Made by a program: the position numbers and the translations under genes. From Curvularia clavata (Eukaryota), in contig CP089275.1 of assembly GCA_023920165.1 (NCBI GenBank), forward strand, positions 2,666,001-2,730,000: a stretch of 64,000 nt of DNA. The letters run 5' to 3'. This document shows positions 1 to 64,000 of the stretch, one piece after another (the stretch's first letter is position 1; each line of letters starts with the position of its first letter). The notes beneath the pieces are model-generated. The model had not been told where the DNA came from and ran no database searches. It worked only from the letters and a program-made list of their open reading frames with translations.

Positions 1-668
1 TTTGCGCTTGACGGCCTCGCTGCCGGGCTTGCTGTACTCGCCATCGTCGACGAGGACGAGGTCATTGCTGTGACGAACGGCCTCTACAACGGCAGAGTAG
101 GGCTTGAAGCGGCGCATGCGCTTGAAAGTGCAGATGTGATGGATTGAGACGGGCTTGTTCTTGGGGCCCTCGAGCTCCTTGAACATGTGCTCATCGGTCG
201 CCAGATTTTGTGCGGAGAAGTAGAACTCCATCTTGGTATGGTTAATAAGCGATACTAAGCATGGGAGGACAAGAGTCATACTTGAGCTCGGATCTCGTTT
301 GGATCATCGGTCTCTGGGAGGTCTTCAAACTCGCGATTTGGCCTGGACAAAAGAAATGAGTCAGCCTATACAGCGAATAGAAAGCGAATGGACTGTTAAC
401 CGCACCTCTTCTTGCGATTGTCACGAAAGTTGCCCCGGCCGCTGCGACCACCATGGTTGTCGCGACCAGCGCGACCGTTGCGGTCTTCGCGCTGAGCGCT
501 CTTGTCGTTCGACTTTTTGTTGAGCTCCCACTTCTCCTCTCCGTCGGCGGCATTGGACTCGGCCTTGGGGTCAGCCTTGGAGCCAGACTCGACTTGAGCC
601 GAGTTGTCAGCCTGGGAGGCTTCGGTGGGGTTGGAGGCTGCCGCAGCAGCGTTTTCGGTGTCGGCCAT
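1..668 (-). CDS. LHP1: La-motif RNA-binding protein (Lhp1/La-like), 3'-truncated by the window start; at least 2 introns
   Basis: Spliced translation MADTENAAA...PETDDPNEIRAQ|MEFYFSAQNLATDEHMFKEL...VSIPHICTFKRMRRF matches the La-motif pattern (Q-x-EFYFS...FKRMR). GT..AG introns with branch points. Confidence 0.8.
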
Positions 669-959
669 TTTTAGAATTGGTACGGCGTGAGTCGCGTACT
701 TGAGAAGAAGCGGGCAAAGTCGGGTTCGTATAGGTAGAAACAGGAGTGGGAGTGGGTGAGGAGAAAAAGCGGCAGAAGAGAGGAAGAGCTATGGTTCTGC
801 TAGTGGGGAAATTTCAATACAAGGGTCCATAGCCGCCAAGCCTCAGTCACTGCGGAATTGTTGCTCGCCGCCTGGCTCTGCACAATTGGGACCAGCCGTG
901 ACGACAACAACGACGACGACGACAATAGCAACCCAATTGGCCTACTCCTTGCTCCCATT

Positions 960-2334
960 ATGCCGCGGAAGAAGCCGAGATTCCATTCGCTCAAGAAGCT
1001 GGTGTGCATGCCCTTTCCTTGCTTCGGGAGGATCGCTAAACTGACTTGCTGCAGAATGTTCGCCAGAACTGGTCGCGCTGGTCTCTATACGCTCTTTCAC
1101 AGCTCAAGGCGCCTAATGTAACAACCCGCACGTATTTTCAACAAAAATGGACGGCCAAGGCTGCGACAAGAGCATACCATGGCGAGCACATCCGGGAGAA
1201 GAAGTGGAAGCACATGTTTAAGAGAAATCTGCCCGCCGTAGTGCCCATGGATCACAGATACCTTGCCCGACACGATGGATCAGAGCAGGCTGCCGGACGA
1301 GGTATGGGAGCAGATACACCAGACAAGGCGCGGACGCCGCCCATGACGCCATACATGCAGATGGCCTACTATCCGTTGGAGCGGCGACTGGACACGGCCA
1401 TATTCAGGGCTCTTTTTGCAAGTAGTGTGCGGCAAGCTCGACAGTTTGTTGTCCACGGCCTGGTCAAGGTCAACGGAAAGAAGGTACGTTATGCAGGCAT
1501 TGATTTACTCCCTACCCACTCTAACATGTCTCTCAGATGGTCTACCCAGGCTACGCACTCAATCCGGGCGACATGTTCCAAGTCGAGCCGTCATCCGTCA
1601 TGTTCGCAACTGGAGCTCCCAAAACCAGATCATCGACCGCCCGCCGTGTGACTAAAGAGAAGGCTGCTGCCCGTGCCCAAGAACGCGAGCAAAGTGGGGG
1701 TCAAACCCCTCAACAATCAAAAGACACCGATGTAGTCGTGTCGCAGTCCTCGCGCGAGGAACCCACTCCTGCCGAACTCAAGAAGCAGCTGCAAGAGCTG
1801 ATGGAGCAAGTCGACGGCGTGCTGGCCGAAGACGTCAAGGCCAAGGACAAACAAAAGTTTCGCGCGCTTCGTTCCAGCATAAGGAAAGCAATCAGTCTAT
1901 GGCGCTCTGCCAACCCCGAGACCATCTCGACGCTGGACGCCCAATTCGACTTCCTTAAGACGCAAATTGCCGAGCGCGCCGCCGCCTCGTCTCCGACGTC
2001 ATCCAAGGACGCTTCATCCGCTGCCGAACCCCTCATCTCAGAAGAAGACCAAGCACGTCTGCGGTCGGCCTTTGAGAAGCTCAGACTCGAGACGGAACAC
2101 ACGTCAGCATGGAACAAGCGAGATGCCCAAGCACCGTACGCGACTCCATGGCGGCCAAGAGACTACATGAGTGCCTTTGCCTTTATTCCACGCTATCTCG
2201 AGGTCAACCAAAACATTTGCGCGGCTGTGTACTTGAGGCACCCTGTTGCAAGGCCGGGACTGGCAGAGGTACCCACACCGTTCCACATCGAGACTGGCCA
2301 GTTGGCATTCAACTGGTACCTACGCAACCGGTAA
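960..2334 (+). CDS. NAM9: Mitochondrial small ribosomal subunit protein uS4m (Nam9); introns 1002-1054 and 1484-1536
   Basis: Contains TYFQQKW.AK...[10 protein letters not shown], the S4 motif [33 protein letters not shown] and the C-terminal FIPRYLEV...[12 protein letters not shown]. Confidence 0.93.
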
Positions 2335-2935
2335 TGCATTCACGGTGTAACGGTCGATAGACTGCTGCTAGCCGAGTCAATTGCATTGTATAACATTTTC
2401 TTCAAAACAGCTCGACTACCTATATTATAGACCTCATACCCATATAGTATGCACTTGGAAACGTATGTGATGCACATGCCTCGCGCCAACCATTGCGACA
2501 ACAATGGAAAAAGCAGTGTTTGGTGATATTCCCAGTACGCGTTTCGACCTCGACCTAGCAGATGACAAAAGAGCAACAGAAGAATTTGGCTTTATAATAC
2601 ATGGAAGACCAGGATATTAGTGGGTAGCGTCTTCAGATTACCCGTGAATGTAGAAATGATAGATAACCACCACCTCCATGGCTAGGGCTGGAGCTCAAGG
2701 TGGCATGACAGCGCGGGATTACTTTCCTGTTGAATCCGCAGAACCGAGCGTGATTCCGCTGAGCGGGTTGGATTCAGGGCCCTCTTACGCTAATCATGTG
2801 AAAAATCAGGTGTGTGACTGTATACACATAGGTGGCAGGACGTGTAGATGCGAAACCTCGAGATTTTGATCGTAGGAACTGGTATGGGAAGCCAAAGGCG
2901 GATTTAGAACGCCATAGTAGGCCCCAGCAAGGACT

Positions 2936-4949
2936 TCAGTCGGCTTCTGACTCTTCTTCGTCGAGAGTGTAAATGCTCACTGGGTACCTAAGAGTCTCTG
3001 CGCTAGGCCTGGGGCTTACATCGACGACGCTGCTATCGGGTGTCCAGTGGGAGCTCACCTCGGATGTCGTAGACGCAGCAGCATACTGGTGGAAGCCATT
3101 CGCTACAACTTCGGACATGTCCTGATCTGAATCATAACCGGGTGGCTCGGTGGGCGTCCCTGAGCGGTAACTTGGCAGGCTTTCGGTCCGCGACAATGGC
3201 CTCGAAGGTATTTCCGGAAGCGAAGTTGGAGGATACGTTGATGCGGTTGATAGTGGCGAACAGGGCACATTGGACTGATGCCGCTGACAGACGCAAGGCG
3301 CATGATTGATGTTTCTGCCTTCCTCAGCATCGCGAACGAGGTCATTGACAACGTCGTGTGCCGCCCTCAGTTGCCTAATCTCCTCTTGCATGGCATCTTC
3401 GAGCACACTCTCCTGCTCAGAGATGAGGGCCCTTTTCTCTTCATAATCTGCAATGCGCTCGCTGTCCCGCCGCCGCGCCCAGTTTCCGCGCCACCGGTTG
3501 CGCCACCACGTGCTCCACGCATGCTGGCGGGCTGCTCTGCGATAGGCACGAGCATTGATTCGTTCTTCCCGAGCAGCAGCCCGCTCAGTACGTGTGCGAA
3601 GACTGCTACATTTGTGGCGGATTGCTGTGAAGAGGCAGCCGCAACAGAGGATGCCAAAGGTAATTTCTAAAGCTACAATGAAAGCGGATTCTTTGGTGGG
3701 TCTCGGCGGAAGCTCAACCTGAAAGACGTCAATGTGGATCTTATGCAGGATGTTGAAAGAGAGAGAGAAAAAAGAAGAAACGTGGACATACTGCTGCTGC
3801 CGTGTATGTTTGAGGAGCTGCTGCTGCTGCGACTCTTGAGCCATTTTCAGGAGGCTGCGCTAACTGCGCCACCTGTGCAACATGATCATTTACTTGGGCG
3901 AAAGCGTGCTCAGGGCGACCCATGGCTGTTGGTTTTTGGTTAGGTTGGAAGCGAATGTATGCGATCCTCCAGGCGCCGTGGGCTTTATCGACGATGGTTT
4001 TGACAATGCAAGAGATGGTGTCACAATCACTCAATTCCTGTGAAACGCTCTGGGCCTCCTTTCTCAACCGTGAATGAATGTGTTTTTTCTGCTTGGCAAT
4101 GAGGTCCTGCAGGACCTGTAGCTCAGCCTCAAGGGCCTTTAGTTGGCGGACGTCGTCCTCCAAGGACTCGGCTTGGGCCGGGCTGTCGGCGTTTTCAGCA
4201 ACGACAAGACGGAGGGCCTGAGGAGGCTCGCGCCAGGATTCTGCTACGTCCTTGTTGCTGGCTGACGGGTTGGGGACAGACTCAAGCCTGAGCAGCGACG
4301 GAGGGGAGGTGTGGGGCTTGAAGGAGATGGTAAAACCGGAAGGGGTATCGAGTTGCTTGCCGTCGATGGCTTTGATGCTGAGGGTCAGAAGCTGGGCAGT
4401 GTCAGTCTCGTGGGTGCCGTGAAGACAGGCCGTCTTCCACTCGAGGTCCAGGTCGCGCCGCAGAAGCCAGGCATCCTGTGCAAGGTAGGAGCCCGAGCCT
4501 GAGGCAGAGTCGCCGTTCCACTCTTGGGGGAGATGCAGGCCGTTTAGGGTGATGTTGGAAGAGCCGCAGGCATGGTCTTGGGCGTGACTGGTGAAGCTCA
4601 GGATCTGGAGAGCGGGTCAGCGGGTGGGATGGGTTGGATGATGGTGTTTCGTTGCCTGAAGTGGGCCTTACCAGAGACTCGTCATTCGGGTCCGTGTGGT
4701 CACGGCCAAGACAACCAATGCAGGGCACGCTGAAGGTAGCTTGCGCGTAACTGTGCTGCACGTCTGGTGCTTGTCAGCCGGTGCCTGGACGTGGCGAGGG
4801 ATGCCAGTGAGGATAAAGAGACATGACATACCGAGATGGAGCAGTGTGTCGTCTGCGTGAGCGGGCCGGCCTTGGGGGTGGGGAATGACTGCGGCGAGCA
4901 CAGGCGCAGCCCACGCGCAGGCCGTGAGCAGCTTCGACTTGAAGGGCAT
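2936..4949 (-). CDS. Uncharacterised type I membrane protein (signal peptide, coiled coil, single TM, cytoplasmic tail with PY motifs); about 3 introns
   Basis: Signal-like start MPFKSKLLTACAWAAPVLAA. Exons join via GTATGT/GTAAGG..CTGAC..CAG introns. TM segment AFIVALEITFGILCCGCLF is followed by a basic region and LPSY/PPGY motifs. Confidence 0.75.
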
Positions 4950-5299
4950 GGCGATGCAGCAGAACAGGGCCCGCAAGCGGAGCAAAGTAGACTGCTGGGA
5001 GGACGAGGGGACAGCTGTCTCGTTTCTAAGAGTTGCGGACGCTCGCTTTGGCCGGATCAGGCACCAGTCTCGGACTCAGTCTCAAGTCGCAGCGCCCTTG
5101 GGGGCCTTGTGGCTATGGCGGCTGTCAGCAAAGGGCGAGCCTCGAGAGGGCGCAGCCTTATCACGTGATATGCACGCGCCAAGCCTTGCGCCTGCGCTCG
5201 GACCACGCCCATGATGCAGTGCACTGCACAACGGCAGCCAGGACATTTGGACACGACCTCATTGACGCCGCCCCCAGATCCGCTCAACGGGCCAACGCC

Positions 5300-5809
5300 A
5301 TGGTGTGTCTGTCTCGATTCTGTCCCTTGCAATTGCGCTAATGCCCGTCCCAGCTTCCATTAGGCCTTCTGACGGCCGCGACCGGCCACCCAATGCTCGT
5401 CGAGCTCAAGAGCGGCGAGACGCTCAACGGCCTCCTCGTAAACTGCGACACCTGGATGAACCTGACGCTGCGAGAAGTCGTTCAGACGAGCCCAGACGGC
5501 GACAAGTTCATGCGCCTACCAGAAATCTATGTTCGCGGCAGCACAGCATGTCTACACCTCCCTTGGAACACGCGCGCGGGGCTGACAAGTGCCTAGATCA
5601 AATACCTCCGAGTCCCCGACGAGATTGTCGACATTGTTAAAGAGCAGCAAGCAAAAGACCAAGCGAATCGTGGCGGCCGAGGAGGCGGCATGCACGGCCG
5701 GGGAGACCACCGCGGCGATCGTGGTGGGGGAGGTAGAGGGACCAGGGGAAGAGGGCGCGGCCGGGGAAGAGGTGGAGGCGGCGGAGGAGCAGGTGGTGGT
5801 GGCGCTTGA
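5300..5809 (+). CDS. LSM4: U6 snRNA-associated Sm-like protein Lsm4; exons 5300-5302, 5354-5545, 5597-5809 (second intron GC-AG)
   Basis: [43 protein letters not shown]...[18 protein letters not shown] followed by an RGG-rich tail. Confidence 0.95.
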
Positions 5810-7550
5810 AGGACCTCGATGTCTGCCCGACTGCCTCGCCCGCTGGGACATGTCATGCATAACGCCAATCATCCCAGGGCGCGATGCTAAGGCTTGGACG
5901 TTTGGACACACAGCACTGGCGGAAACTACACGCAGATGCCTTCGACTGCCTTGTCCAGCCGATCGCTTTGGCATGAGATTGCATCACGAGATGTTCTCCT
6001 CTCGTAGCCGTAGCAGTCCATCTACTAGCCTCGGTACACTGTCAGTTGTGCGCGCTGCCTGCGCACAGAACGCATATACCGTGTCGATTGCTGCTGTGCT
6101 TGACATTTCTGGTGATATGGGTCTTGGAATAACTCGGCCGTGTAGGCAATGGACTTGATACGGTACCGGAACGGAATACTCTTTTTTTTTAAGTCTCATG
6201 TTCGAATATGTGCTCAAAGCGATCCAGGTCGTTTGTCGAGGGCCTGTCGACGAGAATTGATGACCTGTTAATCACTGTGCACAAGACGTTCGATTGGTCC
6301 CTAACTTGCGAATCTTGCTACAGTTGAGCCCACCCCCGGAAAGCCGGTCCCATCTGAAGGCGATTTATTCGACCGGCCGGTGTGACTGATGTGTGACTGG
6401 CCGTACATGTAGCGACATTTACGATGTACGATACATGCAAAATACTAGATGTCGGATCCGCAGCGGCAAATGGCCCTCGATTCGGGGCGATCCGTGGCTA
6501 GGTACGTCGCGGAAGGAACGCATACTCTAAACTCACTTGGGAAGCTTTCCGCTCCATGCAGGATTTCCCCGCGTCATCGAGCAACTGTTAGTTAGTTGTA
6601 CCCAACCACCGAACCATATAGCAGGATTTACTCTCTCGCTTGCATCCAACCAGCCGCAAACGAGCCGAGTTCCAGCAACCTGTTTCAAGGCTATTGAGGA
6701 AGGCTCGGGGCGGTGCAGTGGTGTTTCGAATACGAACAAACGTACCGTGCGCACAGGAACCCCGATCACAATGAGAGTACGGAATGGCTCATCCTGGTAT
6801 GCAAAGCCTTTTGCTATCAATCAAGACAGGGTTGTGCAGGCTGCCCTAGCATGTGTGTCGCCAATAGACATGGATGGCCTTGGACTGATAACAATCGACT
6901 GTGCAGTCAGAGGCCACATTGGAATAATGCCAGTCATTGGTGTTGTCCAGCTGGATGGATGAAGGCTTTTCCAGGCACAATTCCCTTGTTTTTTGGGCCA
7001 ATCTGCCGGGCGCATGCTAGCCCTCTCTGTAGGTGTGTGTGTGCGCTCCATACTCTACTTGGTCAACGGGCAGCCTCGCAACATGACCAAGACTGGTGGC
7101 GTAGCGGGGTACCGGAGAGCTCTCTCACGACACGATCCGAAGAAGCGCCTAGCCAGAGGAGCGGAGCTGTATGGTAATACTACAGATTCCGACTTTGCTA
7201 TCCGGCGGCAGCTTGGAAGCGTGGAGGCGTGGTGACAGCGGCCTACCCAGACCCGCCGATCACGTTTGGGTCTGGGGTTACTCCGCGTATTCGCCGAGTG
7301 GAGCGAGTGGCGGCGCACCAAGCCCCACTGGGTCTAGCACACCCCGTCAAGCTGCTTGGCGTTCACCCGCTCGGACAAGGGACACTGCTGACGGCGAGAT
7401 TAGACACGCCCAGGCGGTGCTGGCTGTGGACAAAGATACCCCAGGCTAAGGGCTGGGGGCTCCAGCTATAAAGTATAATTGCGGCATTGCGGCCTGCCGG
7501 CACTGCAGACACTGTCCAGCTTTTCTTTCTTCTTCCAACGGCCCTCCATC

Positions 7551-9278
7551 ATGGCTCCTGCCCAGGCCGACTATGCGCCTGAAAAGTACTCCGCTGAGCA
7601 CTACTCCTCAAGCCAGCATGAAGTCACTCCCGATCTTCCACACCAAATGGCTGCACACGGCCACGCTGCCACAGACATGTACGCACTCCTCCATCGCGCA
7701 GGACTCCCTCGGATAGTTTTGTATTAATCACATGTACAGCTATGGGCACGCCCTGATGGACTTCGACAAGAAGGCAGAGGCGCGCCTGAGGATGAAGATT
7801 GACCTATATATTGTCCCAACCGTAGCTCTCCTTTACCTCTTTTGCTTCATTGACCGAGCCAACATCGGCAATGCACGCTTGGCCGGGCTCGAAAAGGACC
7901 TCCATCTCAAGGGACACGACTACAACTCCATCCTGTCCGTCTTTTACATCAGCTACATTCTTTTCGAGATTCCGTCCAACATGTGCTGCAAATGGATTGG
8001 TCCCGGATGGTGTAGGTACTCTCCAAAACGCACCAACAACAGTAGCAGCACAACAGATACTGACAGCCGTGTTTGCAGTCATTCCCATCATTTCTCTGTG
8101 CTTCGGCATAGCCTCAATAGGAACTGCGTTTGTTCACACCAAGGCCGCTGTCTCGGGCGTCCGCTTCGTGCTGGGTGTGTTTGAAGCCGGAATGCTTCCA
8201 GGAATCGCATACTACATGTCACGGTGGTACAGACGCTCAGAACTCGCCTTTAGGCTGTCGCTTTACATCGTCATGGCTCCTCTTGCCGGTGCATTTGGCG
8301 GTTTGCTCGCCTCTGCCATTTTAACCCTCGACTCATTCGGAAGCCTGAAACGGTGGCGTATGATATTTGCTATTGAGGGAATCATCACCTGTGGGCTGGC
8401 GCTCATTTCCTTCTTCACCCTTACAGATCGCCCGGAAACAGCCCGGTGGTTGACACAGGAAGAAAAGGAACTGGCAATTGCCCGCGTCAAGTCTGAACGC
8501 GTAGGCCAAAACGAGGTCCTGGACAAGCTTGACAAGAAGAAGACGATGCGCGGAATCTTCAATCCCGTAGTACTAACCACTGCTTTCATCTTCTTGCTAG
8601 ACAACATTACCGTGCAGGGTCTAGCTTTTTTCGCACCTACCATTGTCCGTACCATCTACCCAAAAGAGACCGTTGTCTCTCAGCAGCTACATACAGTCCC
8701 GCCATACATTGTGGGGGCCTTCTTCACCGTCCTCCTGCCCTATCTCAGTGGGCGATTTGACCGGCGCCTCATCTTCTTCATTGCCGGAGCCCCCCTGATG
8801 ATGATGGGTTACATCATGTTTCTGGCCAGCAAGGATCCTCAAGTTCGTTATGGAGCCACGTTTGTCATCGCTTCGGGAGCCTTTTCTTTCGGTGCGTTGT
8901 GCAATGCCCAAGGTTCGGCCAATGTTGTATCCGACACAGCGAGAGCGTCTGCAATTGGTGAGTTGCTCATATTTTGGCCGTGGGGAAAATACTAATCAAA
9001 TCTTCATAGGAACTATAGTAATGTTTGGCAACGTTGGCGGCCTAATCTCGACATGGAGTTTCCTACCCACCGACGCGCCTAACTACCCGATCGGTAACGG
9101 GCTCAATCTTGCAACAAGCAGCGTCATCCTAATTTCAAGTATCTTGCTGCTGCTTTGGATGAAGCGGAGCAACAAGAAGCGGGCCAATGTCGATGTCGAT
9201 ACTGAGTTGGCAGGCAAGTCACAGGAGGAAATTGAAGATCTAGACTGGAGGCACCCGTCTTTCCGATGGAGGACCTGA
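7551..9278 (+). CDS. MFS transporter, anion:cation symporter (allantoate/nicotinate permease-like) family; 3 introns
   Basis: Motifs KIDLYIVP...FIDRANIGNARLAG, RFVLGVFEAG.LPGIAYYMSRWYRRSELAFR and WRMIFAIEGIIT. TATAAA near 7467. Confidence 0.92.
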
Positions 9279-9663
9279 GGCGGGCCACGGAATTGAAGGA
9301 AGTTTCATCCACGCGGTGCGATAGTCGGACTAGACATGCGTAGCGTTCTATAGGTATCCGAATAGATAACGACCAAGTCCCGTGTGCATGGCCGTCTATG
9401 GGTCTCTCGAGCAGTGTCGTCAATGTTCGTCCGCCCCCATACACTCCGCAAAAGCCGTTCCCCGCATTGCCCATGCATCATCCCTGCTCGGCCGAAGGTG
9501 ACACCTCGGCTCATCCTCTTCTTGTCGCGCATCGCGACTCGGGTCAAGGTACAAGAAACTGGAGCTATTGTGTAGTCAAGCTTGAAGCTCTACGCTGTAT
9601 TCTTTTAACCCTGCTGTCATTGTGGTTGAAAGAGTAATCATTTGCGTGTTGTGACGACCAGCC

Positions 9664-10878
9664 ATGCCCTCCGCCATTGTGATCAAGCAGGTCCCAGGCA
9701 AGCCGGGACAGGTCTACTATCCACTCGAGAAGATTACCGTACCCGAGCCCAAGCCCAAGGATAATGAGGTAGCTACTATTCCCCTGTTCACCGCCCGCCT
9801 ATGCGCCCACTACACAGACTGACCGTTAAGCTTAGGCCGTAATAACGCTCACAGCAGCCGCCCTCAACCACCGCGACCTCTTCATCCGCCAACACCTGTA
9901 TCCAGGGACCACATTTGGCGTGCCTCTCCTCGCAGACGGTGTGGGTGTTGTGACATCCACGGGCTCTTCGCCGTCAGCCAAGTCATGGCTCAACAAGCGC
10001 GTTGTGCTCAACCCCGGAACCGGCTGGAAGGACAATATCGATGGACCAGAGCATCCAAAGGGATACGCCATCATGGGCGGAACCAAGACTAATCCTGTGG
10101 GCACGCTGCAAGACGTATGTGTGCTCGATGCAGCTGAATTGGAGGAATGCCCCCAACATTTGTCCGACGAGGAGGCGGCTGCACTCCCTCTCACCGGCCT
10201 GACAGCATGGCGGGCGTTCCAGGTCAAGAGCGGAAATGCTGTTGCGGGCAGAAACATCTTGATTACTGGTATCGGTGGTGGTGTGGCTCTTATGGCGCTG
10301 TCCTTTGCTGTTGCTCGTGGCTGCAATGTCTACGTCACAAGCGGAAACCAGGACAAGATCGATAGGGCCGTCAAGTTGGGTGCCAAGGGTGGTGCCATTT
10401 ACAAGGAAAAGGATTGGGACAAGAAGCTACAGGCTATACTGCCAAAGGACAGACCGTATCTGGATGCCATCATCGACGGTGCTGGAGGCGATGTCGTCAA
10501 GGTTGGCAGCAAGCTCCTAAAGGTTTGTTCACTCTCCATAGTTGCCCTCGTCTACACCTACGCAGAGGCTAACCAGTTCGTTTCCAGAATGGAGGTATCA
10601 TCTCCGTCTACGGCATGACCATTTCGCCCAAGATGGACTTCCTCATGTCTGCCGTACTGCGCAACATCGAAGTCCGTGGCTCTACCATGGGCTCACGGAA
10701 AGAGTTTGCAGAAATGGTCCAGTTCGTGCGCGACACAAAGATGAAGCCGGTCGTCAGTCGCAGTGTACATGGGCTAGATATTCAAAAGATCGATTCGCTC
10801 TTCGAGGATATGAAAAATGCAAGCCAATTCGGGAAGTTGGTCGTCACGCTTGGTAACGAGAAAGTAAGCAAGTTGTAA
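9664..10878 (+). CDS. MDR-superfamily NAD(P)H quinone oxidoreductase / zinc-binding dehydrogenase-like protein with C-terminal PTS1 (SKL); 2 introns
   Basis: Motifs AAALNHRDLF, AAALPLTGLTAWRA and ILITGIGGGVA, and C-terminal GSTMGSRKEF...QFGKLVV...VSKL. Confidence 0.9.
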
Positions 10879-12070
10879 GTGGGAACCTATAGAACTATGC
10901 GTTTGGGACCGCATCCCCAGCTGTGTCATATGACACTTAACAGCATTGAAGTGTTGCGCACATTGCTTCAGATTTAGGTCTCATGTTCATGCGATCTGCG
11001 TGCAGCAATATGGTTCTGCTTCTTTTTTTTACTTCGGGGGCAAAGCAAGCTGCAGCCACCATATGCAACACCCCCATGTTCGACCACAAGTCTTTCTCTT
11101 TCAAACATGTCCAATTCTCTTTGCCTAATGTACATCGTCTCGCTACATTGTGCCCATACGAAAATGTTGTGGGCCTGCCATATCTGCCTGAAAGCAATCA
11201 TTATTGCATAGACGTACGGGCTATGGGTGCTGTATGGTGCCACCAGCTTTCGATAACCGCCCAGACCATATTGATACATTCACGTGCCATTGCACCGGCT
11301 GCAAGGACATCGCTTCCTGTGGGTGAATTGGTTTCATGGCGCGGAGAAAAATAAGGTTGGGTATACCGTACCGCATCAAGGGAATGCGATTCTGTGAGAA
11401 ACAGCGAGCGCACGTTGCTTTGCCTGCATGAAACAGATGGGAATTGGATCAGTAAATCTCCGGGTCCATTTGACAGACCTAGACCCCCCCTATGTACACA
11501 CAGACACGCACTAAATAAATATTGTTGATCAAATGGTGTGAAACCACCGCATCATGGTTACTACACAGCAGCTATGCAGAGATCCATAAGCTGCGCCCCA
11601 ACCTAGCCTTGCATACACACGCATCTTGATTGCGCCTGAAGTCTTCTGCAAGTCTTGGGAAACGCAAGAAATCTCTTAGCACAAAAGAAAACTGCCATGA
11701 TTTGAGCCGGAGACAAAGTCCGGCAACGCACAGCATAATCAATGTCATGACGAAATCGACATTGGCCCTTGGCACTCAACAGAATAAGCACAAGCATGCC
11801 CATGGCATATTTGAGGAATAAGATAAGGTAACAGACCACGCAAAGACGCCGGCCTTGTAGGGTGTACGTGCCCCGTCTGTCTCTTCTCATAACTCCGTAT
11901 CATCGACAATGCTCTCGTGTGTTCGTTTCCCCGCAAGTTGCAGTCCATTTGCTTCAAAGTTGCCAGCCACCACATACGACGTGATACGGTAGCACGCATT
12001 TCGTAGAAGAGAAGTTTTGTAGTCTGGATTCTTTGATTCTTGTGTGTGTGTGTGCACACTCTAGTCAGAA

Positions 12071-13193
12071 ATGCGGTTCAATCTATCAGCAAGCGTGAAG
12101 CAGGTAGCGCAGCTCTTGAATCCCGATCTCGAGATACCGAATGCGCCAACGGCGTCGCAGTCGCCGCCACTACCCTCGCCGGCATCATCATCCTTGTCAG
12201 CACGGCGTTCAGAACCATCAACACGTAGCCGAGGCAACTCTCTGTCGCTCCGGTCATCACTTTCCTCACGGCGTAAACGCAGACAAGCCACAGTCATATA
12301 CACGCCGCCGGCGACATCAACATCTGAAGACGCAGCAGCAGCACGCACGTCGATACAGGTTGATTACGCGGCATCGACAAGTCGAGATCCTACACTGCGT
12401 TTTTATAATCCCGTGCAGCCGCCTCCAACCCAACAGCAAAAACCAGGTCGATTGTCTTGGAAGAGAATGAGCACGAACACGGCGGGGACGAATAGGTCTT
12501 CTGGCAGCACAAAGAAGAAGAGGGCATCCTGGAACGGGTTCCAAAATACTTCGGCTCCAGCTCCTACCACTGCAGCACAAGATGTTCCCTCCGTCCGTGG
12601 AGCAGACAAATCCAAGCCTTACTTTCCGCTCGCCGGCATAGCACGAGACGGCTACTCCAACGACAAAGAAGCAACAGCCACTTGTTTCTGTGGCGCCGTC
12701 CAACTGGCTTTTCCCGTCGAGGGACCGGGTCTCTTATCGACATTTGTCTGTAATTGTACCGATTGTCGAAAAATTACTGCTTCCATGTTTGCGTCGAATT
12801 TTACTGTCAAAGATGAGTGAGTCTGATTTCCTTTCCTTTCTCTCTCCTTTCACGCTTCAAGCCCACGCCCCAAGAACCCAATCCCCACTAACCACACCCA
12901 GATATCTCAAACACCTGCGAGGAAAAGCCAACCTCTCAAAGTACTCTCAAGCCACCACCATAGCCTCTGGACACTCCATGGCCAACTACTTCTGCACCAC
13001 CTGCGGGACCCTCATGTACCGCGTGGGCGCCGCCTTCCCCGGCTGCTCTATCCTCCGCCTGGGCACCGTCGACGATTTCAACTTGGCAGAGACCAAGCTA
13101 AAACCTACCCGTGAGCTGTTTGTCAAGGATCGTGTGGGCTGGTTCACCGGGGTGCAGGGCCATGAGGTCAAGAGGAAATCGGCCATGCTTTGA
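12071..13193 (+). CDS. GFA/Mss4-like (CENP-V/glutathione-dependent formaldehyde-activating family) zinc-binding protein; intron 12817-12901; start codon uncertain
   Basis: Motifs ATCFCGAV...VCNCTDCRK...YFCTTCGT.M. Confidence 0.85.
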
Positions 13194-13676
13194 TTTGTGT
13201 AGGGTATCAATCAGATGGAATTTTGGTAAATGATGGCGCGACGGAAGAAATATGGGCAGAGGATAGATTTACGACATGTTTCGATTATCGCGACGTAATG
13301 TCTTTGTTAAGATTTGGACGAGTTTCAAAGTGTCGATAATGTTCAGATGGCTAATGGAAATATGCACATGCACATGTCTTTTTTGCACTCACATATTCTT
13401 GAGCCACTGAAATGCCCTATAGACGTTCATGTTTCCGCCCAACGTCTTTTGTGAGAACCGCACCAGTCATCCCATTGGGATTTATCGAATCAGACCTTTT
13501 GTCATTGCATTCCAGTAGAATAACGCCCATATCGTTTGAGCCTGGTTCACACCATATCATGAGATCCTAAAGAACGCCATGCTTGTTGCCAGATAAGAGA
13601 AGGAGAAAGAAACAAAAAAAGAAATGGCTGGAATCACAAAGGAGGAAATGCTAAAGAGAAGGCAAGGTATCATGAA

Positions 13677-15921
13677 TCAATGTGACAGCCATCGGTCCAC
13701 ATCATCGGCGACGTCCATATCTGCCTCGGGGTCGTCAACCGGCTCAGCGTCGTCTGCTTCGACCTTGATGTTCGCCTCTCCGTCAGTAGCAGAAGAATCA
13801 TCATCACTTTCTTCAAACCTGGTTGGATTCTCGCATGAAGTCGTAGTAGACGTGAGGCCACCAAAGGCGTCATTGGGGACCCAAGCAACGTCGAGCTTGG
13901 CTATATCAGGGATTGAGAGAGAATTGTCGAGAAACACCTCAGCCTCCCAGCGTTCCCTAAATGTGAGGATAAGGGTGTCGATCTGCTCTGGATGAGGCTC
14001 GATTGCCGTACAGCCAGAAACGTTCTAAAACGGTCAGCAAGACATAATCTACCCATAAAAGCTCATCTCACCAAAAGATACTGCCGCAGTGCTTCGTCTC
14101 TAGGAGTACCGGCCTTGACACCAGAAACAGCCAGTCGCCTGGGCCGGTTGTCGAGTCTTTTGACTGCACTACGCCCTCGGACCGCAGGCCCACGACCACG
14201 ATAGCCTCCTCTACCACGGCGAGGAAAGGAGGGAAAACCACGTCCTCGAGAATCTCCACGAGATGCGCCACCACCATAGCTCCGAACTAAATGATCATGA
14301 GGATCATATTGGTCGAAGAGCTCGGTAGCTTCAGCATGGAGAGCGTGTAAATCGCACGCGATTTCGTCCGCTCGTTCGCCTGACAGCTCAGCAATTTGTC
14401 GCCTGATCTGGTGCATCTCCTTGTCCTTCTCTTTAATCAGCTTCTCAATTTCTACCGCTCTGGCAGCAGCCTCTTCTTCTTTCCTAAGCCGTTCCTCAAA
14501 AGCTTTTTGTGCTGCAGCCTGCCTAACTGCAATAGCCTCGCGGTCGAGTTTCTCCTCTTGGTGATCTTCCGGTCGATACCAGTAGACCTTGACGAACCGA
14601 TTGTCAAATATTGCCTTGGGACTATGATAGGCTCGATTGGCGGCAGAGCGATCGTTAAATTTGATGATTGCCTGCTGCTTGCTGGTGTCCAAATCCACTT
14701 CGAGGACAGAGCCAAACTCTGAGAAATAGTTTCGTATACTGTCCTCATTGAGATTCTCGGAGGGAATTTGTTCGACTACGAGCGTTGCATTCGACGTATC
14801 ACTGGATAGTCCGAATTGAGAGAAGGGTACCCGTGGCTTACTGCCTTGAGTGGCATGACGGTGACCATTCAAAAGGCCGTGCTTCTTGGCCATTCCATGG
14901 GACTGTGCAGCAAGATGAGACTGTTCCGGATCATACTTGGGAATTTCTTGTGCTGGGACAGCAACAGCAGCGTCGCTGTGCTCAAAGGGACAGAGTTCAC
15001 CCATTACGCAAAATCCTCTTTCATGGTAGCTTGTGCATAGCTTCTTAGGACCCCTTTGGCTAGACTTGTTATCTTGGCTGTTTGACAACGACATAGACGG
15101 CATGCCAGCAAAGTTTGCACCCAAAGCTGCAGCCATCGCCAAAAAGGCCATGGGATCGGACATATCAAACGGAGGAGGCCCTGGCGGGGGCGCTGGAAGA
15201 TTTGCAAAGCTGGGCATGCGACTCATATCGTACAAGGGGTTTTGATGCACGTCGCCTGGTCTCGCATTTCTACCATTTTGTCGCTTCAAAGGCCTGCTTC
15301 CACTACTTGCGCCACGGCTGTAGTGCAGGTCTTGAGACTCTTGCGACTGACTGTTATCCTTTTCCACTAACTTGCGCTTCCTTGGATGATTCGATCCATC
15401 CGCTTGTGTGAGTGGTCGATCCGGCACGCGATGTGGTGCGGGAGGAACTCTAGTCGTGGCCGGACCTCTAGGCGCATTAAGCGGTGCATTTGAATGATGC
15501 GGCTCATAGTCGTGATTCGTGCTGCCGACTATTGACTGTATAGGCGCAGGAGGTGGAGGTTTTGGGAGATAGACCTTGTTCTTGAGCGCTGCGATGACAT
15601 CGTTTACGAATGATTCGGTGTCTTTCTATTGTTAGCCAACACTACTCTGCGCATGCACACCGTCGCCCGGCTTGAGCTTACTGTCTTTTAGAAAGTCCTG
15701 CAGCGACTCGATACAATTGCGCCGAAAATTTGCCTCTGGTTCGTCACCAGCAACAAGCGCAGTGACGTAGTCGGCAAGCACGTCAGTATCTGCATCTGAG
15801 CTGTTGTCTTTGTCAGTTTTCCAAATCCAAAGCGCTTTCGCGACAGTCCAACGTACATGGTCTCAAGCTTGGGTAGGATCCAGCTCTTGAAGGCAGCCTG
15901 ATCCTTTTCGGAAAGCCGCAT
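13677..15921 (-). CDS. PWI + CCCH zinc finger + RRM RNA-binding protein (RBM26/27, Rmn1-like); 3 introns
   Basis: PWI-like N-terminus FKSWILPKLETISDADTDVLADYVTAL, CCCH CTSYHERGFCVMGELCPFEH, RRM LVVEQIP...YFSEFG...AIFDNRFVKVYW, and RLDNRPRRL. Confidence 0.88.
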
Positions 15922-16431
15922 GGTTTTCCGCTCTTCTCCGAATCGCACGACGTTGTTGAGTAGACATAAGATTACAAACGTGGGTTTGGCGGCACGAGAC
16001 TGAAGCCAAAGCGCACGTACATGACCTCGCGTTTGCTCTTAGCGCGACCCCAGAGGTCATAGCTTCGCTGACCCGTGAGCACGTGAGCGTACTTGCCCCT
16101 CCACATTCACCGTCCTTCATCATCACATACACAAGAATATCAGGGCGACATCAAAAGCATGTTTATGTAATATAGTTTGATTTTCTCCAACTACACTACA
16201 CCAAGAACAGGCAAGGAAAAAATGGGTCATGATCCGTATCTTTCGTGCAAACCCGCAAAACCTGGTCGTAACGGGCAAATCGCCCGGACCGACATTTACT
16301 AGTTCTGGATGCCCTTAGAGCGAGCAATTCGTTTGCGTTATTCATGTACCAGCGGTTACGAGCTTGTTAATGACAGTCGGATAACCCAGACTCGCGAGGA
16401 AAGGAAATCTAGTGCTTTTGACAGTTTTCCT

Positions 16432-19267
16432 TTACAGCTTGTCGTAGTACTGCGCCACTTGTTAGCATATGCGTTTTTTGTGAGATTTACATGGAGACTT
16501 ACGTTGGAAACATCAGGTACTTCAACCTTGATACCCTTGCGCTTACGCATGTCGGCAACAGTCTTACCGACCATGGTAGTGGGGTCAAGTGGCGATCCAC
16601 CCTGGAGAACCTGCCAGTGGTCGAAGACCTGTTGAGGGAAGGCCTGGCCACCGGTGGCGGCACGGAGATCGGCGGTGAAACCGAAAGACTCCATGACGGG
16701 CAGGTAGGCCTTGACGTTGAAGAGAGGAGTACCAGGACGCTGGTTCTCCTCGAAGACGTGACCTCTCCTTCGGGTAAGGACACCGTAGATACCACCCATG
16801 GCCTGCTCGGGAACCTGGATTTCGCAGAGGTAGACGGGCTCGAGCAGAGAGGGCTCCGACATGAGAGTGGCGGCGTAGAGGACACGGCGCGCGGTAGGAA
16901 TGATCTGACCACCACCACGGTGAATGGCATCAGCGTGGAGAGTAACATCCTGGATGTTGAAGCGGATGGAGCGCATGGGCTCCTCAGCGATAGGACCTTC
17001 CTTGGTGGCCCACTGGAAACCAGAGACGACAGAGTCCTTGATTTCGCTCAGGTACTGGACGGCCTTGGTCTGGTCAATCAGCAAGTTGGCACCAGTGGTG
17101 TCGGGACCGAAGCACCAGATCTTGCGGGCGTCGGTGACATCCCAGCCGTACTCGTCAGCCAAGATACGGGCACGGGTCTTGATATCGTCACGGGGAGCAA
17201 TCTTGCCAGTCTCAATGGCCCTGGAGACCTCCTCGTCCAAGGGCTCGGCGTTGAGGTAGAGACGGTTGTGCTTGTTGGGCGACTTGGACAGAGCAACTTG
17301 GCTGGACTTGCCACCAACAGTCTCACGGTACTGGACGACGGGGTCCGAGATGCGGAGAGGAACACCAGCGTGGTCCTCCTCGAGATCCTTCAAGCAAATC
17401 TCCAAGTGCAGCTCACCGGCACCGGCGACAATGTGCTCACCAGATGGCGAGATGAAGGTCAGAACGCAAGGATCCGACTTGGAAAGACGCTTAAGACCTT
17501 CGACCAGCTTGGGGAGATCCTGGGCGTTCTTGACCTCGACGGAACGCTGGACGACGGGAGAGACGGAGAACTTCATGACCTTGAGGTTGTGGGCAGTCTC
17601 GTTGGTGGTAAGGGTACCAGACTTGAGCAAGAACTGGTCAACACCGACAAGACCGAGAATGTTACCGGCGGGGACATCCTCAATGGGCTCGACGAAACGG
17701 CCCATCATGAGAATGGTACGCTGGATAGCCTTGATGAACAGGTCGTCCTTCTTACCAGGGGTGTAGTTGGGGCCCTGGATGCGGACCTTGAGACCAGACT
17801 TGACGGTACCGGAGAAGACACGACCGAAAGCGTAGAAACGACCCTTGTCGGAAGTGGGCACCATCTTGGAAACGTACAGCATGAGAGGACCCTTGGGGTC
17901 GCAGTCACGGATACCAATGGCGTTGACATCGTCATTGGGACCCTCGTACAGAGTCTCCATACGGTACTTCTGGGCGGTAACGGGCGAGGGGAGGTGGAGA
18001 ACCATCATCTCAAGGAGAGCGTCGGCGGCGGGAAGGAACTTCCTCATGACGACCTTGAGGAGGGCCTTGCCCTCGAGATCCTTCTCATCCGAGGTGAGCT
18101 TGATCTCGAGCTTCTCGAGGAGAGTGGGGATCTCGTCCTTCTTGAAGTTCATGACAGCATTGAAGATGCGGAAAATGGGGTCCAAGATGAAGGTGTTGAA
18201 CGAACGCTCAAGAGCCTGGCCCTCGTGGGTGGCGGTCTTGGTCCACTTCTTGGTCTTGGGGTTGAAGTAGTTGTCGCCCCAAAGACGGTCCATCATCTTG
18301 TTCTTGTCAACACCAAACTTCTTGGCGTACCTGGAAGCGAACTGGCGGATGGTGAAGGCCCAGCCGTGAAGACCGGAACCGAAGGCAATGGTACCCTTCT
18401 CGGGGTAGACCTGGACATCACCGAGAGTCTTGTCGAAGTAGGTGGCAATGACGACGTTGACGGACTCGATGACACGGGAGAAGTTCTGGTACAGGTCCTC
18501 CTTGGAGAGCTGGAGCTCGAGAAGAGCACGGTCAACCTTGTTGATGATGACGACGGGCTTGATACGCTCACCGAGCGCCTGGCGGAGCACAGTCTCGGTC
18601 TGGACGCACACACCCTCGATGGTGTCGACGACGACGAGAGCACCGTCGGTGACACGGAGAGCAGCAGTGACCTCGGAAGAGAAGTCAACGTGACCGGGCG
18701 AGTCGATCAAGTTGATCAAGAAGTCGTTCTTCTCAGTCTTGACGGGGATGTCCTTGAGGTCCTCGGGGTCGTTGAGCTGGGCATACAGGGAGATGGCAGT
18801 CGACTTGATGGTGACACCACGCTCCTGCTCGTCGGCACGAGTATCGGTGAAACGAGCCTCACCAGCCTTGGCGGCGGAAATGATACCGGCACGCTGGACC
18901 AGCGAGTCGGTGAGGGTGGACTTTCCGTGATCGACTGTGGCGGGGTACGTCAGCCATGTGTGCTTCTGTGAGTTGCGGGGTTATCTTGGGGGCGCTTACC
19001 GTGGGCAATGACGGACATGTTCCTAATGTTCTTAGGGTCGTCCATGAGACCACGGATCTGGAGCCGTTGTCAGTATGCCATTCGAAAGCCTGTGGCCAGC
19101 CATTGTGGGCTGATGCGGTGCGGGGTGTTGCTGCTGCTGTGTGGGCAAAAGCGGGCTACGTACCTCCTCGACCGTGAAGCTGTCATGTTATTAGCTATTC
19201 GCTCGTGGTTGACAGATGGATGGGCGATGAAGCTCCTGGGGCGCAGACGAGAGACTTACTTGACCAT
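16432..19267 (-). CDS. EFT2: Translation elongation factor 2 (eEF2); 4 introns, including 8-nt and 16-nt coding micro-exons and an 18-nt last exon
   Basis: [50 protein letters not shown], the diphthamide loop [11 protein letters not shown] and C-terminal YYDKL. Confidence 0.98.
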
Positions 19268-21027
19268 TTTGGCGGTGTTGGTACTGTCTTCTTTTACGAA
19301 AATTCAGTAGTGGGGGTTGGGAGCAACGAATACCCCGCTTTGCACGCGCGGGCTCGAAGAATAGATTGAGGTTTGAGCTGAAGTCTCTGGCGCAGCAATC
19401 GACCAGAGTCAGACAGACGAGAGGTAATTGTAAGCCGTGGAGGCGGGCAGGCGTCTGGGTGAGGAGAGTTCTGCTGCGAGGGGGAGCGAAGGTTTTTAGG
19501 GCCGAGTGGTGGGGTCGGTCGCGCTTCTCTCGCTAATGCACGGCCCATGCTGGTGGCGCGAAAGTAACCTTCATGGCCCAAAGCAGCCGTCCGCCAGCGC
19601 CCTTTGCCATTGCTCTCCTACGTCTGAGCCCAATCGCCCGCTGGGCCCTCTGCTCTCCCACGGCGGCACATGGAACCACGATGCCATTTCTCTACGCTGA
19701 TGGCCGCCAGCCACGCCGTTTGGGGTTGCGACACTGCAGCCCAATGCGTGTCATTGGGTAGTGCTGCCACGCAAGTGGATCCTCATCATACAGAAATATC
19801 GTCACTGTGCACTCGAGCAACCATTTTGGCTTCGCTGCGCCCAAACATATGACTTCATCGATTCGAATCGAGTACTATAGGCAATCAAACGCCCTCGCGC
19901 GCAAGCTGCGATGCGTCACTCGCCTCTACGCTACTGCGACAATTGCTTTTGGCCAGCGACTAACTCGCCGGCGCCTCCAGATTCAGCTTTCTGCGGCAGC
20001 AAAACGCGAACGCCTGTTGCCGTGGAGCTGCATGCATGGGAGCCGTCTGGGCGCTCTAGGCAAGCTCTGCGCCCTATCCCTACTGTGGTCTGCCTCGACT
20101 TTGCTTCCACAGTCACGGCTGTGCCAGTCATGCGTGCACTTTGCTGAGCAGCGCTTAGAAATTCGCTCTCCATATGCATCCGCCACCTTTGAGCTGTCCT
20201 GAGTTCTGTCGGGCTTATCTCCGCTAATTCCGCCGCCCCCCAGATTGGTCGTAGACGTACTATACACATGGCACCGGTGGGAAGGATAGCATCTCCTGAA
20301 TGGAGTCTTTTCAGAATGGTGAAAAATACGCTTTGCATGATCCGGGGTCCTGGCTTCAGGATTAGCTAGCTGATTCCGGTGTCGCCGAGCTTGAGTCCTA
20401 AACAAATCCGAGATTTTTGGTATTAGAATACACACAAACGACTGTACGGACAACTGGTCGGCCATGGAACTTCCAATTTAAACACGGTCGAGATGCATGA
20501 AAGGAGTTGAGACTCCTTCTCCATCATCTACCTGTCCCTGTGCGCTGTCTGTTGCAACCGCCACCCATGCCACGCCTCTCGTTCGAGTCGTGGCAATCGT
20601 TGGAGTCGACTCTCACCCTATCCTGACTATTTTCCCCTGTGCGCCTCTTGTCCCTAGCCAATCTTTACCGCATGCCTTTGGCTTGATACAGTGTGTGGTA
20701 ATCTCCCCGTGCCTTTGGCCATGCGACAGTCTATGCCCATGTGTCCTCCTCATATCCGATTTTCATACCTGAGCAAGACGAAATACGAGTGAGACTATCC
20801 ATTAAAAAAGCCAGCACTTGCTTCTTCCTCATCGGACGGATTTTGTCTCGTTGCTCACCCACACAGACCGACCTTTTGCTGCTTGTTAGGCCAGGGCGAG
20901 CATGCCATGCCAATCCTTGGTATGGTCGGGCATCCTGATTGGCGACGTTCAGTGTCCCTTCTCCAGGATGGGATAGAGTTCCAGAAAAGGTATGCTTGGT
21001 GACAAATACAGGAACTCAAGCTCATAC

Positions 21028-22303
21028 TCAACGCACTCTTCCAGCTCTTGCCCTGTCTCGTTCCCGATCATCAGCTCTAGAGTCGTTGGGCACTTCGACT
21101 TCATACTCCTCTTCTTCAACCCTGTGAAACTTTTCCACCTCGGCGCGCTCGTCATGGGCCCGAGCTGCATCAAGCATGAACCTGACTGTACCATTCTGCC
21201 CACGAATACCAATAGCGGACTTGGGCGCATGCTCGGCGCCGGGTGACACGGCAATAGGAGTCGCTGGTGTAAGCGGGCTTGTAGGGCCGACGCCGTTACG
21301 GAACTTTGCACCGTTGCTGGTACCCCTGGCCTCTGATCCCATCTCCGATGCATATTGTGAATAGCGAGGAATGTTCGCAGCCGATGCTTCCTGATTCAGG
21401 CCGATGCGAATGTTGATAAAGTGCTCAAGCGTGTACTGAGGCCCCACAGATGTTGCGCTACGGTGGTGAGTGTACAGATCTAGGAGATCTAGCAGGGTTT
21501 CCATGACCTCTGCCCGGCTGGTCGCCCATGTGCTGTATTTGACAGGTCCCGCGTCGACGAATTCGGTCGTGTCCTTTCCGTGTAGTCTCGCTGCCAGCTC
21601 CAGACATGCAATGGCCATTGTGGGCGTCGATTGCTTCAAGGGCGCAAAAGTTCGGTACAAGTCGATGCTCAGATTCCATGTTGTCTTCGCCTCAGTGTTT
21701 GTGTCGAACCTCAGTGCCCGAGCAAGCTTGACCATGACCTTTTGCGGATACCGATTGCGAAAGTCGAAACCGGCACTTTCGAGCATGAGCCGTTCAAGAC
21801 CAATTATAAGCTTGGAATGACTCTCAAAGCGCTGGATACATGTTAGCTTCAGGTTCACAGTACAAGCACGAATACTAGGGCAAGCAAACAGGATCATCGC
21901 TACTCAATGCCTCACCAGGCCCCACTTTGAGGTTCCAATTCGCACATAGGATTTCCCTGCTCTTCTTCAACGTGTCCTCAATCTTGCATGCTGTGAAGAG
22001 TGCTGCCGCTGCCGCGTCTGCCCAGTTGTATTCGTTGTCGGCATGCAACAGTCGGAATTTGTGGTAATAAATCACGGCCGTATTGAAGGTGCGGATAGGC
22101 AGCTGTAGCGCTCGTCGTACTTGGTCAATCCACGCCACGCCTTGAAGGCGGACGGCATCTTCCTTTGCGTCGCTCATGTTGATGTCTGCGAGACATTTCT
22201 GCATGCGCGATTGTAGAATGTACGGCTTTGCGATTTCGATATACGACGGGTGAGGGCCGACACGATCGCGTTCACGGTCGGAGGGGGAGGTGCCAGGCGC
22301 CAT
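21028..22303 (-). CDS. CTK2: Cyclin subunit of RNA polymerase II CTD kinase I (Ctk2/cyclin K-like); 1 intron at about 21834-21890
   Basis: Cyclin box RLQGVAWIDQVRRALQLPIRTFNTAVIYYHKF...AALFTACKIEDTLKKSREI, then LERLMLES.GFDF. Confidence 0.85.
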
Positions 22304-22928
22304 GTCGCAGCAGTATTTACAGACTGTCACCAAGCGTGGTAGGGTCGTCTCGGAGGGAAGGATATGAATACAGATGTAATGGAGAGTTGTGAAAGCTTAG
22401 ACCAACAGCCTCCTTGTGTCCTTTTGCTTGGCGCGGGTTTCTCCGAGTATCCTGTGGGTTGTTCGGCACAGGTCCCAAAGACAAGGCCGCGCCTGAACAG
22501 CGATTGCAGGTTGTGAGTTGTCGCGAGCCCATCGGCATGTGGAGCGACGGACAGGCCAAAAGTTAGGTTAGGAGGTGGTCATAGCTTCTCTTGGGTTGAT
22601 CTGTGTTCAGAGCCATACGCGACATCACTGTAATGAAGCAAAGCCTTTACTAGTAGCGAGAAAAAAAATAGGCACGTTTTCTCTCATTTGCATTATCCTT
22701 TGTCTTATGTAGACCCGTTCCCCCTGGTATTATTTTATCCCATCTTGCACTGTACTCATCAAGCCCAAAAGGCCGTGATCATTAAATAATAAAATAAAGG
22801 CAAAGACACAGGCACAGCGACCTATGCCATGGGAGAATTATAAGTATAGCCTGCAAGACGAAGAATTCGCGTGCAAATGCAAGCAAAATTCGCCAAAAGT
22901 GCAGATTGCGAAGTGGAGCTTCCATCGT

Positions 22929-24713
22929 CTATGCAGTTGCTCGGTCCTTGAATGTAAGAAGGCAATCATCCTATGTAATGTAAGCAACGATGAAGTGTAC
23001 GCAGAAAGGGCCCAAAGACTTACCATGGGGAAGATGGTGGCGAAAACCTTGATGACTTCACTCTGGTCAGTGACCTTGTGGTGCCAGTCGAGCAACATGC
23101 TCGCCTTGCCAATCATCAACATAAGGTTAGCCTGGGCATACGTCTGTCCGAGGCAGTAGTGAGGGCCTGTGCCGAACACGAGCCAGTTCTTGGTTTGCTG
23201 ATCAGCATCACCAGTGATCCACCGCTCAGGCTCAAATGAGTCCGGGTTGGGGTAAGCCTCGGGATCATGGAGGGCCATGTAGGTTGTGGGGATGACCATG
23301 GAGCCCTTGGGCACAGTGTACTCGGGGGTGACGGGGAAGTCCTTCTTGGCGAGGTAGGGGACCATGATGACGGGAGGACGGTAGCGGAGAGTCTCCTTGA
23401 CGACAGCGCGAGTCCACTGGAGCTTCTCGATGGCATCGAGCGAGAGGGTAGCGTGAACATCACCATTTCTGGCCTTGATGTTCTCCTCGCGGATCTTGTC
23501 AAGGTACTCGGGACGGTCAGCCATGATCTGGAACAGCCAAGTAGCAGCAGACGACGTAGCGTCCTGCGAGGCGAAGAGGAACGTGAAGATAGTCATGGAG
23601 ATTTCGAGGTCGCTGAACCAGCGGATCACCGTGGCAGGCTTCTCCGAATCATCGACCTTCTCGCCCGCTTCGACCCTCTTGCGGTACTTCTCCGACTGGA
23701 TCATGTTGTCAACCCAGAAGTCGAGGATGCACTCCTTTTTGCCCCCAGCAGCCATGCGGACCTTGCTCTTGGCAGCACACTTGGAGAACTCGTCGAGAAC
23801 CATGTCAGCGCACTTCTTGCCATACCAGGTCTTGGTAAAGGGAATAATAATGGGGAAGTTGACGAGCTCAAGCGCAGCGGTAATCAGATAGTAGTCGTCG
23901 GCAATTTTCTTGACCGCCTCGTCGGAGCAGTAGTGGCCCACGAATGTGCGGCAACTGAGGGCCGTGATCATCAGACGGAACTGCTGCATCCAGGGAATGT
24001 GCTCGCCCTTGTTCTCTACCTGGGAAAGATGCACAAACTGCTTAAAGTAGGTGTTGTAGATTTCTTCCTGGCCCGGAAGGTACTGTTCAAGCGCCTGGCG
24101 AGTGAAGAGACTGTTCAAGCCTTTGCGGTAGTCGACATGGGCACGGCCGTCGAGGAAGACCCAGTTTTCAGGGCGCAGGAGCTTGTAGGCTACATCGACG
24201 ACACAGGGCTTAACAAACGTAGGCGAGTTGAAGATCTTGCGCGCCATGTCGCGGGTCGAGGCAATGACGACGAATCTGGCGGTAGCAGTTAGCGCCTGCA
24301 AAAACCTACGAGTCGTTGGCTCAGGGGAAGGGCGGTGTACTTGTGGAATACCGAGACACAGCTCAAAGGGCCGGACGACCATTTCTCGTGGTACTTTTTG
24401 AAGTCTGGGTTGACCGACTCGAGGAAGGGTCCGATGAAGGGGATCTTCCATGCAGGGCCAACGATAGAACCCTTATTCCAGATGTATTTGACTGGGTGTG
24501 GGTTAGCAATGGGTGCCAGACACGGGGCAATGGGGCAGTGAAGAGCGTACACTGGTCGTATGCAACAGCGGCAACGACGAGCGTCACGAGCAGCTTCCAC
24601 ACGGTGAAAGTGTTCAGTACGGACGAAACAAGGCCGGTGGTATCGAATTGGTGCAGGACATGAGCAGCTTGGGCGTCTGCCGTGGGCGAGACAAAACTCG
24701 CGTTGACAGCCAT
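22929..24713 (-). CDS. ERG5: Cytochrome P450 CYP61, C-22 sterol desaturase; 3 introns
   Basis: Motifs FTFLFASQDATSSA, KETLRYRPPV, the heme motif FGTGPHYCLG and C-terminal IKVFATIFPM|DDCLL. Confidence 0.97.
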
Positions 24714-25221
24714 GGTAGCGGTGTGAATGTCGCGCCGGGCTGGAGAGAAGGAGACGAGTCGCCGCACGCAGGTCGTCGGTCGAAGAAGTAGAAAAGACCA
24801 GAAAACGAGCGATTGAGGGCGGCCGAGTTAAATTCCCGTCGCCCCGAAGAGGGACAAGGGCTAAAAGAGGGTCTCTGAGGGTTTAATTGCAGGTCTTGGC
24901 GCGAGCACTGGCCGCGGCTCTCCTCTGTGCCCAAAGCGACAGCACGCCAAACCCAGAGGGCACAAGTCGCCGAACGGGCATTCGGGTCCAACAACTCCGG
25001 CGTGGCCGCCGCACGGCAGCCGGCAGCCAGTCGACGTAGTACAAGTAGTCTCGACATGCTGTGCTAGTATGTACGCAGTCAGACGACGCGGGTAGTTGGT
25101 TTTCAGGCACACATTTTCAGGCACACAGCCAATTGGCATCATCCTCAGATCCAGCGTCGCATGCTGATCACGCTACTACGGTAGGTGCATACCTACTCTA
25201 GCAAAATCAGGCCAATACATC

Positions 25222-26912
25222 CTACTTGACCGCCACTGGCCAAAATCTACCCTCCTTGGGGTGAACCGCCGCTCGACTCCATATGTGCTGCATGCCCCAT
25301 CGCTCCACAACTATGTCGTCCATGTCCTTTTCCTGCAGTCCAGGCAACTCCCGCAAGTACGAGTCGCCCTGCATTACGAAGAACTCCGCGTCCGAGGATA
25401 CCACACCGACACGCTTGGTCTTCTCCTGCCTGGTGTCAGCTTAAAAAGCAAGGTAATTCCTGCATGCACAACAATGACAGTCTCAACAACTATTGCAGGC
25501 CGAGGGCGTTGGACTTACGTATTCCCATTGCTTCTTAGTCAAAGCAAACACAGGCGTGATGTCCCTCGGAAATACGGCGACGCCAGGGTCATAGTGCGTG
25601 ACCTTGACCGAAACGTCTTCATAATCGTACATGGCCTTGTAGACCGTGTCTCTAATGCATTGCAGGAAGTTGATATAGTAGCGGCCACTGTCCATATTGC
25701 TGGGATCTGGCAGTTGACTCATGACGATAAACTCAATCTCGACTACACCTTTGGGGTGACGGTCTAAGTAGTATGTGAGCCCCTTGAGATAATTGCAGGT
25801 CCTGAGCAAGAAACGCTGTTCGTAGGAATATCTATCGAGAAGGTACTCTCTCTCGGGCTTGTCCATGAGAAAATGCTCAACCTAGTCGATCATCAGATGG
25901 GAGTCTAAATCTCATCAAGTTATCCAACAAACCTTGACCCGAACCTGCAGTTTCCGGATGTGTTCTGCCGCCAAAAATGGTGGTAACGGCGCCAGGTCTG
26001 GAGGGTGACGCGGAGCTAGACCGTCCACCCACTTGAGCATACTGTAGCCCGTGTGATGACCCAAGAAACGGCTGAGGGCTTTCTCGACAGTGCAAATAGA
26101 AAAGGTGTTGCGTGCGTAATACATCTTTTGCATCTCGTGCGAGACTTTTGGGCCCACGTATCTGGGATCAAGGAAATGAGTGCTCGGAAGCACCATGTCA
26201 CTAGGGGGCTTGTGGGTATGTTCTTCTTTGACCCTGCCATCTGGAAGGATAGTGTATTTGTTGTCCAACTCCATGTTGGTAATGTCTTGCTGAATGTGCA
26301 AGCTGGAGACACGCTTTATAAGCTCAGGGTCTACTTCCAGTGCATGGTCCCAGCCGGTCAATGTGCCGTCCGATTCAGGTACGCCTTCCGTGGGGTTGTC
26401 ATTTTCATCATCATCGACCAGCCAATCCATGGAGGCATCAGGGCGCGCATTAGGATTGGATGGTGGGGGATAGACGTAGGGCCGATCGTATGGGCGGAAG
26501 TGATAATAGGGACCAACTGGGATGGGGCGATCTGGATCCACACATAGGTATTCATAAACCATTTCACGTAGCTCCTGAGGAAGCTTCTCATACATCATGG
26601 TTGCCAGCTGGAGGCAGTCTGTCCGTGCAGAGTAGATGAGGGTTTTTTTATAGTCAGTGTCAAAGCGTTCAAGTTCTTTTTCAGCTTGAGCGAGATCACG
26701 TCGCAACCTTTCAACTCTACACACGTGTCAGCCAGGTGAATACCATACACAGCTGGACTGCCACCATCCTGTTCCAGAAATGCACTTGCGATAGTCAATC
26801 TGGGAAGAGTAGCAGCGGTCGGGCAGACTCACTCTTCGCGCTTTTTTTGGGCATGTGTGCTCAGGTGGCGCAAAGGCTCGTGCAATTGTTTGACATCGTA
26901 TGAGGCGTCCAT
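25222..26912 (-). CDS. Uncharacterised fungal protein (N-terminal coiled coil, F-box-like LPxELREMVY motif); about 3 introns
   Basis: ORF pieces join through canonical introns (…KKREE|VERLRRDL…; …VRVK|VEHFLMDK…). Contains MYEKLPQELREMVYEYL. Confidence 0.72.
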
Positions 26913-27104
26913 TGTCGAAATAATGATAGTAGCGTACACACCATGTTAGCAGGGAGACTGTAGGTGGACCACAAGGGAAAAAGACGTGACTCCGCGTGCA
27001 TAATTATCCTCCATTGGGAATAGCCCGCCCGCAACGCGTCGCGTGCCTACGTCAAGCCGACCAGCGCTCAACTTCACCAATGGGTTGACATACCATGACA
27101 TGAC

Positions 27105-30100
27105 ATGGCCACCATCAAGGCCATCGACAGCCGCTCCGTGCACCAGATTCAGTCGGGCCAGGTCATTGTCGACCTGCAGTCCGTCTGCAAGGAGCTGGTG
27201 GAGAACAGCATCGATGCCGGCGCCACAGCCATTGGTATGTCGTTGCCATTACCAGTCAGAGGAACCGTAGACAGCTGATGCCCCGCATAGAAGTGCGCTT
27301 CAAAAACTACGGTCTTGACGCCATAGAAGTCCAGGACAACGGCTCTGGCATCTCGCCCGACGACTACCCAACCATTGCGCTCAAGCACTACACCTCCAAG
27401 CTTGCCACCTACGACGACCTCGCCTCGCTGCAGACATTCGGCTTCCGCGGCGAGGCCTTGTCGTCCCTATGTGCCCTCGCCAAGTTCCACATCATCACAA
27501 GCCGCGTCTCGGATGGGGCCAAGGGCACCCGCCTCGACTTTGAGCTGTCCGGCAAGCTCAAGGGAACATCAGTCGTGGCCGCCAAGCCAGGCACCACCGT
27601 CGTTGTTGAGACACTGTTCCATAACCTGCCTGTCCGGCGAAAAGAGCTCGAGAAGAACATCAAGCGCGAGTACAACAAAGTCCTACAGCTGCTCAATGCG
27701 TATGCATGCATCAGCGTTGGTGTCAAGTTTTCCGTCAGCAACCACATACCGAAGGGGTGAGTGGGCAACGCTAGTGTGTAAATGCATACTAACATGTATC
27801 CAAAGAAAGAAGACTGTGGCGTTTGCTACAAATGCAAATACAAGCACGCGTGACAACATCTCCAATGTGTATGGTGCAAAGACGGTTGCCGCCCTCATAC
27901 CCCTCAATCTCGAGTTCACCATGGATTCTTCCAGTCGACCGGGTGCCACCCAAAACGACGCGGCATCACGGGCAGTCAAGATCGTAGGCCACATATCCCG
28001 CCCTGTGCTAGGTGAAGGCCGTCAGACGCCGGACAGGCAAATGTTTTTTGTGAACTCACGACCCTGCAGCTTGCCCCAAGTTGCCAAGGCTTTCAACGAG
28101 GTCTACAAATCCTACAACATGTCCCAGTCTCCGTTCGTATTTGCTGACATGAAGCTTGACACAAATGCCTACGACGTAAATGTGAGCCCAGACAAGCGCA
28201 CCATTATGCTTCATGATCAGACAGTGCTCCTGGAGAGCCTCAAGGAATCGCTGATGGAGTTGTTCGAGGGGCACGAGCAAAGCGTGCCTCGCTCACGGCT
28301 GCTGGGAAACAAAACGCCCTCCAAGCCTGTGACGATACAGCCGCGTGAAAGCACAACAACGGCACAGGAAAATGATCAGCGTGATACCGATGACTCGGAT
28401 ACCGACCAGATTGCAAGGCCGAGGAGAGTCTCAGCACAAGACGGATCCGAGGTAGTCTGTCACAGTCGTACAACGGACATTTCTGGTCATGATAGCGAAG
28501 AGGGTGTGGCCGAGCCGGCCCGTTCACGATCGCAGTCGCCATTGTTTGAACCAGAGGCAGACGCCAGTAATGATGTCGTCAAAGGCCCGCAGCCTTCCAG
28601 TGTCTTCCAACATCCTAACGCTCGTGTTGCGTCTCAGAGTCTTCACTTAGCAGGACCAGACCGCCCGTCAGCGTCTAGTGAGCCTGACGAACAAGATGAA
28701 GGTGTAGAGCAACCAGTTCCGGCCATCAAGCAAACCCTACAAAAGCCGTCGTCCCAGAGCACCATTCAAAATGCTTTTGACCGTATGCGTTCCATGCGCA
28801 CCCCAACTCAGCAAGCCACTATTACTGTGGGTGCTACTACGACTGTATCCACAATCGGCACTACTAGACGGTCGATAATACATATGCCTAAGTCTTCCCC
28901 ATCCGGTAAGCCACTGAACCCGACGCCCAGTAAGAGTCTGTTCAAGAAAGGTCTGAGCGGGTTCAGCGCACCGGGCACTCGATTGGGGAGTAGTGAAGAG
29001 GAGGAGATTGAAGAAGAAGAGGATGAGAACGGGGAACAGAACAGTGTCCCGCGTGGGCATGTACGCTCGCCTTCTTTGCAGGAGCGTTTACCAACGAGAG
29101 CCTTGGAGGATGTACGCAGTGATGATCTAGCAGTTTCATCAAAGGCCTTTCCGGCTCGCCCAACATCAGTCGTTGATGCATTGCCAGATGCCGGGCCTCT
29201 TGACAACACCGAAAAAGTAGTAGAAGCAGTCGGTAGTGATTCAGACGAAGATTACGAGGACGAGGACAAGGACCAAGGAAAAGGGAACGAGGATAACAAA
29301 ATCACCGAGCTGGACGCTGAAGCTGAAGCAGATGCTGTCCAGCCCTCTGAGATGAGTCTAAAGCGTGCCAACAAACTCTTTGATATTCCACCAAAGAAGT
29401 ACTGGATCCTCAATCTCAAGCGCGTCACACGTACCGATACAAAGTCGATTGCTCGCCAGGTGCAGCGAAGCCGAACACAAACTAATGTCTCTCTAGGGGG
29501 AGATGGGCAGACGGCAACACTGCTTACGAGCAACCAGCCAAATGCAGACGCTGCTGAAGAACGGCTCAGTCTCACCGTCACAAAGGCTGACTTTGGCAAG
29601 ATGCGTATCGTTGGGCAATTCAATCTGGGCTTCATCATAGCGGTGCGACCACCAACGTCGACGTCGCCCCATGCAGAACTTTTCATCATCGACCAGCATG
29701 CTAGTGATGAGAAGTACAACTTTGAACGCCTGGCAGCGACGACGAAACTCGTGTCACAGCGGCTTGTTCATCCACATCCTATTGAGCTGACTGCGGTGGA
29801 ACAAGAGATTGCCCTTGCAAACAAACATGTACTCACGGCCAACGGCTTTGTTATCGAGTTGAACACTTCAGAAGGGGGCGAGGCTGGCCATCGTGCTAAG
29901 CTGACCTCGCTACCCATGTCTAGAGAAGTAACGTTTACGCCTTCTGATCTGGAAGAGCTTTTGGCTCTTATCATGGACAATCCACCGTCGTCGTCGACTT
30001 CGACATCCTTGCACATGCCCCGGCCGTCCAAGGTCCGAAAGCTGCTGGCGAGTCGCGCATGCAGAAGCTCGGTGATGATTGGAAAGACGCTAAAGCCGGC

Positions 30101-30296
30101 GCGAATGAAGGAGATTGTGCGCCATATGGGCAGCATGGACAAGCCGTGGTCGTGTCCTCATGGGCGACCCACGATGCGCCATCTCCTTGGTTTGGACATG
30201 TGGCAGGGTTGGAAGGAAGGAGATGGCGTTGTGGGCGTGGATGCCCAAGGCGAACCAACAGATTGGGGCGCATACCTAAACAAGAGTAGAGCTTGA
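27105..30296 (+). CDS. PMS1: DNA mismatch repair MutL homolog Pms1 (PMS2-type); 2 introns
   Basis: [19 protein letters not shown]...[25 protein letters not shown], the endonuclease motif [20 protein letters not shown] and [11 protein letters not shown]. Confidence 0.97.
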
Positions 30297-30680
30297 ATCA
30301 ACATGGATTATCAACAGCCAGGGAACAAGAATACAGGCTGTGAGTGAAGAATTTGGACTTTTGATGAAGGCGTGGTACATGTGTTTACAAGCAAGATGTT
30401 CGGGTACTCTTGACTGTACCCTACCTGATTGTTAGTTGATTGGGTTGGGGATATGGGTTAATCTCATGCATCACAGCGCGATCCGATCATCCACACAGGT
30501 TTGGGCGCTGTCCGTTGGTCGACAAGCAGCACGGTATCAAACGCTTGCCAAACAATTTTCGGGTTGCTGGTGACGAACACCTTGACAGCGTGCTTTATCG
30601 CCGCTACACTCCATTACTTTATTGTTTCGTCTTTCTGGCCTTTTTCTTTCATCTCATCACAAGTTGAATACGAAAAAGTC

Positions 30681-31121
30681 ATGTTCCCGCCATCAAGCAT
30701 GCAGTCCGAGCAGCAAAACAGCGATTTCCAGGATGAGCCTGATTTCTCGTGGACAAGTGCAAAGTCATTCTGGATCGTTATGATAGTCGCGAGTGTCGTC
30801 GTCCTGCTACATATCTTATATAAAGCCGGCAAGCGTCACCGTTACAAGAGGCAAATTCGCACGGCCCCGAGTTTGTCATTGAGAAGCGGGAGGTTGATTC
30901 GGATAAGTCAAGACAGAAGGCAGGACTGTGCAGTACAGAGGCCGCTGAGAGTGATGACCAGAAGGTGCAGTGGAGGTAGCAACAGTAGCAGCAAGGTGTC
31001 GATTTTACCACGATATGAGCAATTTGCAGAGGGCGAAGCGTGTGGGCAGCATGTGCAAATTGAGAAAAGAGGACGTTATACGTATGTGTTGGGGCAGCAA
31101 TGGCCTGGACAGCGAGAGTGA
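30681..31121 (+). CDS. Putative small single-pass membrane protein
   Basis: Acidic N-terminus, hydrophobic FWIVMIVASVVVLLHILY, basic flank KAGKRHRYKR and an LPRY motif. No recognised homology. Confidence 0.45.
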   Translation: MFPPSSMQSEQQNSDFQDEPDFSWTSAKSFWIVMIVASVVVLLHILYKAGKRHRYKRQIRTAPSLSLRSGRLIRISQDRRQDCAVQRPLRVMTRRCSGGSNSSSKVSILPRYEQFAEGEACGQHVQIEKRGRYTYVLGQQWPGQRE

Positions 31122-31336
31122 AAGAGAGACCTCGGCCAAATGTGGGTGGCTAGCGCGGGATGGCATAACGAACGCGGAAGGTACCGGTTGACGCACCAAG
31201 CCCAAGACGCCCGCGGCCGGTGGAGCTTTCTTTTTCTGTATCCGAGCTTTGCGCAACTTCTCCGCCGCCGACCACCCACCTCCCACGACTTGAAGCTGCA
31301 ATTGGGTTCCACCACCAACTTCTGTACACCCGAATC

Positions 31337-32711
31337 ATGCTGGCTGCCCGCTCCTTTGCCTCGCCCGCCCGGCAATGCCTGCGCCAGGCCAACCGCTCGC
31401 GATGGGCGCCTGCGCTGTCCCAGGTGAGCTTCTAGCGGGACCAACCCCGTCCCACCTGTTCGCGGATATCATGTTTTGAGAAAGAGAGAGATAAAATGAT
31501 GAGATAGAGAGATACAGGGGGAGAGAGAAATGCAGAAAAAAAAGGAGAAGCATATCAAAGAAAAAAGGCTGATATATGGCCCAGGTCTCGGCTCGAACAT
31601 ACGCCTCCGAGGTCGCCAAGTTCCACGGAAAAAAGGGCAGCGACGGCAAGTACTGCGTCACTCTGATTGAGGGTGACGGTATCGGCCCTGAAATTGCGCA
31701 GTCGGTCAAGGACATCTACTCGGCTGCCAACGTTCCCATCAAGTGGGAGTCGGTCGACGTCACCCCGCGCCTCAATGAGGAGGGCAAGACGGTCATTCCT
31801 GACGAGTCCATTGCCAGCGTCAAGAAGAACCTCGTCGCCCTCAAGGGCCCGCTCGCCACGCCCATTGGCAAGGGCCACGTCTCGCTCAACCTGACCCTTC
31901 GCCGCACCTTCAACCTCTTCGCCAACGTCCGCCCCTGCAGATCCATTGCCGGCTACAAGACGCCCTACGACGACGTCGACACAGTCCTGATCCGCGAGAA
32001 CACCGAGGGCGAGTACTCTGGCATTGAGCACATTGTCGTCGATGGCGTCGTGCAGAGCATCAAGCTCATCACCCGTGAGGCCTCTGAGCGCGTCCTGCGA
32101 TACGCCTTCCAGCACGCCCGCGACATTGGCAGGAAGAAGGTCCGCGCCGTCCACAAGGCCACCATCATGAAGATGTCGGACGGTCTCTTCCTCAGCACTG
32201 CCCGCGAGATTGCCAAGGACTTCCCCGACATTGAGTTTGACGCCGAGCTCCTTGACAACACGTGCTTGAAAATGGTCACCGACCCTGTCCCCTACAACGA
32301 CAAGGTGCTCGTCATGCCCAACCTGTACGGAGATATTCTCTCCGATATGTGCGCCGGTCTCATTGGTGGTCTCGGTCTGACCCCCTCCGGAAACATTGGC
32401 GACAACTGCTCCATCTTTGAGGCTGTCCACGGATCTGCGCCCGACATTGCCGGCAAGCAGCTCGCTAACCCCACCGCGCTTCTTCTCAGTTCCATCATGA
32501 TGCTGCGACACATGGGCCTCAACAGCGAGGCTGCCAACATTGAGCAGGCCATCTTCAAGGTCCTCGCCGAGGGCAAGGTAAGTTTGCAATCTTGTGTGCC
32601 CTTTGCAATAGGCTAGTTTACTGATTTGCACTACAGACTATCACTGGCGACCTGGGCGGCAAGGCCAAGACCTATGAGTACGCCGACGCCGTCATCAAGG
32701 CGCTCAAGTAA
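31337..32711 (+). CDS. IDH2: Mitochondrial NAD-dependent isocitrate dehydrogenase catalytic subunit; introns 31424-31583 and 32578-32636
   Basis: Presequence MLAARSF..., then [34 protein letters not shown] and [13 protein letters not shown] (catalytic-subunit type). Confidence 0.96.
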
Positions 32712-33042
32712 ATTACTGGGTTATGGATTTGATGAGCATGGACATGACCAAAGGGTAGCCATTGCATATCTGGATATGTACTAGTCCCTGTACTATATAG
32801 CTGCCATTTAGCTAGATATACGCCGATACCTCTTGAAATTCGTACATTGACAAGAATGATTTTGTCTTTTTCTATCTTTGTTTTTTTAACTGTCAGTACC
32901 CTGTGCTGTGGAACATTTTGAGCCTGGGGACGGATGTGCCCTGCATAATCACTGTGCAGCGCGAGCAGGAATAGCCGAAGAGGACGCGTCTTGGCCTGGG
33001 AACCATACGCTTGTCCGCCGACTAACCATTATTTCCCTCCCA

Positions 33043-33930
33043 ATGCCGCCAAAACCTCCGTTACGCCTGCCCGTAAAACCACCGGCTGCACCAAGAGTGC
33101 ACGTCAAGCCATCACTGCCAGCCTTGGCAGCGAAGCCTGCTGCCCGAGTTCCGCCGCATTCGAAGCCTGCCGTAGCCTCAGCACCGAGCAAAGCTCCCCC
33201 ACCACTGCCATCATCACCGTCCGAATGGCCTAAACAGAGTCGCTCAGGCTCAAGCAGCCGCTACGTAAAATGGGGCACCAATGGCCTGGTAGCTATATGC
33301 TTCCTACTGTTTCTGCGCGACCACTACTTTGAGCTGCAACATGTGCGTGGTTCGTCCATGGCACCTACACTGAGTGCGGATGCGCATGAGACGGGCAGAG
33401 AAGACTACGTGATTGTGCGACCATTCCTTGAGCGTAGTAAGGGGCGAAAGGGGGAGCAAGGCAACGGGCTGGGAATTGAACGCGGCGATGTGGTGACGTT
33501 CTGGAAACCACATAAACCGTCCGAAATGGGAATCAAGCGCGTGGTCGCTATTGAAGGCGATACGGTCTACCCGACGCGCGGCTACGCTCTCGACACGGTA
33601 TTGCGTGCCTCACGCATGCAGGGCTTTCCAGACGGTTTTGCAGAAGCCGACGCCGACTCGGTGGTGCCTGGGTCTCAGCAGCAAGAACTTGGCAAGGTGG
33701 TGGTGCCGTATGGGCATGTGTGGATCGAGGGCGACAACTGGCGCAAGAGCCTGGACAGCAACGACTTTGGACCCATCAGCAAGGGACTCATTCAGGGCAA
33801 GGCAGTCAAGGTGTGGAGAAACTGGTTCAGCCTGATGGATATCGGGGATGAGAGGAAGAGGAAAGAGAGCGGTATGAGGAGTCGAGTCGTCGAGGGGCGG
33901 AGCGAGATTCCTGCCGTGTTTCTCGAGTGA
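33043..33930 (+). CDS. IMP2: Mitochondrial inner membrane protease subunit (peptidase S26, Imp2-like)
   Basis: VRGSSMAPTL (catalytic Ser), ERGDVVTFWKP, IKRVVAIEGD (catalytic Lys) and VPYGHVWIEGDN...SLDSNDFGPIS.GLI.G. Confidence 0.82.
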   Translation: MPPKPPLRLPVKPPAAPRVHVKPSLPALAAKPAARVPPHSKPAVASAPSKAPPPLPSSPSEWPKQSRSGSSSRYVKWGTNGLVAICFLLFLRDHYFELQHVRGSSMAPTLSADAHETGREDYVIVRPFLERSKGRKGEQGNGLGIERGDVVTFWKPHKPSEMGIKRVVAIEGDTVYPTRGYALDTVLRASRMQGFPDGFAEADADSVVPGSQQQELGKVVVPYGHVWIEGDNWRKSLDSNDFGPISKGLIQGKAVKVWRNWFSLMDIGDERKRKESGMRSRVVEGRSEIPAVFLE

Positions 33931-34832
33931 GCGCCTGAGGGAACTGGACACTCGGAGCATTGTTTCGCGAAAGGCACGATTCTAGGATGGACCCATCTAT
34001 CGTCTTCTCGCTTCTTCGGTTCGCAGCTACTTGATACTCGTCCTTTGCTATGCTTGCAGACAACGAGGCAGATAAAGCTTGCAGGCTTGTCGTTACAAAT
34101 TCGAGAGGCAGCGCGCGGAAAACCCCACCAGGCTGCATCTTGATATGATGATCTATGTATGACATGGAGATTGGAGGGAGAGAGGACCGAGCCAAAGGTG
34201 ATATGGAGCGTCCGGCTAGCCCAGCCCAGTCCCAAAATAGATGGCACCGTCATACTAGAGCTGTTCATGTTTGTCGGTGTGCTACCCTGGCCAAAGGTTG
34301 TAAAGTGGAACTCGAAGCTCTCAATGATGGAGGACAGCACGTTGAGCACCCAGAGGCCCGCCTACACGACTCTGTACCAATACCGTGGCAGACGATGCAA
34401 GAGATGATGACTGTAGCATGATACGCCAAAGCATGTTCGGTGCATGGAATGAAGGGGAGAGGCGCATGAGGCAGGGCTGCTCGTACATGTATTGTCCGCG
34501 GACACGACAGCACGGTCGGCCTGCAGAGACATCTTAGCCTTTTCCCAGCATAGCCATTGCTGCATGCGCGAATATATTGGTCCCGTCTCGTCTGCTTCGC
34601 CCCTCAACGGCGAGACCCTGTGCGTTGCGTCTTCCCCGCGCTAGCTCGACACGGCCCCACCCCGCCACGCGTGTTGCATTGCACCAGAGCTCACCGCCCA
34701 CGCCAGAACGACCACCTGGCCGATAACAAAAGCTCCGCCTGTGCTGGATTGCGAAGCTCAAGGTTGCTTTTTCCTCTCCACTCATCCCTGCATTGCATTG
34801 CCCATACCCTACATACCCATACACATCCCACA

Positions 34833-35566
34833 ATGGCGGCTGCAATCCCCCCAGGTGGAACCTTCTTCGAAACCCTCTCCAAGAGCTTCGTCGATGTCCC
34901 CGTCGACGAGTCCAAAGACAAGGCCATCAGCACCACCGACTTCCTTCAGGCTGCCGAGAGCCTCACTACCTTGTTCGATGTTTTGGGCGGCGCCGCTTTC
35001 AGGCCCGTCAAGAGTGACATGACTGGCAACATCAAGGTGTGTCCAGAGCATCCAAGACTTGCAGTCTCCAGTCCTCTACTGACATGACATAGAAAATCCG
35101 CGACAGGCAGCTTGCTGCGCCTACCCTTTCCGAAACCCTCCAGGACCTCGTTCTCAATGAGCTCAAGGAGAAGAAGCACGTCGCCACCGAAGGACTTGTA
35201 TGGCTGAACCGGTATGCACCCTCTGCTTCATGAACTGCCAGTCGCACCATCCTTATACTGACAACGCCCAGTGGCCTTGACTTCACCGCTCAAGCCCTCC
35301 GCCACAACATCTCCAACCCCTCGGAGGAGCTTGCCCAGTCTTTCCGTGAGGCTTACGGAAAGACACTCAAGCCCCACCACTCGTTTGTCGTCAAGCCGAT
35401 CTTCAGTGCCGCCATGAGCGCGACCCCCTACCGGGCCGACTTTTACAAGAAGCTGGGTGACGACAATGCCAAGGTCCAGGCCGAGCTGGACAAGTGGCTG
35501 ACTGCGCTGGAGAAGGACGTTGCCATCCTCAACGAGTTCCTGGCCAGGAAGGAGGCCAAGTGGTAA
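34833..35566 (+). CDS. Glycolipid transfer protein (GLTP/HET-C2 family); 2 introns
   Basis: Motifs FDVLGGAAFRPVKSDMTGNIK|KIR, ATEGLVWLNR|GLDFT and AYGKTLKPHHSFVVKPIFSAAM. Confidence 0.93.
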
Positions 35567-35603
35567 ACGCACTGCTTCCACACGCAATTGAAGTTGTGGA
35601 AGA

Positions 35604-35639
35604 GAAAAGAAAAGAAAAGAAAAGAAAAGAAAAGAAAAG
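35604..35639 (+). repeat. (GAAAA)7 pentanucleotide microsatellite in the 3' region between convergent genes
   Basis: Read directly from the sequence. Confidence 0.95.
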
Positions 35640-35764
35640 GATAAGAACAAAACGGGAAAGACATCAATAACGATTCATGTTGCACGACGCTCATACTTGC
35701 TTGAACATCTTTCATATACTACATGACGCCCAGCTCTCTGCGCCTGTATGCTGTGATGCGTGTC

Positions 35765-36976
35765 TCATCCGTCCTGACCAGGTTTCTTCCTCTGGAATAC
35801 GAATAGCGCCTCGTCCTTACCTGCAAAGCTCGGCAGTGGCATTCTCAGCGTGAGCTCAAAGTGACGCAAGTTCTTCTCCACCCATTCGTCAACAATCATA
35901 TCTCTGAACGCTGTGAACCCATTTTTATTCTGCGTTCCGGCAACTACAATCGTGTCACCCTCAAAGGCCTTAAGTATGGGAGCTGTGAAGTCTCCTGTGG
36001 CCTGGGGATACACGAGCAGCAATACACATCCTTTTCCGCCATTGTTCTGCTTTAGATACTGCTTGCCGTCCATGTGTATTGTATCCTGTATCCAAGAAAC
36101 ACGGTACTCGCTGACCTGGCTGTCAATGGCCCTTACATCCAGCGGCTTGGTAACCCCAATGTGAGCAAGCGGAAAGTGCCGCAGCATGTACGTCCAATAC
36201 CCGTTTCCGGATCCGACATCAAGGATAGGCAGCACGGCTTCTTTGCTTGGGCGCGCAGGCTGCGCCAATTTGGCTACGACATGCAGCGCTGCGTATGAGG
36301 GAACGACGCAGCCAAAGTGGTGATAGAAGAGGGGCAGGATATGGTGGCTTATCCTTGTGCGTGTGGTGGATGGTAGTGGCCCGGCCCATTCCAGCTCTTC
36401 ACACGAGTACTTCCATAGGTCCAGATACGGGTTGGTATGCTGTCGGTCTTTTTTGCTTGGCAGGAGACCTAGGTTGGACGCCGTGGTATTGTGAAAGCGG
36501 GCGGTCAGGTGCGCAGCTATGTCCTGGCGCAGGGTATTTGCTTTTGCACTCTTGAGGAAGCTGTTGAGTGCTTTGGGGAGATTGGCTGAGGCGCTGAAGA
36601 GGGCCGTGTAGGCTTTTATCTCATCGAGCGAGGGGTGTGGTGGGTCGGTCTGGCTGGGTTGTTAGGAGACGGGATGGATTCATGAGCAGTGGATGATGTT
36701 ATTCTTCATTGAAGCAGCACAGTTGGTACATACAGGCTTGCCATTATCATCGTGATACCACGCGTGCAGGTCATGCTGCCTTTTTGCATCAATGGCTCGC
36801 TGCGTGACATGCAGCGTAGTCTCTGCTTGGGCTCGGTACACGTAGGTGTCTGTGGGTGGAATGTCGAATGCCTCTCCCAAGCACTGTGCCAGCGGTTTCT
36901 GGCTGTGCAACGGCGAGTACTTTTCCTCCGACCATTCGTCCAAGAATGTATCCGGGTTGAAGTTCTTCAGCGCCAT
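35765..36976 (-). CDS. Uncharacterised protein with class I SAM-methyltransferase-like motif; 1 intron
   Basis: MALKNFNPDTFLDEW... is spliced (GTATGT..CTAAC..CAG) to ...HHFGCVVPSY...ILDVGSGNGYWTYMLR...LLLVYP. Confidence 0.8.
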
Positions 36977-37447
36977 GTTGGTGGTGCTGGTGGTAGTAGT
37001 CGGCACGTGACGAATCTGTATGTGTACGTAATTGTAGCCCCGCGGCACCACGTGCAAAAACAATCAAACCCCTATTCTTCAGGCTCTTTCTGCGCCTTGC
37101 AAGACTTACCCAAACCGGCTGAAGATAGTTGGCACGCGAAGTCGTTGCTCTTCTCGATTGGCATGACCGCCGGGCGTTCTGCGCTCTTCGGCAAGCAGCG
37201 AATGACGTGCCGCTGATCAAGACGCGGCGCCCGTCTCGTCATCCATCACTAATCAGCCAAGCCAGCCTCTCCCGTCTCCACATCACCGACTCTGCTAGCC
37301 TTACCATTACGCCGTCTTAGTCACTCATTGCAAATGCCATGCGCGAACGCGGCCGCAGCTTCGAGATGATGCACCAGCCTAATGCGCGGCTGCGACTGAA
37401 TATAAAGACTGCCAAAGACGTCCCATGAGACAAAATCCCTTTTCGTG

Positions 37448-38478
37448 ATGACAGACAAAACAACACAAGCTGAACCTCGTTCTTCAACATCTGATACCAC
37501 ATACTCGACCACTACAAAGACACTCACAGTACTTGTTGGACTACTAGCAGTCATCCTGGCTTTCTCAAGCGTGTTCCGTAATACCTTTTCCTCTGTCATT
37601 GCAAAACCGGCCGCTCGCGCCATGTCGACCTCCGCACCAGCTTCCATGAAGATCACCAAGCGCCCTTGGTCGCAACGTGGACACGCCGACCACGGCTGGC
37701 TGTACACATACCACACCTTTTCTTTTGCTTCCTACTATGACCCGCGACACGAGAGCTGGGGGCCGCTGAGAGTCATCAATGAAGACCGAGTCGAGGCTGG
37801 TACTGGATTTGGTATGTATCCTGTTGCAGTTATATAATCATCTTTCGTCGCTAACACCAACAAATAGGTACCCACAGCCATGCCGAGTTCCTCATCTTCA
37901 GCTACATTGTCAACGGCGTCCTCGAGCACAAGGACAGCATGGGCAACCTCGAGAACCTCAAGCGCGGCGAGGTCCAGTTCACCAGCGCCGGTACGGGTAT
38001 CCGCCACTCCGAGTACAACCGCAACACCGATTCGGAAGTCCATTTCCTTCAGATCTGGGCCAAGCCCAACAAGAGGGGTCTGAAGCCCCACTACGAAACC
38101 AAAAAGTTTACCGATGAGGAAAAGACCGACAAGCTCGTCCGTATCATGGAGTATACTGACAGGCTAGGCGACAGCAAGAACGCCATTGGCCTGCAGGCGG
38201 ATCTCAGCATGGATGCGTCTATCTTGTCGCCTGGAAAGAAGGTCGTGCATGACCTGGTCGCCGAGGGACAAAGAAAGTTGTTCGCCCACGTCGTCATGGG
38301 CGGCCGGTCGCAGCCAAAGCAAGGTGGAGCACAGATCAAGATAGGAGATACTGTATTGGGCGAGGGTGATGGTGCGTACATTGAAGGCGTAACCGGGCCC
38401 GGCAAGGTTGAGATTGAGAGTGTGGGTGATAAGCCAGCAGAGTTTTTGCTATTTGATCTAGGGCCGGAGGATGCGTAG
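37448..38478 (+). CDS. Pirin-family cupin (YhhW/quercetin 2,3-dioxygenase-like); intron at about 37813-37867; alternative in-frame starts at 37622 and 37646
   Basis: [21 protein letters not shown]...[11 protein letters not shown]...[26 protein letters not shown]...[12 protein letters not shown]...FLQIW. Confidence 0.93.
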
Positions 38479-38586
38479 AAGGTGGATAAATGAATGATGA
38501 ACGATTAACATATCTCTTTTCGGATTATGTAAATGATACGCAGTAGCGCTTTTATGATATATTCATCATGTAAACCAGTATACAAT

Positions 38587-40990
38587 TTACGAATTTGCCA
38601 CACCAACAACCGTAACCACAGAAGAGATTGTCCACGTAACGGTCAGAATTCCAAGGAGTGGGGTGCAATACCTAAATTTCGTCAGTCAAAATGAAGCTCC
38701 AATGTGGTGTGCGATTCTAAGGACCAAAGGAGAAGATGGAAAAAAAATTACTTACTCGTCTGCCGTGAGGCCAATGAAGCCAAGCCAAAACATCCACTGA
38801 GCAACCCAGAGGAAGAACATGCTAACAATTGCAATCAATGTCAATCTTACCATGCGGCGTTTCGTTTTGCGATTGTCTCTGCTCTTAGTAGGCAGCGTGC
38901 CGTACACCGGGTACGTGCGACCATCACGCATCAACGGCGACGCTTCCAAATCCCAGTCCTTGTCGATCCAGTATTCTGCAATCTTCTCTTCCAGCCATGT
39001 CCATTGCTCAACAAACGGCTCCTTGAGCTGTGCTGCGAGATGCATATCTCTTGGGTTGATGGGTCTGGGGGTTGGAGTCTCGTCCACGGAGAACGATGTA
39101 CTTACATCCCAAAGTGCTTGTATAAGAAGAATAGAAGAAGCAAACACGATGAATACCCATATCAGGGCACCGGCGTACATGAATTTCGCAGACGGTGCGC
39201 TGTCGAGTCTTTCCATGGACTGGCTGTAGAAGTTGTGCTTGTGGCCGTAAGCAACAGTCGTCACAATCGACGAGGCAGAGAGAGCTTGGAGCAGGATTTC
39301 TGATACTACGCTTGCGGCTACGGTGCAGAATGTTGATCGATTGTAGGGGTTTGTGAGGATCAGGGGAACAGTGAGCCAGGTGAATCGCGGCATCGAGCAC
39401 CAGAGAAGTGCGAGGTCGATTATCGACACGTCTTCGTAGCCCGGTGTTGATTGGATTAGCCACGCATTGACAATATTGGCTAGGAAGCAGAGGGCAGCGA
39501 TGGAAATGCCCTTGGGAAACCAGAGAACGCGGTTCAGCGGCCTCGGTGCTGTCGACCTGGCGCCTGGCCTTGATCCAAAGACCGCGGTGAAGAGAGCGGC
39601 AAGATTGGCAAAAATCAGACTCATGCTCTTCCATTCGTTGGAAGCGCATGATGGCTTGAAATCTAGTCCCTCTCGGCCTTTTTCTCCAAGAGCTAGATTG
39701 GAATGACCAGACGAGTTCACGTACCACGTCCATGGAATCAAATCGAGGGGAGTGATCCTAGCTAATCGACGCCAGTGCTCCGGCAACCCGTTCCACCCTT
39801 CCTCAGCTCCGCATAGATTGTGAAGCCAGCGCACGTAGTCTATCCGGGTTTCGAAGATATGGCAAGGTCCGCTGCATGTGTCGTAGTCAATGTTGCGGCA
39901 GAAACATGCCCTGTCCACCGCACGTGTGACTTCGCAATAGCCGTCGGAATCAATTTTGCAGGCATTAGTCGTACATTCTCCATGCAGCTCTACCACGCTT
40001 AGTGGCATTGATCTAAAACATTGAGGCCAGCTCCACGCCTCTGTAGGAATATAGTCGTGAACAGTGGTTTTTAGTCCCCGTGTCCAGTTGCTGGGAAGAG
40101 CATCGGTTCCACACGTGGCACTCATCCACAGCCGTTCCATTGTTGATGATAGACCAGGTCCAACACAGTCTGCTGTGGCAAGACTTGCATCAAATGTCCT
40201 ACAGAAACACTGCTTGTCGAAGTAATTTCCGAATGGGATGTTATGATGTACGAGGTCGTACCCGACAGTCTCGGCGTCTAGTGCTATCATTGAATGCAGT
40301 GATTCACGGTATTCCCACGGTCGAGCGGCGTTTCCTGTATGTCTAGAGTAAGCCTCAAAGCCACACGAAGTCATGATGTGCCCGAATGACTCCATTGACA
40401 TGGGAGAAGTTGATTCCGCAAGACACGTTGGCGCCTTGTTGATGACACTAACACTCGTGTATCCTTTGGATAGTGAGGCTGGAGAGAGCGTTTGTAGCCC
40501 GTTGGTATCGCCAACCTCGACAAGCCATGTCCGGTCCGTCACTGTGCGAATCCACTGATAAACCTGTGCTTTGGCCAGCACCGAACGACTGCAATACGAA
40601 ATGTACTCTTGAACGACTTGAGGGGAAAGCTCTATATTAAGACAACTGAGTTGGGTTCGCCATTGATGACGGGTGCAGATGACTCCAAAGTGCCGCATGC
40701 ATTGCTTTTTTGTGCATTTTGTCATGGCATTCAACCAGGCTGATTGATCCTGTTGGGCAATACACTGAGGCATGGGCGGTAGAGTCTCGGGGTACACCCA
40801 GTCAGGAGGAGAGTCTAGTGGTGCCACCGATGGATCTGTCTTGTTGGCTATAATCTCATTCGGAGGTAGGTCTTCTGCTGTAGCCTTAGCACCGGCAGAA
40901 CTAGAGTTGTACAAAGCGAGAAATACCTTGAATAACATCCTTTCCCACAGCGGCCGCCAGCAACACAAAGAAAGCCGCGCGGATCTTCAT
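38587..40990 (-). CDS. Uncharacterised Cys-rich ectodomain multi-pass membrane protein; 2 introns
   Basis: Signal peptide MKIRAAFFVLLAAAVG is spliced into the 738-aa ORF, which has many Cys and about 6 hydrophobic segments. The last exon reads EYCTPLLGILTVTW... Confidence 0.8.
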
Positions 40991-41635
40991 TTTGCAAAAG
41001 TCTCATCCAAATGTGAGGAAGAGATGCTACGAGGAAGGCTGGCTCAGCTTGATATTGTCAGTTGCGGGGTTGCGGCGCGACGGCGCTAAGGTTGTGTAAC
41101 CGCTCTCGATGCACCGCTAGTGAATTGATTCATTGGCGAGCCATGTCAACTGTTGACGAATAACAAAACCTGTGTCCCATACTTCCAGTCCATGTCACAG
41201 AATGACACGCGTTGTCAGACAGGAAAGAATTACAGGTACAGAAACTGTCAAATCGGGAAAGAAAACATGATATGATGATCCTGCTCTACATGAGACGAGT
41301 GCACCCGACATAGGTGCACGTACAAAAAAAAACCATCTGTCTGTGTATGGAATGGAAGCTGGAACTAACCAGAAACCATTATGAAAAGAGGAGTGTACTG
41401 TGTGAGTGATATTACGCTTTTATGAGCCTGAGTGTAACGTCATGCTTGAGTGCTCGCGGTATTCGGTTCCATTCACAACTAATATTGTTATTAGGCTCTA
41501 ACTGGACATAAACCTGTAGAGGTATCTTCTCGTAAATATTGGCTTGTGCCATGTATGGTGTCGACTAATCATATAAATAATTCTTTACTTTTGCAATAGT
41601 TAAAGGTTAATGGTTTGCTGAAAAGACTACGCAGA

Positions 41636-42603
41636 TCAAGGTAACTCCACCGCAGGCCTTTCTGCAGGCGCCTCTGCCACTCGATTGGCGTCCGATCTAT
41701 ACTTTTCTGTTGCTGGTGCTTCCGCGTAAAGCGGGTTCGAGCTCGTTTCTGCTGCTGCTGGGGCCGAAGGAGCTTCATCTACATGTGACGGTTCGTGCAT
41801 ATTCGCTGCTTTGTACGGATTGTGCTTGTTGTTCTTTCTCCTTCTCCACAGAAAATATCCAACAACACCAAGGAGAGCGAGCCCCCCGACGACGCCTCCG
41901 ACGATACCGCCGATCGCACCACCAGAAATACCCGAGCTACTATCTCCGGTAGGGGTCGACGAGGAAGTTTCTTGAGAGGGACTGGTTGTCGGGCTTGATG
42001 CAGGTGTGCTTTTCGTTGCAGATGGCAGACCAGGAGTGGTCGATGTCAGTGTTGCCAGAGCAGCCAGCTGAACAACATACGAGGAGGCACTTGGTCGAGC
42101 CGATTCGAGAGAGTGAGCGGTTTCGTTGACGGCTGTTTCGTTGAGCGAAGCGATTGGATTTGGCGCGCTACTCCAGCATATGTTGGTCTGATTTTGCCTC
42201 TCGGTACAGTGCTCGCTAATCAATATCAGTTTCTGTAGAGAATAGCAACTGGAGACCGAAGACTATAGACTCACCTTGACTTCAAACAGCAGAAAGTATT
42301 GATTCCCGATCCACAACTCTGCTGGTTGCCTCCGGGTGTTGTGCTGTCTGCTCCGTCGCAGCCATCGCTAGGTGCCCAGCAGACGGCATCCTGAGAACCA
42401 GGGATACAACAGTAATACTTGTCCAGTTTGTCATCATGCGCGCATATATTTGGAGGAGGACAGTCCCATGGTGACCCTGGACATGTCCTGGGCTCGCTCG
42501 CGTTTCCACCGTTGCCAGCGAAAAAGAAATCTGAGAAGCCAGCGGATGTCGTGGATAAGCTGAGCAGCACGAGGCAAGTGTTCTGGAGTGTTTCTCGGAG
42601 CAT
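41636..42603 (-). CDS. Type I cell-surface protein (Cys-rich N-domain, Ser/Thr stalk, GxxxG TM, Mid2-like tail); 1 intron
   Basis: Signal peptide, Cys-rich domain, S/T-rich stalk, then ISGGAIGGIVGGVVGGLALLGVVGYFLWRRRK and C-terminal PAVELP. Confidence 0.85.
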
Positions 42604-43912
42604 GTTGTTACACAATCAGTGCTGGGCTCCAGATGGAGGTTTTTTTGGAATGCGTCAAACGCGTGAACGGGTACTCGTGATATTATCAAGCGCCTCAACG
42701 GTTTGCGGCAGGCAGGAATTATGTACGGGCGACAAGAGCACCAGGCCTCCCACAGTTTGATTAGATCCATGTGCGTAGCCACCAGCGCACTGCCAGGGGC
42801 CAATTGCAGAAAGCCTTCGACATGACCGCTCGGTGGCTTTGGGGGCCAAAAAGTAGCTCATTGGATTAAAGTTAGCCCAAAAGCTTGACTGGAGGACGGA
42901 AATAAAACCGCAGATTCGCGAGTTGCCAAGTCCGTCAAGACAACGGATGCATGTGCCCGTCTAGTGTCTGCCCCTGCACCCCTGCAGATGATTTCTAACC
43001 ATACATCGATGGTGTGCTCACCGCTTTCCCATGCATCAACACATAGGCTGTCTCTCAGATCGGCACAAAGGAAGTGTCAGAATCTGCCACAAGCGTGCCG
43101 AAACCCGCCTCGAGATGTGGCAGTCTCAGTGGCTCAGTGACAGATGTTGCGGCTGTGTCCTGCAACACAGCCAGCGCTAAAGGCCAAGCCCACCCTATTT
43201 CCTGTCTCTCGGGATCTAGTGCATCTGTAGCTTATACTACCATGCATACTGGGGCGCAGGATCCTCCAGATGTTTCAGAATAGCGAGTCCTGGTGTCGTG
43301 TCTAGTCTCGTTCCGGGAAAAGGTAAATTGTGAAGCATCACACCGAATGGAAGCGTTTGGGTATGAATGGGTTGTCATTGTCCTTGGACTCGACTATGTT
43401 CTCAAATCATTTTTCGTCGCATAATGGCAATGTTATTGTTGGATAGAGATATAAATGGCCATGTGGTATGTTGATGAGTGGACGCATGCTGTACTTGTAG
43501 GCGCTGGAGCAATGGTGAAGTGAAGAATGACGTCAAATCCCGTGTTCACGCGTGAAGCGACGCGTTGCCTAATTCGATCGCCTCGACCGCGCGCAGCTAT
43601 GCCCCGCGATCTCTTTGTACCATCGAGATCTCAGGCTCTTCGCATTTAGGTGGAGTGAGGATGAAAGTCCATATCTGCAGATGCGATTCATCATGACATC
43701 AACGCCAAATTCTAGTGTGGGTACCTGCATACTATGATGGCATTCTACTATCAACTCCATCATCAGTCCATGGCAACCTCGTCTGCAATAAAGCCTCGCT
43801 GCTCCATTACACACAAACATATCATCAATTCAACTACATCAATCTTTGCATCTTCATAGCCTATTCACCCCTTTCCCTTTACCACCTTACTCTTCCACAG
43901 TCATACCTCAAT

Positions 43913-44480
43913 ATGCCTCGTATGGTAGCACCTCCACCATCTGGCGAGTTCCAGGTTGTACTCAGTAAACCCTTCAATGGTGAGTCCCTCCTGCTGAGTC
44001 TATTCAAAGACGAAAAAAAACGAGCATATGCTAACGGATGATCGCAGGTGCACCAACACACATGATCGAAGTCATTGGCGAGCCCAACCGCTCCGCCAGC
44101 ATCCGCATGTCCAACTACAACGGCAACAGCAAGTCGTCAGAGAAGAAGGGAGACGTACCTCAGTAAGTGAAAAAGAACCTGCAGCCAACTCTCCAATCAC
44201 CATCAAACTCATTCTCATCTTACCCAGGGACGATGTCCGCGAGCTTATGTCTCTAATCTCCACTCTTCGAGGCTTCCCCTCCCACCCCTCCAAGGATATC
44301 TACGGCCTTGACACCAAGGTTGACTTCAACACCTTCGAGATCCAATGGGGTAACCAGGACGACGACGCAGCCATGGCTGGCGGCGAGGTTGCTGGCGAGC
44401 AAAAGGATGAGTTTAAGAGGATCGTGGACAGCATTGAGGCGCTTGCAAGGCAATTTGCCAAGCAGGATTCGGCCGTCTAG
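43913..44480 (+). CDS. Small uncharacterised protein (about 145 aa); 2 introns
   Basis: MPRMVAPPPSGEFQVVLSKPFN|GAPTHMIEV...DVPQ|DDVRELMSLI... joined by GTGAGT..CTAAC..CAG and GTAAGT..CAG introns. Confidence 0.75.
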
Positions 44481-44831
44481 ACGGATGAGAAGAGGCGTGT
44501 TGGACACATAAACACCAGCACTAATTACGATATAACGACCTAATGAAATATAGGCTGAGAATTTATAAGAACGTCTAGTGCAAATTATGCAGTGACGCAT
44601 CGGGTGCCGTCTCTAGTTGATTCATCTTCCTTCTTGGCAAGGACAATTGCTTTGATTAGTTTTCAGATCTCTCTTCTACATGCTCCAAGAGTAAGACTGC
44701 AACGATCCAATTAGCCGTTCTGGAGGGTACTGGAGGTGTTCACGATACATCAAGCAAACATGGCATATTCGAGAACATATCTAACTGATCAAAACACGGT
44801 GTCATTCTCATCACCATCGTCTCTACCCCCC

Positions 44832-47594
<2,763 letters not shown>

Positions 47595-48298
47595 GTTGTT
47601 TGTTGTATTTCAGAGATCAGATCGGCCCAGCATTCGGGAGAGTTTCGAAATGAATGAAACGAAAATACGGTGCAAACCGAGGCAGAGGGTGTATCCAGTA
47701 GTGGGTATCTTGGATGTCTGTTGTGTTTGCCCAGTTACCCCGGTGAAGTTACGAGGGGCAGATTCAGCCAGGGCCAGCGCGATCGCGTCGGCGCTAGTCC
47801 ATTTCCGTCACACGTGTCTTGTCCCATTAATTCTCCTCTTCCAGTCTAGCAGCACTCCATCATCATCTGGTGCCCGTCGCCCACCAGTCCGCTTCAAATG
47901 GTGCAGACACGCTAGGAGCGCCGTTTGCTAGCTGACATCAAGACCCCATGCGACAATAATCTAATTGAATAACACCGTCTTTCTTCTCATCTCATCAGCT
48001 CAAACATCTTAGTTTGTTGTATAGCCGTCAGTCATCGAATCTCTCTTTGCCTCGCTATGAGCCTTTCAATCTACCAGAGACGGTGCCATGTATCCGTAAG
48101 ATAACCGAGGATAAGAATGCAGCTTGACTGCCTGCTCGATCTAAGCGGGAGCTTTCCGTGCAGTATGAGAGCTAGCCCCGCCAGCACCATCGGTCCTGGT
48201 CATAAACTGACGTAATCGTCCATGTAGCTTGTAACTGCTCATATTCTGTCTGACCCCTCGATTGAATTCCTTAAATCGATTGCTCCGTTATTCACATC

Positions 48299-49302
48299 AT
48301 GGCACCACGTGTATTTCTCATCACTGGCTGCTCCACCGGCTTCGGTGAAGAGCTCGTCAAGGTCGTCCTCCAAAAGGGAGATTACGTTGTCGCTACTGCA
48401 CGCAATTCCTCAAAACTGTCTTTTGAAAATGCCAATGACTCCAACAGTCTGCTTGTGGATCTCGATGTGACGAAAAAGGATTCCATTGACAAAGCTTTTG
48501 AGGCTGCAATTAACAAGTTCAAGCGTGTCGATGTGGTCGTCAATAACGCTGGGTATGGTTTGAATGGTCCATTTGAAACATTATCGGAGAAGCAGATTCG
48601 GCAGCAGATGGAGATTAACTTCTTCGGCCTGATCGATGTGACGAGAAAGGCGATGGAGACTATGCGCGAATTGAAGACTGGAGGTGTCATTCAGCAGGTT
48701 ACCTCTATTGGCGGCCAGATTGGTGAGTGCATTGCTGCCTCCACAGCTGGGGCTATGATTGATAGCAACAGGTGTTCCTAATTTCTCCATCTACTGTGCT
48801 AGCAAATGGGCGGTGGAGGGCTTTACCGAGGCCATCTCCAAGGAAGTGAAGCCCGAGTGGGGTATCAAATTTACATGCATAGAGCCTGGGTAAGTCCTTG
48901 GTGCACACAACACTTGTGGAGCACAAGCTGAATTGGTGTATGCAGTGGGTTCCGGACCGACTGGGCTGGCCGCAGTATGGACTTTGGTGAAATCTCTCAT
49001 CCAGCCTACGCCCATGTCGACCCGAAGAAGCTGGCCCAGGCACGCCATGGCAATCAGCCAGGAGGTGAGTTTACCACGCGCATTGGGCCTTGGTTGTAAG
49101 CTCACGAATTTTTGCAGACCCGGCAAAAGCTGCCAAGGTCTTTTATGATCTAGCAGTCATGGATGATCCGCCCATGCGCTGCGTTGTTGGCACCGATGCG
49201 TACAGCATGATCAGCAAGAAGGTGGAGACGTATAGTGAAAGTATCAAGAAGTTTGACAAGTGGAGCAACAGTACCGACGTCGATGGTTACAAGGCGCAGT
49301 AA
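48299..49302 (+). CDS. Short-chain dehydrogenase/reductase; 3 introns
   Basis: Motifs LITGCSTGFG, VVVNNAGYG, catalytic YCASKWAVEG and IEPG|GFRTDW. Confidence 0.93.
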
Positions 49303-50535
49303 CGAGGGAAAGCACAAGGTCTCGACATGGAGATCGAAGATGTCACGCTTAAACACTGCTGGTGCTAAATGATAAGACCTGTCTTTCAAGTTTCCGTTTA
49401 TCTCCTAGTACTATTACAAACCCAGCCTCTGCTCAACCCTGATGTTGCAACAGATAGAGCCAGTCTCAGACCTTGGAGGATCAATAAGGGACAATAGCAC
49501 GCCTCCGAACCGCAGGCTTTCCCTTTTGGTGACATGAGACCCAAACGTAGGCTTTTGACTGCAAAGCGGCTTACGGTTGGTCGCACATGCAACCTGGTGG
49601 CTGTCGCCACGTTGGGCCCGGTCATGGGGGTCGTCGACGTGCAAACAGAACAAATCATTGACGAACAACACTGCGGTCGCTAGTACTTTCGAGCTAACCG
49701 TCAGCCTCTAGTTGCAGATCGGAGCCAACAGAGCGTGCCACTTCGCTTCTTGGTCAGCCGGATACAGTAATGTTTATTCATATCGATTCGTGTAACGTCT
49801 TACAGAAAACTTCAGTGTGATTCCAGACCACCAAATACTATGCACGTGGCAAGTATCTCCATGAATAAGCTTTAAAGACGATCACTGACATCACCAGAAC
49901 GATTCGAGTGCTCGAGGCGCCAATTGCATCGCGCATTGGTTGAAGTGAGGATATTTCAAAAGTTTGAACGCGCACATGACCCTGCAGAGCCGGGGCACTC
50001 TTGGAAAAGAGCATGCAGTTGTTCGAAGCAGGAATGACGCAGACAATATTGCACGACTCTTCGATGCACCCAACCAATATTGATTGCTATTGCATGTTCC
50101 GCTCAATCTGCTTCCTCGCATCCATGGATACCCTGTAAGATGAATTCTGGGAGGATGTCAACGGCCTCCAGGCTTTTGCACAATTTAGGAACACCATTTA
50201 GCTCATGGATTTGGAAGTCCTCGGCATGGGGAGTCTTAGAACGTGCACAGGCTTTGCCTAGAGGTTCGCACAAGACCATGCCCAACCGATCTGCTTGATT
50301 ATTGCACAAAGCTTACAGCCGGCTTCATTCCCAAGAAACAAACAGGTCACGACAGTATTCACCGCTGTTTCCGTGGTGAAGTACGATTACAAGTCTCGGC
50401 ATTAGCGGTCAGATGTGGTCGCAAACGAAGAGAACTCAATGATACGCATAGTCGCTGACGTGTTCCTCTCACTACTTTTATATAAACTGCAACTACCCTT
50501 CTCGGAATTTTCTGATTGCTGGAGACTCTAGAACC

Positions 50536-51819
50536 ATGGTTTGGGACTCGGATCTTGCAAGATTTTCCACCACTCTGCTCAGCGCTTTGTTCATCACTAG
50601 CGCTAGCTTTGTGCCATTCATTACAATCAAGAACGCGGTTGCAAGTCCGCTTTTAACCCCGCCGCCGACACCTTACTACGCCGGGCCAGAACCACATACT
50701 CTGCCAAATACACAGGCTGGCTCTCCACCACCGGATGGTCTCTATCCCGACCCTGAACCATGTCGTGGAAACTGTTCCTGGATTCATGATCCTAGTGTCT
50801 GGTACGAAAATGGAACGTACTGGCGTTTCTCCACTAGCGGCAACATTGCCATTGCTACAGCACCCTCGCTAGGGGGACCCTGGCGCTACCAGGGGGCTCT
50901 GTTGCATAACGGGACTGATATATATGTGACCGACGGACAGGACATCTGGGTGAGTGTGATCGATTGATATTTGGAAAATGCTGCGTATCCGAGGAACTTC
51001 TCTCACAATCACACCCAGGCTCCATCAGTGACTAAGCGAGGCAATACCTACTACTGCCACTACTCAGTTTCCGAGATAGGGCTTCAAAACTCATCCATTG
51101 GTGTCGCCACATCACTCTCACTCTCACCAGGCAGCTGGCAAGATCACGGCAGCATCGGCCTCCCTCTTTCTGACAAATATAACCTCATTGACCCCTTTGT
51201 TTATCAAGAATCACCAGGAAGGCCCATTTACTTCTCGTTTGGCTCTTTCTGGAATGGCATATTCCAAGTGGATCTCGAACCCCACGACGACATGAAGGCG
51301 TTTGGAGGCTGGGCTTTTCAGAACAATCGCATCAACAACATTATACGCAACGGCACAGCGGACGCGTTAGTAGCCGAGGGCGCGATAATGTACAAGGAGA
51401 AGGAGTTTTATTACATATTTTACAGTGTTGGATTTTGCTGCCGCACGCCAGAGAGCGGCCTTGCTCCCGACGACCAAGTATACCGCGTTGTCGTCTGCCG
51501 CGCAGAGACACCCAAAGGCCCGTTTTACGACCGTGAGGGCAAGGATTGCTTAGAAGAGGATGGAGGGACGACAATTCTTGCTAGTCATGGAGACGTATAC
51601 GCACCAGGCGGACAGGGCGTCATGGTACACCCGGAGAACGGCAGGACGGTAATGTATTATCACTACGGTAAGGCGCAAACGGGGACTTGGACATTGGTTG
51701 TATCATTTCTGACTGTCGTCTTAGTTCGTCCCAGTGTTGGCTATGAAGCTGAAGATTTTTTCTTTGGATACAACTACCTCGACTGGGAGAATGGATGGCC
51801 AGTCGTTGTGGCTGCCTAA
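50536..51819 (+). CDS. Secreted GH43 endo-1,5-alpha-L-arabinanase-like enzyme; 2 introns
   Basis: Motifs CRGNCSWIHDPSV, DIW|APSV, YNLIDPF, FGSFWNGIF, EGAIMY, HGDVYAPGGQGV and GWPVV. TATA near 50479. Confidence 0.9.
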
Positions 51820-52659
51820 GGGTGGCATGTCGCAGTGAGGTTGCACATTGGTTTTCCAAGTTGCAGATGCCTTTGGTTGAGGCATTGCAACAGCAACAGC
51901 AAGCTAAATGGTTCTTTTGAATATTGGGGGACGTCTGGCATAAAAAAAAGATCATCTTTCATTGGTGTTAAGCGTGGGACTCGGATGCCGCTGGATTTTG
52001 GTTTTCATAGAGGAGCTATTCTTCTATTGCGCAATCAAGCTCGCCGAAGGCTTTCGGTGGCTTTACTGGCAGCGGAGTTCGAATAAGACTAATGCATGTT
52101 ATTTTTGTCCTTTTTTTTTCCCATCGTATAAGTAGTGATGCATGTTCACTCCGTACTCGTAAGCTATGCAAGGATCTGAATCGTGTCGGGAAGCACTTTT
52201 GCCTGGGTCTTGAGCTTCCTGCAATGCTCTTCTGAGCAGCGATACCGTGGCACAAGCCAAACACTAATGACAAATGCGTGCTGTGATCCCTCGTCATGGC
52301 TTTTTTTGGTAACTTAAGGCAAGCAGTGGTTTGGGGAGGGGGCGGTCATAGTCCCACGAAATAGGCCTAGTGAGGGGTGACGTCACTCGTTTTCCCGTTG
52401 TTGCCGAAAGATCGCACCACCCTTGCGCCCTGTTCTATCATGTCTGCGTGCCAGATGCGGAAACACGATGATGATTACAGGTTTGTTCACCCCTGCATGC
52501 CAGTGCAAGGCCTGCGCATACAATTGACGCTTGCTCCACCGCCTCTGCCACACGCCTCACTTCTCAGCCTCTTCCCCCTCCAAGCCACTCCTCTGCCACT
52601 GCTACATACTCCTGCTCCCGACGATTGCTGATTGCTGATTGCTGCACACGGCCGGCATC

Positions 52660-55244
52660 ATGTCCAAGGAAAAGGGTCTTAAGAAGCTCTTCCATCCTTT
52701 CGACCATCGTGTCTCGGAGAAGGTTGAGGAAATCGAGCAGAAACTCGAACACACCAAACTGAGAGGGGCGCATATCAAGGCCGTGCACCTCAAGCACAAG
52801 GTCGGAAAGTTCACCAATCTCTTCAACTCCAACCACCGCCATGACGAGGAGCATGAGAAAGAGACGGATGCCAAGAGAAGCAGGATCGCCGAGAGCCACC
52901 GCTTCCAGAGCTTTGCGCCTGAGAGAGACGGCAACCTGGTGAAATGGTACGTTGACGGCCGAGACTACTTCTGGGCTGTTGCCGAAGCCTTGGAGAAGGC
53001 ACAGGAGACCATATACATTGCAGACTGGTGGCTCAGCCCAGAGCTGTTTCTGAAGCGGCCGCCTTTCTACAACCAGGAGTACAGGCTGGACCAAGTGCTC
53101 AAGCGACGCGCCCAGGCGGGCGTCAAGATTTACATTTCCGTGTACAAGGAGGTAAGCATAGTCATGGCCTTCGTCCGGTCGATTGCTCACATATGGCGCA
53201 GGTTTCTGCTGCTCTCACCTGTAACAGCCAGCATACCAAGAAGGCGCTCATGGGTCTTATCAAAGAGGGCGAGCCTGGCTATGGGAACATCAAGGTAATG
53301 CGACACCCTGATCACAACGTCTTTGAAAATGCCGCGGACATGACTTTCTACTGGGCCCACCACGAGAAGTTCATCGTCATTGATTATGCCATGGCCTTCA
53401 TCGGTGGGCTGGACCTGTGCTATGGCCGATGGGACGAGAAGCAACACCCGCTGTCTGACGCGCATCCCTCTGGTGTACAGAACCAAATTTTCCCTGGCCA
53501 AGACTACAACAACAACCGCATCATGGACTTCCAAAGTGTCGACGACTGGAAATCAAACAAGCTGGACAAGCTGGAATATGGCCGTATGCCCTGGCACGAC
53601 GTCGCCATGGGAATCATAGGGCCGGCCATCTATGACATTGCCGAGCACTTTGTCCTGCGATGGAATTTTGTGAAGCGTGAAAAGTATAAGCGTGATGAAC
53701 GATATGACTGGCTCACCATGGAAGGACGCGAAGGCGCTGATGAAGACCTGATTGGAGTCCAGCGGCCCAAATTCCCTGTCGGCGACTATATACACCATCC
53801 CATCACGCACCTCAGCAGCAAGAATCTTGAGAACCGTGGAACTGTGCACGCACAGCTTGTGAGGAGCAGCGCTGACTGGAGCATGGGTATCGAGCCTCAC
53901 GAGCAAAGCATCCAGAACGCCTATTGCGAGATTATCCGCAATGCCCAACATTTTGTGTATATTGAGAACCAGTTCTTCATCACGGCGACTGGCAAGCATG
54001 ATGAAAATCCAGTTCACAATCAGATCGGAGCCGCCATAGTCGATGCCATTGTCAAGGCTGCTAAGGAAGAACGCAATTTCCGAATCATTATTCTCATCCC
54101 AGCTATCCCTGGGTTTGCAGGAGATTTGCGAGATCAGGCTGCGGCTGGAACACGAGCCATCATGGACTACCAATTCAAGAGTATCTGCAGAGGTGACGAA
54201 AGCATCTACGGAAAGGTCAGGGCTGCTGGTGTTGACCCCGAAAAGTACATTTTCTTTTTCAATCTTCGCTCGTACGATCGCATCAATGTCACGCCCCGAA
54301 TCAAGGAGCTCGAGAAGAAATCCGGCATGTCCTACATGGAAATGGAGAGTGCTGAGATCGACGAGCTCGAAGCATCGCCTGAAGAGGGCGGAGAGGAGAA
54401 GCGACGAGTGGCTGCTGAGATGAGGAAGAAGTACATGGATGACGCCGACGACCTTGGAAAAGGTGACCAAGGCGGTGTCATTGATCCAGATTCCATTGCC
54501 GACGATGCCATGCTTACCGAGAAGAAGCCCAGCGACGAAGACTGGGCGGGCGAGCCTGAAGACGAGAAGAAGTATTTTTTCCAGGAAGAGCTCTATATTC
54601 ATGCCAAGCTCTGCATCGTCGACGACAGGACTGTGATCTGCGGCTCCTCCAATATCAATGATCGTTCCCAGTTGGGTTTCCATGATTCAGAACTCTCCGT
54701 TGTTCTACAAGACATGGATGAAATTGATATCCAGCTTGACGGCAAGCCATTCAAGGCAGCTCGTCTCGCTCACGAACTGCGCAGTAACCTGTGGCGCGAG
54801 CATCTTGGTCTTCTGCCACCGCAAAGCCTCAACGCTAGCGATGACCCCAACGCCCAGCCCCCCGGCGAAAACTCACGAAACGACACAATGCCCGGGCCTG
54901 AAGCAGACTTTGTCTCTGATGCGCTGTGTCCGAAGCTCTGGGACGAGTGGTGCCAGCGTGCCACGACTAACACGGAGGTGTTTAGGGATCTGTTCCACGC
55001 CGACCCCGATGACAACATCCTGACATTCGAGGACTATGACTCGTTCACACCAAACCCCAACTCGGATAAACAGCACAAGCAGGGCCACCTCTATGATCTG
55101 GACCGCCCGGTGCAAGAGGTCCGAAAGGAGCTAGATCGCATCAAGGGCCATTTGGTGTGGATGCAGTTGAAGTTTTTGGAGAATGCGGATATGGCTGAGC
55201 GGGGGTTGCAGGTCAATTCCTTCACTGAGAGTGTGTACACGTGA
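52660..55244 (+). CDS. Phospholipase D (two HKD motifs, no evident PX/PH domain); intron 53152-53201
   Basis: Motifs KWYVDGRDYF, IYIADWWLSPE, HHEKFIVID, RMPWHDV, YIENQFF and YIHAKLCIVDD...GSSNINDRS. Confidence 0.95.
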
Positions 55245-55483
55245 TGTTTTTCGTTGCGTAGGATTGGGTGTACTCCTTATGTTACGGTTTCATGATTCAC
55301 TTGATTTCTTTGTTTATTTTTTTCCTAGCCACTAATTGCTACGATTACGATGTCCTGAAAGTAATAGATTTTTTTGGGTATCATTGAAAGGAGTAGCCGA
55401 AAACTGAGTTCAAGGCCCCACGACACGAGAAAGAATTGAATCCAGACTTGGTCAACGACCATTCATTTCTGTTGATAAGAGTT

Positions 55484-56632
55484 TCATGTTCCTGATCCTT
55501 TTCCTTTTGCTTTGGTCTTTTTGCCGTTCCCATTGGTAGGAGCAGTAGTACTAATAGCTCTTTTGCGCCGAGTGCTTGCGGTGGAAGAAGGGGTGTCCTC
55601 TCTTAAGCCTCCGGCCACATCTTCAGGCAAGAACTTGCCACTGCCCGTAGCTTCTCGAACTAGTGATGTGTAGAGTTGATGAACAGCAAGCTGAGCTGCA
55701 CTCAAATCCTGTGACGAGGATCCTTGGTCTGAAAATGAAGTATCTGGGAGAGTGTCTGGCGCGACAATCTTGAGGCGCTCTGTTCCGAGCTGAAAGCTGC
55801 TGCAGGAAATACGGGATATCTGAACTTTGGGATGGGATAGGTCGAGGGCGAGATGGTGGTTCAGATATCTGGATAAAGCTGCTGTGAAAGGTTTGCTGTT
55901 TATCTCATTCAGCAGCTTGCCCCGCTGAACAAAGCCAGCAACGTCCTCGGTCGCTATGGTGATATCAATGTGCTTGAGCAGACTCGTGGCAGTTGGGAAC
56001 GTGAGCTGCACATGCAGCTGTTTGATGGCGTCCTGGATGGACAGGGTAGAGCTGGGCGCGGTGAGATGAGTAAAGAAGATGTCCAGAGAGGATGTGATGA
56101 AGGGCGAGGGAAGCCTCAATGGGGCTACATGGGCGTCGAAGGTGGTTCGCAGGTAGTTTAGGAAGATGTCGCGTATGGGCGCGGGCATCTTCACAAGCAA
56201 AAGGGGGAGGGAAGTGAAGCCATTGGGCGAGGAGGTGACATCTGGATCGCGCAGAAGAAGTGCGTTGTACATGTTTTTCTCATACTCGAGGCTCACGTGG
56301 ATGCCGCGGGCTCGGTCTGGGGTCACGTCTGGAGCAACTCGGGGCGCACCAGGGTCCTCGGACTGCAGGCGCCGGTCAATCCAGGCATCTTCGTCGCCAA
56401 GCACCTCCCAGCGGCATTCTTCGAGCGGGCCCAGCTTTGCCGTCTCATTCGCGCTGGCGAAGTCGACCTGCACGCCACGGACATTGTCGCCTTTGAGCTG
56501 CTCTTTGAGGCGCTTGGCATGGGCGCGCACAGATTGGTCAGCGAGCAGGGGAGTGTCGCCATGGTGCAGTGAGGACAGACGGTACAGGTTGTAGGTCCTG
56601 TTCAGCAGTGGGTAGGGAGGCACGTAGGCCAT
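55484..56632 (-). CDS. FTA1: Kinetochore Sim4-complex subunit Fta1 / CENP-L-like
   Basis: Intronless 382-aa ORF with YPLLNRTYNLYRLSSLH, FTSLPLLLVKMP...FLNYL.TTFD and FTAALSRYL.HHLALDL.HP.V.ISRISC. Family assignment is from recalled resemblance. Confidence 0.72.
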   Translation of the reverse strand: MAYVPPYPLLNRTYNLYRLSSLHHGDTPLLADQSVRAHAKRLKEQLKGDNVRGVQVDFASANETAKLGPLEECRWEVLGDEDAWIDRRLQSEDPGAPRVAPDVTPDRARGIHVSLEYEKNMYNALLLRDPDVTSSPNGFTSLPLLLVKMPAPIRDIFLNYLRTTFDAHVAPLRLPSPFITSSLDIFFTHLTAPSSTLSIQDAIKQLHVQLTFPTATSLLKHIDITIATEDVAGFVQRGKLLNEINSKPFTAALSRYLNHHLALDLSHPKVQISRISCSSFQLGTERLKIVAPDTLPDTSFSDQGSSSQDLSAAQLAVHQLYTSLVREATGSGKFLPEDVAGGLREDTPSSTASTRRKRAISTTAPTNGNGKKTKAKGKGSGT

Positions 56633-56757
56633 GATGTCAGCTGTTCTCAGCCGGGGTCACGGCGCGTTGGTGGTAGTGACTATGGTGATGGCGAGAGGAG
56701 GCCGTCCACAGCAGGCGCGTCGACACGGGCAGGCAGACAGGTGAGCATGGCGCGGGG

Positions 56758-56788
56758 CGCTGGTGCTGGTGCTGGTGCTGGTGCTGGC
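56758..56788 (+). repeat. (GCTGGT)n hexamer tandem repeat, about 5 copies, upstream of FTA1
   Basis: gctggtgctggtgctggtgctggtgctggc read directly. A 9-mer repeat (gtgtggctg) also lies near 56845-56870. Confidence 0.85.
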
Positions 56789-56971
56789 GTTAGTTGATGT
56801 TGATGGATGATGATTGATATTAGTGTTGGCGTTGTGAGGTTGAGGTGTGGCTGGTGTGGCTGGTGTGACTGGCGTGGCGGCGGCGAGTGCGGCGGCGGGC
56901 ACTGCGGCGGTGGCCCGTGCCCTCCGCCCGCCCAGCAGACCAACAAGGAGCCCCGCTGTTTGGTGCCAGCC

Positions 56972-56991
56972 AGAAACTTCTGTGTGGTTCC
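56972..56991 (+). promoter_or_regulatory. Putative heat-shock element upstream of Hsp110
   Basis: aGAAa cTTCt gtgtg gTTCc gives 3 of 4 correctly phased nGAAn/nTTCn units, about 230 nt upstream of the ATG. Confidence 0.55.
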
Positions 56992-57218
56992 TTGGACGCA
57001 AGCCCGCCATTCTTGTTAGGTCATACCAGCGCATTATTCAAATTTTGAATTTTTGCGGCGGGTGCCTGTCTATCCCTCGCTACTACTCCACGACACTTGT
57101 GTTCCTGCCCGATAAATCCTCGCCTCAGCATATACCCCATATACCCTTTTTACCCCTCCACACACTCACATACACACTTTCTCGCCGCCCGCATATACCC
57201 CGCCATCACACTTCAACC

Positions 57219-59713
57219 ATGTCTGTAGTAGGAGTCGACTTGGGTACGCTCAACAGCGTTATTGCTGTTGCGCGCAACCGTGGCGTCGACGTTGTAAGTA
57301 ACCCCCAAACGCCTCCCTTCATGGCACAGCCTGACTGACTGACTGTCTAGATCGCAAATGAGGTTTCTAACCGCGCGACCCCGTGAGTAACGCCCAAAAC
57401 ATCGCCACCCACAAGACAAACACATAAACAGCCGGCTGACCATGGTCCAGATCACTAGTAGGCTTCGGCCCCAAGAGCAGATACATTGGAGAGATGGCCA
57501 AAAACCAGGAAATCTCCAACCTCAAAAACACCGTCTCGTCGTTTGTCCGCCTCGCCGGCCGCAGCCTCCAAGATCCAGATGTTCAGGTCGAGCAGGAGTT
57601 TGTCTCGGCTCAGCTCGTCGACATTGACGGCCAGGTGGGCGCCGAGGTCAGCTACCTGGGCAAGAAGGAGCGCTTCACCGCTACCCAGATCACCGCCATG
57701 CACCTCACAAAAATGCGGGCCACAGCCTCTGCTGAGCTCAAGCTGCCCGTAAACGACATCGTTCTCAGCTGCCCTGTGTGGTACACCGACGCCCAGCGCC
57801 GCGCCATCCTCGACGCCGCAGAGATTGCTGGTCTCAAGTGCCTGAGGCTCATCAACGACAACACTGCAGTCGCCCTCGGCTGGGGCATCCCAAAGCTCGA
57901 CTTGCCTGGCCCAGAGGAGAAGCCGCGGAGAGTCGTCTTTGTCAACATTGGCCACAGCAACTATACGGCCACTGTTGTCGAATTCAGGAAAGGCGAACTG
58001 GCCGTCAAGTCGAGCGCCTGGGACCGACACTTTGGTGGCCGCTACATCGACAAGGCCCTTGTCGAGCACTTTGCAAAGGAGTTCAAGGAAAAGTATAAGA
58101 TTGATGTCATGGAGAACGGCAAGGCACGCTTCCGCCTGGCTGCCGGTGTTGAGAAGCTCAAAAAGGTCCTTTCTGCCAACAACATGGCGCCCATCAACGT
58201 CGAGTCCATCATGAACGATGTCGATGTGCGCGGTATGCTCAAGCGCGAGGAGCTCGAGGAGCTGATCAAGCCGCTCCTCGACCGTGCTACTGTTCCCCTT
58301 GAGCAGGCCCTGGCCGAGGCTAAGCTCACTGTAGATGACATCGACACCATCGAGATGGTCGGTGGATGCACTCGTGTCCCCGCCCTCAAGGCCAGGATCC
58401 AGGACTTCTTCGGCAAGCCCCTGTCCTTCACCCTCAACCAGGACGAGGCTGTCGCTCGTGGATGCGCCTTCTCCTGCGCCATCCTCTCACCAGTCTTCCG
58501 TGTTCGTGACTTTGCCGTTCACGACATGGTCAACTACCCCATCGAGTTCACATGGGAGAAGTCCGAGGACATTCCCGATGAGGACACAAGCCTGACCGTC
58601 TTCAACAAGGGCAACGTCATGCCATCGACCAAGATCCTGACCTTCTACCGCAAGCATCCCTTCGACTTGGAGGCTAGGTACGCTAAGCCTGAGCAACTGC
58701 CCGGCAAGATGAACCCCTGGATCGGCCGTTTCTCAGTCAAGGGCGTCAAGGAAGATCCCAAGGGCGACTTTATGATTTGCAAGCTCAAGGCACGCCTCAA
58801 CGTGCACGGTGTGCTCAACGTCGAGTCTGGATACTATGTTGAGGAGACCGAGGTCGAGGAACCCATTCCCGAGGAGAAGAAAGAGGGTGATGTACGTTTT
58901 CCCGAATTTCCTAATGATTCAATGTCTAGCGAGCAAACCCCGGCAGAGCCTGCCGCGAAACGATACAAGCTCAGCGACAATCCTGTAGCAGCGCGTCCTG
59001 GTGTTTCTGCGTCCGAGAAGAAGAATGAGCTAACAAACAATGCGCAGGCCATGGACGTAGACAAGGATGCTCCCCCAGAGCCACCCAAGATGCGCAAGGT
59101 CAAGAAGCAGCTCCGCAAGGGAGACCTGCCCCTCTCCGCCGGCACTGCTTCCCTCGACGACGTCTCCAAGCAGGCGGCGGCAGAGCGCGAGAATGCCATG
59201 ATCATGGAGGACAAGCTCGTCGCCGACACTGAGAACGAGAAGAACAACCTTGAGAGCTTCATTTACGAGCTCAAGGACAAGATCCTTGACGTCTACGCCG
59301 AGTTTGCCAGCGACGACGAGAAGACCAGGCTCAACGCGAAGCTTGAGACCATTGAGGTAAGTTCAGCAATCAGTTGGCAAAATCCTGAACAGTACTGACA
59401 CTTATGACAGGAATGGCTGTATGATGAGGGTGATGATGCCACCAAGGCACAATACGTCTCCAAGAAGGAGGATATTCGTGCCATTGCTGGCCCCATCATT
59501 CAGCGCTACAACGACAAGATCGAGGGCGAGCGACAAGCCGCTCTGGAGAAGCAACAAAAGGAGCACGCCGCCAAACAGGCTGAGCTTGAGCGCGCGAAGC
59601 GGGAAGCCGAGGCCAAGAAGCAGGCTGAGGCGCCACCTGCCGAAGAGACAAAGGATACCGAGATGGCTGACGCCGAGGGCCAAAAGGCTGATGGCGCCGA
59701 GGAGGCTTCTTAG
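57219..59713 (+). CDS. SSE1: Hsp110-family chaperone / Hsp70 nucleotide-exchange factor (Hsp88/Sse1); introns 57294-57349, 57383-57450, 58892-59047 (in frame, possibly retained) and 59357-59410
   Basis: MSVVGVDLG...ARNRGVDV|IANEVSNRATP|SLVGFGPK, TLNQDEAVARGCAFSCAILSPVFRVRDF, DKLVADTENEKNNLESFIY and |EWLYDEGDDATKAQY. Confidence 0.96.
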
Positions 59714-60169
59714 ATGGGAAGATGTACGCAGGCGTATGGGCAAATGAAAAAAAAAGCATTTGGACGGCGTAGTATATACAGGCTACGTTTTGGGGTGAAG
59801 GAAAGTACTGTCCGACTTTGTTCCTTTTCTTTTCTGCGATGAGATCATGGTAATGCGATGCTTATGATAGACCAGTCCATAGATGAACGATCATGAGATT
59901 TGATGTCTTTGATTTTGTAGATTTGCTTGTTATGGATCGTGTTGGATATTTTGCAGAAAAGCCGTGTTGTTGTTAGGCGTGCCATTCTCCACATGCCAGG
60001 AAAGCTGAGCAAAGCATAGGCCGACAAGAAATAGCAAGCGAATAACAGGGCTTGTCGTGCCATTACCCAGCTACTAAGCCTTTGTTTCTAGTTTGAATAA
60101 TCTATACCCACTAATCATCTTTCTGCCTCTCTGTTTTTTTTTCACTGTGGACCAGTAAGAGTAAGGGTG

Positions 60170-62099
60170 ATGTTAGAAGAGCTCATTACCTCAGCGCACC
60201 AACTACCACCGCCATTGTCCACACCCAAACCGACATCGCATGCGGCAAGTAGTGGGCGATCACGAAGAAAATCGCGAGGTGGGTGTGTGACTTGCAAGTC
60301 AGTCCTATCCCTATCTCGGTTCCTTTTCATCTGTCTTGGTGCTTTTGTTTGTTTGTCGGATTTTACATCTTGTTTATAAAATGAGTTGTACATACAACGC
60401 ACGATAACCTAACAAAGAAGCAGAGCACGAAAAGTAAAATGTGACGAGACAAAACCAGTCTGTGTTCGTTGTCTTACCACGGGCCGGACCTGCGAAGGCT
60501 ACGGTGTCCTAGGTGGAGGAGGAAACACGTATCTTGAACGATACGGCGGTCATTCCCAATCAGCCCAATCTCGCGGGTGCATTCCACTGGCAGAGCCGCT
60601 GGCAAGATCTTTCTTACCAGATGAACTGCGGTACCTCCGGCTCTACAAGCAGCATGCATCATGGACATCAGCAGGCTGGTTCGCATCTTTGCTTCCCCGG
60701 CTGCTTCGTTGTCGTCTGATCGAGTTCTAGGTTCGGTTACCCCTTTTGGCACGCGACGGTCCTCCCCGCCCTCGTCTCCGAACCTGCCATCCTGCATGCC
60801 GTGGTGGCGTTGAGTGCCGCGCATCCGTGGAATTTTCTCCCTGAAAAGAGCCCCGACGCAAGAGACAGATTCATAGTAAAACAGTATAACAAGGCAATTT
60901 GCGCGCTGCAGCCGCTGTCGTCGAGGCACGGAGACCGCCAGGATGTAGCCGTGGTGCTAGTCACGTGCATGTTGTTTACTTTTTTAGAGTACTCGAGGGG
61001 AAAATATGAGATCGCAGAAACGCATCTGAAGAATGGGATACGATTGCTTGGGGAGGGTGCGCCTGGTATTGAAAAAAGCATTGTGAGGAGCTTTGTGGCA
61101 CTTGTAACACAGAGGAGTCTATTTGGAACACAACCTGACGACGAGGATGACGACGTCAACAACATCGACTTTGTTCTTCTTCTCAACCCGAGGAAAGATG
61201 TGCTTCTTCCGGGAGCCGTCTTTGCTGGCCCAGAGGACGCAAAATACGCTCTGGATATCATACTACGCCGCATCGCACGCGCCGAGCAACTCGTGCAGCG
61301 GACCCGTACTCATAGACTCTTAAACCCGCAGCAATACCATTTCAACCTGGAAAAAGAGCAGGCAGAACTCAGTGACCTCCTATCCTCCTGGCACTCGACC
61401 TACCTGCGCACTCTTCCCAAAATTAGGACCTCACCCACTACCCCAGACTCCCTAGCCTTTGGCACGCATTCCGCCGCACCCATATCACGGGAAACACTCT
61501 CTTACACTCTCCTCCTCCTTCATCACACCCTCTCGCTCATCAAAGTTTCTGCTTTGCTTTCCCCCTCCGAATCTATTTACCGCACTCAAACGCCCTTATT
61601 CCTTCACATCGTCTCCCACGCCGCGGCCCTATACGCTGCGTACAGGCTCGCAGCCGCTGTACCGAATAATGTTAATCTGCACGAGTCCGTTAGTGAGTCG
61701 GGCTTTATTGCACCGCTGTACTACACGGGGCTGAAGTGTCGTGTTGGGCACGTACGACGGTATGCGTGCAAGTATCTAAGGGAGATTCCACACAAGGAGG
61801 GCGTGTGGGATAGTGTTTTGGCGGCGAATGTGGTCAAGAGTGTTATGTGCTTAGAGGAAGAACAAGACAAAGGAGGAGAAGAATGTAAACTTGGAGGAGA
61901 TGAAACGATAGATTTAAGCAAAGTTCCTGTTTTGAAAAAGGGAGAAGAGAAACCAAGTGCATTGGATGTGGGGAAGTGGTTTCGCAGTGTGAGAGTCGAG
62001 ATGCTGCGGGAGGAGGGCACTCGGGCGAGGGTCGTATGTGAGCGGGTACGTAGCGATGGAGGCATTGAGCTTGTCGAGTTCATGGTGGATAACAAGTAG
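60170..62099 (+). CDS. Zn(II)2Cys6 fungal transcription factor; introns 60298-60423 and 60679-60730
   Basis: SRGGCVTCK|ARKVKCDETKPVCVRCLTTGRTCEGY, then GW|FGYPFW...EPAILHAVVALSAAH and HKEGVWDS. Confidence 0.9.
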
Positions 62100-62393
62100 G
62101 CTATCCTTTATTGCCGAGCGTACTCACTACTCAATGGGGAGACTGCAAAAAAAAAGCAAAATTCAAAGTGGGAGATATCTCTGCATACAAGGATCAACTA
62201 CCATATGAATACGACAATTGGACAAAATAATCATGGGGGGATAGAACAAGGCGCCATCCACTATACATAGAAATCGTCTGTCCTGTTTGAGATCCATTTC
62301 TCATCTAGTCAGATAGTAAAGTTACACACACACACAACACATCCATACACCTATACATCCATCCATTCCAAGTAGACCACATTAGAGCAAGAT

Positions 62394-64000
62394 CTAAAGC
62401 ATAAGCTCGAGGGGGTTCTCAATAGCCTTCTTCAGCTCGCGCATGAACTCGCCACCAACGGCACCGTCGACAACCTTGTGGTCAAAGCTGCCGGTGATGA
62501 CAATCTGGTCGTCCCACTCGATGCTGGCTGAGCCATCTTCAGAGGCCTCGCCGGGCACGGCAACCTTTCTTGTGGCGCCAATGGCGACAATGCAGGCCTG
62601 CGGGGGGTTGATGACGGCAGTGAAGCGCTCGACGGCGGGGTTCATGCCCATGTTGGAGATGGTGATGGTTCCGCCCTGGTACTCCTCAGGCTTGAGCTTG
62701 CCGTCGCGTGCGCGCTTGCCAAGGTCCTTGATCTGTGATGAGATGGTCTGGAGGCCAAGTCCGTTGACGTTCTTGACAATGGGAGTCATGAGGCCGACAG
62801 GGGTGGAGACGGCGACGGAGACGTCGACCGTGTTGTGCTGGCGGATGATGACCTTGCCGCCCTCCTCGCGCCACGACGAGTTGGCAGCGGGGACCTTGCG
62901 GGCGGCAATGGCGAGGGCCTTGACGAGCAAGTCGTTGACGGACAGCTTGTAGGCACCGTTGGCCGAGGCGTTCAGGGCCTCACGGAGCTTGAGCAGCTTG
63001 GAAACGGAAATGTTGGAGGCAACGAAGTAGTGGGGGTTCTGCTGCATGCTCTCGGTGAGACGGCTGGCAATGACCTTGCGCATGCTGCTGGCCTCAATGT
63101 CCTCGTAGGCAGCACCGGCGGCCGCGGCGGGGGAAGCTCCAGCAGCAGGCTTATATTTTTCAATGTCCTGCTTGGTGATGGCTCCGCCCTTGCCAGTGCC
63201 CTTGATAGCACCAAGTGGGACACCCTTCTCGAGCGCAAGCTTCTTGACAGCGGGGGAAACGGCGGGCTGGCGCTGGAGAGCGGTCTCGAGACGGGCACCG
63301 GTCGAATCGGATTCAATGGCAGCGGGAGCGGACTGCTGGCTGGATGGAGGAGCGGTCTTGGAGCCGGCGTTGTTGGGGGGCTCGCTGGCCTCAGAGGCCT
63401 CGCCCTGCTTGGGGGACGAGGCAGCGGACTTGTCACCACCGGCGTCCTCGATGGAGAAGCTCTCAAAGGCCGAAACATCTTCGCCCTCTTCAACCATGAC
63501 GGCAATTGGCTGCAATTAGCTGTTAGCATGGTGACGCGATGCAGCAACCAGGCCGACTTACGCTTCCGACCGCGACGTCCTTCTCGCCCGCGTCGCGGAG
63601 GATCTTGGCAATGGTGCCCTCCTCCTGGAACTCAAAGTCCATCTGTGCCTTGTCCGTCTCGATCTCGACGAGGACATCACCGGGCGCTATCGAGTCACCG
63701 ACCTTCTTCTGCCATGCGCCAATGTTTCCGGAGGTCATGGTCGGGGAGAGGGCCGGCATGCTGATGACGCTGTGGGGTGGGTAGGCTAAGACGAGAGAGT
63801 TAGCGATGCGTCTAGGAATTCGCAGCAGATAGGTTGATGCTCACACTTGGAGGCATAGTACCGTGCGAGGGCCGAGAGGGCGGGTGTGCGTCTGTAGAGA
63901 TGCGGATTAGCCAGTGTCCGGGTGGTTGTGTCGGACTTTACAGGCGGGATTGTGTGTAGCAGCAACATACGCGGTACATGACGGGGCGGAAAAGGCGCCG
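62394..64000 (-). CDS. LAT1: Pyruvate dehydrogenase E2, dihydrolipoamide acetyltransferase; 5' end lies beyond the window
   Basis: Lipoyl domain [17 protein letters not shown]...EIETDKAQM and catalytic [10 protein letters not shown]. Confidence 0.97.

Follow-up and report, generated by a model that had tools for sequence, protein, structure and literature searches.

The Hsp110 gene of Curvularia clavata contains an intron, its third, that works like an exitron: mRNA forms both lacking and retaining it occur as contigs in two of four RNA-derived runs. The intron is readable in frame and encodes a motif resembling a nuclear address, features that appear to have been kept class-wide, and together they probably point to a second, possibly nuclear, form of Hsp110. 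We favor, with moderate confidence, the reading in which intron 3 doubles as coding sequence and its retention leads to a translated isoform with a classical nuclear localization signal (NLS). Comparative sequence patterns make it very probable that the retained isoform is translated and under selection, and the motif and its context make it somewhat probable that the motif works as an NLS. A stress-regulated splicing switch is speculative and rather doubtful. In the fungal cytosol, Hsp110 is the chief co-chaperone of Hsp70 for nucleotide exchange and disaggregation. Yeast Sse1 is functional without such an insert.

The gene was studied within a window of 64,000 nucleotides from contig CP089275.1, and its features are given in Table 1. 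The product is an Hsp110 (also called Sse1 or Hsp88) of the Hsp70 superfamily. It matches the Pfam HSP70 family (E 4.9e-134) and the Sse1 structure 2qxl (E 9e-163), with Hsp70 chains matched only at about 1e-66 to 1e-69, and the top named matches are Pleosporales hsp88/sse1 proteins of 85-95% identity. The query translation used here and for the structure model has one surplus Val at its end, from the first codon of intron 4, without consequence for the results. All four exon joints are present in each of the four runs, and the five exons are joined on a single 2360-nt contig (run X13, record 14). The spliced isoform has 719 residues and the isoform with intron 3 retained has 771.

Table 1. 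The Hsp110 gene and the features of its third intron (positions in the window; 3n, length a multiple of three)
Feature	Position	Strand	Remarks
Hsp110 / Sse1 / Hsp88 gene	57219..59713	+	ATG to TAG, start codon at 57219
Exons 1-5	57219-57293, 57351-57382, 57451-58891, 59048-59356, 59411-59713	+	RNA-derived joints
Intron 1	57294..57350	+	57 nt, 3n, in-frame TGA; joint in 4/4 runs
Intron 2	57383..57450	+	68 nt, not 3n; joint in 4/4 runs
Intron 3 (exitron)	58892..59047	+	156 nt, phase 0, in frame, stop-free, 52 residues
5' splice site GTACGT	58892..58897	+	Val-Arg if retained; directly 3' of AAA GAG GGT GAT (KEGD)
NLS-like motif PAAKRYKL	58949..58972	+	core K-R-Y-K at 58958-58969
Branch point GCTAAC	59029..59034	+	(E)-L-T if retained; TAA always out of frame
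3' splice site CAG	59045..59047	+	Gln if retained; then GCC ATG GAC GTA GAC AAG (AMDVDK)
Constitutive basic stretch KMRKVKKQLRK	59087..59119	+	exon 4, just downstream of the insert
Intron 4 (control intron)	59357..59410	+	54 nt, 3n, 2 in-frame stops; joint in 4/4 runs

Intron 3 is a genuine phase-0 spliceosomal intron by its borders, its branch point and its removal from RNA. The joint 58891->59048, which skips 156 nt with GT..AG borders, was found in all four runs, and the splice signals deviate from the canonical form only by a C at donor position +4. The original prediction, made from the DNA letters, had described an in-frame, stop-free intron of this length with the signature GTACGT ... 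GCTAAC ... CAG, and both the sequence and the RNA joint bear this out. The stop-to-stop ORF at 57440..59398 passes unbroken through the intron, whose read-through translation is VRFPEFPNDSMSSEQTPAEPAAKRYKLSDNPVAARPGVSASEKKNELTNNAQ, and PAAKRYKL lies at the predicted position. Both other 3n introns of the gene (57 and 54 nt) are interrupted by in-frame stops; an ORF at 56844..57338 ends within intron 1. Across the window, a crude splice-signal scan returned 72 candidates (median 93 nt), too unspecific a set to bear out the original prediction's figure of about three times the typical intron length.

Retention of intron 3 was detected in two of the four runs, as the original prediction required. 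A 184-nt contig of run X2 (58870-59053) spans the whole intron with 0 mismatches at a depth of 182, versus 1714 for the spliced contig, and in run X1 the depth over the intron is 1.98 versus 46. The retained form specific to intron 3 thus amounts to about 4-10% in these runs and the spliced form, at about 90% or more, is dominant, figures that come from contig depth and are not reliable isoform ratios, since all four runs consist of contigs. X1 and X2 are RNA libraries by presumption, and their spliced joints show that they contain cDNA. The X2 bins over introns 1, 2 and 4 hold no more than their exon parts account for (427.4 = 32/89 x 1188.8; 1059.2 = 55/89 x 1713.9), and the intron 3 signal is therefore neither genomic DNA nor bulk pre-mRNA. 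X12 and X13 have no cover of intron 3 at a spliced depth of 10-12, which is insufficient for a form present at 5-10%. Database proteins were also considered as a source of retained-intron transcripts and rejected, as the full-length ORFs inspected on short non-NCBI contigs (P0244, P0230, P0204, P0206, P0057, P0164, P0235, P0242, P0245, P0233 and P0029) are genomic read-throughs; retention was likewise absent from the transcript-like metagenome loci, all five of which are spliced. The databases therefore add no RNA support.

Exitrons have been described as internal, stop-free 3n introns whose encoded sequence is intrinsically disordered and harbors a short linear motif (PMC5602073, on Marquez et al. 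2015). Intron 3 resembles them in being 3n and stop-free, in occurring in both RNA forms, and in encoding a predicted disordered insert with a short motif. Its usage is atypical, however: in typical exitrons the splice sites are very weak and retention prevails, whereas intron 3 has near-canonical signals and is mostly spliced. Descriptions of exitrons come mainly from plants and animals, and among the literature matches listed none concerned an exitron in a fungal chaperone.

An open intron in one genome would be unremarkable, as 9.9% of 20,000 composition-preserving shuffles of intron 3 are stop-free in frame. The chance of an intron being both 3n and open is about 3% (9.9% x ~1/3 for a 3n length), and the window holds many introns. 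An ordinary intron could thus be 3n, stop-free and equipped with a basic motif by accident, its retention being splicing noise. The comparison with relatives contradicts this. By means of the exon patterns KKQ[QL]RKGD and ESGYYVEE alone we collected 37 metagenome loci, of which 5 are spliced transcripts and 32 genomic. The 32 genomic loci are the unbiased sample, as retained-type database proteins are ascertained by their openness, and related species in all comparative counts are not independent. Like the window, 27 of 27 genomic loci with Dothideomycete-like exons have a stop-free intron 3 of 3n length; these loci comprise 18 distinct intron sequences, with 9 lengths between 132 and 216 nt. 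The control intron 4 is both 3n and stop-free in just 1 of 25 sequences (24 loci and the window), and it ranges over 50-86 nt and all three mod-3 classes. In a codon-blind MAFFT DNA alignment of intron 3, all 21 distinct gap blocks are multiples of three, and across 20 distinct introns the stops in frames 0, 1 and 2 number 0, 37 and 108, frame 0 being the coding frame. With these counts, and with a motif shared by 119 of 135 distinct inserts, we consider an accidental origin extremely improbable.

The splicing signals are conserved along with the frame. Of the 18 distinct introns from Dothideomycete-like loci, 17 share the GTACGT donor of the window, the acceptor is CAG in the window and in every one of the 28 open locus introns, and a CTA ACA branch point in the same codon phase occurs in 16 of 19 distinct introns, the other three having close variants (CTG AC., CTA ATA). 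Two loci of a more distant lineage, L031 (154 nt) and L035 (167 nt), are not 3n and encode T-K-R-P-K in the downstream frame, a pattern that fits either decay or nucleotide-level constraint. Another distant locus, L024, has a 75-nt AT-rich intron that is open and lacks the motif; its openness is evidently due to chance, as an accidental origin would have it. Within the sequences compared, frame, stop-freeness and motif are kept across Pleosporales and other Dothideomycetes, as the original prediction had anticipated for orthologous introns. Named carriers of the insert include more than 25 Pleosporales genera as well as Mytilinidion, Diplodia, Oleoguttula and Trypethelium.

Among the 135 distinct full intron-encoded inserts from protein databases, 119 contain K[KR]x[KR], 15 contain KR only, and one contains neither; among the distinct introns from Dothideomycete-like loci, 17 of the 18 encode the motif too. 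Its K and R are invariant in protein alignment A1, and the x position takes 13 different residues and has a hypervariable codon. PAA-KR-x-K is the commonest context (50 of the 119 motif-bearing inserts). The motif is absent from one Pleosporales-like lineage (L021 = P0169), and a Lecanoromycete-like group (e.g. Sticta) keeps the open frame with G-x-K-R-[TSK]-[FL] in its place. The remaining invariant residues correspond to splice signals only (VR = GTACGT, LT = CTAAC, Q = CAG): VR begins 110 of 135 inserts, and L[TIM] occurs among the last 12 residues of 132. Divergence at codon positions 1/2/3 is 0.24/0.21/0.35 inside the motif and 0.41/0.35/0.36 outside it in the core set, where the median dN/dS over all non-signal columns is 0.76. 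Judged by these values, the peptide outside the motif and splice signals appears to evolve almost neutrally, so that any function would rest on 4-8 residues. The insert would then be a nearly sequence-free spacer around one linear motif, [P/R]-A-A-K-R-x-K/R.

Near-neutrality of the surrounding peptide also suits an account in which the retained form has no function, and the open frame lets occasional or heat-induced splicing failure in a very highly expressed chaperone gene yield a harmless full-length protein instead of a truncated one. The conserved GCCGCGAAACG block would then act at the nucleotide level, for instance as a splicing enhancer or a regulator binding site. Constraint on DNA or RNA could explain why the first Lys codon of the motif is AAA in 19 of 19 sequences, with GCC GCG largely fixed, why the core group shares another conserved block, CTGTACTTGCGCGTCC, whose third positions are invariant, and why KRPK-coding DNA is kept in L031 and L035 despite their non-3n lengths. 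Within the motif, however, third positions are more variable than first and second ones, the Arg codon varies synonymously (CGA, CGG, CGT, AGA), even across the CGN/AGA divide, and the x codon is unconstrained, which is the opposite of what a nucleotide-level element would give. An explanation through RNA structure was dropped, as RNAalifold found 0 conserved pairs in 18 intron sequences and Rfam gave no known family (snoRNA or similar) in or around intron 3 at E<=1. Moreover, introns 1, 2 and 4 are unprotected, so a general failure of splicing would still break the protein. Retained mRNA that contains stops is normally cleared by nonsense-mediated decay, which leaves the benefit of harmless read-through unclear. 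We regard a functionless retained form as unlikely.

The insert lies within a predicted disordered loop that aligns to the acidic loop of Sse1. Query residues 475-537 are unmatched between Sse1 residues 508 and 510, and residues 472-544 form a predicted coil between two strands, with pLDDT<50 and no secondary structure, in a structure model of moderate quality (mean pLDDT 65.6). Insertion into the acidic, variable loop of the substrate-binding domain had been proposed from the sequence, and alignment and model agree with it. By the same model, the NLS-like motif would sit in an accessible, disordered segment. The constitutive basic stretch downstream, KMRKVKKQLRK, is nearly invariant among all homologues and is predicted to be a beta-strand from its Met onward (query residues 547-558); being mostly strand, it is unlikely to be an accessible NLS.

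The KRYK of the window matches the importin-alpha monopartite consensus K-K/R-x-K/R, as quoted in PMC4831876, and can be considered a putative NLS. It also resembles the c-Myc signal. The original prediction gave that signal as PAAKRVKLD, correctly according to PMC2817886, and PAAKRYKLSD of the window matches it at 8 of 9 residues if one inserted Ser is allowed, a resemblance that does not imply homology.

The frame, stop, gap and motif counts that argue for translation fit equally well an exitron that is translated and selected but whose K-R-x-K motif is not a nuclear import signal. The motif could instead be a basophilic-kinase or CK2-flanked phospho-switch, a partner-docking site, or a nucleolar or chromatin contact, and the insert would modulate the protein's activity as chaperone or exchange factor, not its location. 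The motif is commonly followed by Ser/Thr and acidic residues (KRYKLSD, KRRKPSAD, KRHKPSTE), and the conserved Lecanoromycete-like pattern, ASAPRSRFK...GCKRTF, is not a textbook NLS. Against this, what is conserved is precisely K-[KR]-x-[KR], x being free, in a predicted disordered segment; this is the defining pattern of a monopartite classical NLS. In some lineages (5 of 135 inserts) a further KR lies upstream, at the canonical bipartite spacing of 10-12 residues. In addition, the sister exchange factor Fes1 is nuclear-targeted by the same device (PMC4831876). To a translated insert with a role other than nuclear import we assign a minor probability, lower than that of nuclear targeting.

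In mammals, Hsp105alpha and Hsp105beta differ by 43-44 residues, located in a loop that joins the beta-sheet and helical domains and that corresponds to the region of the fungal insert. Hsp105alpha is cytoplasmic, and the alternatively spliced Hsp105beta is nuclear and heat-inducible (PMC4771732). As in the fungal case, one gene of the Hsp110 family thus gives two splice isoforms. In mammals the shorter form is nuclear, through skipped coding sequence, whereas in fungi it is the longer, intron-retaining form that is predicted to be nuclear, through a gained motif; the alternative segments are unrelated in sequence, and localization is demonstrated for the mammalian proteins and inferred for fungal Hsp110. 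The original prediction knew of no such description for Hsp110. This holds for fungal Hsp110, for which our literature search found no account of such a switch, but not for the family as a whole, given the mammalian precedent. The interpretation of a nuclear/cytosolic switch in the original prediction is partly supported: it came through the three refutation tests that sequence data can address, on open 3n introns, on the basic motif and on retention, and the nuclear enrichment and stress regulation of the retained isoform are predictions.

A second precedent is Fes1 of yeast, an Hsp70 exchange factor with two splice isoforms, Fes1L and Fes1S, of which the minor one is nuclear with a conserved K[K/R]X[K/R] NLS, and whose splicing is described as heat-shock regulated (PMC4831876). 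It shares with the intron studied here a fungal exchange factor and a splice-isoform-specific motif of this consensus. However, Fes1 belongs to the armadillo-type exchange-factor family and not to Hsp110, its NLS is located in a C-terminal alternative exon, and its short form arises through intronic polyadenylation, as opposed to an internal in-frame retained intron. A further parallel is cryptic peroxisomal targeting in fungi, where alternative splicing exposes a short signal and gives housekeeping proteins a dual localization; that signal is a C-terminal peptide on metabolic enzymes, whereas the predicted NLS is internal and on a chaperone. A Trichophyton study of heat-shock intron retention was set aside as precedent, as in PMC6830096 an hsp88-like gene figures only as an expression target, and retention adds stops. 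The fungal Hsp110 case is of a kind already known from Hsp105alpha/beta and Fes1L/Fes1S, with unusually deep conservation.

We propose that most transcripts are spliced and would yield the ordinary cytosolic Hsp110, an Hsp70 nucleotide-exchange factor, and that a minority keeps intron 3 alone. Since the intron keeps the frame and has no stop, these mRNAs should evade nonsense-mediated decay and would be translated into the longer isoform, with 52 additional residues in the disordered acidic loop. The motif would then, most likely, send a sub-pool of Hsp110 to the nucleus. More speculatively, heat or stress might raise retention, for example by way of the conserved non-consensus donor GTACGT. 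A still more tentative extension is that intron 3 is an ancient, class-wide dual-coding intron (in Dothideomycetes, and possibly older) acting as a splicing thermometer. Where heat or proteotoxic stress compromises splicing, its donor would cause intron 3 to fail before the other introns of the gene, the resulting mRNA, unspliced yet fully translatable, would deliver NLS-bearing Hsp110 into the nucleus, and nuclear Hsp70 exchange and disaggregation capacity would be coupled to the state of the splicing machinery.

If this proposal is correct, one short retained intron provides these fungi with a second pool of Hsp110, in the nucleus; many of them are Dothideomycetes that are associated with plants or form lichens. 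It would be the third independent splicing-based partition of an Hsp70 exchange factor between cytosol and nucleus, after Hsp105beta and Fes1L, which would suggest a general need. The intron would also be a clean example of how a translated intron can be recognized from sequence, by conservation of frame and stop-freeness together with the neutral surroundings of one short motif.

Public models of this Hsp110 gene predict proteins of about 720, 750 or 770 residues, and intron 3 alone explains the shortest and the longest class. The intermediate models (19, of about 748-757 residues) use an internal alternative donor, for which no matching joint was present in the four C. clavata runs. In two records, from Plenodomus lindquistii and Paraphaeosphaeria minitans, a "variant 2" annotation stands beside a spliced form or name.

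The product of the Hsp110 gene matches Pfam HSP70 (E 4.9e-134) and the Sse1 structure 2qxl (E 9e-163), and its top database matches are Pleosporales hsp88/sse1 proteins (e.g. Bipolaris, Exserohilum, Pyrenophora) at 85–95% identity. In contigs mapped to 57150-59800 from four public runs with RNA-derived contigs (X1, X2, X12 and X13), the joint 58891->59048, which skips 156 nt with GT..AG ends, occurs in every run, and a single 2360-nt contig from X13 joins all five exons. The stretch is an intron, as had been claimed from the sequence alone, and the coordinates proposed for it proved correct throughout. Its translation adds 52 residues within a stop-to-stop ORF (57440..59398), and the spliced and retained isoforms have 719 and 771 aa, respectively. 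Among 20,000 shuffles of intron 3, 9.9% were stop-free in frame; with one-third for a length that is a multiple of three (3n), the chance of an open 3n intron is ~3% each. For a single genome, such an intron within 64 kb of fungal DNA would be no surprise, and the case depends on comparison.

Features of the Hsp110 locus (window positions) and related protein sets
Feature	Position or members	Strand	Basis
Hsp110/Sse1/Hsp88 chaperone gene, five exons	57219-59713	+	Pfam, Sse1 structure, database matches
Other introns removed	57294-57350, 57383-57450, 59357-59410	+	joints in 4/4 runs
Intron 3, 156 nt	58892-59047	+	GTACGT directly after KEGD; CAG before AMDVDK
PAAKRYKL encoded by intron 3	58949-58972	+	translation
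Branch-point GCTAAC of intron 3	59029-59034	+	sequence
Divergent ORF upstream of Hsp110 gene	55484-56656	minus	
Lecanoromycete-like proteins	P0214, P0219, P0222, P0223, P0236, P0240, P0249, P0251 and others		
~750-aa-type models	P0004-P0008, P0031, P0032, P0034, P0036, P0042, P0046, P0064, P0087, P0096, P0100, P0101, P0110, P0205, P0237		

Retention of intron 3 was detectable, as predicted, in two of the four runs. In X2, a 184-nt contig (58870-59053) identical to the window covers the whole intron and both borders at a depth of 182, compared with 1714 where the intron is spliced out; the intron 3 bin of X1 has a depth of 1.98 versus 46. The X2 bins across introns 1, 2 and 4 are fully accounted for by their exon portions (32/89 x 1188.8 = 427.4; 55/89 x 1713.9 = 1059.2); retention is thus seen for intron 3 alone and reflects neither genomic DNA nor bulk pre-mRNA. 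No retention of intron 3 was found in X12 and X13, where a depth of 10–12 is too low to be informative. Because it derives from contigs, the retention estimate of roughly 4–10% is an order of magnitude only. Nonsense-mediated decay should not act on a retained mRNA that is in frame and free of stops, and this alone could make intron 3 retention more visible than other retention products. X1 also contains contigs of a second, related organism, 90–95% alike (57263, 57289-57451), whose introns 1 and 2 are of other length (skips of 64 and 71, with a few letters replaced).

Metagenome contigs scanned with only two exon patterns (KKQ[QL]RKGD and ESGYYVEE) yielded 37 loci, five of them spliced transcripts (L026, L030, L032, L033, L037); the 32 genomic loci all have an intron at exactly the intron 3 site. 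Twenty-seven loci were classed as Dothideomycete-like by exons that, for those checked, are nearest to Pleosporales or Mytilinidiales proteins. Orthologous introns had been predicted to be 3n and stop-free, and intron 3 is both in all 27, which comprise 18 distinct introns of nine lengths from 132 to 216 nt; K[KR]x[KR], the consensus of the classical monopartite nuclear localization signal (NLS), occurs in every distinct intron except that of L021 (17/18). Control intron 4 was found in 26 of the 32 genomic loci, its anchors not being located in the other six. Across the window and 24 Dothideomycete-like loci it measures 50, 51, 52, 54, 55, 60 or 86 nt, covering all three mod-3 classes, and is both 3n and stop-free in one of these 25 sequences. 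When 19 distinct long introns were aligned by MAFFT as codon-blind DNA, all 21 distinct gap blocks were multiples of three. Across 20 distinct introns there is no in-frame stop, compared with 37 and 108 in the two alternative frames, and the TAA within the branch-point CTAAC is always out of frame (CTA/AC).

The other five genomic loci are more distant, with 63–81% identity to anything in the comparison set. Intron 3 is closed or not 3n in L034 (113 nt), L036 (54 nt), L031 (154 nt) and L035 (167 nt); that of L024, 75 nt and AT-rich, lacks the motif and is apparently open by chance. The non-3n introns of L031 (1383-1536) and L035 (1370-1536), from a distant lineage, encode ...TKRPK(T/A)EE...LT.EPQ in the downstream-exon frame, and each looks like an open frame disrupted by a separate indel.

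Three protein searches added 250 proteins, and 135 distinct full intron-encoded inserts of 40–73 residues were obtained, a sample ascertained in that only open introns can show up as protein. The predicted conservation of the K-K/R-x-K/R motif holds in 119 of them and breaks down in the remainder (15 with KR only, one with neither), as it does in L021. Thirteen different residues occupy the x position, the motif is most often preceded by PAA or RAA, and five inserts have an extra KR 10–12 residues upstream, the canonical bipartite spacing. Named carriers span >25 Pleosporales genera, Mytilinidion (Mytilinidiales), Diplodia (Botryosphaeriales), Oleoguttula (Mycosphaerellales) and Trypethelium (Trypetheliales). 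The insert also occurs in Cenococcum-like metagenome sequences, the spliced counterpart being an annotated Cenococcum protein; two records are labelled 'variant 2', and for one of them, from Plenodomus lindquistii, the species also has a spliced model listed. In a Lecanoromycete-like group including Sticta canariensis, the intron at this site is also open but encodes a different conserved pattern that lacks K-R-x-K (EE-x-V-ASAPRSRFK, ~9 residues, G-C-K-R-T-F; variants G-x-KR-[TSK]-[FL]). Some ORF-called metagenome proteins (P0057, P0204, P0206, P0230, P0242, P0245) start at the ATG, read across both introns 1 and 2 and regain frame in exon 3; because short introns are sometimes read through by chance in this way, an open frame by itself says little.

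Nineteen public gene models of ~748–757 aa retain only the first 30–37 intron-encoded residues, KRxK motif included, by splicing from an internal GT just past the motif (window 58973-59000) to the normal acceptor; two of the 19, P0031 (667 aa) and P0032, are counted for having the same partial insert. The internal donor is a conserved GTACTT in core Pleosporales loci and GTAGCA in the window, and no joint from it was found among the four runs mapped to the window gene. Such models could reflect errors of gene prediction or, in some species, a third isoform.

Within a 16-sequence alignment, the only invariant insert residues are V-R, L-T and Q, which correspond to the donor GTACGT, branch point CTAAC and acceptor CAG, and K-R, the only ones outside splice signals; the E four before and the K two after are nearly invariant. 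The motif DNA reads GCC GCG AAA, CG[A/G/T] or AGA, NNN, AAG or AAA, so that Arg is specified by any of four synonymous codons, one of which differs at the first position, and the codon at x is unconstrained. Divergence at codon positions 1/2/3 is 0.24/0.21/0.35 within the motif and even outside it (0.41/0.35/0.36, core set), and the median dN/dS over all non-signal columns is 0.76 (core set). From these patterns, the insert appears to be a disordered spacer around a single short linear motif, selection having acted on the reading frame, the absence of stops and the motif itself. Two features speak against reading the constraint as purely peptide-level: all 19 sequences use AAA for the first Lys, and GCC GCG varies little. 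A second conserved DNA block, CTGTACTTGCGCGTCC(TGCTTCTGCG), lies in columns ~165–195 of an alignment of relatives (A3; window ~58985-59012) and encodes V-L-A-R-P-A-S-A in core Pleosporales; its third codon positions look invariant and its first and second vary, so it looks to be under nucleotide-level rather than peptide-level constraint. RNAalifold found no conserved pair in the intron, and Rfam gave no match at E<=1.

Alignment to Sse1 stops at residue 508 and restarts at 510, leaving the insert and its acidic flanks without counterpart. An AlphaFold2 model from a 47-sequence alignment, of moderate mean pLDDT (65.6), places residues 472–544 as coil (pLDDT<50) between strands 455–471 and 547–558. 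An importin-alpha ligand must lie in a disordered segment, and the intron-encoded K-R-x-K falls in the predicted disordered part. Most of the constitutive basic stretch KMRKVKKQLRK, from Met onward, forms the second strand of the model and is therefore unlikely to be accessible as an import signal.

In the mechanism we consider most likely, intron 3 is an exitron: spliced transcripts yield the exchange factor of the cytosol, and translation of the less abundant retained mRNA would give an isoform that gains a disordered insert of 52 residues. Within this insert, the K-R-x-K/R motif, in a PAAKRxKL context like that of c-Myc (sequence from PMC2817886), would act as a classical NLS and direct a fraction of Hsp110 to the nucleus; that heat regulates retention is speculative. 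The donor is GTACGT in the window and 17 of the 18 distinct Dothideomycete-like locus introns; intron 4 donors are GTAAGN, GTATGN, GTGAGT or GTAGGA. If GTACGT is, as presumed, weaker than these, its fixation would fit a deliberately sub-optimal donor. The original observation is confirmed, and its interpretation, a prediction at the protein and cell level, passed every sequence-level test proposed with it. As judged from sequence, an Hsp70 exchange factor here gains a putative NLS specific to one splice isoform, in exitron form, and the case is notable for deep conservation and a clean evolutionary signature; the motif-less L021 lineage, the Lecanoromycete-type pattern and the non-3n L031 and L035 with KRPK-coding DNA fall outside it.

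The proposed logic is that of mammalian Hsp110, which has a cytoplasmic Hsp105alpha and an alternatively spliced Hsp105beta with 43 fewer residues that is nuclear and strictly heat-inducible (PMC4771732; references also in PMC4598581). The supposition that Hsp110 had no such description thus holds, within the literature searched, for the fungal protein and not for the mammalian one. A further exchange factor for Hsp70, Fes1 of yeast, exists as cytosolic Fes1S and nuclear Fes1L, the latter with a conserved K[K/R]X[K/R] NLS, and a figure title calls the splicing heat-shock regulated (PMC4831876). Exitrons are defined as internal introns that are 3n-long, translated, and disorder- and motif-rich (PMC5602073). 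In literature outside subscription journals, no paper linked Hsp110 to exitrons, and the matches listed included neither a description of such an intron for fungal Hsp110 nor a relevant paper on fungal exitrons.

Around the gene, GAAACTTC (56973-56980), ~240 bp upstream of the ATG, is a two-unit heat-shock-element-like inverted repeat (nGAAnnTTCn), the only one spotted by eye rather than by systematic scan. A GCTGGT hexamer microsatellite (ggtgctggtgctggtgctggtgctgg, 56755-56790) lies between the gene and the divergent upstream ORF. Downstream, a Zn2Cys6-type cysteine pattern (GGCVTCK ... KVKCDETKPVCVRC; 60250-60480, +) is divided over two ORFs (60101-60379 and 60413-60730), which suggests an intron within the zinc-cluster coding region.
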